Source: Bugula neritina (Eukaryota; Animalia; Bryozoa). From it: a DNA stretch of 64,000 nucleotides. Made by a program: the position numbers and the translations under genes. Numbering within the stretch: position 1 is the stretch's first letter; each line of letters opens with the position of its first letter. Positions 1 to 64,000 of this stretch are shown piece by piece. The stretch covers positions 339,751 to 403,750 of the forward strand of contig OZ037773.1 in assembly GCA_964035545.1 (NCBI GenBank). Reading direction: 5' to 3'. The notes under the pieces are model-generated. The model ran no database searches. It worked only from the letters and a program-made list of their open reading frames with translations, and was not told where the DNA came from.

Positions 1-85
1 AACAAACTAGTGTATTAATTAGTCTCGCCAAAACTTTCCAATTTCTAATTCATTGTATTTGCAAGCATCATCTATAGGCTGTCTT

Positions 86-308
86 ATTATTTATACATGA
101 CTTACTAGCTAGCTATATTATTTATACATGACCTACTAGCTAGCTATATTATTTATACATGACCTACTAGCTAGCTATATTATTTATACATGACCTACTA
201 GCTAGCTATATTATTTATACATGACCTACTAGCTAGCTATATTATTTATACATGACCTACTAGCTAGCTATATTATTTATACATGACCTACTAGCTAGCT
301 ATATTATT
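86..308. repeat. 31-bp minisatellite, ~7 copies
   Basis: Tandem unit TATTATTTATACATGACCTACTAGCTAGCTA. Confidence 0.95.
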
Positions 309-1132
309 TTAAAATACTGCACAAGTTCATAAGAAAGTTCTATATGTTGTCTTCCCAATACCTGCTGGTATGCATTACAGAGAACAGATTTTGTACTGCA
401 GCTTTACATTATATTTTGAATTGTCAGAAATACACAACGTAGAGGTATGGTACAGTCTCACAGAATCTTCTCTTGCACCCTGCAGTAGCTATATATCATT
501 TACTATCTGAGTTCTAGGTTAACTAGGTTTGGTAGATCTCAGGGTGGTGCAACATTAGATGAGTCTCCTCTCTGGTGCTGATTGGAAGGCTGCACTAGGA
601 GAAAATTTGCTCGCCCTGTGTGGATGCCATGTTGTGAAATTGTTGAACGGTCAGTTTGGAAAGTTTCTGCAGATGTAATCTAAGAGGCTGATTATTATTG
701 AATAAGGCCACTTTCACGTTTCGCATATGCATTTTTAACACTTTTTGATAATTTAGTTTTTCATCTTTAAAGTGAGCAAAACACAAATGCATTCAACAGA
801 TGCTGCAAGGAAGCGGAGACGTAACTGGGGAAGCAAAAGCTCTGTAGGCCAGCATGCAGTAAAGTTAAATGCATTAATGTCATTAGCTAGTAAATTTCCA
901 CTCCAGCTGACAAGGCATTGTGTGGAAGGGGTAGGTAGTTCCTGCAGCAGATTGTCATGCCATCTGTCTAATTTGAATCCCCGCCAAGACCTACCTTTCA
1001 CCAGACTTTCTGACAATATAAGTAATTAAGCTTGATGAGTTGCCAAAGGGCAGATAAGTCTAACCTGTATACAGCTACTAACCTGCCTATTCAGGAGTTG
1101 TGTGTTCTGTAATATTTTGGTATGGTTTATGC

Positions 1133-2918
1133 CAGGGATGTAGTGGCAAAAATATTCTTGGCCATACTCTCAGGCCGGGGGTCCAGGGGGCCGCCTAGGC
1201 CCCCGGCGGGGTCCGGGGCAGCGCCCCGGCCGCCGAAGCCCTCAGAGCGCTTCTGATGCAAATTTATGCAATTTAAAGCCATTGTGAATTCTAATTCTAC
1301 TGAAAAAAATCTGTGTTGAAATGTGCACCTCACTATTATTTTCATACCATACCAGCTACATGACGACTGGGCATTGCTGCAAACTATATAAATATTCAGT
1401 ATTGTCCCATACCTGTTGACTGTAATTTTAAATGTAGTCTTACTCAATTGACACTAAGTCCAACCTGTACAGAAAAATTGCTGAAGATCTCAAAAAGATG
1501 GAAGGATAGAGACAGGTAACAAGTGCTCTTCAAATGTAACCTGATTACTTCAAATATCTAATACACTGACGTGCACAGAAAAAGAATTATAGAACAGAAC
1601 AGAGGAAGATTGCAAATTAGAAAATGTGTGTTGGTTATTTATAAAGAGCAATTTGAATTGATAACTCATTGGCAAGCAGAAATTGGTTGAAAACCTAGTT
1701 GGAGTTTATTAGAGTATACTAGTCTAATCCATAAGGAGATACCACCGCACCTCCTTGCACACAATAAAGCACACCAAAGAAGAGTATGTTAACTTGGTTT
1801 TAAAGTAAAACCCCTGAGCTTTCACTAGACACATCAAGGAAATATACCCAAAAGAACAAATTTGACAGGTTCAATATGTGTTAACCTAGAAGATGATTAA
1901 ATGTAAAGCCAGACGTTAGTACAATCAAACATAAAAGATTACTTATGGTGGTGTACAGTTTGCAAAACCTCATTGCATTGATAATTAACATGGAATAACA
2001 CAACCAAAATGTGGATATAGTACCTGTAGACCTCAGTGATAAATTTTCATTAACCTCTCCTACACACCTGGTACTGTTTCCTGAAGACATTTTGATTTTA
2101 TTTCTGGATTTCATGTTGGTTTTTTTTCCAAATTTCATTGCTTATTGACAAAATGCAAGTCCACACAAGATAAATAATGGCAACTTTCTAGCTGACACTG
2201 CCTTGCTGAGGCCACATTATTGGTATATTATAAGAATTCAGTCCCGCCAAATAAAACCATACTTAATTGTGCTAGAGTTAAAATTTAAAAACTATGTTTT
2301 AGATCTTCCTGTTCCTCAGAGCACCTGCTTTTTTGAGTTTTCAATATTTTTTTGCAAAGTTAGACAAAAATCTACCCATTTTTGGCCAATTTTACCTGAA
2401 AAGTTTATTTTTCAATCCCTGCCAAATATCTCAGCAGGAAAGCATAGTATTCGAATAAAACAAACACTGTCGAAAACCTGAGAAATTTATGCATAGCAAA
2501 CTTTTTTATCTTTTCAATAGCCTTCATAGATTTTCTAAAAATTAGTGATTTATACACTGAAAATGAAATATTTTTTCCTTAGTAATCACTAATGCGCAGC
2601 ACTTCGCGCTTCAGTGAATACGTAGAGATGAGAAGATGGAATGTTGATAGCTGCTTATTATTCATAGTGTAATCTCAGGCTAAACAATCACAAGTAGGCA
2701 ACACGCATGCCACCCACATAGCATTAACATAACAAGAACTTAAACTAGATTGTGAGCGAAATTTATGATGTTCTCAGTGAGGATGCCCTAACTATCCTGT
2801 GCACTAATCAGTAACACTTTCAAAAAATATATGCCCATACGGGCGTATGGCCAAGAACAGCCTATTTTCTTCTAGGCCATACGGCGTATGGGACCGTATG
2901 GGTACCACTACATCCCTG
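1133..2918. mobile_element. Non-autonomous hAT-superfamily DNA transposon
   Basis: Perfect 14-bp TIRs CAGGGATGTAGTGG (1133-1146) / CCACTACATCCCTG (2905-2918); perfect 8-bp TSD GTTTATGC (1125-1132, 2919-2926); GC-rich subterminal block 1170-1240; CCATACG/CGTATGG subterminal repeats 2833-2902; no transposase ORF recognised. Confidence 0.9.
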
Positions 2919-3079
2919 GTTTATGCATGTAAAACATAACATGTGTAATATAATATTGTACTGTAATACATTAGGCAGGAATAAATAAACATAGTTGAAG
3001 CAGAGGGTATGATTCATTTACAAATTTAGATTTCAGTTTGGCATTCCATGAAATACATTGCATCTTGTGAGTCACAACT

Positions 3080-3618
3080 CTGTGTAGCACGTGGTCCATG
3101 GCTGTGTATAGCACGTGGTCCATGGCTGTGTGTAGCATGTGGTCCATGGCTATGTGTAGCATGTGATCCATGGCTGTGTATAGCATGTGATCCATGGCTG
3201 TGTGTAGCATGTGGTCCATGGCTGTGTGTAGCATGTGGTCCATGGCTGTGTGTAGCATGTGGTCCATGGCTGTGTGTAGCATGTGGTCCATGGCTGTGTA
3301 TAGCATGTGGTCTATGGCTGTGTATAGATAGCATGTGGTCCATGGCTGTGTATAGCATGTGGTCCATGGCTGTGTATAGCATGTGATCCATGGCTGTGTG
3401 TAGCCTGTGGTCCATGGCTGCGCGTATAGCATGTGGTCCATGTCTGTGTGTAGCATGTGGTCCATGGCTGTGTGTAGCATGTGGTCCATGGCTGTGTATA
3501 GCATGTGGTCCATGGCTGTGTGTAGCATGTGGTCCATGGCTGTGTGTAGCATGTGGTATATGGCTGTGTGTAGCCTGTGGTCCATGGCTGCGTGTATAGC
3601 ATGTGGTCCATGGCTGTG
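3080..3618. repeat. 24-bp minisatellite, ~22 copies
   Basis: Unit GTGTGTAGCATGTGGTCCATGGCT; explains the overlapping repetitive ORFs at 2971-3652. Confidence 0.95.
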
Positions 3619-3798
3619 CCTATACAAAGAATGGTGGGGAATAGTTTGTTAGCCTGATAATTCCTCTATATATCTCAATAAAAGCAAACGAATTTTGTTA
3701 ATATGAATGAACATCAAGTGTTGAGTTTCATCAAGTTTTACCCTGCAGATGATGTAGTAGATAATGCTGAAGGTTGCATGCACTCTGTTAATGTATAT

Positions 3799-4013
3799 AA
3801 AAAGTCACGCAAGTTTATAGTCGCTATCCCTGTAAGAAACCCCTGATAGAAAGGGTTTTTGTTAGAACGGGCTAAGGACATGTTCAAATAAGGCACAGGA
3901 GCAATTATGACTGGATGCTTTTCCTAACATCACCAATGGCCTTTGTCGGGGTTTGAACCCACAACTTCGTGTTCACAAAGCGAACGCTCTAACCCTTAGA
4001 CCACGGGTGCTCT
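3799..4013 (-). mobile_element. tRNA-derived SINE, copy 1
   Basis: Minus strand begins with a tRNA-like head (A box TGGTCTAAGGGTTAG, B box GGTTCAAACCC); central GTTAGGAAAAGCATCCAG motif; homologous copies at 21795-21962 and 22609-22831; flanked by direct repeat GTTAATGTATAT. Confidence 0.85.
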
Positions 4014-4025
4014 GTTAATGTATAT

Positions 4026-4214
4026 CATTAGCTGTCCTTCGTGTCCGAAGATGACTTCCGGTGAATCATGGTCCTCCATTTACATCTGTCTTTGCTGAGA
4101 GATTGCCAGCTACCAATAGGGATCTTCAGGTCTTTTAGATTGCGTTTAACGGTATCTTTGAATCTCAGTCGCGGCCTGCCAACACCACGGGTGCCTTCTT
4201 TCAGGCTTCTTCAG
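4026..4214 (-). mobile_element. 5'-truncated RTE-clade LINE 3' end
   Basis: Minus strand translates LKEGTRGVGRPRLRFKDTVKRNLKDLKIPIGSWQSLSKDRCKWRTMI, the typical RTE ORF C-terminus (GRP...KD...W..L..DR..WR); TSD GTTAATGTATAT at 4014-4025 and 4215-4226. Confidence 0.85.
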
Positions 4215-5749
4215 GTTAATGTATATACAGTGTATATATTTCTCAAAATAGATGGCTTGTGTGTCTCAGAGATAACTTACTATCAGCTGCATGTGGGCAA
4301 TCTAATACAACCCTATTTATTATAGCAATTCCTATCATATAATAATTATTTACTTACTTGAGCAACTTGGAGTGGAACTTGCCAATGATAGTTATGAATA
4401 GACAACTCCTAATACACTAAGATGATGGCAGATGCACATCTGGGCAGGGAGAATGTTTATTCTATGAAGTATTTATTCACTTAGAGTTACCCTATATATC
4501 AGACTCACTTAGGTTCCATACAACTTGCTAAATGAGTGGGTTGCAACCCTTTACAAGTCGTACATTTCGCAATAGCCTCTTGAAATGTCTCCATACGAAG
4601 TCAATGATGTCTATTGATATAACTTCTCACATTGTACCAACATAAAAAGTAAACTATACAACACTATATGCCAGTCTGGCTTGTGACATGGCAGGATGTT
4701 TATATTTGTATCAAAGTGTCACCAAATGAATGGTGTGAGAGTTACATATTATACTGTTATACCTGCACCATTTGAAGTTTTACTATAACTTTTGCATACA
4801 AATACAAATAACTACAATTGAAATGTTGTCTTTGTTTGAGAGTTGTCTACAGCTAAGAATATATAATTTTTTAAAATCAATTGACAAAATATAGTAATGT
4901 TGCTAAAACTAATAATATCAAATTTATTTGCTGATTCCCTAGTCAATAGCAATACGGATTTTTACTTATGCTGGTATCATAAATACTAAACGATATTATT
5001 TTGTGAATTCTGAAGATAAATACAATTTTAAAATAAAACTAAAAGCTCACAGCTTTATAACATTTAGCTGACTTGATTGGGTCACAGGTCAATCTGAAAT
5101 AGCTGACATAGAATATGTGAAAGATACTTCTATGATGATGTAAACAAACACATGTTTGTTAAACAATTTTGGTGACAGTTTCCAAGAATCAAGTTGGCAG
5201 AAGACAAGAGCTCTGGTGAAATAGAGAAACAGCCCACAACATTTATGTTTATTGCTGGAACAGAAAAGTGGTTATTTTTATATCATTAATCATGTGATAT
5301 GCATAATATATTATGCATATATATATATATACTATATTGTAGGAATGTATACTGATGATTAGCTACAACAATCAATAGGAGTTGCTATGGCAATGACTTG
5401 GTGTATCAGCCAATAGCGTTCATCATAACAAAATTGTGTCATCCACATAAGGCAGTAATAAATATAAAGCTATTGAGTGGGAACTCATCATATCTGGAAG
5501 CAGAGGTGGTGAAAGTTGCAGTGTATCGCTTGATCTCTCCTATTCAGCTCAAAACAAATCGATGTGAGTATAACTGTTGCTGTGTTTTCATCTCTTGACA
5601 TAAGATTGTACATATATTTCTCACCTAGATGGCTGAAGTTTTGGATGGGTGGCTGCATAATGTGTGTAGTTGGTATAATACTGATTTTAATAAACAAGAT
5701 AGTTTCATAGTTACAGTCCCATGCCTGGTATATTTACTTTTGCAGAAAG

Positions 5750-7139
<1,390 letters not shown>

Positions 7140-10100
7140 ACAACAACACCACCAACAAACTCATTACTAGACATCTTTGAACTATGAAGTAGTTATTGTA
7201 AATACCAAGCTACAGTTCTAACTGGACAAGTATATTAGACTAGAATCATTAGATTCTCACTAGAAACTGCTACTTGAAATTTAGCTGCTCTATTGTGGCA
7301 GCTGACTCAGAGCAGCTAGCTATCTATTTGGTCTAGAGAGCACTTCTGTCTGTGCAGACTGAACCACAACAAGAAGAATCCTGCAGCTTCCACACGATGT
7401 TTCAAATCATAATAAGTTATTTTAATGTAAATACATCGTATATATATAATTATATTATGTAAATAGAGCAATATTTAATTATTTATACCATTACCTAATA
7501 CATTTTAAACTCCCACAAAACTAAATTATTATTCTCTCATTCAAGTGTAATACATTGCTATACCAGATAGTTTTGGCTATTTCAACAAAGGCCTGCTTTA
7601 TATTTTTCTCATGTCATAATGGAATGAATATTTATATTTGTAAAATATATGAGAAGTTTTGGCATAAAAATGCTGTGAAATCATGTGAAATCGAAGTTGT
7701 TGCAACAATTGCATTACGAGTGGCAATAGACTGCAAGGTGGCGCATGGTCAGATGGTCATCAGGTCATGCATTAAGCAAAACTATAATACCAAGATGATG
7801 TAATCTAGGATGATAATGTCTAGTAAACTGATGAACACTAAAGCAGATGGAAGCTAAAGCATGTCTGCAGAATCAAGTATAAATTGCTGGTACATAGATA
7901 ATTAGTTTTAGAATATTCTATTTAGAGAAATAGTTTATACTTTGTTATACAACCACACATCCATTTATAGTATTTTTCTCAGAAGCATTAGTAAGTAAGG
8001 CATCATACAGTTTGAGTTGCAACTATTAATTTATAACAAAAAGTCAAAGTTGTAATGATGTAAATCATAGTGACTCATGACTAATACTGACTTATGAGTC
8101 AGTCATATAGTGACTGACTCATAATGCAGTTTAATTAACCATTTCCGTGCAGCAGTGGATAAATTTTAATTAGTTTAGAAACTTTAATTAGCTTATGCAC
8201 ATTAATTTTCAAAATAAATTTTTTGTTGAAATTTTCAAAGAAGTATAAACTTTTTTGCTACATTTCTGATCCTGAATACAAGCTTTTCTTACTTTCTCTA
8301 TCACTGCACTTATACAGTGTACCTCTGTTTTATATGTGCATCTCATGTTATACCCTATTAGATTTAGTCTGCTGAAGTTGTACTGAATTCAGACACCAGA
8401 ATATTAACATTAGCTTCCAATAATTATTTGTAGAACTTGAGAGTTTGCAGCTATTGCCTATCATTCCTTGTGAAGAAATAAAACCCAGTTTTCAACAAAT
8501 TCTTACATAACTTTATTTTAGAATAAGAAACATTAGTGAAAAGTCAGTAGCTTGATTTGATAAAATATTTAAAGCTCCACAATATTCTGTTTGTAAATTA
8601 GATCTGCCTGGTTTGTTTTAATTTGTATAACCATAATTCATGGTGCAAATGTTTGAATATGAATACAAAGTCAACCAAGCAAAACTAATACAGAAAGCCT
8701 TGATTTGGAACTCTGTATTACAACTGGTCTAGTCAGCTGCTGAATAAATAGTTGCTAGAGGAACTTAGAAATAGCATTGTGCATGTCATTTTTACCAATT
8801 TCTGTCCTGGTTGTAAGAGTTGTTATGTAATCAATGAAGTGCGTAATCACTTTGTTCACCACAAGAGTTGCTTCCTTCCTTCTGAAGCTGAGATAAAAGG
8901 ATGTTTTTTGCTCCTAATTTAAATGCTTCGAAAGCTTTGCAGTTGTTCCTGTGAGACAGATGAGTGTGGAAAGGCTTAGAAGCTACTGGCTTCTTTCTAA
9001 ACATTGAATTCAAATAGAAACCCCTCCATGAATCATGGATGCTGTGAGTATATATAGGAATGACTCATAACCCACTGATGTTGAGCGATAGCAGTGTGGG
9101 TAATGTGGCTGTAAAACTGCAAGTTAACAGCAGCTAAAAACAGAATCCTAAAGTTCCTGAAATTTGAGCTGATCTGGGGTTTCCATATTTCAACAATCAT
9201 TGCATCAGCAGAGAGCTTTTCCTGGTTATTTAGTCTGTGTTAAATTGTTTCTATATAATACCAGAAAGGGGCTGATGTGTGATGCTTAGTTAATAGCAAC
9301 AGAGAATCAGTGACTAAAAGGTGCTCAGTCTATTACGTGCCCTCACTTGGCTTAGTCATGTCAACTTTGCCTGTATTTCAGTATCCATTACACAATATTT
9401 CTAATTAAACTATAAAACAAGTTTTCCTGGTGACAATTGTAATTACTCTACATGCAAAACTCAAGAGGATGAATTTATCTGTTTTCATAAGTGTTGCTCA
9501 AGATAAGCTGAAATTGTTAAAGGTCACTTTATCTCCTTTCTAAAATAAGCAAATATGTATAAATCTGAAACCTAGATATAAAATAAACAGCTGGTGTGTT
9601 TAAGAGTCTTTTCAATGAAATTGTAATAACAATTGTTCAAACACTCTCCTTAAAAGTTTCACATTGATGCATTACCGTGAATATGATGACCTTACAGCTT
9701 TATGTCACATAGATAATAATGAAAAAACATCATGATTATTGTCTTATCTTTGTCATGTTTACAAGCTATGTTATGCAGCATACATAGTAAATATGATAAT
9801 GATCACATTGAAGTTCTCAAGAATTTCATTTGCACACCATTATACATGACCATTTATATTTATTATCCCCTGTACAGCAGCAGACTTTTGAAATGAGAAT
9901 GTAGAATTATTATAGCATGTATAATCACAGCCAATCCAGCACCTCATGTATCGGTTTATATTTTTCATGCTGGTCAGCAAGAAGGTGTGATCAATCAGCA
10001 AGTGAGGTTGAATCTCTCCTCCATTCCTAATTTATAGTACATTATAAAAACCGATACTGAAGTGATTTTTATACAACATAGGGTAATTTATAGGGTAGCT

Positions 10101-11252
10101 CCCCAACCTCCCCAGCCCCTTACTAGTCCATCAGTAAAATGCCAGTTACTACAACTAATTAAAATCCAATTTAAACAGAATGATTTGTGGAAACATAGGT
10201 TCATTCGGAGACTTTTAAATCCATTAAATTAATTACATTTCCAATATTTTATGGCTTAGTAATTAATAATAATTGTGTTTGAATCAAAACAACCACTTAA
10301 GCTAATGTTCTACTTTGGAATTTCAATATACTGTAAGTCTTAATAAAACAATAAAACTTGATGGAACAATTTACATATCTGCCTGACATGATAGGGGAAA
10401 GCAGCTGCCAAAGTTCAAAGTTCTCCATACTTATTGACTCATCACTTCCTTTCACAAATCCTTTGTTATGTATTTGTTTTGAGAGATATAAGTGTGGGTA
10501 GGAAGCAGGGTGTAAACACTTGCAACATAGCATTGCGCTTGTATAGCACTCCTGCCAGACAACATATTTTAGATTCAATGATTTTACACTCACTTAACTG
10601 ATACTAGAACATAGCACAGCTGTTTATCCGTATTCAGCCAGTCTCCTGCATTCAGTCAAGGAATTTTCACGCAGCTAGCGAATCATCAACCACCTTTCAG
10701 TAAGTACTCATAGACCATAGTGCCTATTCCAGGAACAGTTCTGTCTGTGTGTCTGTATTCAGAGTGCAAGTCAACTATAGCTTAGACAAGAGGTTTCTCC
10801 AAACTGTTTAGCATGTGAACCCATTTTATACCTTTTTAAAGATGATTACCACTTTAGTTAATGGAATAGTAACTATAGTAAGCTGGTAAACTGTATAACA
10901 GTCACTGCATGTAATATGTAAATTGAACAACTGCTAAAATTAGACAAATAATTTCAACTGCAGTCAATTTCAAATCTAACTGAAGTATTCCATGGGGATA
11001 TGGAGGGAAGGCGAGCTACTACTATTTGGCACTTCTTAGCTTTGAAAAACTTTGGTACAATAATTACATCGCCATTAATAAAAAATACTAATTGCATAAC
11101 AACTTCAGTTTTCAACCTTTTAGCATTGCATTCATAAAATAACAGTTTGCAGGTGAAATATTTAACATCATCAAACTCCTCTCTTTTATTAAGCCTGCAT
11201 AATGATATATAAATGCTGTTGCTAGGTATGCATTACAGCATTTTGTGTCACT

Positions 11253-11727
11253 TTACCTTGTTACATGATAACTTCAGCATTACCTTGTTACCTCATATAA
11301 CTTCAGCATTACCTTGCTACATGATAACTTCAGCATTACCTTGTTACCTCATATAACTTCAGCATTATCTTGTTACATTATAACTTCAGCATTACCTTGT
11401 TACATGATAACTCCGGCATTACCTTGTTACCTCATATAACTTCAGAATTACCTTGTTACGTGATAACTTCAGCATTACCTTGTTACATCATATAACTTCA
11501 GCATTACCTTGTTACGTGATAACTTCAGCATTACCTTGTTACATCATATAACTTCAGCATTACCTTGTTACCTCATATAACTTCAGCATTACCTTGTTAC
11601 GTGATAACTTCAGCATTACCTTGTTACATCATATAACTTCAGCATTACCTTGTTACGTGATAACTTCAGCATTACCTTGTTACATCATATAACTTCAGCA
11701 TTACCTTGTTACCTCATATAACTTCAG
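11253..11727. repeat. 27/29-bp alternating minisatellite whose last unit supplies a splice acceptor
   Basis: Units TTACCTTGTTACATGATAACTTCAGCA and TTACCTTGTTACCTCATATAACTTCAGCA; the final ...ACTTCAG abuts exon 11728. Confidence 0.92.
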
Positions 11728-11729
11728 GG

Positions 11730-12676
<947 letters not shown>

Positions 12677-14174
12677 TTACACTTGACATCTAACTATATA
12701 GTATTTGTAATGTAGTGTGCCAGATCACCACTTCCCAGAGATGTTAAAGAGATTATATTATGACAATATATATTTATATATAAACTACACTTTACTGTAG
12801 CTGATTGCGCATGTTTATATGATGATAAATAGTGCAATGTAACAACATATGCACATTATTATTTGATACGGTTCTGTATTAGCGGCTACTCAGTGCAGTT
12901 AATAATTATTATCCACATATGAAGTGTTGTAATTGTTAACGTCATTTTATATGTTGATATTTTGTGCATATAGTCTCATCTTATGACAGATGGCACATAC
13001 CACACCGCACATATTAAGTACCAATTCCTATACACTTTGTTTAGGTACTTTATGCTACATTCATTGGAAGTCTTTCTCTTGTGTTGTGTTTTGTATAACT
13101 TTTTCGAACAGCATATTTTAGAAAGAGTTCAGTTTATACTGTATACTGTACAATTATTGTTATTTCTTGTTTTACCAAGTTGTATGTATGTCATTGTGAA
13201 ACTTTGAACAGCTTTCTAACAGTTACTTGTGCATTTGTAAGGCTATTAAAAACTGCTTTTGCTTTTTGTTTAAGTTTAAATAGATATAATGCTTTGAATA
13301 AAAAAAATATCATTGCTACAGAAATATACTGACATGGTGTGAACAAATAAATAATAATTTAAAAAGCTTAAAACAACTGTTTTAGCACGAGGAGAAATTT
13401 GCAATGGATTTTAAATATAAATAATAATGGTAGATGCTTTTAGAAACAATTAGAATAAAATGTTAACTGCCTTTCATGCATAATAAATGCTGAATGTTTG
13501 CCATTTTTATTAAACAAATTCATGTTTTAGTCTAGTCAGTGTGAGTTCAAGAGATTATATGTAGGGTGTAGGTTAAAAGGCTGGTAAATGGTAACTCAGC
13601 AGTACCAGTCAATACTGCTGTTGATCAGGAGGCCCATGTCTTGCTTAGTCAAGAATGTTCAGTTTTTCAGTGAAACTCAACTGCAACAATACAAAGCAGA
13701 CGTTATAAGATTCACCACAAAAGACTCTTTTCAGAAGTCGGAACGGGCATTTATATATTTATATTTGGAGTTGTCTTTTCCCATCCGATAGAAAGCACAT
13801 AAAATCAGTAGAAATTATATGTTTGTGTGAAGACTATTGCTAACATGAGTTTTTTCTTCCTTGAGATAATTATTTTGGTATTTCAATGAAATTTAAATTA
13901 CATGTTGAATGCAAAAAAGCCAGTGATTTAGAAAATATACTTTTTTTGTGCTTTTTACCTTTACATTTTATTGAATTTGCAAAATTATATTATTATGGTA
14001 ATTTATAGCACTACCTATTTCTTTATATAAAATCACATCTAAAGCTTCTTGGAATGCTTTTGGAATTCCAGTCATTTTGAATAAAATATTTGTAAAGTTT
14101 TATATTAGTAGTTCTCCTTATTTTAAACCAATCAGTTGAACTTATCAGTATTTTGAGTAGTATTTCTTAGTAAC

Positions 14175-20826
<6,652 letters not shown>

Positions 20827-21794
20827 GAGATGTCAACATAACGTCAAAGCTTATGCTAACCATGACATGTATTATTCTCATTTCCTGGTTACAAAGACAT
20901 AGAAAAACTACTAACATCTACTTTGCAATAGGATATAGAAAACCATGCATTCTGTGTGCTAAAGACGAGAAGATCAAATTTAATATTTTTTACAAGAACA
21001 AAAAGTATTTGTATACTGAAATAGGTGATTTGTCAGAATCATTTATTTATACGCTAGCTATTACACAACTGTTGCTGTAGATAGGCTAACTTGTGAAGAA
21101 CACAAGTTTCTCTACAATACACTGTATAATATACTTCATACTAGTGACTGAAAAGAGAGCTCAAACGAATAGCATCATTTTCCGCCAACTAAAATATCTA
21201 CAAACCTTGGAAAAAGAGACATTTTTAATTTTTGTTCTAATTTTTAGTGTTTGAATTAGAGAATTTGTTTGAAAATATTATGTTAAATGCTATTCTTTGT
21301 TTCTTTTTAAACCTATCAATTTGTACGTTATTATACCAGTGACTTTCAAAAAACTCTTACAAAATAAAACTAGTGCCTTGTTGGAGATCAAATAACATTA
21401 ATTCAAAAATTAGTTGACTTCAAGTGTATAAGCCTAAACACAAAAGAACATTGACTCATTTTAGTGATTATTGACTGTGTGTTGCAGCAGCTAAGGGTAT
21501 TGTACAATAAGAGGTAATAATTTTATGATACCACAGGCTACAGAAACTAAACAAAACTATCACCAGGGTGGAGATTTAATGTTTCTAAACCAAAGCATTT
21601 TTGAGAATGCAATACACAGTCTGCAGAGGAAGAAAAGCTCAGGCAAGTTCATAGCCTAAGTTCGTAAATTCTATTGTTAGATTTTGGTCTGGGCTGTGGG
21701 TTAAAATTCTCGTGAGAACATAACTTTTTATGCTACCTATCTAATCTTGAGCATAGGCATTTCTCAATCCTCTATTGCTGCACTTACCTTGTTT

Positions 21795-21962
21795 TGTGAG
21801 AAAACCCCTGATGAAAAACGTTGCTGTTAAATTGGGTTAAAAACTTATTTAGATAGGGCACAGGAGCAATTATGACTGAATGCTTTTCCTAACATCACCA
21901 ATGACCTGTATCAGAGCTCGAACCTATGACTTCATGCTTACTAGGCAAACGCTCTAACCCTT
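21795..21962 (-). mobile_element. tRNA-derived SINE, copy 2 (partial)
   Basis: Shares GGCACAGGAGCAATTATGACTG..TGCTTTTCCTAACATCACCAATG and AACGCTCTAACCCTT with copy 1. Confidence 0.8.
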
Positions 21963-22608
21963 CTGCAGATGATAGCTATAAACAATGTAATACTATATAA
22001 AGTAAGTATAATGTGGATTTTTTAGCCATTTTATCTGATCCATGGGTGACATTATTTGTTTTTAAAGTCAATATTTTAGACTGACAAGTGATTTCAGAAA
22101 TATAGCAAAGTTAGCAAGCATGTATTTTGTAATTCAGCTTTCAGATATTGTAAAACTTTTCTGCTTCACAAGATTTATTTCCTGTAAAAGTTCTCTTTAA
22201 ATGGCTAACTAGTATGCTGAGTTTTATTGAAAACCTGAGTCGTCTCACGTTGACTGCAGCATTGTGAGTGACTCAGGCAATGTGACTCTGTCAGAAATTA
22301 CTGCTGAAAAGAAGCATGCGTGGTGGCCTTATTCCAAGAAATAAGAAAATTATTTTGAAACAAAGATTACTTCAAAACACATAAGTTCTGGCTTTCCATG
22401 TTGTAGCCAGAGACCGTATATCTAGTCGCAATATATTCTAGCAATGAAGGTTCGGGTAACACTGCGCTAAAGTTGGTAGTAAGACTGTAGCAAGTTTAAC
22501 TTACATGTAAGTCTATCTCTAGACGTTTGATATTTGAAGTAGAACCAAAGGGGTTTGTGGCAGTAACAATAGTGTAAAGTAATTAATTTGCAACAATAGT
22601 ATAATATA

Positions 22609-22831
22609 AAAAACTCAACTCACGTAAATTTATAGTCACTATCCCTGTGAGAAACCGCTGATGAAAAGGATTTTTGTTAAAGCAGCTTAAGGACTTATTT
22701 AGATGGGGCGCAGAAGCAATCATGACTGGATGCTCTTCCTAACATCAACAATGGCCTTTGTCGGGGCTCAAACCAATGACTTGGTGTTTACTAGGCAAAC
22801 GCTCTAACTCCTAGACCACGGCTTCTCTATG
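22609..22831 (-). mobile_element. tRNA-derived SINE, copy 3 (full length)
   Basis: Colinear with copy 1; 16-bp TSD ACAATAGTATAATATA at 22593-22608 and 22832-22847. Confidence 0.85.
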
Positions 22832-22962
22832 ACAATAGTATAATATACTGTCATACTGTCACAATATTATAAAGTAATGTGACAATATTATAAGGTAATA
22901 TGTAATTACATTATAAAGCAATGGGACAATATGAGTATAAAGTAATGTGAAAAAAGTATAAA

Positions 22963-25491
22963 ATACAGTAACAATAGTATAATAATATATACAGTGACAA
23001 TAGTATAATAATATATACAGTGACAATAGTATAATAATATATACAGTAACAATAGTATAATAATATATACAGTAACAATAGTATAATAATATATACAGTA
23101 ACAATAGTATAATAATATATACAGTGACAATAGTATAATAATATATACAGTAACAATAGTATAATAATATATACAGTAACAATAGTATAATAATATATAC
23201 AGTAACAATAGTATAATAATATATACAGTGACAATAGTATAATAATATATACAGTAACAATAGTATAATAATATATACAGTAACAATAGTATAATAATAT
23301 ATACAGTGACAATAGTATAATAATATATACAGTAACAATAGTATAATAATATATACAGTAACAATAGTATAATAATATATACAGTGACAATAATATAATA
23401 ATATATACAGTGACAATAGTATAATAATATATACAGTAACATTAGTATAATAATATATACAGTGACAATAGTATAATAATATATACAGTGACAATAGTAT
23501 AATAATATATACAGTAACAATAGTATAATAATATATACAGTAACAATAGTATAATAATATATACAGTAACAATAGTATAATAATATATACAGTAACAATA
23601 GTATAATAATATATACAGTAACAATAGTATAATAATATATACAGTAACAATAGTATAATAATATATACAGTGACAATAGTATAATAATATATACAGTAAC
23701 AATAGTATAATAATATATACAGTAACAATAGTATAATAATATATACAGTAACAATAGTATAATAATATATACAGTAACAATAGTATAATAATATATACAG
23801 TAACAATAGTATAATAATATATACAGTAACAATAGTATAATAATATATACAGTAACAATAGTATAATAATATATACAGTGACAATAGTATAATAATATAT
23901 ACAGTAACAATAGTATAATAATATATACAGTGACAATAGTATAATAATATATACAGTGACAATAGTATAATAATATATACAGTAACAATAGTATAATAAT
24001 ATATACAGTAACAATAGTATAATAATATATACAATAACAATAGTATAATAATATATACAGTAACAATAGTATAATAATATATACAGTAACAATAGTATAA
24101 TAATATATACAGTAACAATAGTATAATAATATATACAGTAACAATAGTATAATAATATATACAGTGACAATAGTATAATAATATATACAGTAACAATAGT
24201 ATAATAATATATACAGTAACAATAGTATAATAATATATACAGTGACAATAGTATAATAATATATACAGTAACAATAGTATAATAATATATACAGTAACAA
24301 TAGTATAATAATATATACAGTAACAATAGTATAATAATATATACAGTAACAATAGTATAATAATATATACAGTAACAATAGTATAATAATATATACAGTA
24401 ACAATAGTATAATAATATATACAGTAACAATAGTATAATAATATATACAGTGACAATAATATAATAATAAATACAGTAACAATAGTATAATAATATATAC
24501 AGTAACAATAGTATAATAATATATACAGTAACAATAGTATAATAATATATACAGTGACAATAGTATAATAATATATACAGTAACAATAGTATAATAATAT
24601 ATACAGTAACAATAGTATAATAATATATACAGTGACAATAGTATAATAATATATACAGTAACAATAGTATAATAATATATACAGTAACAATAGTATAATA
24701 ATATATACAATAACAATAGTATAATAATATATACAGTAACAATAATATAATAATATATACAGTAACAATAGTATAATAATATATACAGTAACAATAGTAT
24801 AATAATATATACAGTGACAATAGTATAATAATATATACAGTAACAATAATATAATAATATATACAGTAACAATAATATAATAATATATACAGTGACAATA
24901 GTATAATAATACATACAGTGACAATAGTATAATAATATATACAGTGACAATAGTATAATAATATATACAGTAACAATAGTATAATAATATATACAGTAAC
25001 AATAATATAATAATATATACAGTGACAATAGTATAATAATATATACAGTAACAATAGTATAATAATATATACAGTAACAATAGTATAATAATATATACAG
25101 TAACAATAATATAATAATATATACAGTAACAATAATATAATAATATATACAATAACAATAGTATAATAATATATACAGTAACAATAGTATAATAATATAT
25201 ACAGTAACAATAATATAATAATATATACAGTAACAATAGTATAATAATATATACAGTAACAATAGTATAATAATATATACAGTGACAATAGTATAATAAT
25301 ATATACAGTAACAATAGTATAATAATATATACAGTAACAATAGTATAATAATATATACAGTGACAATAGTATAATAATATATACAGTAACAATAGTATAA
25401 TAATATATACAGTAACAATAGTATAATAATATATACAGTGACAATAGTATAATAATATATACAGTGACAATAATATAATAATATATACAGT
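22963..25491. repeat. 26-bp AT-rich satellite, ~97 copies
   Basis: Unit ACAGT(A/G)ACAATAGTATAATAATATAT; the source of the spurious 650-860 aa minus-strand ORFs. Confidence 0.98.
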
Positions 25492-25494
25492 ATA

Positions 25495-25563
25495 CGCCTA
25501 GCGCGCAGCGCCTAGCGCGCTGCCCCTAGCGCGCTGCCCCTAGCGCGCACTAGGGGCAGCGCA

Positions 25564-25633
<70 letters not shown>

Positions 25634-25650
25634 TCTAGATCTAGATCTAG
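25495..25650. repeat. Short GC-rich 14-bp repeat, then (TA)n and (AGATCT)n
   Basis: About 4 units of C(G/C)CCTAGCGCGCTG, related to the 14-mer array at 27031-27718. Confidence 0.85.
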
Positions 25651-26601
25651 ACCAAAGTGACACATATGATCAATTGAGATAGAAAAGTTTCGCTCACCTA
25701 AGGGTTAGGCAAAAGCTCGCCACTCGATCAGGAAATGGCGGAGTAATTGTGAGCAAAGTGCAATCCTTACACTAGGTACGGTATGTATTTTAATCTGTAG
25801 GATGATCTAATGTTGACAAGTGATAGTCAACACAAAACACTCTGGAGCTGGAGCTTAGCCTTGTAGGTCATTATTACAAATCTTTGTTCATAAAATAAAA
25901 TGAAACTGAATTGTCCTTACTTCAGCATTTAGCTTTAAACAAGTTTAAAAAAGTCATCGTTTCAAACTTAAAAAAGTCATTAAATCAACAGCAACAACAT
26001 TGTTTAAAAATATTATATGTACAAAAATTTAAAGCATTCTATAAGCTCGTTGAAAAATGGAAAAAAATTCATTTATTGCATAACTTTAAAAGTCCATACA
26101 TATGATGCATGTAAGATGATGATTTTAACTTCTCCTTAGAAGGTTAGTATTATTGTGTAAGCAGTAGAACTTTAACAATATGCTTACTAATGTAACAATA
26201 CACATTTACTGTAAAACTGTAGGCTAGGGAATATAATATAAAGTTTTCAATAAAGTTGACATGTTGCAATATGAAGTTGCAGCATGCACCTGCATTTTTA
26301 AAGTTTTCATTACGTAAATTAAAATGGCTTTACCTTTTTATTAGTTAAAACCATTTTATTTAAACGAATCTCTATTTGATTGGTTTGTTAGAATTTTTGT
26401 TTATCAATTTCTAAGAACATGTGTTTTATTTTTAACAAGGCCATCAAATGAAATCCTTGGTAATGAAGCATTAGATCAGCATCACCGGTTGTGACAGCTA
26501 ATAGCTACAAAACAACTTGTAACATAAAAGTACATCTGGACAATATTAATTTATTCAACTATTTTATTTATTTTAGTGTTTACTAGATCTGTTGCAACAG
26601 A

Positions 26602-29790
<3,189 letters not shown>

Positions 29791-30555
29791 TTACATGGTG
29801 AGTAAGTTTATGCTAAGAATTTTAAGTTCATCTAATATATTTTGACATGTGTAGTTTTGAATAATTTAAGGAATAACTTAACGCATTCCCTCTAATACAA
29901 TAAGATTGAATCTGCTTGCTAAAATAAGTCTGTCAACGCATTATTTGAAATACCAGACTAATACAATTGCTGAAAGTGCTGAAAATCTCATTTAATCTAC
30001 AATAATTAACATTTTATGGTTAATTGAAATAAATGTTCAAGCATCTTGAAAGCTCTCTTGGTTTTGCCCCAGGATTTGTTTTGCTAATTTTCATGCACCC
30101 TCTTTTTCAATTTCTGCATGTGATTATTTCATGACTAAACATTTCTGAGCGCAATTTGATTTGGCTCAAGTGATTGGTAAATAAATGGGGCAAACTCAAA
30201 TTATTTGACAATGACATTTAACTTTAGAATTTCTTTATATAAATTGATAGGTTTTTAATAAAAATCAATGGTGAGCAAAAAGAAACAAAAAAGAAATTAT
30301 TGTAAATTTGCTGTTTGCTAATCACCGTAAGTTTTTCAGATAAAGTGGAGAATCTATCACAGAAAAAGCCCCAAAACTGGTTTGGCTGTTGCGGGATCCA
30401 GCAGCTGAGACTGAAAGAAGTCCTTTATAAAGCAATGTAGAGAAACAGTTATCAGACCTTCTGATTGAACATACAAACATACTTGTAGAAAGTAACAAAT
30501 AAATCTGCTATTACCATACAAAAAATAACTTGCTTTCTGATTTTTCCAGTTACAA

Positions 30556-30758
30556 ACATACATACATATATACATCTTATCTACATACATATATGATATA
30601 CATATACATATGCATATACATACACACATACACACATACACACACACATACATACTGTACATACATATATGGCATACATATACATACATAAACATACATA
30701 AACATACATTAACATACATATACATACATAAACATACACAAACACACACACACGCAGG

Positions 30759-30800
<42 letters not shown>

Positions 30801-30819
30801 CATACATATATACATACAT

Positions 30820-30854
<35 letters not shown>

Positions 30855-30913
30855 TACACATACATATATACATACATACATACATACATACATACACGCA
30901 CAGGCGCACACAC
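30556..30913. repeat. Compound (CA)n/(CATA)n microsatellite
   Basis: Direct inspection. Confidence 0.95.
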
Positions 30914-30918
30914 GTTAC

Positions 30919-31497
30919 ATTTTTTCTGGCTGGAGCTGTGTGTAATTTAGACTGCATGTTTTTAGGTGTAGCTCTAGGTGGGGCCTTCGCGTTCTTCTCT
31001 ATTTGTTTAGTTATATCAGCCCACTTACCCTTAGGCTTACTCTTCTGGATCATAGGCTTGATGGAAGGATCTAACTTTTCTTTTGTAGTGGGTGAGGGGG
31101 GTAAAAGGCTCTCCCGTGGTTTTGCAAGTTTGGAAGGTTTGCTGAAAGCAGGCAGAGATTGTCTCTTGTCTGAGTTGCCACTCTTTACTTGCAGTAGACT
31201 GGATTTCCTGCATTTAGCTGGAGCTTTGTTTACCCTTTTAGCAGTCACTTTAGATTCTGCCCTCTCATTGACCAAGACAAGCATGGAATGTGTGATAGAG
31301 GTACTGCTAGTAAATTAATACTCTCTTTTATTCTCTATAAACATGGACATAGAGTCATTGACTTCTAAAGATCTTTTCAACTGTTCAGAACTGGTTTGTT
31401 CTGCAAACTCGGTGACTGGGTCTGCCGGGCAGGAAATGCTCTGTAACTGATCTGAGTCATCAGCTGACTTTTTTATAAAACATTCAGTGACTGTAGT
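30919..31497 (-). pseudogene. Truncated host-like exon (Ser/Pro/Lys-rich) fused to a broken Gypsy integrase
   Basis: One frame TVTECFIKK...KREY*FTSS...GKWADITKQIEKNAKAPPRATPKNMQSKLHTAPARKN with an in-frame TAA (31315-31317), ending at donor gtaacg; no retroelement motifs recognised. Confidence 0.45.
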
Positions 31498-34400
31498 ATG
31501 GAGTGTGGTATGCTGCGGTAAGCCCGCATAATTTGTGGCAGTACCACATCCCATTCCTCTTGACCTCAGCCTAGGAGCAAGCTCCTGAGAGCGTCACCCA
31601 ACATCCTGTTGTTCCTTTCCACGACTCTGTTCCCTTGAGGGTGATATGGGGTGGTCCGACTCTGTTTCACACCCCATATCTGGCAGAGATTTCCCATGAG
31701 CTCGGACTAGAACTGGGCGCCCGGGTCCGTATGTATCTGCTCCGGTAGCCCAAAGTAACAAAATACATATTGGTCCGAGGCCCGGGCTACGGTGGGGGCC
31801 GACGCACCTGAAATAGCCAGGGCGTCTGCCCACTGAGTGAAGTGGTTCGTGAGCACCAGTATCCAGGTGTTCCCTCTAGTGGATAACGGCATAGGCTCAA
31901 CCAGGTCTACCGTCACTACTTGCCACGATCGACCAGCGTACAACCGGCGTCGACCAGTGGTTTCCGTGGGGCAGCCATGCTTACTGGCTTGACAGACCTT
32001 GCATTGCCGTACCCGCAGTCGTACGTCTTGAATCATTGCGGGCCAGTACCAACGCAGCTGCAGACACTTGATGACTAGACTAGCTCCAGCATGAGCCTTT
32101 TTATGGGTGTCCCAAATCAGTATGGTCGGAGGGCGTGTGGACAAACAACGCGGTCTCTTTCCTGCTGACAATTGTCTGCTGCTAGCGTTATCATCAGAAG
32201 GCCATCAGGACTGACTTTGAGGGAATCCCAGCGATGACAGAAGAGTTGGAACTTGACGTCTCCTTGCCGCTGCTGTTCCTCGCTAAGTCGTCGGCCCTCT
32301 TTCTTGGCTAGAATATGTCCGCTACCGTGCCGGGTAGCGTCTCCTGGAGTCGGCACAGCTCCTTGACATTTTGATACAGAGTGGGGTTGGCACGAAGCGC
32401 CTGGACGTCGTCTGAGTTAGTTTCAGTTCGAAGATGACTGTGCTCCCACCAATAGACGGGGCCCTTCCGTAACTCTGTCTCCACGTCAAGATGGGCGGGT
32501 CCCCCATTCCGCCTCTCAATTTGCAGGCATTGCTTACAGTCCTCCACCGGCTGACGACTCATGTCGTCGGCATTACCGTGCTTCCGGCCAGCACGATGCT
32601 TTATTTGGTAAGAGAACTTGGCAAGAATCTCCAGCCAACGAGCTACCTGGCTCAAAGGCTCCGAACGCTTACACAGCCATATCAGTGATGCATGGTCTGT
32701 TCATAATCTGAACATTCTCCCATTACAGATATGGCCGGAAGTGCTTGACCACCTTGACTACTGCTAGGAGCTCCTTCATAGTAGTGCAGTAGTTCTTTTC
32801 AGCAGCCGCGAGAGTCTTGCTGTAGTAAGCTACAACCACCTCACTTTCACCCTGGACTTGGGACAGAACAGCTCCCACACTGTGGTCGCTGGCGTCAGTG
32901 TCCAGGATGTACTCCTTGGCTGGATCAAGATACGCCAGAATTGGCGCCTTCATTGCGCCATTGCTTGAGGTGGTCGAATGCCTGCTGCTATTCCTGCGTC
33001 TACTGCTACCGCATCCCTTCTGCGGTCAACCGATTTAACGGCTGAGCCACCCCTGCAAAGCCAGGTATGTACTGCTGGTAATAGCCTACTAGGCCCAGGA
33101 GTGCGCGTAACTCAGGGAGGTTGCGGGAGACAGCCCACTCCTTCACAGCCTGTACCTTTTTCGGGTCGGTAGCAACCCCATCACGGCCAACCACATGGCT
33201 CATGTACGTGACTTCCGGCTGTAGGAGCGCACACTTGGAGGGCTTCAAACAGTCCAGCTGTCCGGGGGCGGTCAAAGACCTCCCACAGACGACTGATATG
33301 AGTCGAAAAGTCTGGGGAGATGACAATGACGTCGCCCAGATAGATTAGGAGGGTCTTCCAGTGTAGCCCACTGAGGACCTGCTCCATGAGTTGTTGGAAA
33401 GTTGCCGAGGCAGACGTAAGTCCAAATGGCAGTACTTTCCTTTTCCAGAGTCCATCATGAGTAAGGAATGCCGCTTTGTCTTAGGCATCAGGACTGAGGG
33501 GTACTTGCCAGTACTCGCTAAGCGGATCCAAAGTACTCAAGTACTTGCTACCTGCGAGGGCATTCAGAGACTCATCTATTCGTGGGAGAGGGTAGGCATC
33601 TTGGATGGTGATGCTGTTGAGTCTGCGGTAGTCCACACAGAACTTCTAGCTACCATCCTTTTTTTTGACCAGTACTGCTGGAGAGCTCCACTCTATGCAC
33701 TGTGGGCAGGCTCAATCAGATCCCAGTCGAGAATATCCTGCACTTGCCGGCTAATCTCCTTCCCCGGGCCTAGACGTCGGGTTGGTTGCCTGAAGGGGGT
33801 GGTGCTGGCTGCCAGGGGTATCTCGTGGGAGATAACCTTGGTCAGCCCCATGTCTCCATTGCCACGACTAAAGACATCACTGTGCTCCGTGAGTAGTTGA
33901 GCCAGTACTTGGCGTTCAGTAGTACCCGTACAGTTACCACAAGCTCCACCTCACAGGTCAGCAATGTGCTCCGGGGCTACTCCTCGACTGGTGCAAGACC
34001 GGTTTTCCTGGGTGTCGGTCACTGTTTTCAGTGCCGGACCTCCATCCGCCTCCTGGATGGAGTGGTACTTCCCCACCAGCGCTCCGGCCGATAATCAGAC
34101 ATGTTTCGTAAAGGACGAGGAGCTCTCTCCGACAGTCTAGCCAATTCAGGCTGTTTGCCAGTCGGATTGCTCCGCGCATTCCCTCCACCACTCTCAGGCC
34201 GGCGATCTCCTTACAGTTGACTCTGCAGCGGAGAGTCACCTGGGATCTCCCTGAGACCGTGCAGTCCCGCACTACCTGGACTTCGCCTACCAAGGGCCTG
34301 CCGAACTTGTCAACACAAACAAGTTCCTTCCCAGCTATCACCACCACCGACTTCTGGAAATCTATATGACACTGGTGTTTTTGTCCAGAAATGGCATCCT

Positions 34401-36529
34401 CAAGATGGCGTCCTCCTTCAGCTGGCTGACTATAAATGTCTCGTGAATCACCTGATCACGGACATGCCCAGGTAGTGTGATGATGTCGTAAAAAGGAATG
34501 CATGATCCGCCCGCCAACATACCATGCGCACCTTCGTACGGCTCCCGGCTCGCCCTCTCTCGGGCGCCAAGGGTGTCAAAGAGACGCCTATTCAGCAGGT
34601 TTTTAGTGTACCTAGTGTTCAATAGCAATGTGGCAGTTTTACCCAAAATCTTTCCGGGCAGGAAGTAGCTGCTTTGGTATGGTTGGGTGCTCCTGAAGCG
34701 GTTAGTCTCTGGGGGAGACTCAACTTGGGTCCGCACAGCGGGCCTTCTCTTCGTCTTAGAGACAACGGGAGTTTTTTGAAGTCGGAAGGGTAGCTTGGGG
34801 TACTCTTGCGAGTAAGCTGAATCTTCCTTCACAACCTCCTCAGGCAACCCTGCGAACCGGTCAATGAGTGGCCATGCATGAGGATTGAGTAGACCTTGAG
34901 GTCTCCGAGATCTCCGAGGTGCCTGCCATCCTGTGTCTTCTGACTCCATCCGAGCCTTGCGTGGCATGGCTGGAGAATTGGGTAGACCTTTTGGTCTCTG
35001 AGTTCTCCGAGGTGCCTGCCACTCAGTATCACCAGACTTTGTAGGGGTCCTCTCAGTCATCCTCTGATCTCTCTCCCGGATAGGGTCATCGGAGGTTACC
35101 ATGAGCGTGTTTAAAGGCAGGCGGCCTTTGGGGCAGTGTCTTCTCATGTGCCCTGGCGCACCACATTCCCAGCAAGTGAGCTGCGAGGGGCAGACACGGT
35201 CGTCCCGTGATCTGAGAGCTCGCCTATCTACCTGGTCTCGTTGCAACTCGGTCACCATAGCCTGCAGGCCCTTCACCATGTCCATTAACGTGGTGAGCTG
35301 CGTTTGCTCCGGTGACTTGGTTGTTGCTGCTGACCCCTGTGGAGCAGAAAGTGTGGCAGTCTCTTCATCTTCTCCGGCCACTTGGCGGGCGATAAATCTT
35401 GCTCTTCAAGGTTCTTCTACTTAAAAGTAGGCCTTACCCATTTCCAAGGCTTCATCCAGACTGCTGACTTTAGCTGCCAGCCAGTAGCGCTGTAAGTTCG
35501 GATCGTTGACGCTGCGGAAGAATGTATTGTACACCAGGCATTTCCTCTCTGCGCTCATGGCTTGGCCAAAAGCAGCCTGGGCTAATCATTCTACCGCGTT
35601 GGCCTGATTCTCTAAAGGCGTTCTCCGATCCTTTCTCATGGCTTGTAGTTGGTCTGAGGCTTCCTCGGCCGTCAGACCAAACTGGGTCCTGAGAGTCCAC
35701 ATGATGTGAGCTTCATCAGGACCAAGAGCAAAACTCTTGGCCCGGCCTGTCAAACAGGCCCGGAGCTGAAGGATGCGCACTGGTGCTGGCCATTCAGCGA
35801 TGATGGCCACATCCTCAAACTTGCGGATGAACTGCTCGACATCTCCTTCCCCTTGAAAATCGGGGGGCTTGAGGCAGTACCTGTCACCAGGTGGCGTCTG
35901 ACCAGTCCCCTGCACTTCTCAGAGGGCTGTCACCAGGGCCTCAATAGTGAGGGCTGGTCTCTCTGGCATGTCAGGGGCTGGTCCTCCTTCTGCCCCTCCA
36001 GCCATCTTGTTCTCCTTGTTGACACTTAGCTATTCAGAATCCCATCACTGCCACCAATGTAGTATCTTTGTGGGTTGAATGAAACTTAAGTGCTGAACAT
36101 AGCTCTTTGTAAGAGAGAACAAGATGGAATGTATTTTTTAGTAGTAGCAATCTTTATTATAGCGTAATAGAGTGGTCTTCAACAGGCAAGCTCTAGTGGC
36201 AGACTGACTACACTGGAAACTCGCCTGCTTTTACATACGCAAGACAAAACAATACATAAACAAAAGGATCTTTTGTTGTCCAAAAATCGGAGGTCTGATT
36301 TCGGGTAACAACATTTATTATAAAATTGTTACATAACTTCAAATGCATATTCAGTGTAGTTACATTATGCTAAAAGCTTTAACAATAATCACAATACTTA
36401 GGCATTAGAAAGCTATCTCGCTTAGTTATAATTACAGCATTCAAAATGACACGCAACAAGTAATTACAATACTGGCGCACACAGTTACTAGAACTTTCCC
36501 CGAACAATAGGGGATGAAAATCCATTACA
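31498..36529 (-). mobile_element. Degenerate Gypsy LTR retrotransposon (5' LTR, gag, PR, RT, RNase H, integrase; 3' end deleted)
   Basis: 5' LTR 36058-36529 (TGTA...TACA); PBS TGGTGGCAGTGATGGGATTC at 36037-36056 (tRNA-Leu 3' end type); gag LKPPDFQGEGDVEQF and knuckle CWECGAPGHMRRHC; RT LIYLGDVIV; RNase H ILDTDASDHSVGAVL; integrase GLPEQIHTDPG...TTPYHPQGNRVVER; many frameshifts and stops. Confidence 0.92.
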
Positions 36530-38042
36530 ATATGTTAGCTATACTGATCTAAATTCCGGCCAATGGTATCTAGTGCCGTCAAATGGCTTGGGTTGCGAAT
36601 GAGTTTTATGTGTAGATGAATTGAAGTTATTTCCACCTGTATGTCTAGAGTCATGACTTATTTGACTTGTTCCATTAAGGTAGCTATCATATGTATTGAC
36701 AACCGAGGAAGTTGTGTCGCGAATCAAAAATTCAGAATGAGTTGCACAATCAGTATTACCATGTAAATCACGTATTGAAAATTTAGAAGAAAAAACATCT
36801 CTGACATTGGTATTTGCTAAGACACATGGCTTTGATGCCAAAGCTCGACTGGATGTATGATTTTCTCGCAGTATCTGTCTATCACTACCGCTTGCTGCGT
36901 TATCTGGATTTGGTGCAAGAGTAGCCTCATGTGTGCTAGGGTGTGATCTAGGAGGGGACAATCGACTCCACGCACCCATAGTCCGTGCTTGACCCACGCC
37001 GCCTGGAGGTGACCTCCACCCATACCGCTCTCCGCAAGACCGGACCGGACCATGGACGAATCAGATTCACGGTGTTCAAAATTCATGCTCTCTGACTGAA
37101 CCCTTAACATAGGAGTAAACTTAGACATGTAATAATCTAAAGATAAAATTACTTTGCCTAGTTCTAATAATAAATCAGAAAAACCTATGGTATCTGCCAA
37201 ACTTTCTGAAAGAGCTACACATTTCCTATAATGTTCAGTGAGAAGAGTATTGTCAGTACAATCGTTAACTGATACATTGCCTTTCTTAATTGTTAAAATA
37301 AGGCTGTGCTTGATTTTATAGAATTTGCTACGCCAAGTATTACAGTCAGAAATAGCTTTGTCATAACTAGCCTTTACAGTTTGATAGTACTCTACTGGAC
37401 TCATCTTATTAACATAAGCAATGTCTTCCATAGACTCATCTGATGAAACGTATTCCAAAAAGTCATAATGGATAGTTAGAAACTCTTTATATGTAGATTC
37501 AAGCTGAGATTGTAGACACTCCACTTGTGTAGAACTGCTACTAGAAATTGCTGATTCTATAAGGATAGCTAGCATTGTTACCTTAGACCTTAGAGTAGTA
37601 CTTTGCTTCTTGAGATTGCCTATGGCCTGTCGGTCCATGTCAGTTTCATTAGTGTTGGTACTGTATCAGGTTTGTGATGGTGTTTGGGTGATTTAGATTG
37701 TGATGTTCTAAATTCTAAAACTATTAGCCAATTTGGCAACAGGTTCTTAAGTTTATTATTGACTATCGAATCGTACCAAAATTGATGCACAGATAAGATT
37801 CTTTGTCATCTCAATGTCAAAACCGGTAGTCTATTCAGAGTGTAAATGTTAGAGTATAAACAAACTGTGTGTACATATAATGTTGTAGCAAATGTAATGA
37901 GCTGTCTGTTGGAAGAGGGAAGTTAATAAATGTTCCTCTGCGGCTGCTTGATTAGAACACACTGATCTGTGCTGTGCTAAAGACAGTGAACTATAGCAAC
38001 AGCAGTGCCAGCTAAGAATAGCTTTCATTGAATGTATTAACA
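36530..38042 (-). mobile_element. BEL/Pao-type LTR retrotransposon 5' remnant (gag), interrupted by the Gypsy insertion
   Basis: ORFs 36817-37638 and 36539-36997 (frameshifted) end in PKPFDGTRYHWPEFRSV, the BEL/Pao gag PxFDG..W.EF motif; possible LTR 37848-38042 (TGTTA...TAACA). Confidence 0.65.
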
Positions 38043-38091
38043 ATATACATGTTATATGTTATATACATGTTATAATATACATATTATATAC

Positions 38092-38233
<142 letters not shown>

Positions 38234-38235
38234 AA

Positions 38236-38282
38236 TCTGTGGATAGCAGCTGTTTCGGGATTTGTCCCCTCATCAGCACAGA
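38236..38282 (-). ncRNA. Minimal type I hammerhead ribozyme (one stem III mismatch), Penelope/retrozyme type
   Basis: Minus strand TCTGTG-CTGATGA-GGGGACAAATCCC-GAAA-CAGCTGCT-ATC-CACAGA: stem I TCTGTG/CACAGA, stem II GGGA/TCCC; abuts (TA)n; hairpin-rich body extends to ~38497. Confidence 0.7.
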
Positions 38283-38666
38283 ACAGAGTACCATGGCCCA
38301 CACCTTCGCAATAGTAAAACTTATAGTTTTACTAAAGCATATTTAAAAGGTGTGTAAACTCAAGCCAGAGTGCTCAAGTGACTCTAGGGGTCACCTAGGA
38401 GTCACGAGCATTGCAAAATGCTAGCAGCTTGAGTTTGTGACCACGGTGAGAGTGCTCAATCATTTAATGTCATTGCTGAGCATTAAATGAGAGCGTAATA
38501 TATATGTATAATATGTATATGTATATATACATATACATATACATATTTACATACATTTTACTTAATTTAGTACGCACTGAAAATCTGTAGTTTTTAGCTA
38601 TTTTTCATAATTCAGCCGCTAATGAACATGGGTTTTTGCCCAAAACTAGTAAAATATCAATAAATA

Positions 38667-38853
38667 CACCTAAATAATCAAGGTTATTTTCAATTTTGCT
38701 TGATTTCACATGCTTTTTTCCTAATTATTCAGCTACTTCTGATTGCGAACCGTTGCGGCTTTTTGTTACCATCCACAATCCAAGTTACCTAAATAAATAG
38801 GGAAAAACATGAGAAATCAAGCAAAATTAAGAAGAACCTTGATTATTTAGGTG
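38667..38853. mobile_element. MITE with ~60-bp imperfect TIRs, flanked by TA
   Basis: TA|CACCTAAATAATCAAGGTT...AACCTTGATTATTTAGGTG|TA. Confidence 0.8.
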
Positions 38854-40628
38854 TATAAAATTCATTTTTAAATTTATTAGTGATGAATAGCTTGGATTCC
38901 TAAAGCCTATAAACTGGACTAGTTTATTATACATGCCTGAATAATTTAGTCTAATCAAGTAGTCATGCTTGCAATAGCTTTACATGCACAGTTTTACTGA
39001 TGAAACAATTTTATTATTGGTTAATAATTAAATATGATAACCTAAACAATGTAGTATAGGATAATGTAATAACCATTATAAGTATTTATTTACCAATTAA
39101 TGATTAATGATGTTACAAGGCAGTAGAATAATTAAAAGCTAGTAGCCACTCTAATTATAGATAAATATAATGTATGTGAAAAATAAAAGAAATGTTTTCA
39201 AGAGAAGTATGACTTTTAGTAACCCAGAATACACGTCTTGTTTACTGTGATAAGATATTGTATAAACTTCAACTATACTTTGCAATTTTAAGTGTTTCAA
39301 GTCTTATATATTTCCATAAAATACTACACAATTGTATATACATTTGCAGTCAAGAAAAAATATTATAGCTTCCAATATAAATGTTAGCCTCAATCATTTA
39401 TGTGCAACTAAGTTATTAGAATTAACTGCTTTAACAAGTTTCTATAAGTTCAACAAAGATAACTTAATAAAAGAATTCCCAGAGGTATTGAAATCCATTG
39501 AAGCCTTAAGCTGGTATAATAAAAGCATATAGGGTATATTATGTAAACAAAGTGAGCATTCAATAAAACTTATTCTACATGTATATCCATACAATATGTT
39601 GTATATTCACTACTTGTGCCTCACTTGGTATAACAATTGACTAGATACACTCGGTTTATTCAGCCACTTCACGATGAGTCAATACAAATGATAAAGAGTT
39701 AACAGCTATAATATTAGCCAGTAAGGATACAGCGCTACTAGTTACATAGTCTAATGTATAGAGCTGTCTTCAAATAGAATGCAGTGCAAGCTGTAAAGCC
39801 ATTCACAGTTGAAAGGTGAAAGTCATATCTATATGTATGTAATAAGCATGGGTTTGTGTTGAACCTGGTAAGTACACAGTATGTGTTTAGTTTGTCTATG
39901 TTTGTGTATATAGGTTAAGAATGGTTGTAGGTTGTGATCAATCAGAGTTGTGTATTTAGTATAACTCAGCTTAAATAAGGTTCAACTCCAACTGGTTACA
40001 AGTTACAAAGCTTACATAGTATGTACAAAGTAATACCTCTCTAATAAAATATAGACTATGTGAGCTTCAAACTAAATTTTAAAATAGTCTTCTGTGTCTG
40101 TTTATGCCCTTAATATAGTTTTACTAAATTTTGCTTTTAACAATTTCTTCATCTGTTATGTTCACAAAAATATTTAGCTTTATACCATTTTAATCAAGAA
40201 AATACGGTGTCTATATACCCCCAGAACTACTCCTTCTCTAAGTGTGTTATATTGGCAGAATCTTAATACTCTGGTGGCTTAATTTTAAATTCTTGGTGAT
40301 CACCTGGATAGATTTAGTGCGAACATTTAGTAGTTGCAATTGTTTTAAAGAAACCTATGCCCAACTTTGGGAAATTGAACATATTGTTTGCTTGAATGAA
40401 AATAATACAGCTGTGCCTTTGTTATTGATTTGCTACTAAATCATTACACCTTGCTTAACATAATAATCAGTAGACTTTTAAATTAAGATTTGTTATTCAG
40501 CTGCTTGAAGCTATAATTTCTAGTTGCAATGGTACTCATAGCTGATACACTACTGAAGCTGTTTTCCTGGCCCAGTTGCAAGGAAGCGGAGTAATTTATT
40601 TGTGAAACAAGAGCAAAGTTTAGAGTAA

Positions 40629-40965
40629 GCCTAGGGCCACACTGTGCGTATTTTCGCATGCGAAAATTCAAATCACAAGTAGCAAAGGTGTCCACTGTAC
40701 GCGTTGAGAAAACATTTGCACTCAGCATTTTCAACGCAAGTGCGAATCGTCTCTGTCGTGGTCACGTAATAGGCTGGTAGTTGTTCAGCGAGCCAAATTT
40801 CTTTATTTTAGTGCTACATTCCAGTAAATTGCGTTTTATTGAAAGCAAGTGTGATTTAAAAATGAAAGCTTTATTTATCACGCATCACTGACGCTACAGT
40901 GGACACCTTTGCTACTTGTGGTTTCAATTTTCGCATGCGAAAATACGCACCGTGTGGCCCTAGGC
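40629..40965. mobile_element. PIF/Harbinger-type MITE
   Basis: ~70-bp TIRs GCCTAGGGCCACAC..TGCGTATTTTCGCATGCGAAAATT...; 3-bp TSD TAA at 40626-40628 and 40966-40968. Confidence 0.85.
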
Positions 40966-41966
40966 TAACTAAAAGGGCCACAGAATGTTATCATGTAGTT
41001 GTTGACAAGCTGTAAGTAAGTAAATTCCCATTGTTATGGAGAGTCCAGGCCATGATCTAGTTGGTAGGTTGGTGAAAGCATGTGAACCACTCATAGAGCA
41101 TACTAGATAAGAATCTAAGGCCACAATTTGAAGAAGAGAATGGCCTCATTCATACTGTGTATCCTGGTATTTTATACTGGACACTGTTTTTGATTAATAA
41201 TAAGCATGAAATAGCAGCAGATAAAAACAACTAACTATTCAGTTTACAGATATAATGTTGATTGTTTTCAAATTTTCTATAATTTTCTTTTAATTTGAGA
41301 TATGTGTTTTGTTGGACTGCTACTAAATATTTGCTATATGAAAGGTGCTGGCTCATTAGAAAACTTACTATAGTTGGTGAAAATGTCTATTGTTTGTTGC
41401 CCACTGGTCATTCAAACGTAACAAGCCAAACTTGTGCCGTCCTGGTAGCTTAGGCCACAAGATCATATAGATAGAGTTATGTAATGCCAAATTTATATAG
41501 CATCACCAATACCAAGTTCTGCAATGAAGAAAACTAAGCAGCCATTTGAGCGTTCATAAATAAAGTTTCAATGAATTTTTTGTTAACGCAAATGCATTTT
41601 AACTCAATCACAAAAAATCTGTTATATGGTGAAGAATTTTGGTAATTTGGACAAATCTTCATTGTTTTTTGATACAGCATTTGAATTGAGTATACCCAGA
41701 ATGAAAATTACAATTCTATGCACATAAATGTATCTCTTAGCAGTAGAGTATAAGATATATGAACTCACAATTTTTAGCCATTTGTTGGAATTTTAGTTTT
41801 TTACACCAATTACAGTTCTTTTTGGCTATTTTTTAATAGAGAGCAGAGTAAAAGCAGATGCATTTTGTCACTCACCAACATTGACAGCCTGTTTCATTCT
41901 GCTTGATATTACAACATTATTTTAGATGTAAACTTTACAAGAAAGTAGTGTACAGTACTGTACACA

Positions 41967-44900
41967 ATGAGTACAACAGGACGAACTTTGCATGAGGCAG
42001 AAAATGCGGCAGAAGCAAAACTGATGGTAGGGTCAGTCAAAGGAGAAGAACTGAGAGACTTTGTGCTATCAATTGATGAACATCAATGTACAGCATTGCA
42101 CAAAGCTGCTGACCATGGTAAAGATGATGTTGTAAAGTATATCTGTAGCCTATTTCCTGGCAATGATGAGTTGCTGTTCAAAAGAGATTGTGATGGTTGC
42201 ACAGCTCTACACTGTGCAGGAAGCAAAGAGGTGGCGAGAATTCTTGTAGAGTCGGTTTCCCAAAAAATAAGAAGAAATTTTGTGCTGTTGGGTGACAATG
42301 ATGGATCAACAGCATTACATACAGTTACTGAAGAAAGTAAAACTGATGTAGTAGCATATCTCTGCCACCTTTTTCCAGGTGATGATGAGTTGATACTAAA
42401 AACAGATGACAGTGATAGAACAGCTCTACATTATGCTAGCACAATAGATGTAGCAAATTTACTTGTTGAGTCAGTCAAACATGAAAATCAACAGGAGTTT
42501 CTTTTAACTCAGGATGCTTTTCAGTACACAGCCTTACATTTGGCAGTCCATGAAAAAAAGCACAGCATGGTAGACTATCTCTGTGGTTTAAATATATCCA
42601 AGGATGAACTAATACTTGCTAAAGATTTTCTTGATTGCACAGCTTTGCACTACGCTGAAGACAGATGTATGGCGGAAAAACTTGTCGAGTCAGTTACACC
42701 AAAAAAGCAAAAAGGATTGGTGACATCAGTGGATGCATGTGAAAGATCTGCTTTACATATAGCTGCTAGTTGTGGAAGGACCGATGTGGTACAATATTAT
42801 TGTAGCTTGCATCCAATTGCAGAAGAGGTAATATTCATGGTGGATTGTGATGGAAAGACAGCTTTACATGATGCAGAGAACATAGATATAGCAAAAATAC
42901 TGATGAATTCAACTGGGCTAGAAAAACAAAAATTACTTATGCTGACTGCTGATGAGACTGGATGCACAGCTTTGCATACAGCAGCAGAGGAAGGCCGAGT
43001 TGATGTTGTAAATTTTTTGTGCAGCTTTCATCCTGCCGATGAACTGATAGCACAGAAAACTTGCGATGGTAAAACAGCTTTACATTGTGCTAAAAACAGA
43101 GAGATTGCACAGTCAATTGTAGAATCACTCAGACCAGAAAGAAGGAAGGATTTTTTACTATCAGTTGATAATAATCAGTTTACACCATTACATTGTGCTG
43201 CTGCAGAAACAAATGATGATGTAGTAGAATATGTCTGCTCTGTTTTACCAACCAATGAGGTGCTTCTCATAAAAGATGAAGATGGTAGAACAGCTCTACA
43301 TTATGCCCAAAGTAGAAAAACTGCAGAATCACTTGTAAACTCAGTTGAACCAAAGAAGCAAAAAGAATTTGTCATGATGTTAGATGACTACCACTGGTCA
43401 GCATTAACTTCTGCAGCTGCCATAGGCAACAGCAATGTAGTAGAATACTTATGTTCTTTTATTAAAGAAGATGACTTCATACTAAACAAAGACTTTAAAA
43501 GCAAGACAGCACTTCACTACGCCAAAAATGAAATAATCGCGCAGCTTCTAGTCGAGTCAATTACACCAGAAAAGCAAAAGAAGTTTCTGGCATTTGTTGA
43601 TGAAGATCATTGTACAGCATTGCATAGGGCTGCTGAAAATGGTAGAAGTAGTATAGTGGAATACATCTGTGGTTTATATCCAAATTATGATGAATTACTT
43701 TTAAAGAGGGACAAATTTTGCATGACTGTATTGCACTATGCTAGAGACAGAGAGGTGGCAGAGCATCTTGTAAAAGCTGTTGTACCAGAAAAAAGACAGG
43801 AGTTTGTATCATTTGTTGATGATCATCAGAGTACAGTTCTACACCTGGCTGCTTCTTCTGGTGCAGCTGATATAATAAAATATCTTTGTGGCCTATGCCA
43901 ATCAGCGAATGATGAGCTAGTACTAAGCAAAGATTGCTATGGAAATACAGCTCTGCATTATGCAGTGAATAGAGAAATAGGAGAAACACTGGTCAAGTCA
44001 GTTACACCTGAAAGAAAGAAAGAACTGTTACTATCTGTTGATGAAAATCGGTTCACAGTACTACACAATGCAGCTATTCGTGGTAGAACAGACGTAGTTG
44101 AGTATCTTTGTGGTATTCCTCAAATTAGCGCTGAGCTGATACTTGTCAAAGCAATTAATGGCTACACAGCTTTGCATTATGCCAAAAATGGAGCAATTGC
44201 AAAAGCGATAATTAATGTGTCAGATATTGATTTGATGCAAGTTCTATCAATCAAAACAAGTGGAGGTGATACCCCTATATTAACACTTGCCAGATTTGGT
44301 CGTTACGATGCTTTAAAAGAAGTTCTTCAGCAGTTGGAACAGCTTGATTCAAGTGTGCTAATGAGTTACTTGCTAGAACGTAATGAAAACAATCAAAACA
44401 TTTTACATGTTATTGCCTTATCGCCAATCCTAGAAGACCTGTCTTTACTACTGAGAGACTATTTTTGCAGTTCAGATATTATGGATATGATGTACCCTGA
44501 CATCTATGGTAACACACCAATTCATTATGTTGCTGCTAAATATGATACCAAGACATTTGCCGATTTTATGCTAAACCTTCCTTTGGCAATAAGAAAAAAT
44601 ATTGCAGATGCATCAAATGTACAGCTAACTGATTGTCGGAGAATTATTTACAAAAAGTCATTCAACGAGCTATTCTACGTTCAAAAGGTGCTCTGTGATG
44701 AGTCTAACAAGCAACTGACATCTAAATTTAACAACGTTAAAGCTCTCTTTGCAGAAGATTTAGAACAACAGTTGGCTGCACCTGAAAATGCTTTCAAATA
44801 TGATGTAAATATTCTCAGAGTATTGAAATACTCATTAAACGAATACTCGCTGTTAGACTCTGTTTACAAGACATCACATTTTCTATTCTCTGCAGCTTTC

Positions 44901-47900
44901 AATAGCCAGAGAGCAACTGTACTGTCCAATGAAGCATACAGAAGCCATAAATTGTTGGTGGGTTGCTCTCTCTATATACTGCTTACCTTGCATTTTTTTC
45001 CACATAATTTTTGAGTTTCATATTGCGACAAAGCCACATGAAACTTCATGAACATATCTAAATTCCTGTTATCAAAAGATGTAAGTAGCTCAATAGGCAT
45101 CTCAACAATTTTTCAGCCCTTTACAAAGTTTATGTATAAGCATTTGGGATCAAGTATGAGCATATATTCTGTGAAACAATAAGTATTTTTATTTACAGAG
45201 CAAATTCAATCATTAAAATATTTAAATTTTCTATAATCTGTCTATTGCTGGTATTATAACTCCAATTCATCAATATTTTAGCATGAACTAGTTGATATAC
45301 TTGTGTGATACAGTTATAAACAATGATAAAACTTTAGACCTAATAAATATACACTATTGAAGTATTTCTATTCCAGAAGCTGACTAAAGCCGAGGATCAT
45401 GTGTTTATAGCCATAGACACAGACAGTGTGGGGGAACCTAAACAAATTGAAATACAGAATACACTCAATGATATGGACATGCCCAGATACAATGGCAAAC
45501 CTAAGGTGATCATAACTTTACCTGCTATTGACTGCAGTTCAACTGTATTGTATATAGAATACTAATTTTTCTCAATAAGCATGAGTTTTTTTTCAACTAA
45601 ATCTTAGATTTATTTAACAACCTGTTGAATTTGAAGATGTAAATGAAAGCTGGCTATAAAAATGTACAAAAACACCACATTCAATGTTGTAACAAAACAA
45701 ATCAATATGCTCAATCTGCTTGCATAATAATTGATCTTGTAGTTTGGATATTATATTAATTATTATGCGTTGAAAACCAAAGTTATTTTTAAAGCATTTA
45801 AATACATTTCTGCTGTATTGATCCAGATAGCTGTAATACAGAACTCACTATCAAGAGCAGATTTGAATCTGATACCACCAGGTCCTGACTACCTCATACT
45901 CTTGGTGAAGTACAACACAGATAAACATGCAAGGTAATGCGTTGCAAGACTGATTCATTGCTCAATGGTACCATGAAAATGCAAAAACAGCTATAATGCA
46001 CTCTCGCACTCAAAGTTTTTGAAGCAGTAATTGATTGGTTTAGTTGTCGAAATTCAAACACAGAAAGTTGTAAATGTGTATAGCAGCATGTACATAATTA
46101 ACATCATTACAATTGAATTTCTGTATTGAAAATTCTTACATATTTTTTATATTATCATAAACATTTTGATAAAACTTTCGTAGCAATAAACAAGTACCAA
46201 ACATGGAAAAGTGTGATTCAATACATTCCATGATTGCTGAACTCAGCAGTGACCCTGATGTGCAGAAAGTGAGTGTAAACTCTACTCTGAACAAGAGATA
46301 CATCAGAGATAAGGATGAGTGGCTGGCAGATGATGATAAAGTAAGTAAACTAGAAAATGGGAATGTAACTATGTTAACTGTTGGTAAAGCAGGTAAACCA
46401 AATGATGCTAGAGTGGGTAGATGAGATGATGAGAAACAACTGAATACATGATTATTGAATAAGTAAAATAGCTGGTAATAAATAAAAGATAATTGAAGGT
46501 AAAACATTAGCTGGAAACTAATTTTTTTTTCTGTAATTTTGTTAGTTTCAGGTTTATTTACGTTTACATGTCAGCATGACATAATGTTTTCTTCATGGTT
46601 ATATGATAAACCCAATGAACTGCAATAATGAACTAATATTATGAAATTTAATGGATTATCGTATTACAGAAGTACACATTGAATTACATAACCTATTTAT
46701 ACGTAGGTGCCAGCTCTACAGACTTCCATGACTACAGATTTATTTTCTGCACCATTATGTGATGAGTACTTCAATGTTTCCATCAAATATAAGAATGAAA
46801 ATTACAAAAGGTAAATATTAAGTAACATTGATGAGTGCATATCAATGTAGCTCATAAGCTACAACCTTTCATACAAAATTTTTAACTTATGTGCTTTTAT
46901 TTATTTATGTAGAAAAAAGGCCATTAGTTTGATGGGGCACCAATCAGTAGAATCACAAGTTGATAAGCTTAGCTGTGACCCTCAGGTGCAGAGTCTAAGC
47001 ATGAATTCAGCAAGCGATGAAAAGCAAGTGTCGAGCTTTTTAAATAAGACCAACAGAGGAAGAGCTTTAATGATATTCAACAACTTTGACTTATGTCCTG
47101 AACCAACAAGACATGCTAAAACCATTTCTCAAGAAAGAGCAAAAACTTTATTGAATGCCCAAACAGTTTTAGCTGACCATTTTGGGCTTCAAGTAAGCAA
47201 TAAAATATAGAATATTATCAATTTTAATGCAGCTTACGGCCAATGCTAGCACAGACTGCTTTAAATTCCTTATTTCTTTTAGAAGTGTAGTGTTGATTTA
47301 ACCCAACAGCTCCTGTGGTGTAATTGGTTAGCGTGCCTGCTTGCAAGCTGGAGATCTGTGGTTTGAATCCCGGTGGGGGCAATTATTTTTCAAGCTATTT
47401 CGGCCTTTAGTGAAGTGTAGTAGTAGTAGTACTCCAAGGGAGTTGAGAGGCCAGGGGAGCCTGAAGACTGGAGAAGTAGTAGATATAGGTTAGCAGATTT
47501 CAAAGAACTGGGTGGGATGTAGCAATGATTTTACCCAGTAGCCCCTGTGGTGTAATTGGTTAACATGCCTGCTTACAAGCCGGTGGGGGCAATCATTTTA
47601 TAAAAATTATACTTATTTTCTTGAAGTAACGTCAATTAAAACTTGCAGTTAGTCTAGTAATTATTACATTATTATTATTATTGGTGGTGGTATCACAGCT
47701 TTTTAGCTGGTGTAACCTTCTACTATCGGCCTATAATTCAAATAGGCTGGGATGGACAGAACTTTCTTCAAGATGTGAGTTGATCCTAATAAGGCTGTCT
47801 GCTAAATCAGTAAGTATTTGTTTTCAGCTACTCCAAGTAGTGCCATCCAGTCTACAGTCTTGTACAAAGCTTCAACGGCTCGAACTACAATGGGATGACT

Positions 47901-50665
47901 TTTATTGATGTTTTCTAAAGACGGGTCAATTTTAGCGCTAAATCCTGTACTAAATCTTGGATTCTTTTTTTACTCTGTAGTCACCAGTCACCCGCACAGG
48001 ACTACGACCGTATAGGTGTGAAAGGTGTGAAAGTCACCAGGGACTGCGATATCGATGATTGTTGTTTCAGTATTACGCTTGTCAGTTATCACTATATCGA
48101 GCCTCCTAGCTCTGGTGACTCTGTTGGTGTGTATGTTGAAGTTTCACAATATTTTTAAATTGTCATTTTCCAGTACTGATGCTGCTCGGTGGTTGTATCA
48201 ATTCTTGCTTCTCTGAACCCCATGAAGTGCACACAACTCCCAGCCAATTATCAATGCCACATGGTCTGTCTTCTCTTATATTCTCCTTGTGCTAACTTTT
48301 CACATTCACTCAGCATATGCATCACAGTATTGTCCCTTGCATTACACATCCTACACTTCTTGCTACTTTGTTCTTTTATTATATAGCTACTTTATAATTT
48401 CAAGTAGGGAGTGCCTGATCTTGTGCAGCCAACAGCAGTCCTTCTGTTTCTTTTTTCAGCCAATCAGATTTTAACCAGTTCCATGAGTATGTTTTCATGT
48501 CTTCTACTTTTTTGATGTACCGACCATTTAGAGCCCTTCCTTTCTACCCATCAGTTCTTTCTATTGCTTTATCGTTCTTGAGTTCTATCACTGTTTTGTC
48601 TTTTATAGAAAGGTATTTAGTGTGGTGTTTCCATAAGTACGTGTTCTCTTTATTTAATCTGACATGCTGCATTTTTCAATCCTGACACATTCTTCAATTG
48701 ACACCATCCCTCTGCTGCCTCCCCTTCTGCTAACATACAGCCTGTCTACATCTCCTCTTGGGTGAAGTGCACGATTTATTGTCATTAGCTTCCTTGTCTT
48801 TCTGTCTATGTCTTTTATAGTTTATCAACGGTCTAGTCAAGTGTTCCAGCTGTGTAACACACTGCTGCTACTGCCCAAGTGTTTATTGCTTTGATCGTAT
48901 TCCCTCCGATCAATTTTGATTCCAGAACTTTTCTTATTCGTTTATATTACTCTTTCCTGATCTTATCTTTCATTTCATTTAATTTTATTCTCTCAGTCTT
49001 GAGAACTCTTGGGTACAGCTCCTCACCAATATCTTCGATTACCTGTTCATTAGGCAGTCTGATTCCTGTGTCCTCAATTTTATTTCCCCTTCTCATAACC
49101 AGTGTAGCATATTTTTGTAATCCAAATTTCATTTCTACATCTTTTGTAAAGATTCTGGCAGTGTTGACCAATGCTTCCAGTTCTAACTTTGATATCCTAT
49201 TTAGCTTCAGTCATCCACATATAGAAGATATTGTCTTTTTCTGCTCCCCCCCCCCATCTTGTATCCTTGAGCCGCTTCTTTCAATAGAATAGATAGTAGG
49301 ATAAAAGCAGTTACAAAGAGAAGTAGAGATAGAGTTTCCTTAAAAAATTATTATTATTATTACTATTAAAATTATGCACTAGAACACTACTCTGTGTTCA
49401 CCAAGGTCAAAGCAATGATGGGATCTGCGCTTTTTACACTTCAAAATAATCAATTATTATTTCTATAAAAATGAGTTCCATGAATATTTTTAGGTTGAGA
49501 AAAAGTATGACATGTCTGCCAATAAAATGCTAAGTTCCATATCAGAATTCTCCAGATCAGAAGGACATGGTACAATTGCTGCTCTAGCCATCTTCTCTCA
49601 TGGTAAAGATGGGATGGTTTATGGACATGATGGCGAGTCAAACTGTTCAGTGCAGGAAATAGTGAATCACTTTAATCTTGGTCATGTCAAAGATATTCCA
49701 AAGGTTTGCCTACAACTGCTTTTGTGTCTTATTTCACAACTTGAGTTGTTTAAAGTACAAAACAAAGCAGTCAGGATCTACCATTCCATTTAGTAGAATT
49801 AGTATCCACTGAGCTGCATGATTGTTTGTAAATATGTAAATACTACACATTGTAGATAGTGTTCCTGTCCTGCTGCAGGGGAGATATTTCAGCCATATAC
49901 AATAGAGCTCCTCATAGTTTTGAATCTAGTGAAAAGTTTCCTGATATACCTTTACTGTATAAACCAATCAAGAGAGAACTGCCTCCGATAGTTAAAACTA
50001 GAGAATGGGAAAGACAAGCTACAAACTGCAATCTTCCTCTTGATATTTCAGTAGATTGTTACGTCTGCTTTACAACTCTTCCAGACAGCAGGTAAGTATT
50101 GAGACGAATTTATGTGTTTTTATAACATCTTGAAGCTTTTAGTCAAAGTTTATTGGAGTTGATTTTCATAAGCTTTTTGCTTCATAAAGGAACTCAATAA
50201 ATATTTGATTTTGTATCATTTTCCTAGCACATGGTCATGTTGCAATTGACAAGTCACCTTTTTTCTGTAGCCTACAATTGATTTCATAAATTAATGTTTT
50301 TTTTAAATTTGTTAAAATATAATTTCAGGTCAAAAGCTGGAATGTTTTTCAAATACTTTTCTGAATATCTCTCTGAGCTCACTAACTGCAGAGCTTCTGA
50401 CTCCCAACTATCCAATAAGTTTGTGAGAGACACTACATCTAGGAACTCCTTTCAAAGCCAAAAACAACCACCAGAGGTCTCTGTAGAACGTCTTGTCCTT
50501 AACCCAACCGTACAGAGAGTAGAACTAGTTGATCTGCTTACAGATGTAGCTGGAGTACTGAGAGAGAAGTTTCAATCTAAGCAATGCTTTAACTTGTGTT
50601 ACTCTGTAAATAGAGACAGCAAGCATGTTGTTATAGATCTCTCACCTTCAAATCTTTGTGACTAG
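41967..50665 (+). CDS. Ankyrin-repeat / caspase-like (peptidase C14) fusion protein (~1516 aa)
   Basis: Exons 41967-44957 (~24 ANK repeats), 45377-45505, 45827-45933, 46184-46340, 46707-46810, 46913-47192, 49494-49703, 49856-50091, 50329-50665. All GT-AG with compatible phases; the joined 4551 nt is open. Caspase motifs RGRALMIFNN, IFSHG and IPKIVFLSCCRG, plus a p10-like C-terminus. Confidence 0.85.
47286..47602 (+). mobile_element. TRIM (miniature LTR element) with tRNA-derived LTRs
   Basis: LTR1 47286-47392 (TGTAG...TTCA) contains a tRNA-like segment 47309-47381; PBS AGCTATTTCGGC 47393-47404; PPT-like AAAGAACTGGGTGGGA 47502-47517; LTR2 47518-47602 is a homolog with a ~22-bp deletion. Confidence 0.75.
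47683..49340 (-). mobile_element. Degenerate R4/Dong-like non-LTR retrotransposon (RT C-terminus plus restriction-like endonuclease)
   Basis: Minus-strand fragments ALHPRGDVDRLYVSRRGG and RARRLDIVITDKRNTETTIIDIAVPG; bounded on both sides by (ATT)n/(TAA)n repeats, the typical Dong target. Confidence 0.8.
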
Positions 50666-51547
50666 ATAATTTTATTTGTACAAAGTTTATAGGTACTGTG
50701 AAATTCCATTCTTTTAGAAAAAAATCTTGTGAAGTTTTTTTTTAAGCCTTACCAGAATGTTTAGCAATTTTTTGATTTAACCTGTTTTTCTGGGTGCAAT
50801 TTAAGGCTACTGAATGTGCAGGCAAAATGCTGAAAAATTGTATTTGCTTGTTTAGAAGCGTTGCTCCACTACAAATATGTCAGGCAGTACTAGGTCTGCA
50901 GCTAAGTTATATATACTACATGACGCATGTGTATATGTACGGTATATTTATTCAACAATGATGCTACTAAAAAGTTGGTATACCATGGTAAGTTTGAAAA
51001 GTTTTTTTTTTCAAATTTTCTGACCAGTTTACATCAGATGTATTAAATACAGCTGGGGAAGTTTAAACTATGGTCTTCAAAATATTTTAATTTATATGAC
51101 TAAATTTCATAATAATATTTTTATATTATTTTTTGATACATAGTATGCTAATAAATTGCATTATTTTATATAATTACATTATGTTTTTAAATATTACATA
51201 TATTACATTGTATATTGATATATCTGTGTGTATAGGCTATGACATCATAATTTCATTTATGCAATAAATTAAATTAATCTCCAAATCCAAAGTAGCACTT
51301 TGTAATAGTATTATACTTAAAGTTCACTAAAATATCTTTATTTGGAAAGCACAACTGATCACTACGAACACATATCTAAAACTGACAATATATACAAACA
51401 ACAAGGATAAAGAGATTTAGAACACAAAGGAACAAAGCACAACTATATTAATATTTATAAAACAGGTTACATAACTGCATGCACATTCCATTTCCCCCTG
51501 ATCTTATCAGATCAAACAAATACTTAATAAAACAAAAAGAAAAACAT

Positions 51548-54500
51548 TTACTCATCTACATAAAAGTCTGCCAACCACCTGGGTGGCTGTCTATCTCTTA
51601 CTGGCCGGTCAATCACTTCGTCTACACTTTCACCTTCTTCAACATTTTCACCATCCACAACTCTATTTGCATCTGCATCCTCATCAGCATTATCTGACCT
51701 CAGGTTAATTTCAATGTCTCTATGTACCTGAGATTGTTGTTTTGTACTGGATGAAACGTCACTACTTTCCCTGTTCCCTGTATTAGCCAATCGGACATCG
51801 CTTACATGTCGTGTCATACCATCTACCATTACTGCAGTGTTCGACACAACCCTAGTAATCGTGCCCTGTGGCCATGCAGTTGTGCATTTAGAATTCACAG
51901 GTTTTACATATACTTTGTCTCCTACATTGTAGGGGTTTTTTGTAATGTCTGTGGGTTTGCCTACTGTTGATGGTGATACTTTAGGCAGCTTTACATTATA
52001 GCTGTATAAACTTCGTGAAGGTATTACATTGTTACTATTTGGAGTGTTGTTGTACCAAAATACCATATTTTCTATTGAGGATCTAGTTCGAGCTGCCATT
52101 CTTTTTATAGTCCTGTGATTGCGCTCTATGACACCATTTCCAGATGCTCTATAAGCACAGCTAAATATGTGCTGTACATCCCACTGGCTAAGTAACTGTT
52201 TCAATCTGTCACTTCTAAAGCATGGTCCGTTGTCTGACAGTAACTCTGTTGGTGGACCACGTTGCTGAAACACCTTTAGTAGGTGATTTACCACAGAGTC
52301 AGCTGTCTCATTCTGCAACTTTATCCACACAGCAAATCTACTTGGACCACAGTCGATAATAGTCAAGTACGGTACACGATTATAATGACTCACATCCATT
52401 GCCAGCCTATACCAATTCTCATTGACCTCCAGAACTCCTCTTTCCCACTGCACTGGAGAAGGGTCAATACTCCTACACGCAGCACATTCCTTGACTACTC
52501 TTTCAACTAACTCCTTGTCTATGCTTTCTCCGAATTTACATTTAGCTAAATAAAATGTTCTTTCAATGCCCAAATGATGCATTCCATGCATCTTGGCTAT
52601 TTCATCCTTCAGGTCAGCTACATCAGGAGTTGTCACACCTGCACTTGCACAGGTTATTCGCTTAGTAAGCCATGCTGAACTCACCCGTGTCAGAGCATCT
52701 GCCCAATTCTCAGCTGATTTCACTAAATGTATTCTTAAAGACAGCTTGTACTCTTCTATCAGTTCCGCTATAACACCTAACCTACGTTTCACAATCATCT
52801 CATTCATGCCATTAACTTTTGGTCTGACACTATCATTGATTACAGATGTGACCCACCTGAATACTGACATTGAATCGGTTTTCACTACAATGTTGCATAG
52901 ATTCCATTTTAAAGCCAAATTTAGGCCTTTTACCACAGCTTCTAATTCTGCTACACTGATGTGGGTGCAATCATCGGGTTTTCTCATCCACGAAGCATCC
53001 TCCACTATTTGGTCATCTATTTGTACAGACACTCCTATTGCCAAACTGCTTGCATCACACCATACAGTGCCTGTATCAGTATTAGCCACATGCCACTTTC
53101 CTTTCACAGGATCAGATTTTGCAACTCTATCTAATGTCTCTAACAACATCTTTTGAACGTGGTCAGACACAGCACTATCCCACATATCTGATTGCGTCAA
53201 CCTTTTCATAAAACTGCATGCTACCCTAAGCCATCCTGCTACAGGAAAATGTCTAGTCAGTTTACCACACACTGAAAACAGCTCTCGCTTGCTTATGCTG
53301 CTATTTGACTCAAGAGATGGTAGCTCACCATCACGCTGCCAGCTATAACATGACATGCCACCTCTATGCCCCTCTCTAACCCTTAGCCCTAAAACTCTAG
53401 CATTACTGAGTTTCTCTGGTTCTTTAGTAACCAAACCGAACTTCAACAAATGATTTCGAACTACTTCTACCGAAACAACAGTCTCATCAACTATAATGTC
53501 ATCTATATAACTATCAGTACCTTTTTGGATAGTGTCATCTTGAGCCAGCACTGTAGATAAAACTTTTGACATGATTTTAGGTGCCACATTTAAACCAAAA
53601 CCTAACCTAGTCATTACATAGATCTTACCCTCATACCGTACAGCTTGAAACCTTTGCAAATCGCTATCCACATGAAGTTGTAAGTAAGCTTTTCTTAAAT
53701 CCAGCAAACTGGCATTGTCACCAAGTAGCCTCCATTTCCTCAATTTATCCTGACAAATGGCAGTGTCACCACTGGGCTTACTGTAGATGTATTTGTTGAG
53801 TTCTCCACTATAATCCATAACAGGTCGAACCTGGGTTGGTTTATTTGGCTGGGCAGCAGCCACCAATGGTACAATTCCAGTGACTGTACCATGTAATTTA
53901 TTGTCATACAATTGTAGCCATCCATCATTAATCCATTGCTGAATCTGCTCATGGTAACTATGCTTGAATTTGTCTTTTACAGCATACTGTCCACATTGGT
54001 TCTGTAATGTCGGTTCACCATTCTCCCATTTCCACCTCACTGTCCATTTTTTACCATCAAATTTAGCATTAAAGTCAGTGTCACTAACAGAAAGTTCACC
54101 TGTACTATCACTAGTTAATGTCTTATCAAATCTATCTACCCCTACACCTAGACTAACAGCACTAACTTTACCAACTTCTGTTGTTGGTTCAACTGCAGGA
54201 AACATCACCTGCTTATTCCTAGTAATTGTCACACCACCTAATTTGCTAATAGCATCTATTCCCAAAATTAAAGAGCAACCACCTACTAACATTGGAGCTA
54301 TTAAACATTTTACAGAGAGATGACGATTTCTAACCTGCACTGCTAATTGAGCTTCACCCCTACATTTAGTTATTTGTCCATTTAGCATTAGAACCCTCCG
54401 TTCAGGACCACATGGTGCAACACCTAGCTGATTACAAAATCTTTCTAAAACTACTGATTGTTCACAACCACTATCTACTAGTGCTTTTATGCTCACACTG

Positions 54501-54601
54501 TTTACATTTACAGTTATTAGTGGTAGCACCGAATTGCAATTTAGTTGTTGGGGTGAGCATCCGGTGCTGACACTGCCCCACCGCCGTTTCCCTGTGGGCA
54601 A
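51548..54601 (-). CDS. pol: Retrotransposon Pol (protease-RT-RNase H-integrase), probably expressed by -1 frameshift
   Basis: LVDSG protease; LDLRKAY and YIDD RT; WCDASS RNase H; HHCC (HGMHH...CAAC) and DDE integrase (MDV, SDNG, IERN); uninterrupted 1017 codons. Confidence 0.92.
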   Translation of the reverse strand: MPTGKRRWGSVSTGCSPQQLNCNSVLPLITVNVNSVSIKALVDSGCEQSVVLERFCNQLGVAPCGPERRVLMLNGQITKCRGEAQLAVQVRNRHLSVKCLIAPMLVGGCSLILGIDAISKLGGVTITRNKQVMFPAVEPTTEVGKVSAVSLGVGVDRFDKTLTSDSTGELSVSDTDFNAKFDGKKWTVRWKWENGEPTLQNQCGQYAVKDKFKHSYHEQIQQWINDGWLQLYDNKLHGTVTGIVPLVAAAQPNKPTQVRPVMDYSGELNKYIYSKPSGDTAICQDKLRKWRLLGDNASLLDLRKAYLQLHVDSDLQRFQAVRYEGKIYVMTRLGFGLNVAPKIMSKVLSTVLAQDDTIQKGTDSYIDDIIVDETVVSVEVVRNHLLKFGLVTKEPEKLSNARVLGLRVREGHRGGMSCYSWQRDGELPSLESNSSISKRELFSVCGKLTRHFPVAGWLRVACSFMKRLTQSDMWDSAVSDHVQKMLLETLDRVAKSDPVKGKWHVANTDTGTVWCDASSLAIGVSVQIDDQIVEDASWMRKPDDCTHISVAELEAVVKGLNLALKWNLCNIVVKTDSMSVFRWVTSVINDSVRPKVNGMNEMIVKRRLGVIAELIEEYKLSLRIHLVKSAENWADALTRVSSAWLTKRITCASAGVTTPDVADLKDEIAKMHGMHHLGIERTFYLAKCKFGESIDKELVERVVKECAACRSIDPSPVQWERGVLEVNENWYRLAMDVSHYNRVPYLTIIDCGPSRFAVWIKLQNETADSVVNHLLKVFQQRGPPTELLSDNGPCFRSDRLKQLLSQWDVQHIFSCAYRASGNGVIERNHRTIKRMAARTRSSIENMVFWYNNTPNSNNVIPSRSLYSYNVKLPKVSPSTVGKPTDITKNPYNVGDKVYVKPVNSKCTTAWPQGTITRVVSNTAVMVDGMTRHVSDVRLANTGNRESSDVSSSTKQQSQVHRDIEINLRSDNADEDADANRVVDGENVEEGESVDEVIDRPVRDRQPPRWLADFYVDE

Positions 54602-55308
54602 TTCCTACTAACATGCCCCCAAGCCTGACAGGTATAGCACTGAACGCTCCATCTTCTGTATTGTTGATGATTATTGGCATTCCGATTAGCATTCATGTTC
54701 CCATTTTGACTTTTTCCAGTGTTACAGCTCCAAGCTGAATGGTGTGGTGAAAAACATTTAAAACACTTTCTAGTAACATTCCTACCAGCAGCACAGGGTG
54801 TCAAAGTGTCTACAGTTGCTGTTGATAACATTATCCTAGCTCTACCAACTAACTCTTCTAAGCTCAACTTTTCAACAGCAGCGACAGATTTTATTTGTGT
54901 AGCAACATCCACTGGCAAACCAGCAATAAATGCACATTTCAGTAAAGGCTCAGGAGTTTTCTGACCTATCAGTGTTACTAGCCTTCTCAAGTCAGCTACA
55001 TAGACATCTACAGCCTCACCTTCTTTTAGACTTCTTGATCTAAGTTGATCGTAAGCACTGTAACTGCTCTCACAGAATGACGTCATCAGTTCAGCCTTTA
55101 ACTTCGGAAAGTCTGATTTAACATCCTCTGAAAACTGTTTATACACAGCAAACGCTGGACCTGCCAAGAATAATGGCAGAAACGATGCAAGATCTTCTAC
55201 TTTCTGTAACTTTGCTACTAGCTCCAGCTTCTCACACCACTCAGTAAAGTCTCCACTAACCGAACTGTCCTCATAATTTTTCACTAGATCCGACACCCTG
55301 ACTGCCAT
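54541..55308 (-). CDS. gag: Retrotransposon Gag (255 aa) with two CCHC zinc knuckles
   Basis: CFKCFSPHHSAWSC and CYTCQAWGHVSRNC; ATG lies ~30 nt after the 5' LTR. Confidence 0.9.
   Translation of the reverse strand: MAVRVSDLVKNYEDSSVSGDFTEWCEKLELVAKLQKVEDLASFLPLFLAGPAFAVYKQFSEDVKSDFPKLKAELMTSFCESSYSAYDQLRSRSLKEGEAVDVYVADLRRLVTLIGQKTPEPLLKCAFIAGLPVDVATQIKSVAAVEKLSLEELVGRARIMLSTATVDTLTPCAAGRNVTRKCFKCFSPHHSAWSCNTGKSQNGNMNANRNANNHQQYRRWSVQCYTCQAWGHVSRNCPQGNGGGAVSAPDAHPNN
54550..54592 (-). promoter_or_regulatory. Putative -1 programmed ribosomal frameshift signal
   Basis: Slippery heptamer G GGA AAC (54586-54592) in the gag/pol overlap, followed by a GGTGGGGCA...TGCTCACC hairpin. Confidence 0.7.
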
Positions 55309-55809
55309 ATTTCTACCACTGATAAATGCCGAAATAGCTTGTAATAGTATTATACTTAAAGTTCACTGAAATATCTTTATTTTGAAAGCACAACTAATCA
55401 CTACGAACACATTTCTAAGACAGACAACATATATTATATAAACCACAAAGATGAAGGAATTTAGGACATAAAGGAAAACCACACAACAGCTATAATAATA
55501 TTTACAAAACGGTTACACAACTGCATGATGCAATGTCATGCACATTACAACATGCAACTCTGTTAGTTTCATATTTCAGTTAGAAAGATTTTTCTTATTA
55601 AAATGATGTATTGTACACTACACTGGCACTGTGTTGGTTAGACTGTTCAATGATGTACAAAGTATAGAAGATGATTGTATTTCAGATGCTCTAGAATAGT
55701 TAACCTGACCAGCTAATGGTCGTGTTGATCATATGCTGATTTAGTCTCCAGGTATTTAAATACGAATATAATGTTAAAGGACATACTCACACTACTATTT
55801 TCAACACAG

Positions 55810-58722
55810 GTGTGATTGTCAATACACTGAATATCATCGTTCTCTCAAGATCTATAAAACTAACTACCTACAAGATATTTCTAGCCATGGCTTGTGCTGA
55901 TCTGGTGGTAAGAGCTACTTTATTAATGTGCTGACAAGAGATTTTTTAGCCAAGTGTGTGTAACATCTAAAGATGACTGGAAACCTCTCCAAACATGCAT
56001 ACTCGCAACAACTAAAATCCATAATTAAGGCACCTGTTTGTAAATGCAATTATTATGTAAACGTCTTATGATTAAAGACTCCCTGGCACACTGCACTTAT
56101 GCAGTACTAAAATATCTTTATATAATATGTTAGTTATCATTTGCATGCTGTTTTAAGGTTGAATGCTCAACCAATTTTGTCTTATAATGAATTTTGTGCC
56201 AGTATGTACTGAAATGATTTAGGATTTCTGATCGCATGGAAATGAAATTTTCGGTTGGCTTTGACTTTACCGCTACTATAAAACTTATACTCAATGTAGC
56301 TATCTTCCATTGCATACTTTTGTCAGCTGCTGCACTGCACTGCACAGCATACTCACTGAAATGGCTTTAAAATTAATGTTTAAACTTGCAAGCCACATCA
56401 GTGATTATGCTGTGATTATGCTGCGGACATTTGCTACCTACATTCTTATACTTTTAGAAGTTTGTTGAAAACTGGCACTTTTATGTTTGTAGGTGAATGC
56501 TATAAGCATATCCTATGCCTCATTGTTCACACTCTACCTACCCACCAGAACTCATTTAGGGGCACCCCCCAATCTAGCACCAGGAGTCCTGTATTCAGAG
56601 TATGTCTGGTACTGGATCTGGTTTCTCGGCAAAAATACATTCATGGGTGTAAGTTGAAAGTCTCTTTGCCACATAAAGCTAGTCTAATTAAAGGTTCTTT
56701 TCTCTTTCCCCTCTCTAAGATATCTTCAAAATATATTTTCTGTGCACCCCCTCTCTGTACACCCCTCTCTCTATAACATATTTCCTGTACACTCCTCTAT
56801 CTATAATATATTCTCTGCATACCCCTCTCTTTATAAGATATTTTCTGTACACCCCTCTCTCTATAATATAATATTCTCTGCATACCCCTCTGTAAAAATA
56901 TGAAGAGTCACTTATTTTTAATTAATTATATTTCAACTTAGTAATACTTATTTATCTGCTGCAATTAACTCGTCGAGTTTGTAGTTACTAGAAAAAAGTA
57001 ATTCTTATAATATATTTTACTCAAACGCACACAAGAAACTATCTCTCAGAAATTAGAAATTACTAAAACTATAACTGGCTTTTTATAGCAAAACTCTTCG
57101 TAAGAACAAAAACTTCAAAAACAGAACCCCAATAGTTAATCTTAAACAAAGGCAAAACAAATTGAAAAATTAGTGTGACACAACAACAAAACTAAATTCA
57201 ATGAAACTTTCTATATATAAAAAAGACATATCATGAATATTATTGTAATTAAATAAATTTATTTTTATTTTCTTAGCCAACACAACCAGCAATGTTTTGG
57301 TTGTTTTTATTTCGGAGTTGTCTATGTTCACTTCAGATATCCAATTGGTGTGCAGTGTTGATGACTGCCACTCGATTCCTTGTGATAAGATTCCCACTGA
57401 AGGCTGCTAGCTACACCACCCCAACTAAAGTACACGCTGCCATCTGCTTGGTGTATGTTGCTGGTTTCATCATTCAAGTGCCTCAATGGCTCTACTACTA
57501 GTAAGTGTCACACCCACACCTTAGCCAGTACAGTATCATATGCAATGTGAAAACATACTTTATGCCTACACTTTGCTTAATAGAATTTTTTTCTACAATG
57601 TATATATTTTTCCCAGAACACCTGCTTTATATACATTCTACAGAAAAATACCAATACAAATTTTGTTGTTTATCCATTTTAGTTTTGATGGTAATGGAGA
57701 ACTGGTGTTACGTCTTTCAGTCATGCCATACACTTGTATCTCTCTGGTTGCCACTGACCTCCTCCCGCTGTCCCTCTGCACTGTACTGACTTTGCTTCTC
57801 ATCCTACATATCAGACAAAGTCGTTATAGCATGAAGATTTCGCTCAGACAGTCAGTTCAGCTCAACTGTTTTGTTTTTCCCAAATGAAGCATTTGATATG
57901 CCACCGGACAGCAAGGTTTCACACCTGTTCAGGAAGATATCTAGTTAATGTTGTCTCAGATTCTATTTAGATTATTATAATAATGTCTTTCAACATTTTA
58001 GGGAACAAATGGTGGCAAGGCTGAAGGAGCACAGACAGCTGACAAACACTCTGCTGCTTATTGCTATTTTCTTTATTGTGACTACATTACCATCAGTGAG
58101 TTATTTATAGAGAGTCATTACTATTAGTGAGTTATTAGAGAGTCATTACCATCAGTGAGTTATTAGAGAGTCATTACTATCAGTGAGTTATTAGAGAGTT
58201 TTTGCAGAATAATTTCTTCACTGCAGAATTTAGAATACATTGCATATTATGTATTCGCAATGAATATATTATGTACTGGTAATGAATATATTATATACTG
58301 GTAATGAATATATTATGTACTGGTAATGCATATATTATGTACTGGTAATGAATATATTATGTACTGGTAATGCATATATTATGTACTGGTAATGCATATA
58401 TTATGTACTGGTAATGCATATATTATGTACTGGTAATGAATAATTTCATGTTCTGTAGGATATATTCTGGTTGATGCGCAGATTCAACTACTTCACCAAA
58501 CACAACATTTCTGCTTTCTATGAAACAATTTGGTTTTCATTTGTTGGGGCTGCCACCAACATAAATTACTGTGGGAACTTTTTTATTTATATACTGGCCA
58601 ACGCTGCCTTCAGGAGAGACTTTCTACGAATCTTTCAAAACCTAAAGTCATCTTTCAGTACTTTATCAAACCAATCATCTATGAAAACTACAACAACTTC
58701 ACAAAATACAGATCAAGTGTAA
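55810..58722 (+). CDS. Rhodopsin-like GPCR, FMRFamide/sex-peptide-receptor-like (5' exons not resolved)
   Basis: Exons 55810-55907 (GVIVNTLNIIVL...LAMACADLV), 56493-56648, 57337-57500 (SNWCAVLMTATRFLVIRFPL), 57683-57850 (TM5 LLP), 58002-58095 (TM6 TTLPS), 58459-58722 (NINYCGNFFIY, FRRDF); phases are compatible. Confidence 0.85.
56715..56892. repeat. ~32-bp degenerate minisatellite
   Basis: Unit approximately TTCTCTGTACACCCCTCTCTCTATAATATA. Confidence 0.75.
58085..58440. repeat. 28-bp donor-containing repeat (~4 copies) and 23-bp minisatellite (~8 copies)
   Basis: CATTACCATCAGTGAGTTATTAGAGAGT at 58085-58199; TGAATATATTATGTACTGGTAA-type unit at 58261-58440. Confidence 0.85.
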
Positions 58723-59244
58723 AATAGTCCTACAGGGTACTGCTACAGGGTATAAACTGGCATTGCGGAACCTTGACTTAATGGATAGATACAAACTGAC
58801 CAATCATAGGGTTTCTACCAACTTATAGCCAATCAGCTGAAAGTTTCTTTTGCCAAGCCATGATAAAGCAGGAAAAGTCTAGAATTTTACCATCACATAA
58901 CTGAATGTATAGCAATTAGGTGGCATATACTTGTATTACATTACTGTTGTTACATGAGTGAGCAGTATGTAGCGCCTGATCTGTTGATGCAATTATTATC
59001 CTGTAAGTTGTAACTATATTGGTGGTAGTTAGTTTTTATTAGGTTTTTGTCAAGTTGCAAGTGTATAAGGGAATTATTGGAATGTTAGTTCATTTTCACT
59101 TTTATGTAGCAACATGGAAAATTAAACACTTCCAATTATTATTATACAAGTTTGTGAAATAGAAAACTTCTGTATAATCCACATTTCTATTGGAATATAA
59201 ATCCCTAGAATGCAGATTGCAGTTTTGCTGAATCAGTATATAAT

Positions 59245-59578
59245 ATAGGTATATAGTGTAGGTATATAGTGTAGTATAGTGTAAGTATGGTGTAGGTATA
59301 GTGTAGGTATAGTGCAGGTATAGTGTAGGTATAGTGTAAGTGTGGTATAGGTATATATAGTGTAGGTATATAGTGTAGTATAGTGTAGGTATATAGTGTA
59401 GGTATATAGTGTAGTATAGTGTAAGTATATAGTGTAGGTATAGTGTAGGTATATAGTGTAGTATAGTGTAAGTATGGTATAGGTATATATAGTGTAGATA
59501 GATAGTGTAGATATATAGTGTAGTATAGTGTAAGTATGGTATAGGTATATATAGTGTAGCTATAGTGTAGCTATGGTG
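59245..59578. repeat. TATAGTGTAGG-type simple repeat
   Basis: Direct inspection; a reverse-complement array lies at 60734-60972. Confidence 0.9.
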
Positions 59579-60220
59579 TTTTATACATGACATAACCGAG
59601 TGCTCACATTATTTTACTTTTACAAAAACAATAAAATACATAATAAAAAAGTTGTCAGTCTATATCTTTGTGCTAATCTGAAATATGTAATAATATGATG
59701 CAAGATTGAGAATATCTTGTTTGCATCTTTTCTATTGATATTCGAATTGCGAGAAATTGCTTTCTCTTGCAAGAATGAACTTCAACTTAAACGCTGGAAT
59801 AAACAGAAAAAGCTTCACTGAACAAGAAACATCAACAACATATAATCATGTTCAACAACAATATTAGTACTCAAAAGGCTTATTAAATCTTGTAATTAAG
59901 GTTTTGCCAATATACTGATCCTACTAATACTGCTGCTGCTACTTAATATAGATCATTTGCAAGTGGAAAATTGCTTCTTATTTATGGTTATTCTTATGTT
60001 ACATAAACTTATGGCAAGAGTGCATAAACAGAATATGCTGATAAACAATATAGATAGCTATCAGCTATTAGAGTGTGGTCATTGTACATGTATGTACACA
60101 CAACCTGTCTATACCCTATGACCTCATCCATACAGTCACTTGCTACCTTGGAATGCATACACCTTCAGTTACTACTCTATCGGTTATCATGCCTACCAGG
60201 TAATCACTCTGACACTGAAC

Positions 60221-62944
60221 ATGGAAAACTCTACTAACATTACCTCTGCCACCTCCATCATTGACTCTGGTAAGTTATTATACTCAGTTGTTCTTCAGCA
60301 TGACATGTTTGTTCAATTCTGGCAGCTTCAGCACATGCTTTCTAATACCCTCCAATCTGGCTCACAGCTACTTGCAGCTAGAGAGTTTACAGTGCTCCCT
60401 CTGTATCTCACTAAGCTACAGTGCTCCCTCTGTATCTCACTAAGCTAGCAGTTCTCAAACATAATTTTGTGACATAGTAGAATGCCAGATTTAACTCACG
60501 GATTCGCTAAATTCGGCCATTCTGTCCCTACACACATGCATAAGACACAAAGCAGGGGTCCAAGCCCTTGTTGTTAACACCTGGAGAACTGGACTGGTGA
60601 GATACGGAGGGAGTACTGTACATAGTAATTCAGTAGTTTCAAAATGTTTACTAAAAGAAACTTTATAGTATTTACCAGCATAATGTCACATAAATATATC
60701 CTAACCAATATTGTACTTCCTCTCTTACAGCATTACACTATATATTTACACTATACCTACACTATACCTACACTATACCTACACTATACCTACAATATAC
60801 CTACACTGTACCTACACTGTACCTACACTATAACTACACTATATCTACACTATACCTCCACTGTATACCTACACTGTATACCTACACTATACACCAACAG
60901 TATATACCTGCTCTATACCTACACTATATACCTGCTCTATACCTACACTATACCTACACTATATACCTACACAGAGAAACAAGTGATCTTGTTTAGCTTG
61001 TAACTCCTACTTTACTCATATTCAGACTGAGTGTCATCAGCTCCTTCATGGCCCTTAAAGCTGTGAGTAGTGAAGCAGTGAGCAAATCAAACACTTTCTA
61101 TTGACTTTATGAGGAAATCGTATAAACAGATAATTAACCTCTTTTATGTGAGAGCAAACACCTTCCTCAACCACAACACAATGCTAGCTCTTCATATGCT
61201 CTTCCTTTATCTACTATATCCTATAACAGGGCTGTCCAACAGGGGGGGCCCCAGGGCTGAATGTGGCCCCCAGCTTTCATTTACATGTATGTGGCCCTCA
61301 AAAGCGTAAAACTGAAATTATTTTTCACAATATACATGAATTAGAGGGAAAAAACTACCTTTTAAATGTCTTATTTATACACATGCTATAAAACATTCAG
61401 CCTGCAGTAACTATTGGGACTTTATTGTGTGATGATTCATGAGAATTTGGAATAAAGTAATTTGTAAAATGCTGATGCTGTGGCCCCCAGCACAATCTAA
61501 ACTTTCTAATGTGGTCCTCCCCCCTCCGGAATATTTCCTTTTAGTGCCCCCCCCCCCGCTCTAAAATGTTGGCCACCCCTTTCCTACAATTATACAATTA
61601 TGAGTATGTTATTATATGTCACTGTGTTGGCAGTATATAGGTCACTGTGTTGTCAGCATATAGGTCATTGTGTTGGCAGCATATAGGTCACTGTGTTGAC
61701 AGTATATAGGTCACTGTGTTGGCAGCATATAGGTCACTGTATTGGCAGTATATAAGTCACTGTGTTGGCAGCATATAGGTCATTGCGTTGGCAGCATATA
61801 GGCCACTGTGTTGACAGTATATAGGTCACTGTGTTGGCAGCATATAGGTCACTGTGTTGACAGTATATAGATCACTGTGTTGGCAGCATATAGGTCACTG
61901 TATTGGCAGTATATAGGTCACTGTGTTGACAGTATATAGATCACTGTGTTGGCAGCATATAGGTCACTGTATTGGCAGTATATAGGTCACTGTGTTGTCA
62001 GCATATAGGTCACTGTGTTGGCAGCATATAGGTCACTGTATTGGCAGTATATAAGTCACTGTGTTGGCAGCATATAGGTCATTGCGTTGGCAGCATATAG
62101 GCCACTGTGTTGACAGTATATAGGTCACTGTGTTGGCAGCATATAGGTCACTGTGTTGACAGTATATAGATCACTGTGTTGGCAGCATATAGGTCACTGT
62201 ATTGGCAGTATATAGGTCACTGTGTTGTCAGCATATAGGTCACTGTGTTGTCAGCATATAGGTCACTGTGTTGTCAGCATATAGGTCACTGTGTTGTCAG
62301 CATAGAGGTCACTGTGTTGGCAGTATGTAGGTCACTGTGTTGGCAGCATATACGTTTCTGTGTTGGCAGTATATAGGTCACTGTTTTGGCAGCATATTGG
62401 TACTGTGCTATCTGTTTCTTCGGTCACCTGAGCTATAATTGATGCAGTAGCAGATGGCGGAGATATATGGTGCTATTATTATTCTATCTAAAATATTACT
62501 TCTAGTGTTTCATAATTTTTGACCTGTTATTTAGTTCCTTTGAGAAAAAATTTTTGGTTTTTTAACTGATGCTTGATGAAGGCCTACATAGTTAGCTAGT
62601 TATTTTTCTACATAGACCAATGACTTATTAGATAATATTCTCGTACATAATAATTTATAATGTTATATTATAATATATAATAATCATATATGACATTATT
62701 ATATATAATAGTATTGTATGTTTTGCTTGTTTATATAATATCTTGCACATTTTATATATCACATGTCTGTATATATTAGTAGTATTATGTTGCATTCTAT
62801 ATGTGTTATATATCATTATTAACATATATTTGTATTCATTAGTGACAGCAGCTCAAAGGGATCTTACAGAAGATGAATATGAAAAGGCTTACATCCTTCT
62901 CTTCTCTATTCAGGGAGTCTTCTACCTGGTCACTGGTGTTATAG
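60221..62944 (+). CDS. 5' part of a second rhodopsin-like GPCR (probably continues beyond the window)
   Basis: Exon 60221-60269 MENSTNITSATSIIDS (two N-glycosylation sequons, donor gtaagt, phase 1) and exon 62843-62944 VTAAQRDLTEDEYEKAYILLFSIQGVFYLVTGVIG, ending at a phase-1 intron in the TM1 Gly, the same position as the acceptor at 55810 in the neighbouring GPCR. Confidence 0.55.
60734..60972. repeat. CCTACACTATA-type simple repeat
   Basis: Direct inspection. Confidence 0.9.
61227..61581. mobile_element. hAT (Charlie-like) MITE
   Basis: Imperfect TIRs CAGGGCTGTCCAAC / GTTGGCCACCCCTT; 8-bp TSD TCCTATAA / TCCTACAA; internal GTGGCCC repeats. Confidence 0.8.
61612..62408. repeat. 23-bp minisatellite, ~34 copies
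   Basis: Unit ATATAGGTCACTGTGTTGGCAGC. Confidence 0.95.
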
Positions 62945-64000
62945 GTATCAATAGTTTATATCTCCTCAATTCTGTTTTGCAGGAAAAGTTGCATCACTAC
63001 CATTGTAGGGTTAGAAATTATCTCCTTATTCTACCATCAATTAAAACCGTAGCCCCTCAGTCTACACATGAACATGTTTACTACATACAGCAGCTGCAGC
63101 CACAGTCAAATCTACTCAAATCCACTCAGTTTTTTACATTTGTAACATACAAAAAGCCATACAACTCAGAATAAAAAATTAGTCAAGGAACCGCTGTCCA
63201 GTTTCCTCGATGATTTTACCAGCTGCTGAAAGGAGCTAGGAGATGCTTATAGTGCAAGAAACACGAGTGTGTCATGCATAGTCAGAAAGCTGTGTAATCA
63301 GTGGCCATCTGGTATGTGTAAGGGTACCTTCTATACGTGTCACAGATGCCTGCATATTCAGCTGCCTGAGTGAATCGCTAACTGCTATGTAGGTGAAAGT
63401 CATGATAGCAAATGCTTGTGGAATGGATTCCGCCATCTTGTTGGTCAGAGTTGCTTTGCATTGGTTAATAAGAGATAGTTTTAGGAGCTTAATACATCTA
63501 GTTATTATATTATGTTGTTTCAGGACTTTCAATTATACATCAATAACTTCATAAATTTGCAACCTTCAGCCATTCATAGTCATTTTAGAGTTATTTAAAT
63601 ATACAGTGTGATTATATTACTATCAGGGAATTTATAATAATGTGACTAGTTCTGTGCTTTGGTGTAATACAAAATAGTACCTTATAATGTAACATAATAC
63701 AACATAATATAATATAGTAGACCATAATATGATATAGTGTCCCTTATACAGTCAGTAAACAGTTTCTGTATAGAAACATATTTATAGCATTATGTACTAT
63801 CCCTCCCTTGTCTTGCTGTTGACACCCCAAACTGTCAGTACATATAGCTCAACTAACCAATAGGCGATAAGAATCTAATATTTTAGCCAATAGAATTACA
63901 GGTTGTATTTTCTGTCTCATTTGCAATAACGAATACCGGAGTGAGACTGATCTAATAACAAAGTGTAACTAAAGTAATATGTCGTTGATTTTAAAAACAC

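Follow-up and report, generated by a model that had tools for sequence, protein, structure and literature searches.

Gene structure and exon joins

The locus at positions 41967-50665 (+ strand) of the window, i.e. the whole stretch of 64,000 nucleotides of Bugula neritina DNA that was analysed (GCA_964035545.1 OZ037773.1:339751-403750), raises the question of whether a long ankyrin-repeat open reading frame and the caspase exons downstream of it are parts of one gene and, if so, how a protease built in this way might be controlled. The nine exons, which all join at GT/AG sites and in compatible phase, form a single ORF of 4,551 nt (1,516 codons) with its sole stop at the end. The locus, on the chromosome-scale contig C9 of the 216-Mb assembly, is one protein-coding gene with a cytosolic product of 1,516 aa, in which ~24 ankyrin repeats are followed by a dead, truncated caspase-like module, a linker with a partial duplicate and a caspase domain. 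The features are, in window positions:

41967-44957, + strand: exon 1 (E1), 997 codons, ending in phase 0
42066-44246, + strand: part of E1 (aa 34-760), 20 regular ankyrin repeats of 36-37 aa each, i.e. 10 double units of ~73 aa
Remainder of E1, + strand: ~4 degenerate ankyrin repeats and helical cap (predicted), then a long helix into the putative pseudo-caspase module
44958-45376, + strand: intron 1, GT..AG, holding the 19-codon read-through tail of the 1015-aa ORF
45377-45505, + strand: exon 2 (E2), opening part of the putative pseudo-caspase module, …AEDHVFIAIDTDSVGEPKQIEIQNTLNDMDMPRYNGKPK, without the catalytic His
45827-45933, + strand: exon 3 (E3), predicted pseudo-caspase beta4-beta5, IAVIQNSLS…PPGPDYLILLVKY, ending in phase 2
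46184-46340, + strand: exon 4 (E4), predicted C-terminal helix of the pseudo-caspase, followed by its beta6-like strand SIHSMIAELSSDPDVQKVSVNSTLNKRYIRD and the beginning of the linker
46707-46810, + strand: exon 5 (E5), linker with the partial duplicate of the module (DEYFNVSIKY resembles DYLILLVKY)
46913 to ~47048, + strand: first part of exon 6 (E6), duplicate beta6-like motif SCDPQVQSLSMNSASDEK
47049-47192, + strand: remainder of E6, caspase beta1-alpha1, RGRALMIFNN…ISQERAKTL…HFGLQ
47193-49493, + strand: intron 6, repeat-filled, 2.3 kb
47309-47381: tRNA-like element in intron 6 (Rfam tRNA match, 32.9 bits)
49494-49703, + strand: exon 7 (E7), caspase beta2-alpha2-beta3, IFSHG, catalytic His codon 49599-49601
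49856-50091, + strand: exon 8 (E8), LSCCRG (spliced as IPK/IVFLSCCRG), catalytic Cys codon 49874-49876, ending in phase 2
3' portion of E8, + strand: inter-subunit linker with conserved ISAIYNRAPHSFESS, then p10 start DCYVCFTTLPDS
50329-50665, + strand: exon 9 (E9), completes the split Arg codon and codes for the rest of p10, RSKAGMFFKYF…VELVDLLTDVAGVLRE…CFNLCYSVNRDSKHVVIDL, stop codon 50663-50665

The preliminary description of this DNA had taken the 1015-aa ORF to be only the first exon of a single-chain ankyrin-array and caspase gene, spliced in frame to eight further exons, with the catalytic His in IFSHG and the Cys in a motif replacing QACRG. This agrees with what was found: the ORF (41967-45014) is present and is nearly all ankyrin, every join that had been named leads in phase into the one nine-exon ORF, both catalytic codons are in place and the Ank and C14 profiles are matched.

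A second assembly of the B. neritina complex (GCA_010799875.2, B. neritina draft), used for the exon/intron comparison, contains the same 1,516 codons intact and keeps every splice site. The nine exons align to it with 0 indels and 90-96% identity each; introns and flanks all contain indels and have 74-87% identity. Intron 1 is 77.5% identical to that of the ortholog, with 45 bases deleted and 3 inserted and the donor GT kept. E5, which is required for continuity of the frame from E4 to E6, has 0 indels and 92.3% identity, and the introns on either side of it 82-83%. The gene is conserved under purifying selection, with a dN/dS between the two lineages of 0.30 for the whole gene (dS 0.156), 0.28 for the E1 ankyrin array, 0.18 for the caspase core, 0.51 for E5 together with the 5' part of E6 and 0.68 for the C-terminal tail, which is relaxed. 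Intron 6 is ~5.5 kb in the second assembly, and contig depth rises ~5- to 70-fold over 47138-48928.

The splicing model was derived by comparison, the only public run containing the stretch behaving as DNA. A rival reading is that of two adjacent transcription units, an ankyrin gene (with or without the pseudo-caspase) and a separate caspase gene starting from a Met in E4 (MEKCDS…) or E6 (MGHQS…), both of which are in frame, the fusion being an artefact of prediction. Public gene models are fragmentary in a manner that fits this, as the NCBI models at the locus never cover the whole gene: P0002, the ortholog model, begins inside E1 and omits E5-E6. The RefSeq model from Watersipora has only 263 aa. 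However, in Watersipora and 7 paralogs a single exon free of stops holds both the last part of the pseudo-caspase and the first part of the caspase (E4-E6), and Watersipora and paralog L025 have E1 and E2 fused into one, the ankyrin ORF continuing, uninterrupted by an intron, across the E2 segment as far as ...GQPK (L025) or ...HSKPK (Watersipora). In addition, the junctions are all phase-compatible with split codons retained across paralogs, the read-through tail past E1 is unconserved (its length and sequence differ in P0001), and the NCBI model EB796_011352 (P0159) has Ank and Peptidase_C14 together. Two separate units are considered very improbable on these grounds, and a single gene with an ankyrin, pseudo-caspase and caspase architecture, as read from the compared sequences, is very probable.

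The ankyrin array

The search for ankyrin repeats that had been proposed earlier gave Pfam Ank_2 with E=3.4e-81 in 14 stretches of E1, i.e. in the 1015-aa ORF. For the stretch that follows the array and precedes the protease, the AF2 model of the ortholog is all helical and confident (pLDDT 92), with further ankyrin repeats and a helical cap, and Foldseek gave only ankyrin proteins (DARPins, gankyrin, IkB-alpha).

Initiator caspases carry an N-terminal CARD or DED prodomain, whereas this gene has neither, as the preliminary description had noted: no CARD/DED (death-fold) match was obtained with Pfam in E1, P0002 or P0159, the fold before the protease is ankyrin-like, and an in-frame stop is present only 6 codons 5' of the E1 start ATG. 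NACHT and NB-ARC were likewise not found: the Pfam matches in the window ORF, in P0159 and in the giant paralog exons were all to Ank families or Peptidase_C14. The protein shares with NLR/STAND receptors the joining of a repeat array to a death effector, but it lacks a NACHT or NB-ARC NTPase and so, strictly speaking, falls outside the NLR type; therefore activation by oligomerisation cannot be assumed.

The caspase domain

Single exons of the window gave no Pfam caspase match. PF00656 was matched with E=5.2e-14 on P0002, which is 92% identical, and with E=9.5e-12 on paralog P0011. Our own HMM, built from 12 canonical caspases, aligned to aa 1206-1339 of the spliced window protein, spanning the E6/E7/E8 joins (E=1.7e-20, Z=20000), and CED-3 structure chains matched the active domain with E=2.9e-9. 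Membership of C14, for which a profile search had been suggested, is established by the matches on the ortholog model and on the spliced protein.

The SHG and xCRG motifs are present in 18/18 genes (the window gene and 17 paralogs), and Ser in place of Gln in the pentapeptide is the norm of the family (SCCRG, SACRG, SYCRG, SFCRG). The caspase HMM indicates the Arg of ISQER as the candidate S1 Arg of p20, and Arg is found there in 8/8 genes with an alignable E6. The p10 codon split between E8 and E9 (50090-50091 + 50329) codes for Arg in the window gene and, among 15 readable paralog genes, for Arg in 7 and Lys in 8; in Watersipora, S-I-R aligns to the SWR of p10. The p10 loop is shortened, with ~4 residues missing, and residue equivalence at the S1 position is therefore uncertain. 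The earlier remark that p10 has no obvious S1 Arg is not confirmed by these codons, and the non-Asp specificity which the preliminary description had seen hinted at is weakly founded, as Ser for Gln is general in the family, which has retained the p20 Arg and a basic residue in p10. The exchange of Gln for Ser may leave S1 specificity less fixed than the canonical triad would, and cleavage is probably still after an acidic residue.

Could the protease be inert, or this copy decaying, with no function left but that of a decoy for, or an inhibitor of, other caspases? The non-canonical SCCRG pentapeptide, the p10 loop shorter by ~4 residues and the relaxed C-terminal tail (dN/dS 0.68) would be compatible with this, but the ORF is intact in two lineages at a dS of 0.156, the caspase core has a dN/dS of 0.18, and no paralog examined has lost the His, the Cys-Arg-Gly or the basic residue of p10; an inert or decaying protease appears very improbable. 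An active protease is considered fairly likely.

The pseudo-caspase module

In the module encoded by E2-E4 the positions of the catalytic His and Cys are occupied by variable, non-catalytic residues in the paralogs, that of the Cys, in E3, being Ser here and varying across paralogs. The caspase HMM placed EIQNTLNDMDMPRYNGKPKIAVIQ of E2 on the alpha3-beta4 segment that immediately precedes the position of the Cys. AF2 gave the strands of E3 a pLDDT of 85-90 and the core of the module 80-90, and the ESM Atlas model had TM 0.61-0.65 to the caspase-7, cFLIP and caspase-2 clusters. In Foldseek, 49 of the top 50 matches were caspase or cFLIP chains (best E=3.9e-3; TM 0.34), and VIA gave caspase-6 (Z 7.7, rmsd 3.7 A over 113 residues) and cFLIP-L (Z 7.0, 3.7 A over 112 residues), matches which are middling (Z below 8) and span only about half of the caspase fold. 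A comparison of the pseudo and active family alignments with hhalign was weak (E=0.02). By its predicted structure, E2-E4 is a caspase-like fold without the His and Cys, i.e. a pseudo-caspase. The preliminary description of the gene had mentioned neither this module nor the large family of paralogs.

Predicted pairing with the caspase

Modelled as a complex, the pseudo-module and the caspase scored 0.83 versus 0.01 for the best control; the mark set for this score was reached by 51/78 solved complexes and 2/108 mismatched pairs. Contact agreement in the runs was at least 42% and partner pLDDT at least 45, and the model is to be read with the partner fold at pLDDT 46-59 and the active domain entered as two chains. 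The predicted contacts are antiparallel beta6-beta6, between VSVNSTLNKRY (E4 strand) and CFNLCYSVNR (beta6 of E9), and both strands are strongly conserved among the paralogs. The score may owe something to solved caspase dimers that the model had learned, and a dimer of pseudo-caspase and caspase in cis is given about even odds on this prediction.

With such pairing, the pseudo-caspase would supply, from the same chain, the beta6-beta6 dimer partner which the caspase needs for activity, and a CARD/DED platform would be dispensable given this built-in partner. Recognition or autoinhibition would fall to the ankyrin array, which would bind a ligand or substrate and gate the protease. The gene, its architecture and its family, combined with this scheme of an array-gated protease dimerised in cis, form the best explanation, with a probability of roughly 0.6.

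Comparison with known systems

The active domain resembles animal caspases (MEROPS C14A; CED-3, caspase-2, -3, -6 and -8) in its matches to PF00656 and solved caspases, its SHG/xCRG motifs, the p20/linker/p10 layout, the p20 Arg and the p10 Arg/Lys. It differs from them in having ~24 ankyrin repeats and a pseudo-caspase instead of a CARD, DED or short prodomain, SCCRG instead of QACRG, a p10 loop ~4 residues shorter and a linker with an unusually conserved ISAIYNRAPHSFESS.

cFLIP-L provides the beta6-beta6 partner of caspase-8, and the pseudo-protease domain of separase and TPR-CHAT does likewise for the active domain. The strongest structural matches of the pseudo-module included cFLIP-L and procaspase-8, and their heterodimer (PDB 3H11, 3H13) is similar in that a catalytically dead caspase-like domain pairs with a live caspase along the beta6 edge, as predicted here. 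Unlike that heterodimer, the present protein is one polypeptide, has only about half a caspase fold in its dead module and no DEDs, and its pairing is a model prediction. Separase and Csx29 (TPR-CHAT) combine a helical repeat array with a pseudo-protease and an active clan-CD protease domain, the last two sharing one sheet (bioRxiv 10.1101/2022.08.17.504292), and the order of repeat array, pseudo-protease and active protease is the same here. Those proteins belong to families C50 and CHAT and have TPR or ARM repeats, whereas this one combines C14 with ankyrin; no C50 or CHAT match was obtained with Pfam, which assigned the active domain to Peptidase_C14. Because the sequence matches C14 caspases, the likeness is in design and probably convergent.

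The paralog family and its possible role

The genome contains at least 18 loci of the family (this gene and 17 paralogs), many of them in tandem clusters on contig C8. The 17 paralog loci and one locus of Watersipora have the same collinear order of parts, and the ankyrin arrays of the family range from a few hundred to ~3,000 residues. The family is lineage-specific and undescribed. At least 177 six-frame C14 matches in the genome suggest broad use of caspases.

The family may consist of self-contained cell-death or immune proteases without CARD/DED adaptor domains, and a role in sensing danger or non-self is put forward tentatively. The preliminary description had likewise proposed a repeat sensor joined to a protease, which might be a switch of innate immunity or cell death. 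Bryozoans cyclically destroy and rebuild their polypides, and the array could instead be a scaffold or substrate-recruiting arm, the family serving colony allorecognition, or the programmed turnover of tissue in polypide regression and metamorphosis, rather than pathogen sensing. Ankyrin repeats are general protein-binding modules, no NOD domain was found with Pfam, the C14 matches point to wide caspase use, and the array is under purifying selection (dN/dS 0.28), the comparison of the two lineages giving no hint of diversifying selection. Tandem clusters and a very wide range of array lengths are, however, more typical of conflict-driven families, and the two lineages differ at the positions that also vary between repeats (Spearman 0.45, p=5e-5), a pattern compatible with the tuning of a binding surface; neither argument settles the matter, and the scaffold alternative is rated as rather doubtful. 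More specifically, the sensing role might take the form of a NOD-less, adaptor-less, one-chain family of immune or non-self receptors in cheilostome bryozoans, in which an ankyrin array of variable copy number senses a ligand and frees a caspase already 'dimerised' in cis by the pseudo-caspase. This is unlikely; if true, it would mean that an animal C14 caspase was rebuilt on the plan of separase and the CRISPR-linked TPR-CHAT.

The window showed no gasdermin-like neighbour of the gene. Fungal HET-Q2-like proteases (TPR/ANK/WD40 with CHAT or S8) cleave gasdermins (PMC8851545). They differ from the present family in protease family, and the lineage here is animal; they resemble it in the fusion of a repeat array to a caspase-clan protease in the control of cell death, and their families too are expanded and clustered (PMC8851545).

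Gene model and conservation in a second assembly

The window (G000:C9:339751-403750) belongs to an assembly of 216,009,554 bases in 321 contigs; the published B. neritina genome has 216.00 Mb in 9 chromosomal pseudomolecules (PMC11480708). The 1015-amino-acid open reading frame at 41967-45014 (+) is ankyrin over nearly its whole length (Pfam Ank_2, E=3.4e-81), and the closest database proteins to the gene are from Bugula neritina (91-92% identity). Reading of splice sites and translation of candidate exons gave nine exons with GT/AG sites and compatible phases, which join to 4,551 nt or 1,516 codons with a sole, terminal stop. The preliminary description had spliced the ankyrin ORF in frame to caspase exons, and its joins 44957>45377 and 47192>49494, its exons 49494-49703 and 49856-50091, its end at 50665 and both its catalytic motifs, IFSHG and IPK|IVFLSCCRG, were correct.

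41967-44957 (+), exon 1 (E1), ankyrin array
45377-45505 (+), exon 2 (E2), putative pseudo-caspase module
45827-45933 (+), exon 3 (E3), putative pseudo-caspase module
46184-46340 (+), exon 4 (E4), putative pseudo-caspase module
46707-46810 (+), exon 5 (E5), linker
46913-47192 (+), exon 6 (E6), linker and start of the caspase
49494-49703 (+), exon 7 (E7), catalytic His
49856-50091 (+), exon 8 (E8), catalytic Cys
50329-50665 (+), exon 9 (E9), end of the caspase

A stop codon is found in frame six codons 5' of the ATG, and the sequence upstream is unconserved. An alternative donor for E4 at 46268 was rejected because the following 72 nt encode, free of indels, the conserved VNSTLNKRYIRD motif.

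In the single public run covering the locus, read alignment gave no canonical spliced joints, and the depth was even, with introns equal to exons, which is the behaviour of genomic DNA. The case for one gene consequently rests on comparison. One contig from this DNA run carried a joint 50095>50327 near intron 8, skipping 231 bases, with ends GT..TC, a 29-nt side and genome-like depth; a paralog, or else an artefact of the assembly graph, is its probable source, and, not being the canonical intron 8 junction, it was not counted as splice support.

A locus collinear with the gene was found on contig VXIV02002151.1 of the assembly GCA_010799875.2. All nine exons aligned to it with 0 indels and 90-96% identity, whereas the introns and both flanks all contained indels and were 74-87% identical. 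The 1,516-codon ORF is intact there and every GT/AG site is retained. E5 and E6 are also conserved, though the NCBI ortholog model P0002 (EB796_014620), which begins within E1, skips both. The dN/dS ratio between the two loci was 0.30 for the whole ORF; the caspase core gave 0.18 and the ankyrin array 0.28. Between the two assemblies, both labelled B. neritina, dS is 0.156 for this gene, and introns and flanks differ by 13-26% (compared over 40966-51301). This divergence is above the within-species expectation and is in line with the known complex of cryptic species, or else with a haplotype of very high divergence.

Paralogous family and linkage of the parts

A search of the genome with the C-terminal 257 residues encoded by exon 1 gave 17 further loci, each within a long open frame. 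At all 17, segments similar to E2, E3, E7, E8 and mostly E9 follow downstream within a few kb, with order and orientation kept. The order of parts of the window gene is kept at 17 paralog loci in this genome and at one locus of Watersipora subatra. In the paralog L025, the ankyrin ORF is stop-free through the E2 segment up to …GQPK, and in seven paralogs a single stop-free exon contains both the part of the pseudo-module that corresponds to E4 and the beginning of the caspase that corresponds to E6. Both fusions (E1+E2 and E4-E6) are present in W. subatra (OY755159.1), upstream of a 263-amino-acid RefSeq gene. The other junctions interrupt single structural elements or codons (GKPK|IAVIQ, IPK|IVFLSCCRG and the split Arg/Lys codon TLPDS-R/K-SK), and the phase-2 intron of this split codon is present in all paralogs in which both motifs could be located. 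The comparative case for an ankyrin-caspase fusion in one gene is strong, and the predicted fusion is well supported.

The family's public gene models are truncated or mis-joined, and database entries for its members are truncated 'hypothetical proteins'. The W. subatra model (P0030, XP_067930803.1, 263 amino acids) contains E7-E9 only, with the ankyrin, pseudo-caspase and E4-E6 exons directly upstream. The paralog model P0159 (EB796_011352, 1175 amino acids) contains both Ank and Peptidase_C14 and is without the conserved C-terminal helix and β6. Models of the B. neritina draft genome were predicted by AUGUSTUS with hints from a transcriptome (PMC7576161), so the join in P0159 is weak support for linkage. 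Two further models (P0029, P0014) were rejected as independent spliced transcripts, since AUGUSTUS had predicted both from that draft assembly.

Family members are clustered on C8 at 7.33-7.57 Mb and 8.69-8.71 Mb, with scattered copies on C1-C4 and C6. Two paralogs have giant ankyrin exons, which are nearly all ankyrin:

L032:706-7998 (+), C8:7.567-7.574 Mb, single ankyrin exon of at least 2,431 residues, about 60 repeats
L031:3-8798 (-), C6:3.073-3.082 Mb, single ankyrin exon of at least 2,932 residues

Array length in the family spans a roughly ten-fold range.

Ankyrin array

Pfam, AF2 and Foldseek were run on ortholog and paralog models, and the spliced window protein was analysed with our own HMMs. 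The array consists of 20 regular repeats of 36-37 amino acids each, forming ten double units of ~73 amino acids. The ortholog counterpart of the C-terminal 245 residues of E1 was modelled as helix pairs (AF2, 39-sequence alignment; pLDDT 92, pTM 0.81), and Foldseek matched this model to DARPins, gankyrin, IκB-α and the Notch ankyrin domain. Given this fold and these matches, the C-terminal region of E1 is more ankyrin, a cap and a long helix, and a cryptic CARD, DED or DD between array and protease was rejected. No death-fold or NACHT domain was found by Pfam in the window ORF, P0002, P0159 or the giant paralog exons. The proposal that the protein has no CARD/DED prodomain thus agrees with both analyses.

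Within the array of the window gene, variability of a position among repeats goes with divergence between the two lineages (Spearman 0.45, p=5e-5), and selection on the array overall is purifying. The clusters, the range of array lengths and the repeat variation are compatible with a recognition family, while the sensor and innate-immune function proposed in the preliminary description goes beyond what these patterns show.

Probable active caspase domain

The region from the end of E6 to E9 matches PF00656 (Pfam, on the ortholog and paralog models), solved caspases and our own caspase HMM, in agreement with the caspase fold that had been assigned to the C-terminal region. SHG and xCRG are found in 18 of 18 genes. 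The preliminary description had seen a hint of non-Asp specificity in the Gln-to-Ser change of the pentapeptide and in the lack of an obvious S1 Arg in p10. The hint was not upheld: most family members have Ser in place of the QACRG Gln, the Arg of ISQER aligns with the canonical p20 Arg (caspase HMM) and is present in all eight genes with an alignable E6, and the split codon of p10 is basic in 16 of 16 genes read, coding for Arg in eight, including the window gene, and for Lys in eight. In Watersipora, S-I-R is in register with the canonical S-W-R. The pentapeptide of Caenorhabditis elegans CSP-1 is SACRG too. From these alignments, a positive pocket, and therefore an acidic P1 residue, is the simplest expectation, Asp itself being short of proof.

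The inter-subunit linker motif ISAIYNRAPHSFESS (49883-49927, in E8) is nearly identical in at least eight paralogs that are otherwise 45-75% identical, and may mark a site of processing or form a loop with a regulatory function.

Putative pseudo-caspase module and linker

Three segments of the E2-E4 region, GKPK-IAVIQNS, PPGPDYLILLVKY and VSVNSTLNKRYI, resemble by eye the caspase strands β4, β5 and β6, and EIQNTLNDMDMPRYNGKPKIAVIQ was aligned by the caspase HMM to the segment directly before the catalytic Cys. The ESM Atlas model of P0002 184-371 had TM 0.61-0.65 to caspase-7, cFLIP and caspase-2 clusters. The AF2 model of the module has four strands and three helices (core pLDDT 80-90); 49 of its best 50 Foldseek PDB matches were caspase or cFLIP chains, all weak (best E=3.9e-3, TM 0.34), and VIA-align gave Z 7.7 to caspase-6 (rmsd 3.7 Å over 113 residues) and Z 7.0 to the protease-like domain of cFLIP-L (3.7 Å over 112 residues). 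The family also matched that of the active domain weakly in hhalign (E=0.02), with segments in the expected register. Among paralogs, positions equivalent to the catalytic His and Cys are variable and non-catalytic, in contrast to the structural motifs with their high conservation. In our reading, E2-E4 is a caspase-like module that is truncated and dead; the scores are middling, and support extends to only about half of the caspase fold.

In the segments DEYFNVSIKY and QVQSLSMNSASDEK, E5 and the beginning of E6 resemble a partial copy of this module. The region evolves faster (dN/dS 0.51), and no duplicate of this type was found in the aligned paralog linkers.

Predicted pairing and comparable systems

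The complex of the pseudo-module (P0002 244-371) and the active domain (P0002 372-632 plus the E6 segment of the window) scored 0.83 (runs 0.82-0.84) against 0.00-0.01 in three controls, passing a mark that 51 of the 78 solved complexes in the calibration reached, against 2 of its 108 mismatched pairs, with the set-up outside the calibration conditions and memory of solved relatives possible. At least 42% of contacts agreed between runs, and partner pLDDT was at least 45. The contacts of least error place 346-358 (QKVSVNSTLNKRY) antiparallel to 607-616 (CFNLCYSVNR), a β6-β6 edge as in caspase dimers and in caspase-8/cFLIP-L. The prediction supports the hypothesis that the pseudo-module docks on the active caspase through this edge.

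The protein would then consist of a helical repeat array, a pseudo-protease and an active protease, the latter two sharing one sheet. Csx29 (TPR-CHAT) and separase also have the layout of repeat array, pseudo-protease and active protease (10.1101/2022.08.17.504292). Their order and pairing of parts are like those predicted for the window gene, but the protease of the latter is a C14 caspase by sequence, and the likeness would for that reason be convergent. Fungal gasdermins are controlled by repeat-plus-clan-CD proteases (PMC8851545).

The product of the window gene is a genuine caspase in an unusual domain context, and no description of an ankyrin/pseudo-caspase/caspase architecture was found in the literature searched. 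The activation of animal caspases is usually explained by two routes, the gathering of initiators by death-fold adaptors and the cutting of the inter-subunit linker in effectors. A C14 caspase with its own pseudo-caspase partner and ankyrin array, conserved and expanded, would be a third solution, and the family would offer a simple system for the control of a caspase by dimer-interface occupancy and repeat-array binding. Bryozoan life cycles involve heavy programmed cell death, in which the family may have a role just as it may in immunity. To our knowledge, bryozoan cell death and immunity are almost unstudied, and the family would open this biology.

Other ankyrin-caspase loci and neighbouring elements

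A EukProt model from the jellyfish Sanderia malayensis (P0065, 1,127 amino acids) has two canonical caspase domains (PF00656, E=1e-93) in addition to ankyrin repeats, and the combination is therefore not unique to bryozoans; the jellyfish gene may have arisen by a separate fusion, or the model may merge a tandem pair.

Peptidase_C14 had at least 177 six-frame matches in the B. neritina genome, dense at C1 33-35 Mb, C6 2.5-6.3 Mb and C7 7.58-7.71 Mb. For a genome of 216 Mb, this expansion of caspases is very large. On the contig of the window, the locus L034 (G000:C9:9320000-9325999) has a 403-amino-acid ankyrin ORF ending …KVAIGMIVNNKN, caspase β1-like in look, and a C14 exon (PF00656, E=6.5e-10) 1.5 kb downstream with the pentapeptide QADHRG, Asp replacing Cys. 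No pseudo-module lies between the two, and L034 is a different kind of ankyrin-caspase locus from the window gene.

Intron 6 (47193-49493) is repeat-filled, with a 5- to 70-fold excess of contig depth, and has reverse-transcriptase-like ORF fragments near 48650-48790 on the minus strand; its counterpart in the second assembly is about 5.5 kb. Two further elements were located in and beside the gene:

47309-47381, tRNA-like element in intron 6 (Rfam RF00005, 32.9 bits)
51548-54601 (-), retrotransposon pol-like ORF of 1,017 amino acids, with protease, RT, RNase H and integrase motifs by eye

The pol-like ORF lies about 900 bp 3' of the stop codon of the window gene.

Follow-up and report, generated by a model that had tools for sequence, protein, structure and literature searches.

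A 12-nucleotide site complementary to the 5′ end of tRNA-Phe as a candidate primer-binding site in an LTR retrotransposon lineage of Bugula neritina

The choice and positioning of the primer is a core replication step of LTR retroelements and retroviruses. A 2019 survey describes three primer types: a complete tRNA, a half tRNA produced by a cut in the anticodon stem, and a self-primer (PMC6317226). Reviews of Ty3 and of endogenous retroviruses give the same exceptions. Canonical sites (TGG...) pair with the 3′-terminal 8–18 nt of a tRNA. Half-tRNA priming occurs in copia, Ty5, and the plant elements Osser and Bianca (PMC5371799, PMC6317226); these systems use the 3′ end of a ~39-nt fragment of tRNA-iMet or tRNA-Ile cut in the anticodon stem-loop, and the site pairs just before the cut. 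In Tf1 of S. pombe, the RNA of the element pairs with the site through its first 11 nt, and the resulting RNA–RNA duplex is cleaved by the element's RNase H (PMC6317226, PMC6934838, PMC5006619).

Here we examine a 12-mer, AGCTATTTCGGC, that follows the 5′ LTR of a retrotransposon in a 64-kb window (the whole stretch of Bugula neritina DNA analysed, 64,000 nucleotides). Like a canonical site, it lies directly after U5 and is complementary to a host tRNA; the tRNA species also seems to switch among lineages, with the match to the host's tRNA maintained. However, it faces the opposite end of the tRNA, has no TGG, is fixed at 12 nt, and would need a cut. It resembles half-tRNA sites in that an internally cut tRNA fragment, and not the native CCA end, would be used, but here it is tRNA nt 1–12 that would pair, and the tRNA would be cut in its D stem. 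As in Tf1, the putative primer is taken from the very start of an RNA (11 nt there, 12 nt here), with a site abutting U5, a duplex-end cut required for the 3′-OH, and a copied primer that would stop at the natural 5′ end of the RNA. The differences from Tf1 are that a host tRNA would act in trans here in place of the element's own transcript, that the LTRs here hold no complement of the site, and that Pfam does not place pol in the Tf1/chromovirus type.

The window element and its miniature companion

The window contains an autonomous, env-less gag-pol element of ~4.2–4.25 kb (Table 1). An earlier note on this DNA, made by a model from the sequence alone, had placed the site correctly; its geometry needed correction as to strand, since the element and its two LTRs lie on the minus strand. 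The LTRs start with TGTAATG (5′ LTR) and TGGAATG (3′ LTR), and the true start was fixed by the common TGTAA and by 5-bp target duplications in sister copies. The 5′ LTR ends in ...AATACTATTACA and is followed directly by the 12-mer. The junction thus reads TACA and then the site, with no TGG, just as the earlier note had it. In sister copies, the base following ...TTACA of the 3′ LTR is A, C, T, or G; because these flanks begin with any base, the LTR ends in CA and the next A is part of the 12-mer. Nineteen nucleotides separate the site from the gag ATG at 55308, and the last 61 nt of gag are shared with the start of pol.

Table 1. Features of the autonomous element and of the TRIM in the window
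Feature	Position	Strand	Description
5′ LTR	55340..55549	−	210 nt, TGTAATG...TATTACA; from LTR alignment and reading
TATATAA in 5′ LTR	~55440–55434	−	
AATAAA in 5′ LTR	~55382–55377	−	
Putative primer-binding site AGCTATTTCGGC	55328..55339	−	Complement of host tRNA-Phe(GAA) nt 1–12
gag ORF	54541..55308	−	255 aa; Pfam Retrotrans_gag, CCHC knuckle
pol ORF	51548..54601	−	1017 aa; protease, RT, DUF7047 connection-like domain, RVT_3-type RNase H, integrase
Polypurine tract region GATCAGGGGGAAA	51491..51503	−	Adjoins 3′ LTR
3′ LTR	51301..51490	−	190 nt; length class differs from 5′ LTR
TRIM 5′ terminal repeat	47286..47392	+	~107 nt, TGTAG...TTTTTCA, tRNA-like core
TRIM putative primer-binding site AGCTATTTCGGC	47393..47404	+	Directly after ...TTTTTCA
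TRIM internal region	47405..47517	+	Ends in purine tract GGGTGGGA (~47505–47517)
TRIM 3′ terminal repeat	47518..47602	+	~85 nt, 83 per cent identical to 5′ repeat, internal deletion

The element has the defining parts of an LTR retrotransposon: two direct LTRs with TG...CA ends, target duplications, gag-pol, and a polypurine tract. Perfect 5-bp target duplications flank eight of ten sister copies, and at least ten full copies are 99–100 per cent identical across LTR, site, and the start of gag, with open pol frames. The polypurine tract, the TG...CA ends, the 5-bp duplications, the intact ORFs, and the near-identity of the copies mark the window family as a working, recently active element. 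A polypurine tract of the GATCAAGGGG type is also found in a second family of the genome (family B) and in two further elements, L036 and L149.

The window copy itself (51296–55554) has an inverted partner, L046 (contig positions 307605–313637), ~83 kb away and ~27 kb before the start of the window. The target duplications of the two are exchanged (CATGT/AAGTG in the window copy, ..GTG/CATGT in L046), as are the LTR length classes (210/190 and 190/210, respectively). The swapped ends suggest that the two inverted copies recombined and thereby inverted ~83 kb, the breakpoints lying within the elements. Such an inversion would also account for the identity of only ~93 per cent between the two LTRs of the window copy.

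With up to one mismatch allowed, the window contains two occurrences of the 12-mer where 0.12 are expected, and none of 100 shuffles reached two. The second occurrence directly follows the left repeat of a TRIM, where the earlier note had also seen it. This TRIM is 317 nt long, with terminal direct repeats, an internal primer site and purine tract, and no ORF. Its family has at least forty copies, 78–85 per cent (~80 per cent) identical to the window copy, and the exact 14-mer (CA plus the 12-mer) is kept in twenty-two of the forty copies listed. The TRIM presumably borrows the same machinery as the autonomous element. Its repeats also have a tRNA-like core, GGTGTAATTGGTTAGCG ... GGTTTGAATCC, similar to the A and B boxes of Pol III, with a run of five Ts just before the closing CA. 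ARAGORN called no tRNA in the TRIM terminal repeats; transcription by Pol III would be unusual for an LTR element.

We also looked at Logan assembly contigs of runs guessed to be RNA, which as contigs can neither prove a transcript start nor show a 12-nt RNA. Probable-RNA contigs are continuous over gag, site, U5, and R, up to an upper limit at ~55400–55414, and none covers 55443–55483. This fits a transcript start ~25 nt after TATATAA. In contigs of two runs from two studies (X2, X3), the LTR end ...TATTACAA is joined to a different downstream sequence, CTGCTAACTTGGTAG..., and in one low-depth contig gag and the site are joined to unrelated sequence that replaces the LTR. These odd junctions may be solo-LTR read-through, other non-autonomous partners, or assembly chimeras.

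The pol protein has the PR-RT-RH-IN order found in Ty3/gypsy elements (Metaviridae). With Pfam, RVT_1 scores 22–24 bits, below the cut-off, and DUF7047 lies between RT and an RVT_3-type RNase H; the same search found no RT_RNaseH, RT_RNaseH_2, or BEL/Pao domains in pol. An AlphaFold model of pol (mean pLDDT 76.5) aligns over ~690 columns with the PR-RT-connection-RNase H of foamy virus and HIV-1, and a sequence search of the PDB matched only the integrase, always to retroviral integrases. Pfam leaves the lineage, which is large, uncharacterised; hundreds of its members come from aquatic and soil metagenomes, on contigs of ~4 kb, and it is also present in a bryozoan and a leafhopper. The env-less gag-pol, the DUF7047 between RT and RNase H, and the predicted PR-RT-connection-RNase H-like fold resemble the retrovirus-like layout of Odin, a likeness that may or may not reflect kinship. 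Odin has a retrovirus-like dual RNase H layout and is reported only from sea anemones, with no mention of a primer site (PMC9040795). We considered identity with Odin and rejected it, as that paper confines Odin to sea anemones and holds no primer-site data (PMC9040795).

Match to host tRNA-Phe and conservation of the site

The 216-Mb host genome has five tRNA-Phe(GAA) genes identified with ARAGORN, all of which begin GCCGAAATAGCTCAG / GCCGAAATAGCTCAGTTGGGAGAGCG. The site is complementary at 12 of 12 positions to nt 1–12 of each, which bears out the complementarity that the earlier note had drawn from metazoan tRNA-Phe in general. On the tRNA, pairing would run through the 5′ strand of the acceptor stem, then U8 and A9, and into the D stem as far as its third base. 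The pairing cannot be extended: tRNA nt 13–15 (CAG) do not match the LTR end ACA, and at the other end lies nt 1 of the tRNA. At 12 bp the duplex is short (predicted energy −18.7 kcal/mol), which counts against a priming role. The junction does not fit a canonical site, with no TGG and no match to the tRNA-Phe 3′ end (...UUUCGGCACCA).

Within the genome, degraded copies of the window family carry point changes in the site (AGCTGTTTCGGC, AGCTATTTTGGC). Three further families of the same lineage have pol proteins 49, 42, and 40 per cent identical to that of the window family and unrelated, unalignable LTRs. All three read ...ACA, then AGCTATTTCGGC, and have LTR pairs that are 100 per cent identical; 5-bp target duplications can be read in the 49 per cent identical family. 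Across the whole genome there are 103 exact CAAGCTATTTCGGC sites (CA plus the 12-mer), compared with 0 for the reversed control. When the four middle bases are left free (ACAAGCTANNNNGGCA), TTTC fills them in twenty-eight of fifty-one matches, and every other filling is a singleton.

Outside this genome, pol has hundreds of relatives at 40–55 per cent identity, most of them from metagenome or transcriptome contigs of ~4 kb, with others in the bryozoan Watersipora subatra and the leafhopper Macrosteles quadrilineatus. The leafhopper locus reads ...TTACA, then AGCTATTTCGGC, and the bryozoan locus ...GCACA, then AGCTATTTCGGC. An element from an ENA assembly (55 per cent identical, unrelated LTR) reads ...GCTACA, then AGCTATTTCGGC, then ATAACATAATG. 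A profile-based scan of metagenome contigs gave eighty loci, and wherever the 5′ leader is intact a 12-mer of the same form follows the LTR end. The exceptions seen are partial or disrupted copies, such as L137, in which pol has no gag ORF upstream. Conservation among homologous elements, on which the earlier note had staked its claim, thus held both within the genome and across species.

Aligned over fifty-seven distinct LTR-end contexts, the block is exactly 12 nt long. Conservation is 0.91–1.0 at positions −3 to −1 (ACA), high across the 12-mer, and 0.33–0.56 from +13 onward. Free variation within the block is confined to +6 to +9, which face tRNA nt 4–7. The invariance at +1 to +5 and +10 to +12 is partly built into the pattern used to collect the sites, but the outer edges and the restriction of variation to +6 to +9 are not. 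Judged from these comparisons, the site is under strong constraint, common to autonomous and miniature elements.

The same profile bears on whether a true canonical or half-tRNA site has been missed, either a TGG-type site farther downstream or an anticodon half. In the window family, a stretch with TGGTAG (TGGTAGAAAT) does lie 22 nt after the LTR. However, this stretch is not conserved in the lineage's other families, does not match the tRNA-Phe 3′ end, and is too distant from U5. Conservation falls to background right after the 12-mer, and no conserved TGG-type block was seen in the leaders. An anticodon-half site of the copia/Ty5 kind is excluded by the match coordinates, as the match is limited to tRNA nt 1–12 and stops at the LTR edge. 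We therefore regard a missed site as extremely improbable.

The fifty-seven contexts fall into a small set of site types. The most frequent is AGCTATTTCGGC (19/57), followed by AGCTATCGCGGC (11), AGCTATCTAGGC (10), AGCTATCACGGC (7), AGCTATCCCGGC (3), and AGCTACCTCGGC (3); AGCTAGCCGGGC and AGCTATCCGGGC were each found once, and other single forms account for the remaining two. In tRNA terms, nt 8–12 (UAGCU) and nt 1–3 (GCC) are fixed, and nt 4–7 in the inner acceptor stem vary. Such variation is the way in which one tRNA would differ between distant hosts. Two of the rare types point to a different tRNA. AGCTATCCGGGC is the complement of GCCCGGATAGCT, which we take to be the 5′ end of tRNA-Lys(UUU) and which starts five tRNA-like genes (GCCCGGATAGCTCAGTCGG) in the genome that the window comes from. 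AGCTAGCCGGGC is the complement of GCCCGGCTAGCT, presumably the 5′ end of metazoan tRNA-Lys(CUU).

We constructed a quick maximum-likelihood phylogeny of pol for thirty-five elements; the search was left unfinished. On this tree, site type changes at least thirteen times. The window family, family B (L048), and family C (L058) fall into three different clades, and all carry the host Phe type. In other samples, their closest relatives have sites of the GCGA or GGGA type. Because host families in separate clades share the Phe type and their sisters from other samples differ, site type on this tree follows the host and not the descent of the element. Such tracking is expected if the site has to fit a host RNA or is copied anew from one.

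For the metagenomic elements, ARAGORN found no host tRNA gene beside the element on sixty loci. Exact scans of viral contigs with three variant 5′ ends found only phage-borne genes for tRNA-Thr, Phe, Met, and Leu, which are uninformative for eukaryotic hosts because the contigs are phage. In the phage tRNA arrays (L161, L162, L164, L165, L166), tRNA-Phe(GAA) begins GCCTAGATAGCTCAGTTGG, the complement of one variant site. This match is probably a coincidence of tRNA-Phe conservation.

Candidate priming mechanism and its alternatives

We think it probable that the 12-mer is the minus-strand primer-binding site, that it pairs with nt 1–12 of tRNA-Phe, and that the primer comes from a tRNA cut between nt 12 and 13. 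The complementarity and its constraint were read from the sequences; that the paired RNA acts as primer, and that the cut lies at 12/13, we infer.

One alternative is self-priming of the Tf1/sushi type, in which the start of the element's own transcript would fold back on the site and supply the primer after a cut, the match to tRNA being incidental. In the minimum free energy fold of the presumed R-U5-site RNA, nt 2–11 of the guessed start do pair with bases 1–9 of the site, with two G-U pairs and a bulge, but this fold is no better than those of shuffled sequences (z = −0.79). The LTR of one family (L055) contains an 11-pair, G-U-rich complement with p ~0.01 among fifteen tests; RNAduplex energies were at chance level against shuffles in fourteen of the fifteen elements. 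Among the five defined LTRs, the best ungapped complement is 7–8 of 12 bases, again chance level, and no LTR of fifty-two elements has more than 9 of 12 complementary bases. We then swapped site types among these fifty-two elements, using the upstream 200 nt. An element's own type scored 7.15 of 12 and foreign types 7.10 of 12 (p = 0.79), and the positions of the best complements were scattered. An apparent cluster of weak complements 58–99 nt from the LTR end was gone in the larger ungapped test. Moreover, one site equal to a host tRNA is common to unrelated LTRs. The earlier note had named pairing with the element's own 5′ end as the result that would undo its reading; the site showed no pairing with the LTR or 5′ end beyond chance, and we hold self-priming to be very improbable.

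A second alternative is that the site binds the tRNA 5′ end for some other purpose, such as packaging, control of translation at the gag start, or masking, and that another primer is used. The gag ATG lies 0–30 nt beyond the site in most elements, as a role at the gag start would have it. Nor is a cut tRNA species known: to our knowledge there is no abundant tRNA fragment ending at nt 12, and the 5′ tRFs we know to have been described are all at least 14 nt long. The site also contains UUUCGGC, the same sequence as the 3′ acceptor strand of tRNA-Phe, so that it would open the acceptor stem. Against this alternative, the site begins in every element at exactly the first base after U5, where the 3′ end of a primer must sit; the TRIM, which has no gag, still keeps the site; and no other primer site, of TGG type or self type, was found. 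We consider a non-priming role unlikely.

If the 12-mer is indeed the primer-binding site, then the primer would be tRNA-Phe nt 1–12 (GCCGAAAUAGCU), from which the complement of U5 would be synthesised. Since nothing separates the site from the last base of U5, the primer's 3′-OH would have to be at U12, which calls for a tRNA cut between nt 12 and nt 13. The cut could come before or after annealing, in the D stem of a free tRNA or in a tRNA already on the site, and the acceptor stem would have to open for pairing. DNA synthesis from this primer would copy U5-R as usual. The plus strand, when copying the primer, would run off the natural 5′ end of the tRNA, and this run-off would account for a site of exactly 12 nt that stops at nt 1. 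The tRNAs used here all have A9, as we take it, so m1G9, which blocks pairing, would be avoided; m2G10 is still able to pair.

As to what makes the cut, the analogy with Tf1 suggests the element's own RNase H acting at the end of the RNA–RNA duplex. This is a guess that we put at somewhat short of even, and a host nuclease is about equally likely.

A possible fourth primer class and its consequences

A literature search in which subscription journals and Repbase lay mostly outside our reach found no description of priming from a tRNA 5′ end. The literal 12-mer strings led to tRNA-focused papers (tRNA-Phe probe sequences) and to unrelated ones, and among these, as far as their titles tell, none concerns retrotransposons. 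We think it rather unlikely, though by no means negligible, that a prior description of the site exists.

Tentatively, and with more doubt than confidence, we propose a fourth class of primer, consisting of the 5′-terminal 12 nt of a host tRNA (Phe, and in some lineages a Lys type) that would anneal in trans and be cut by the element's own RNase H. If this is true, a fourth solution to the priming problem is added by a lineage that is deep and widely spread, with members in bryozoan and insect genomes and in many aquatic and soil metagenomes. It would require either cleavage within the D stem or a Tf1-like RNase H cut made in trans, and the lineage would then be a mechanistic bridge between tRNA priming and Tf1-type self-priming.

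There are also consequences for host control and for annotation. Silencing by 3′ tRNA fragments would miss these elements, and site finders of the TGG type will label them, though active, as having no primer site. Finally, if the proposal is true, the site reads out the 5′ end of a host tRNA, and could serve as a 12-nt tag for assigning hosts to metagenomic elements.
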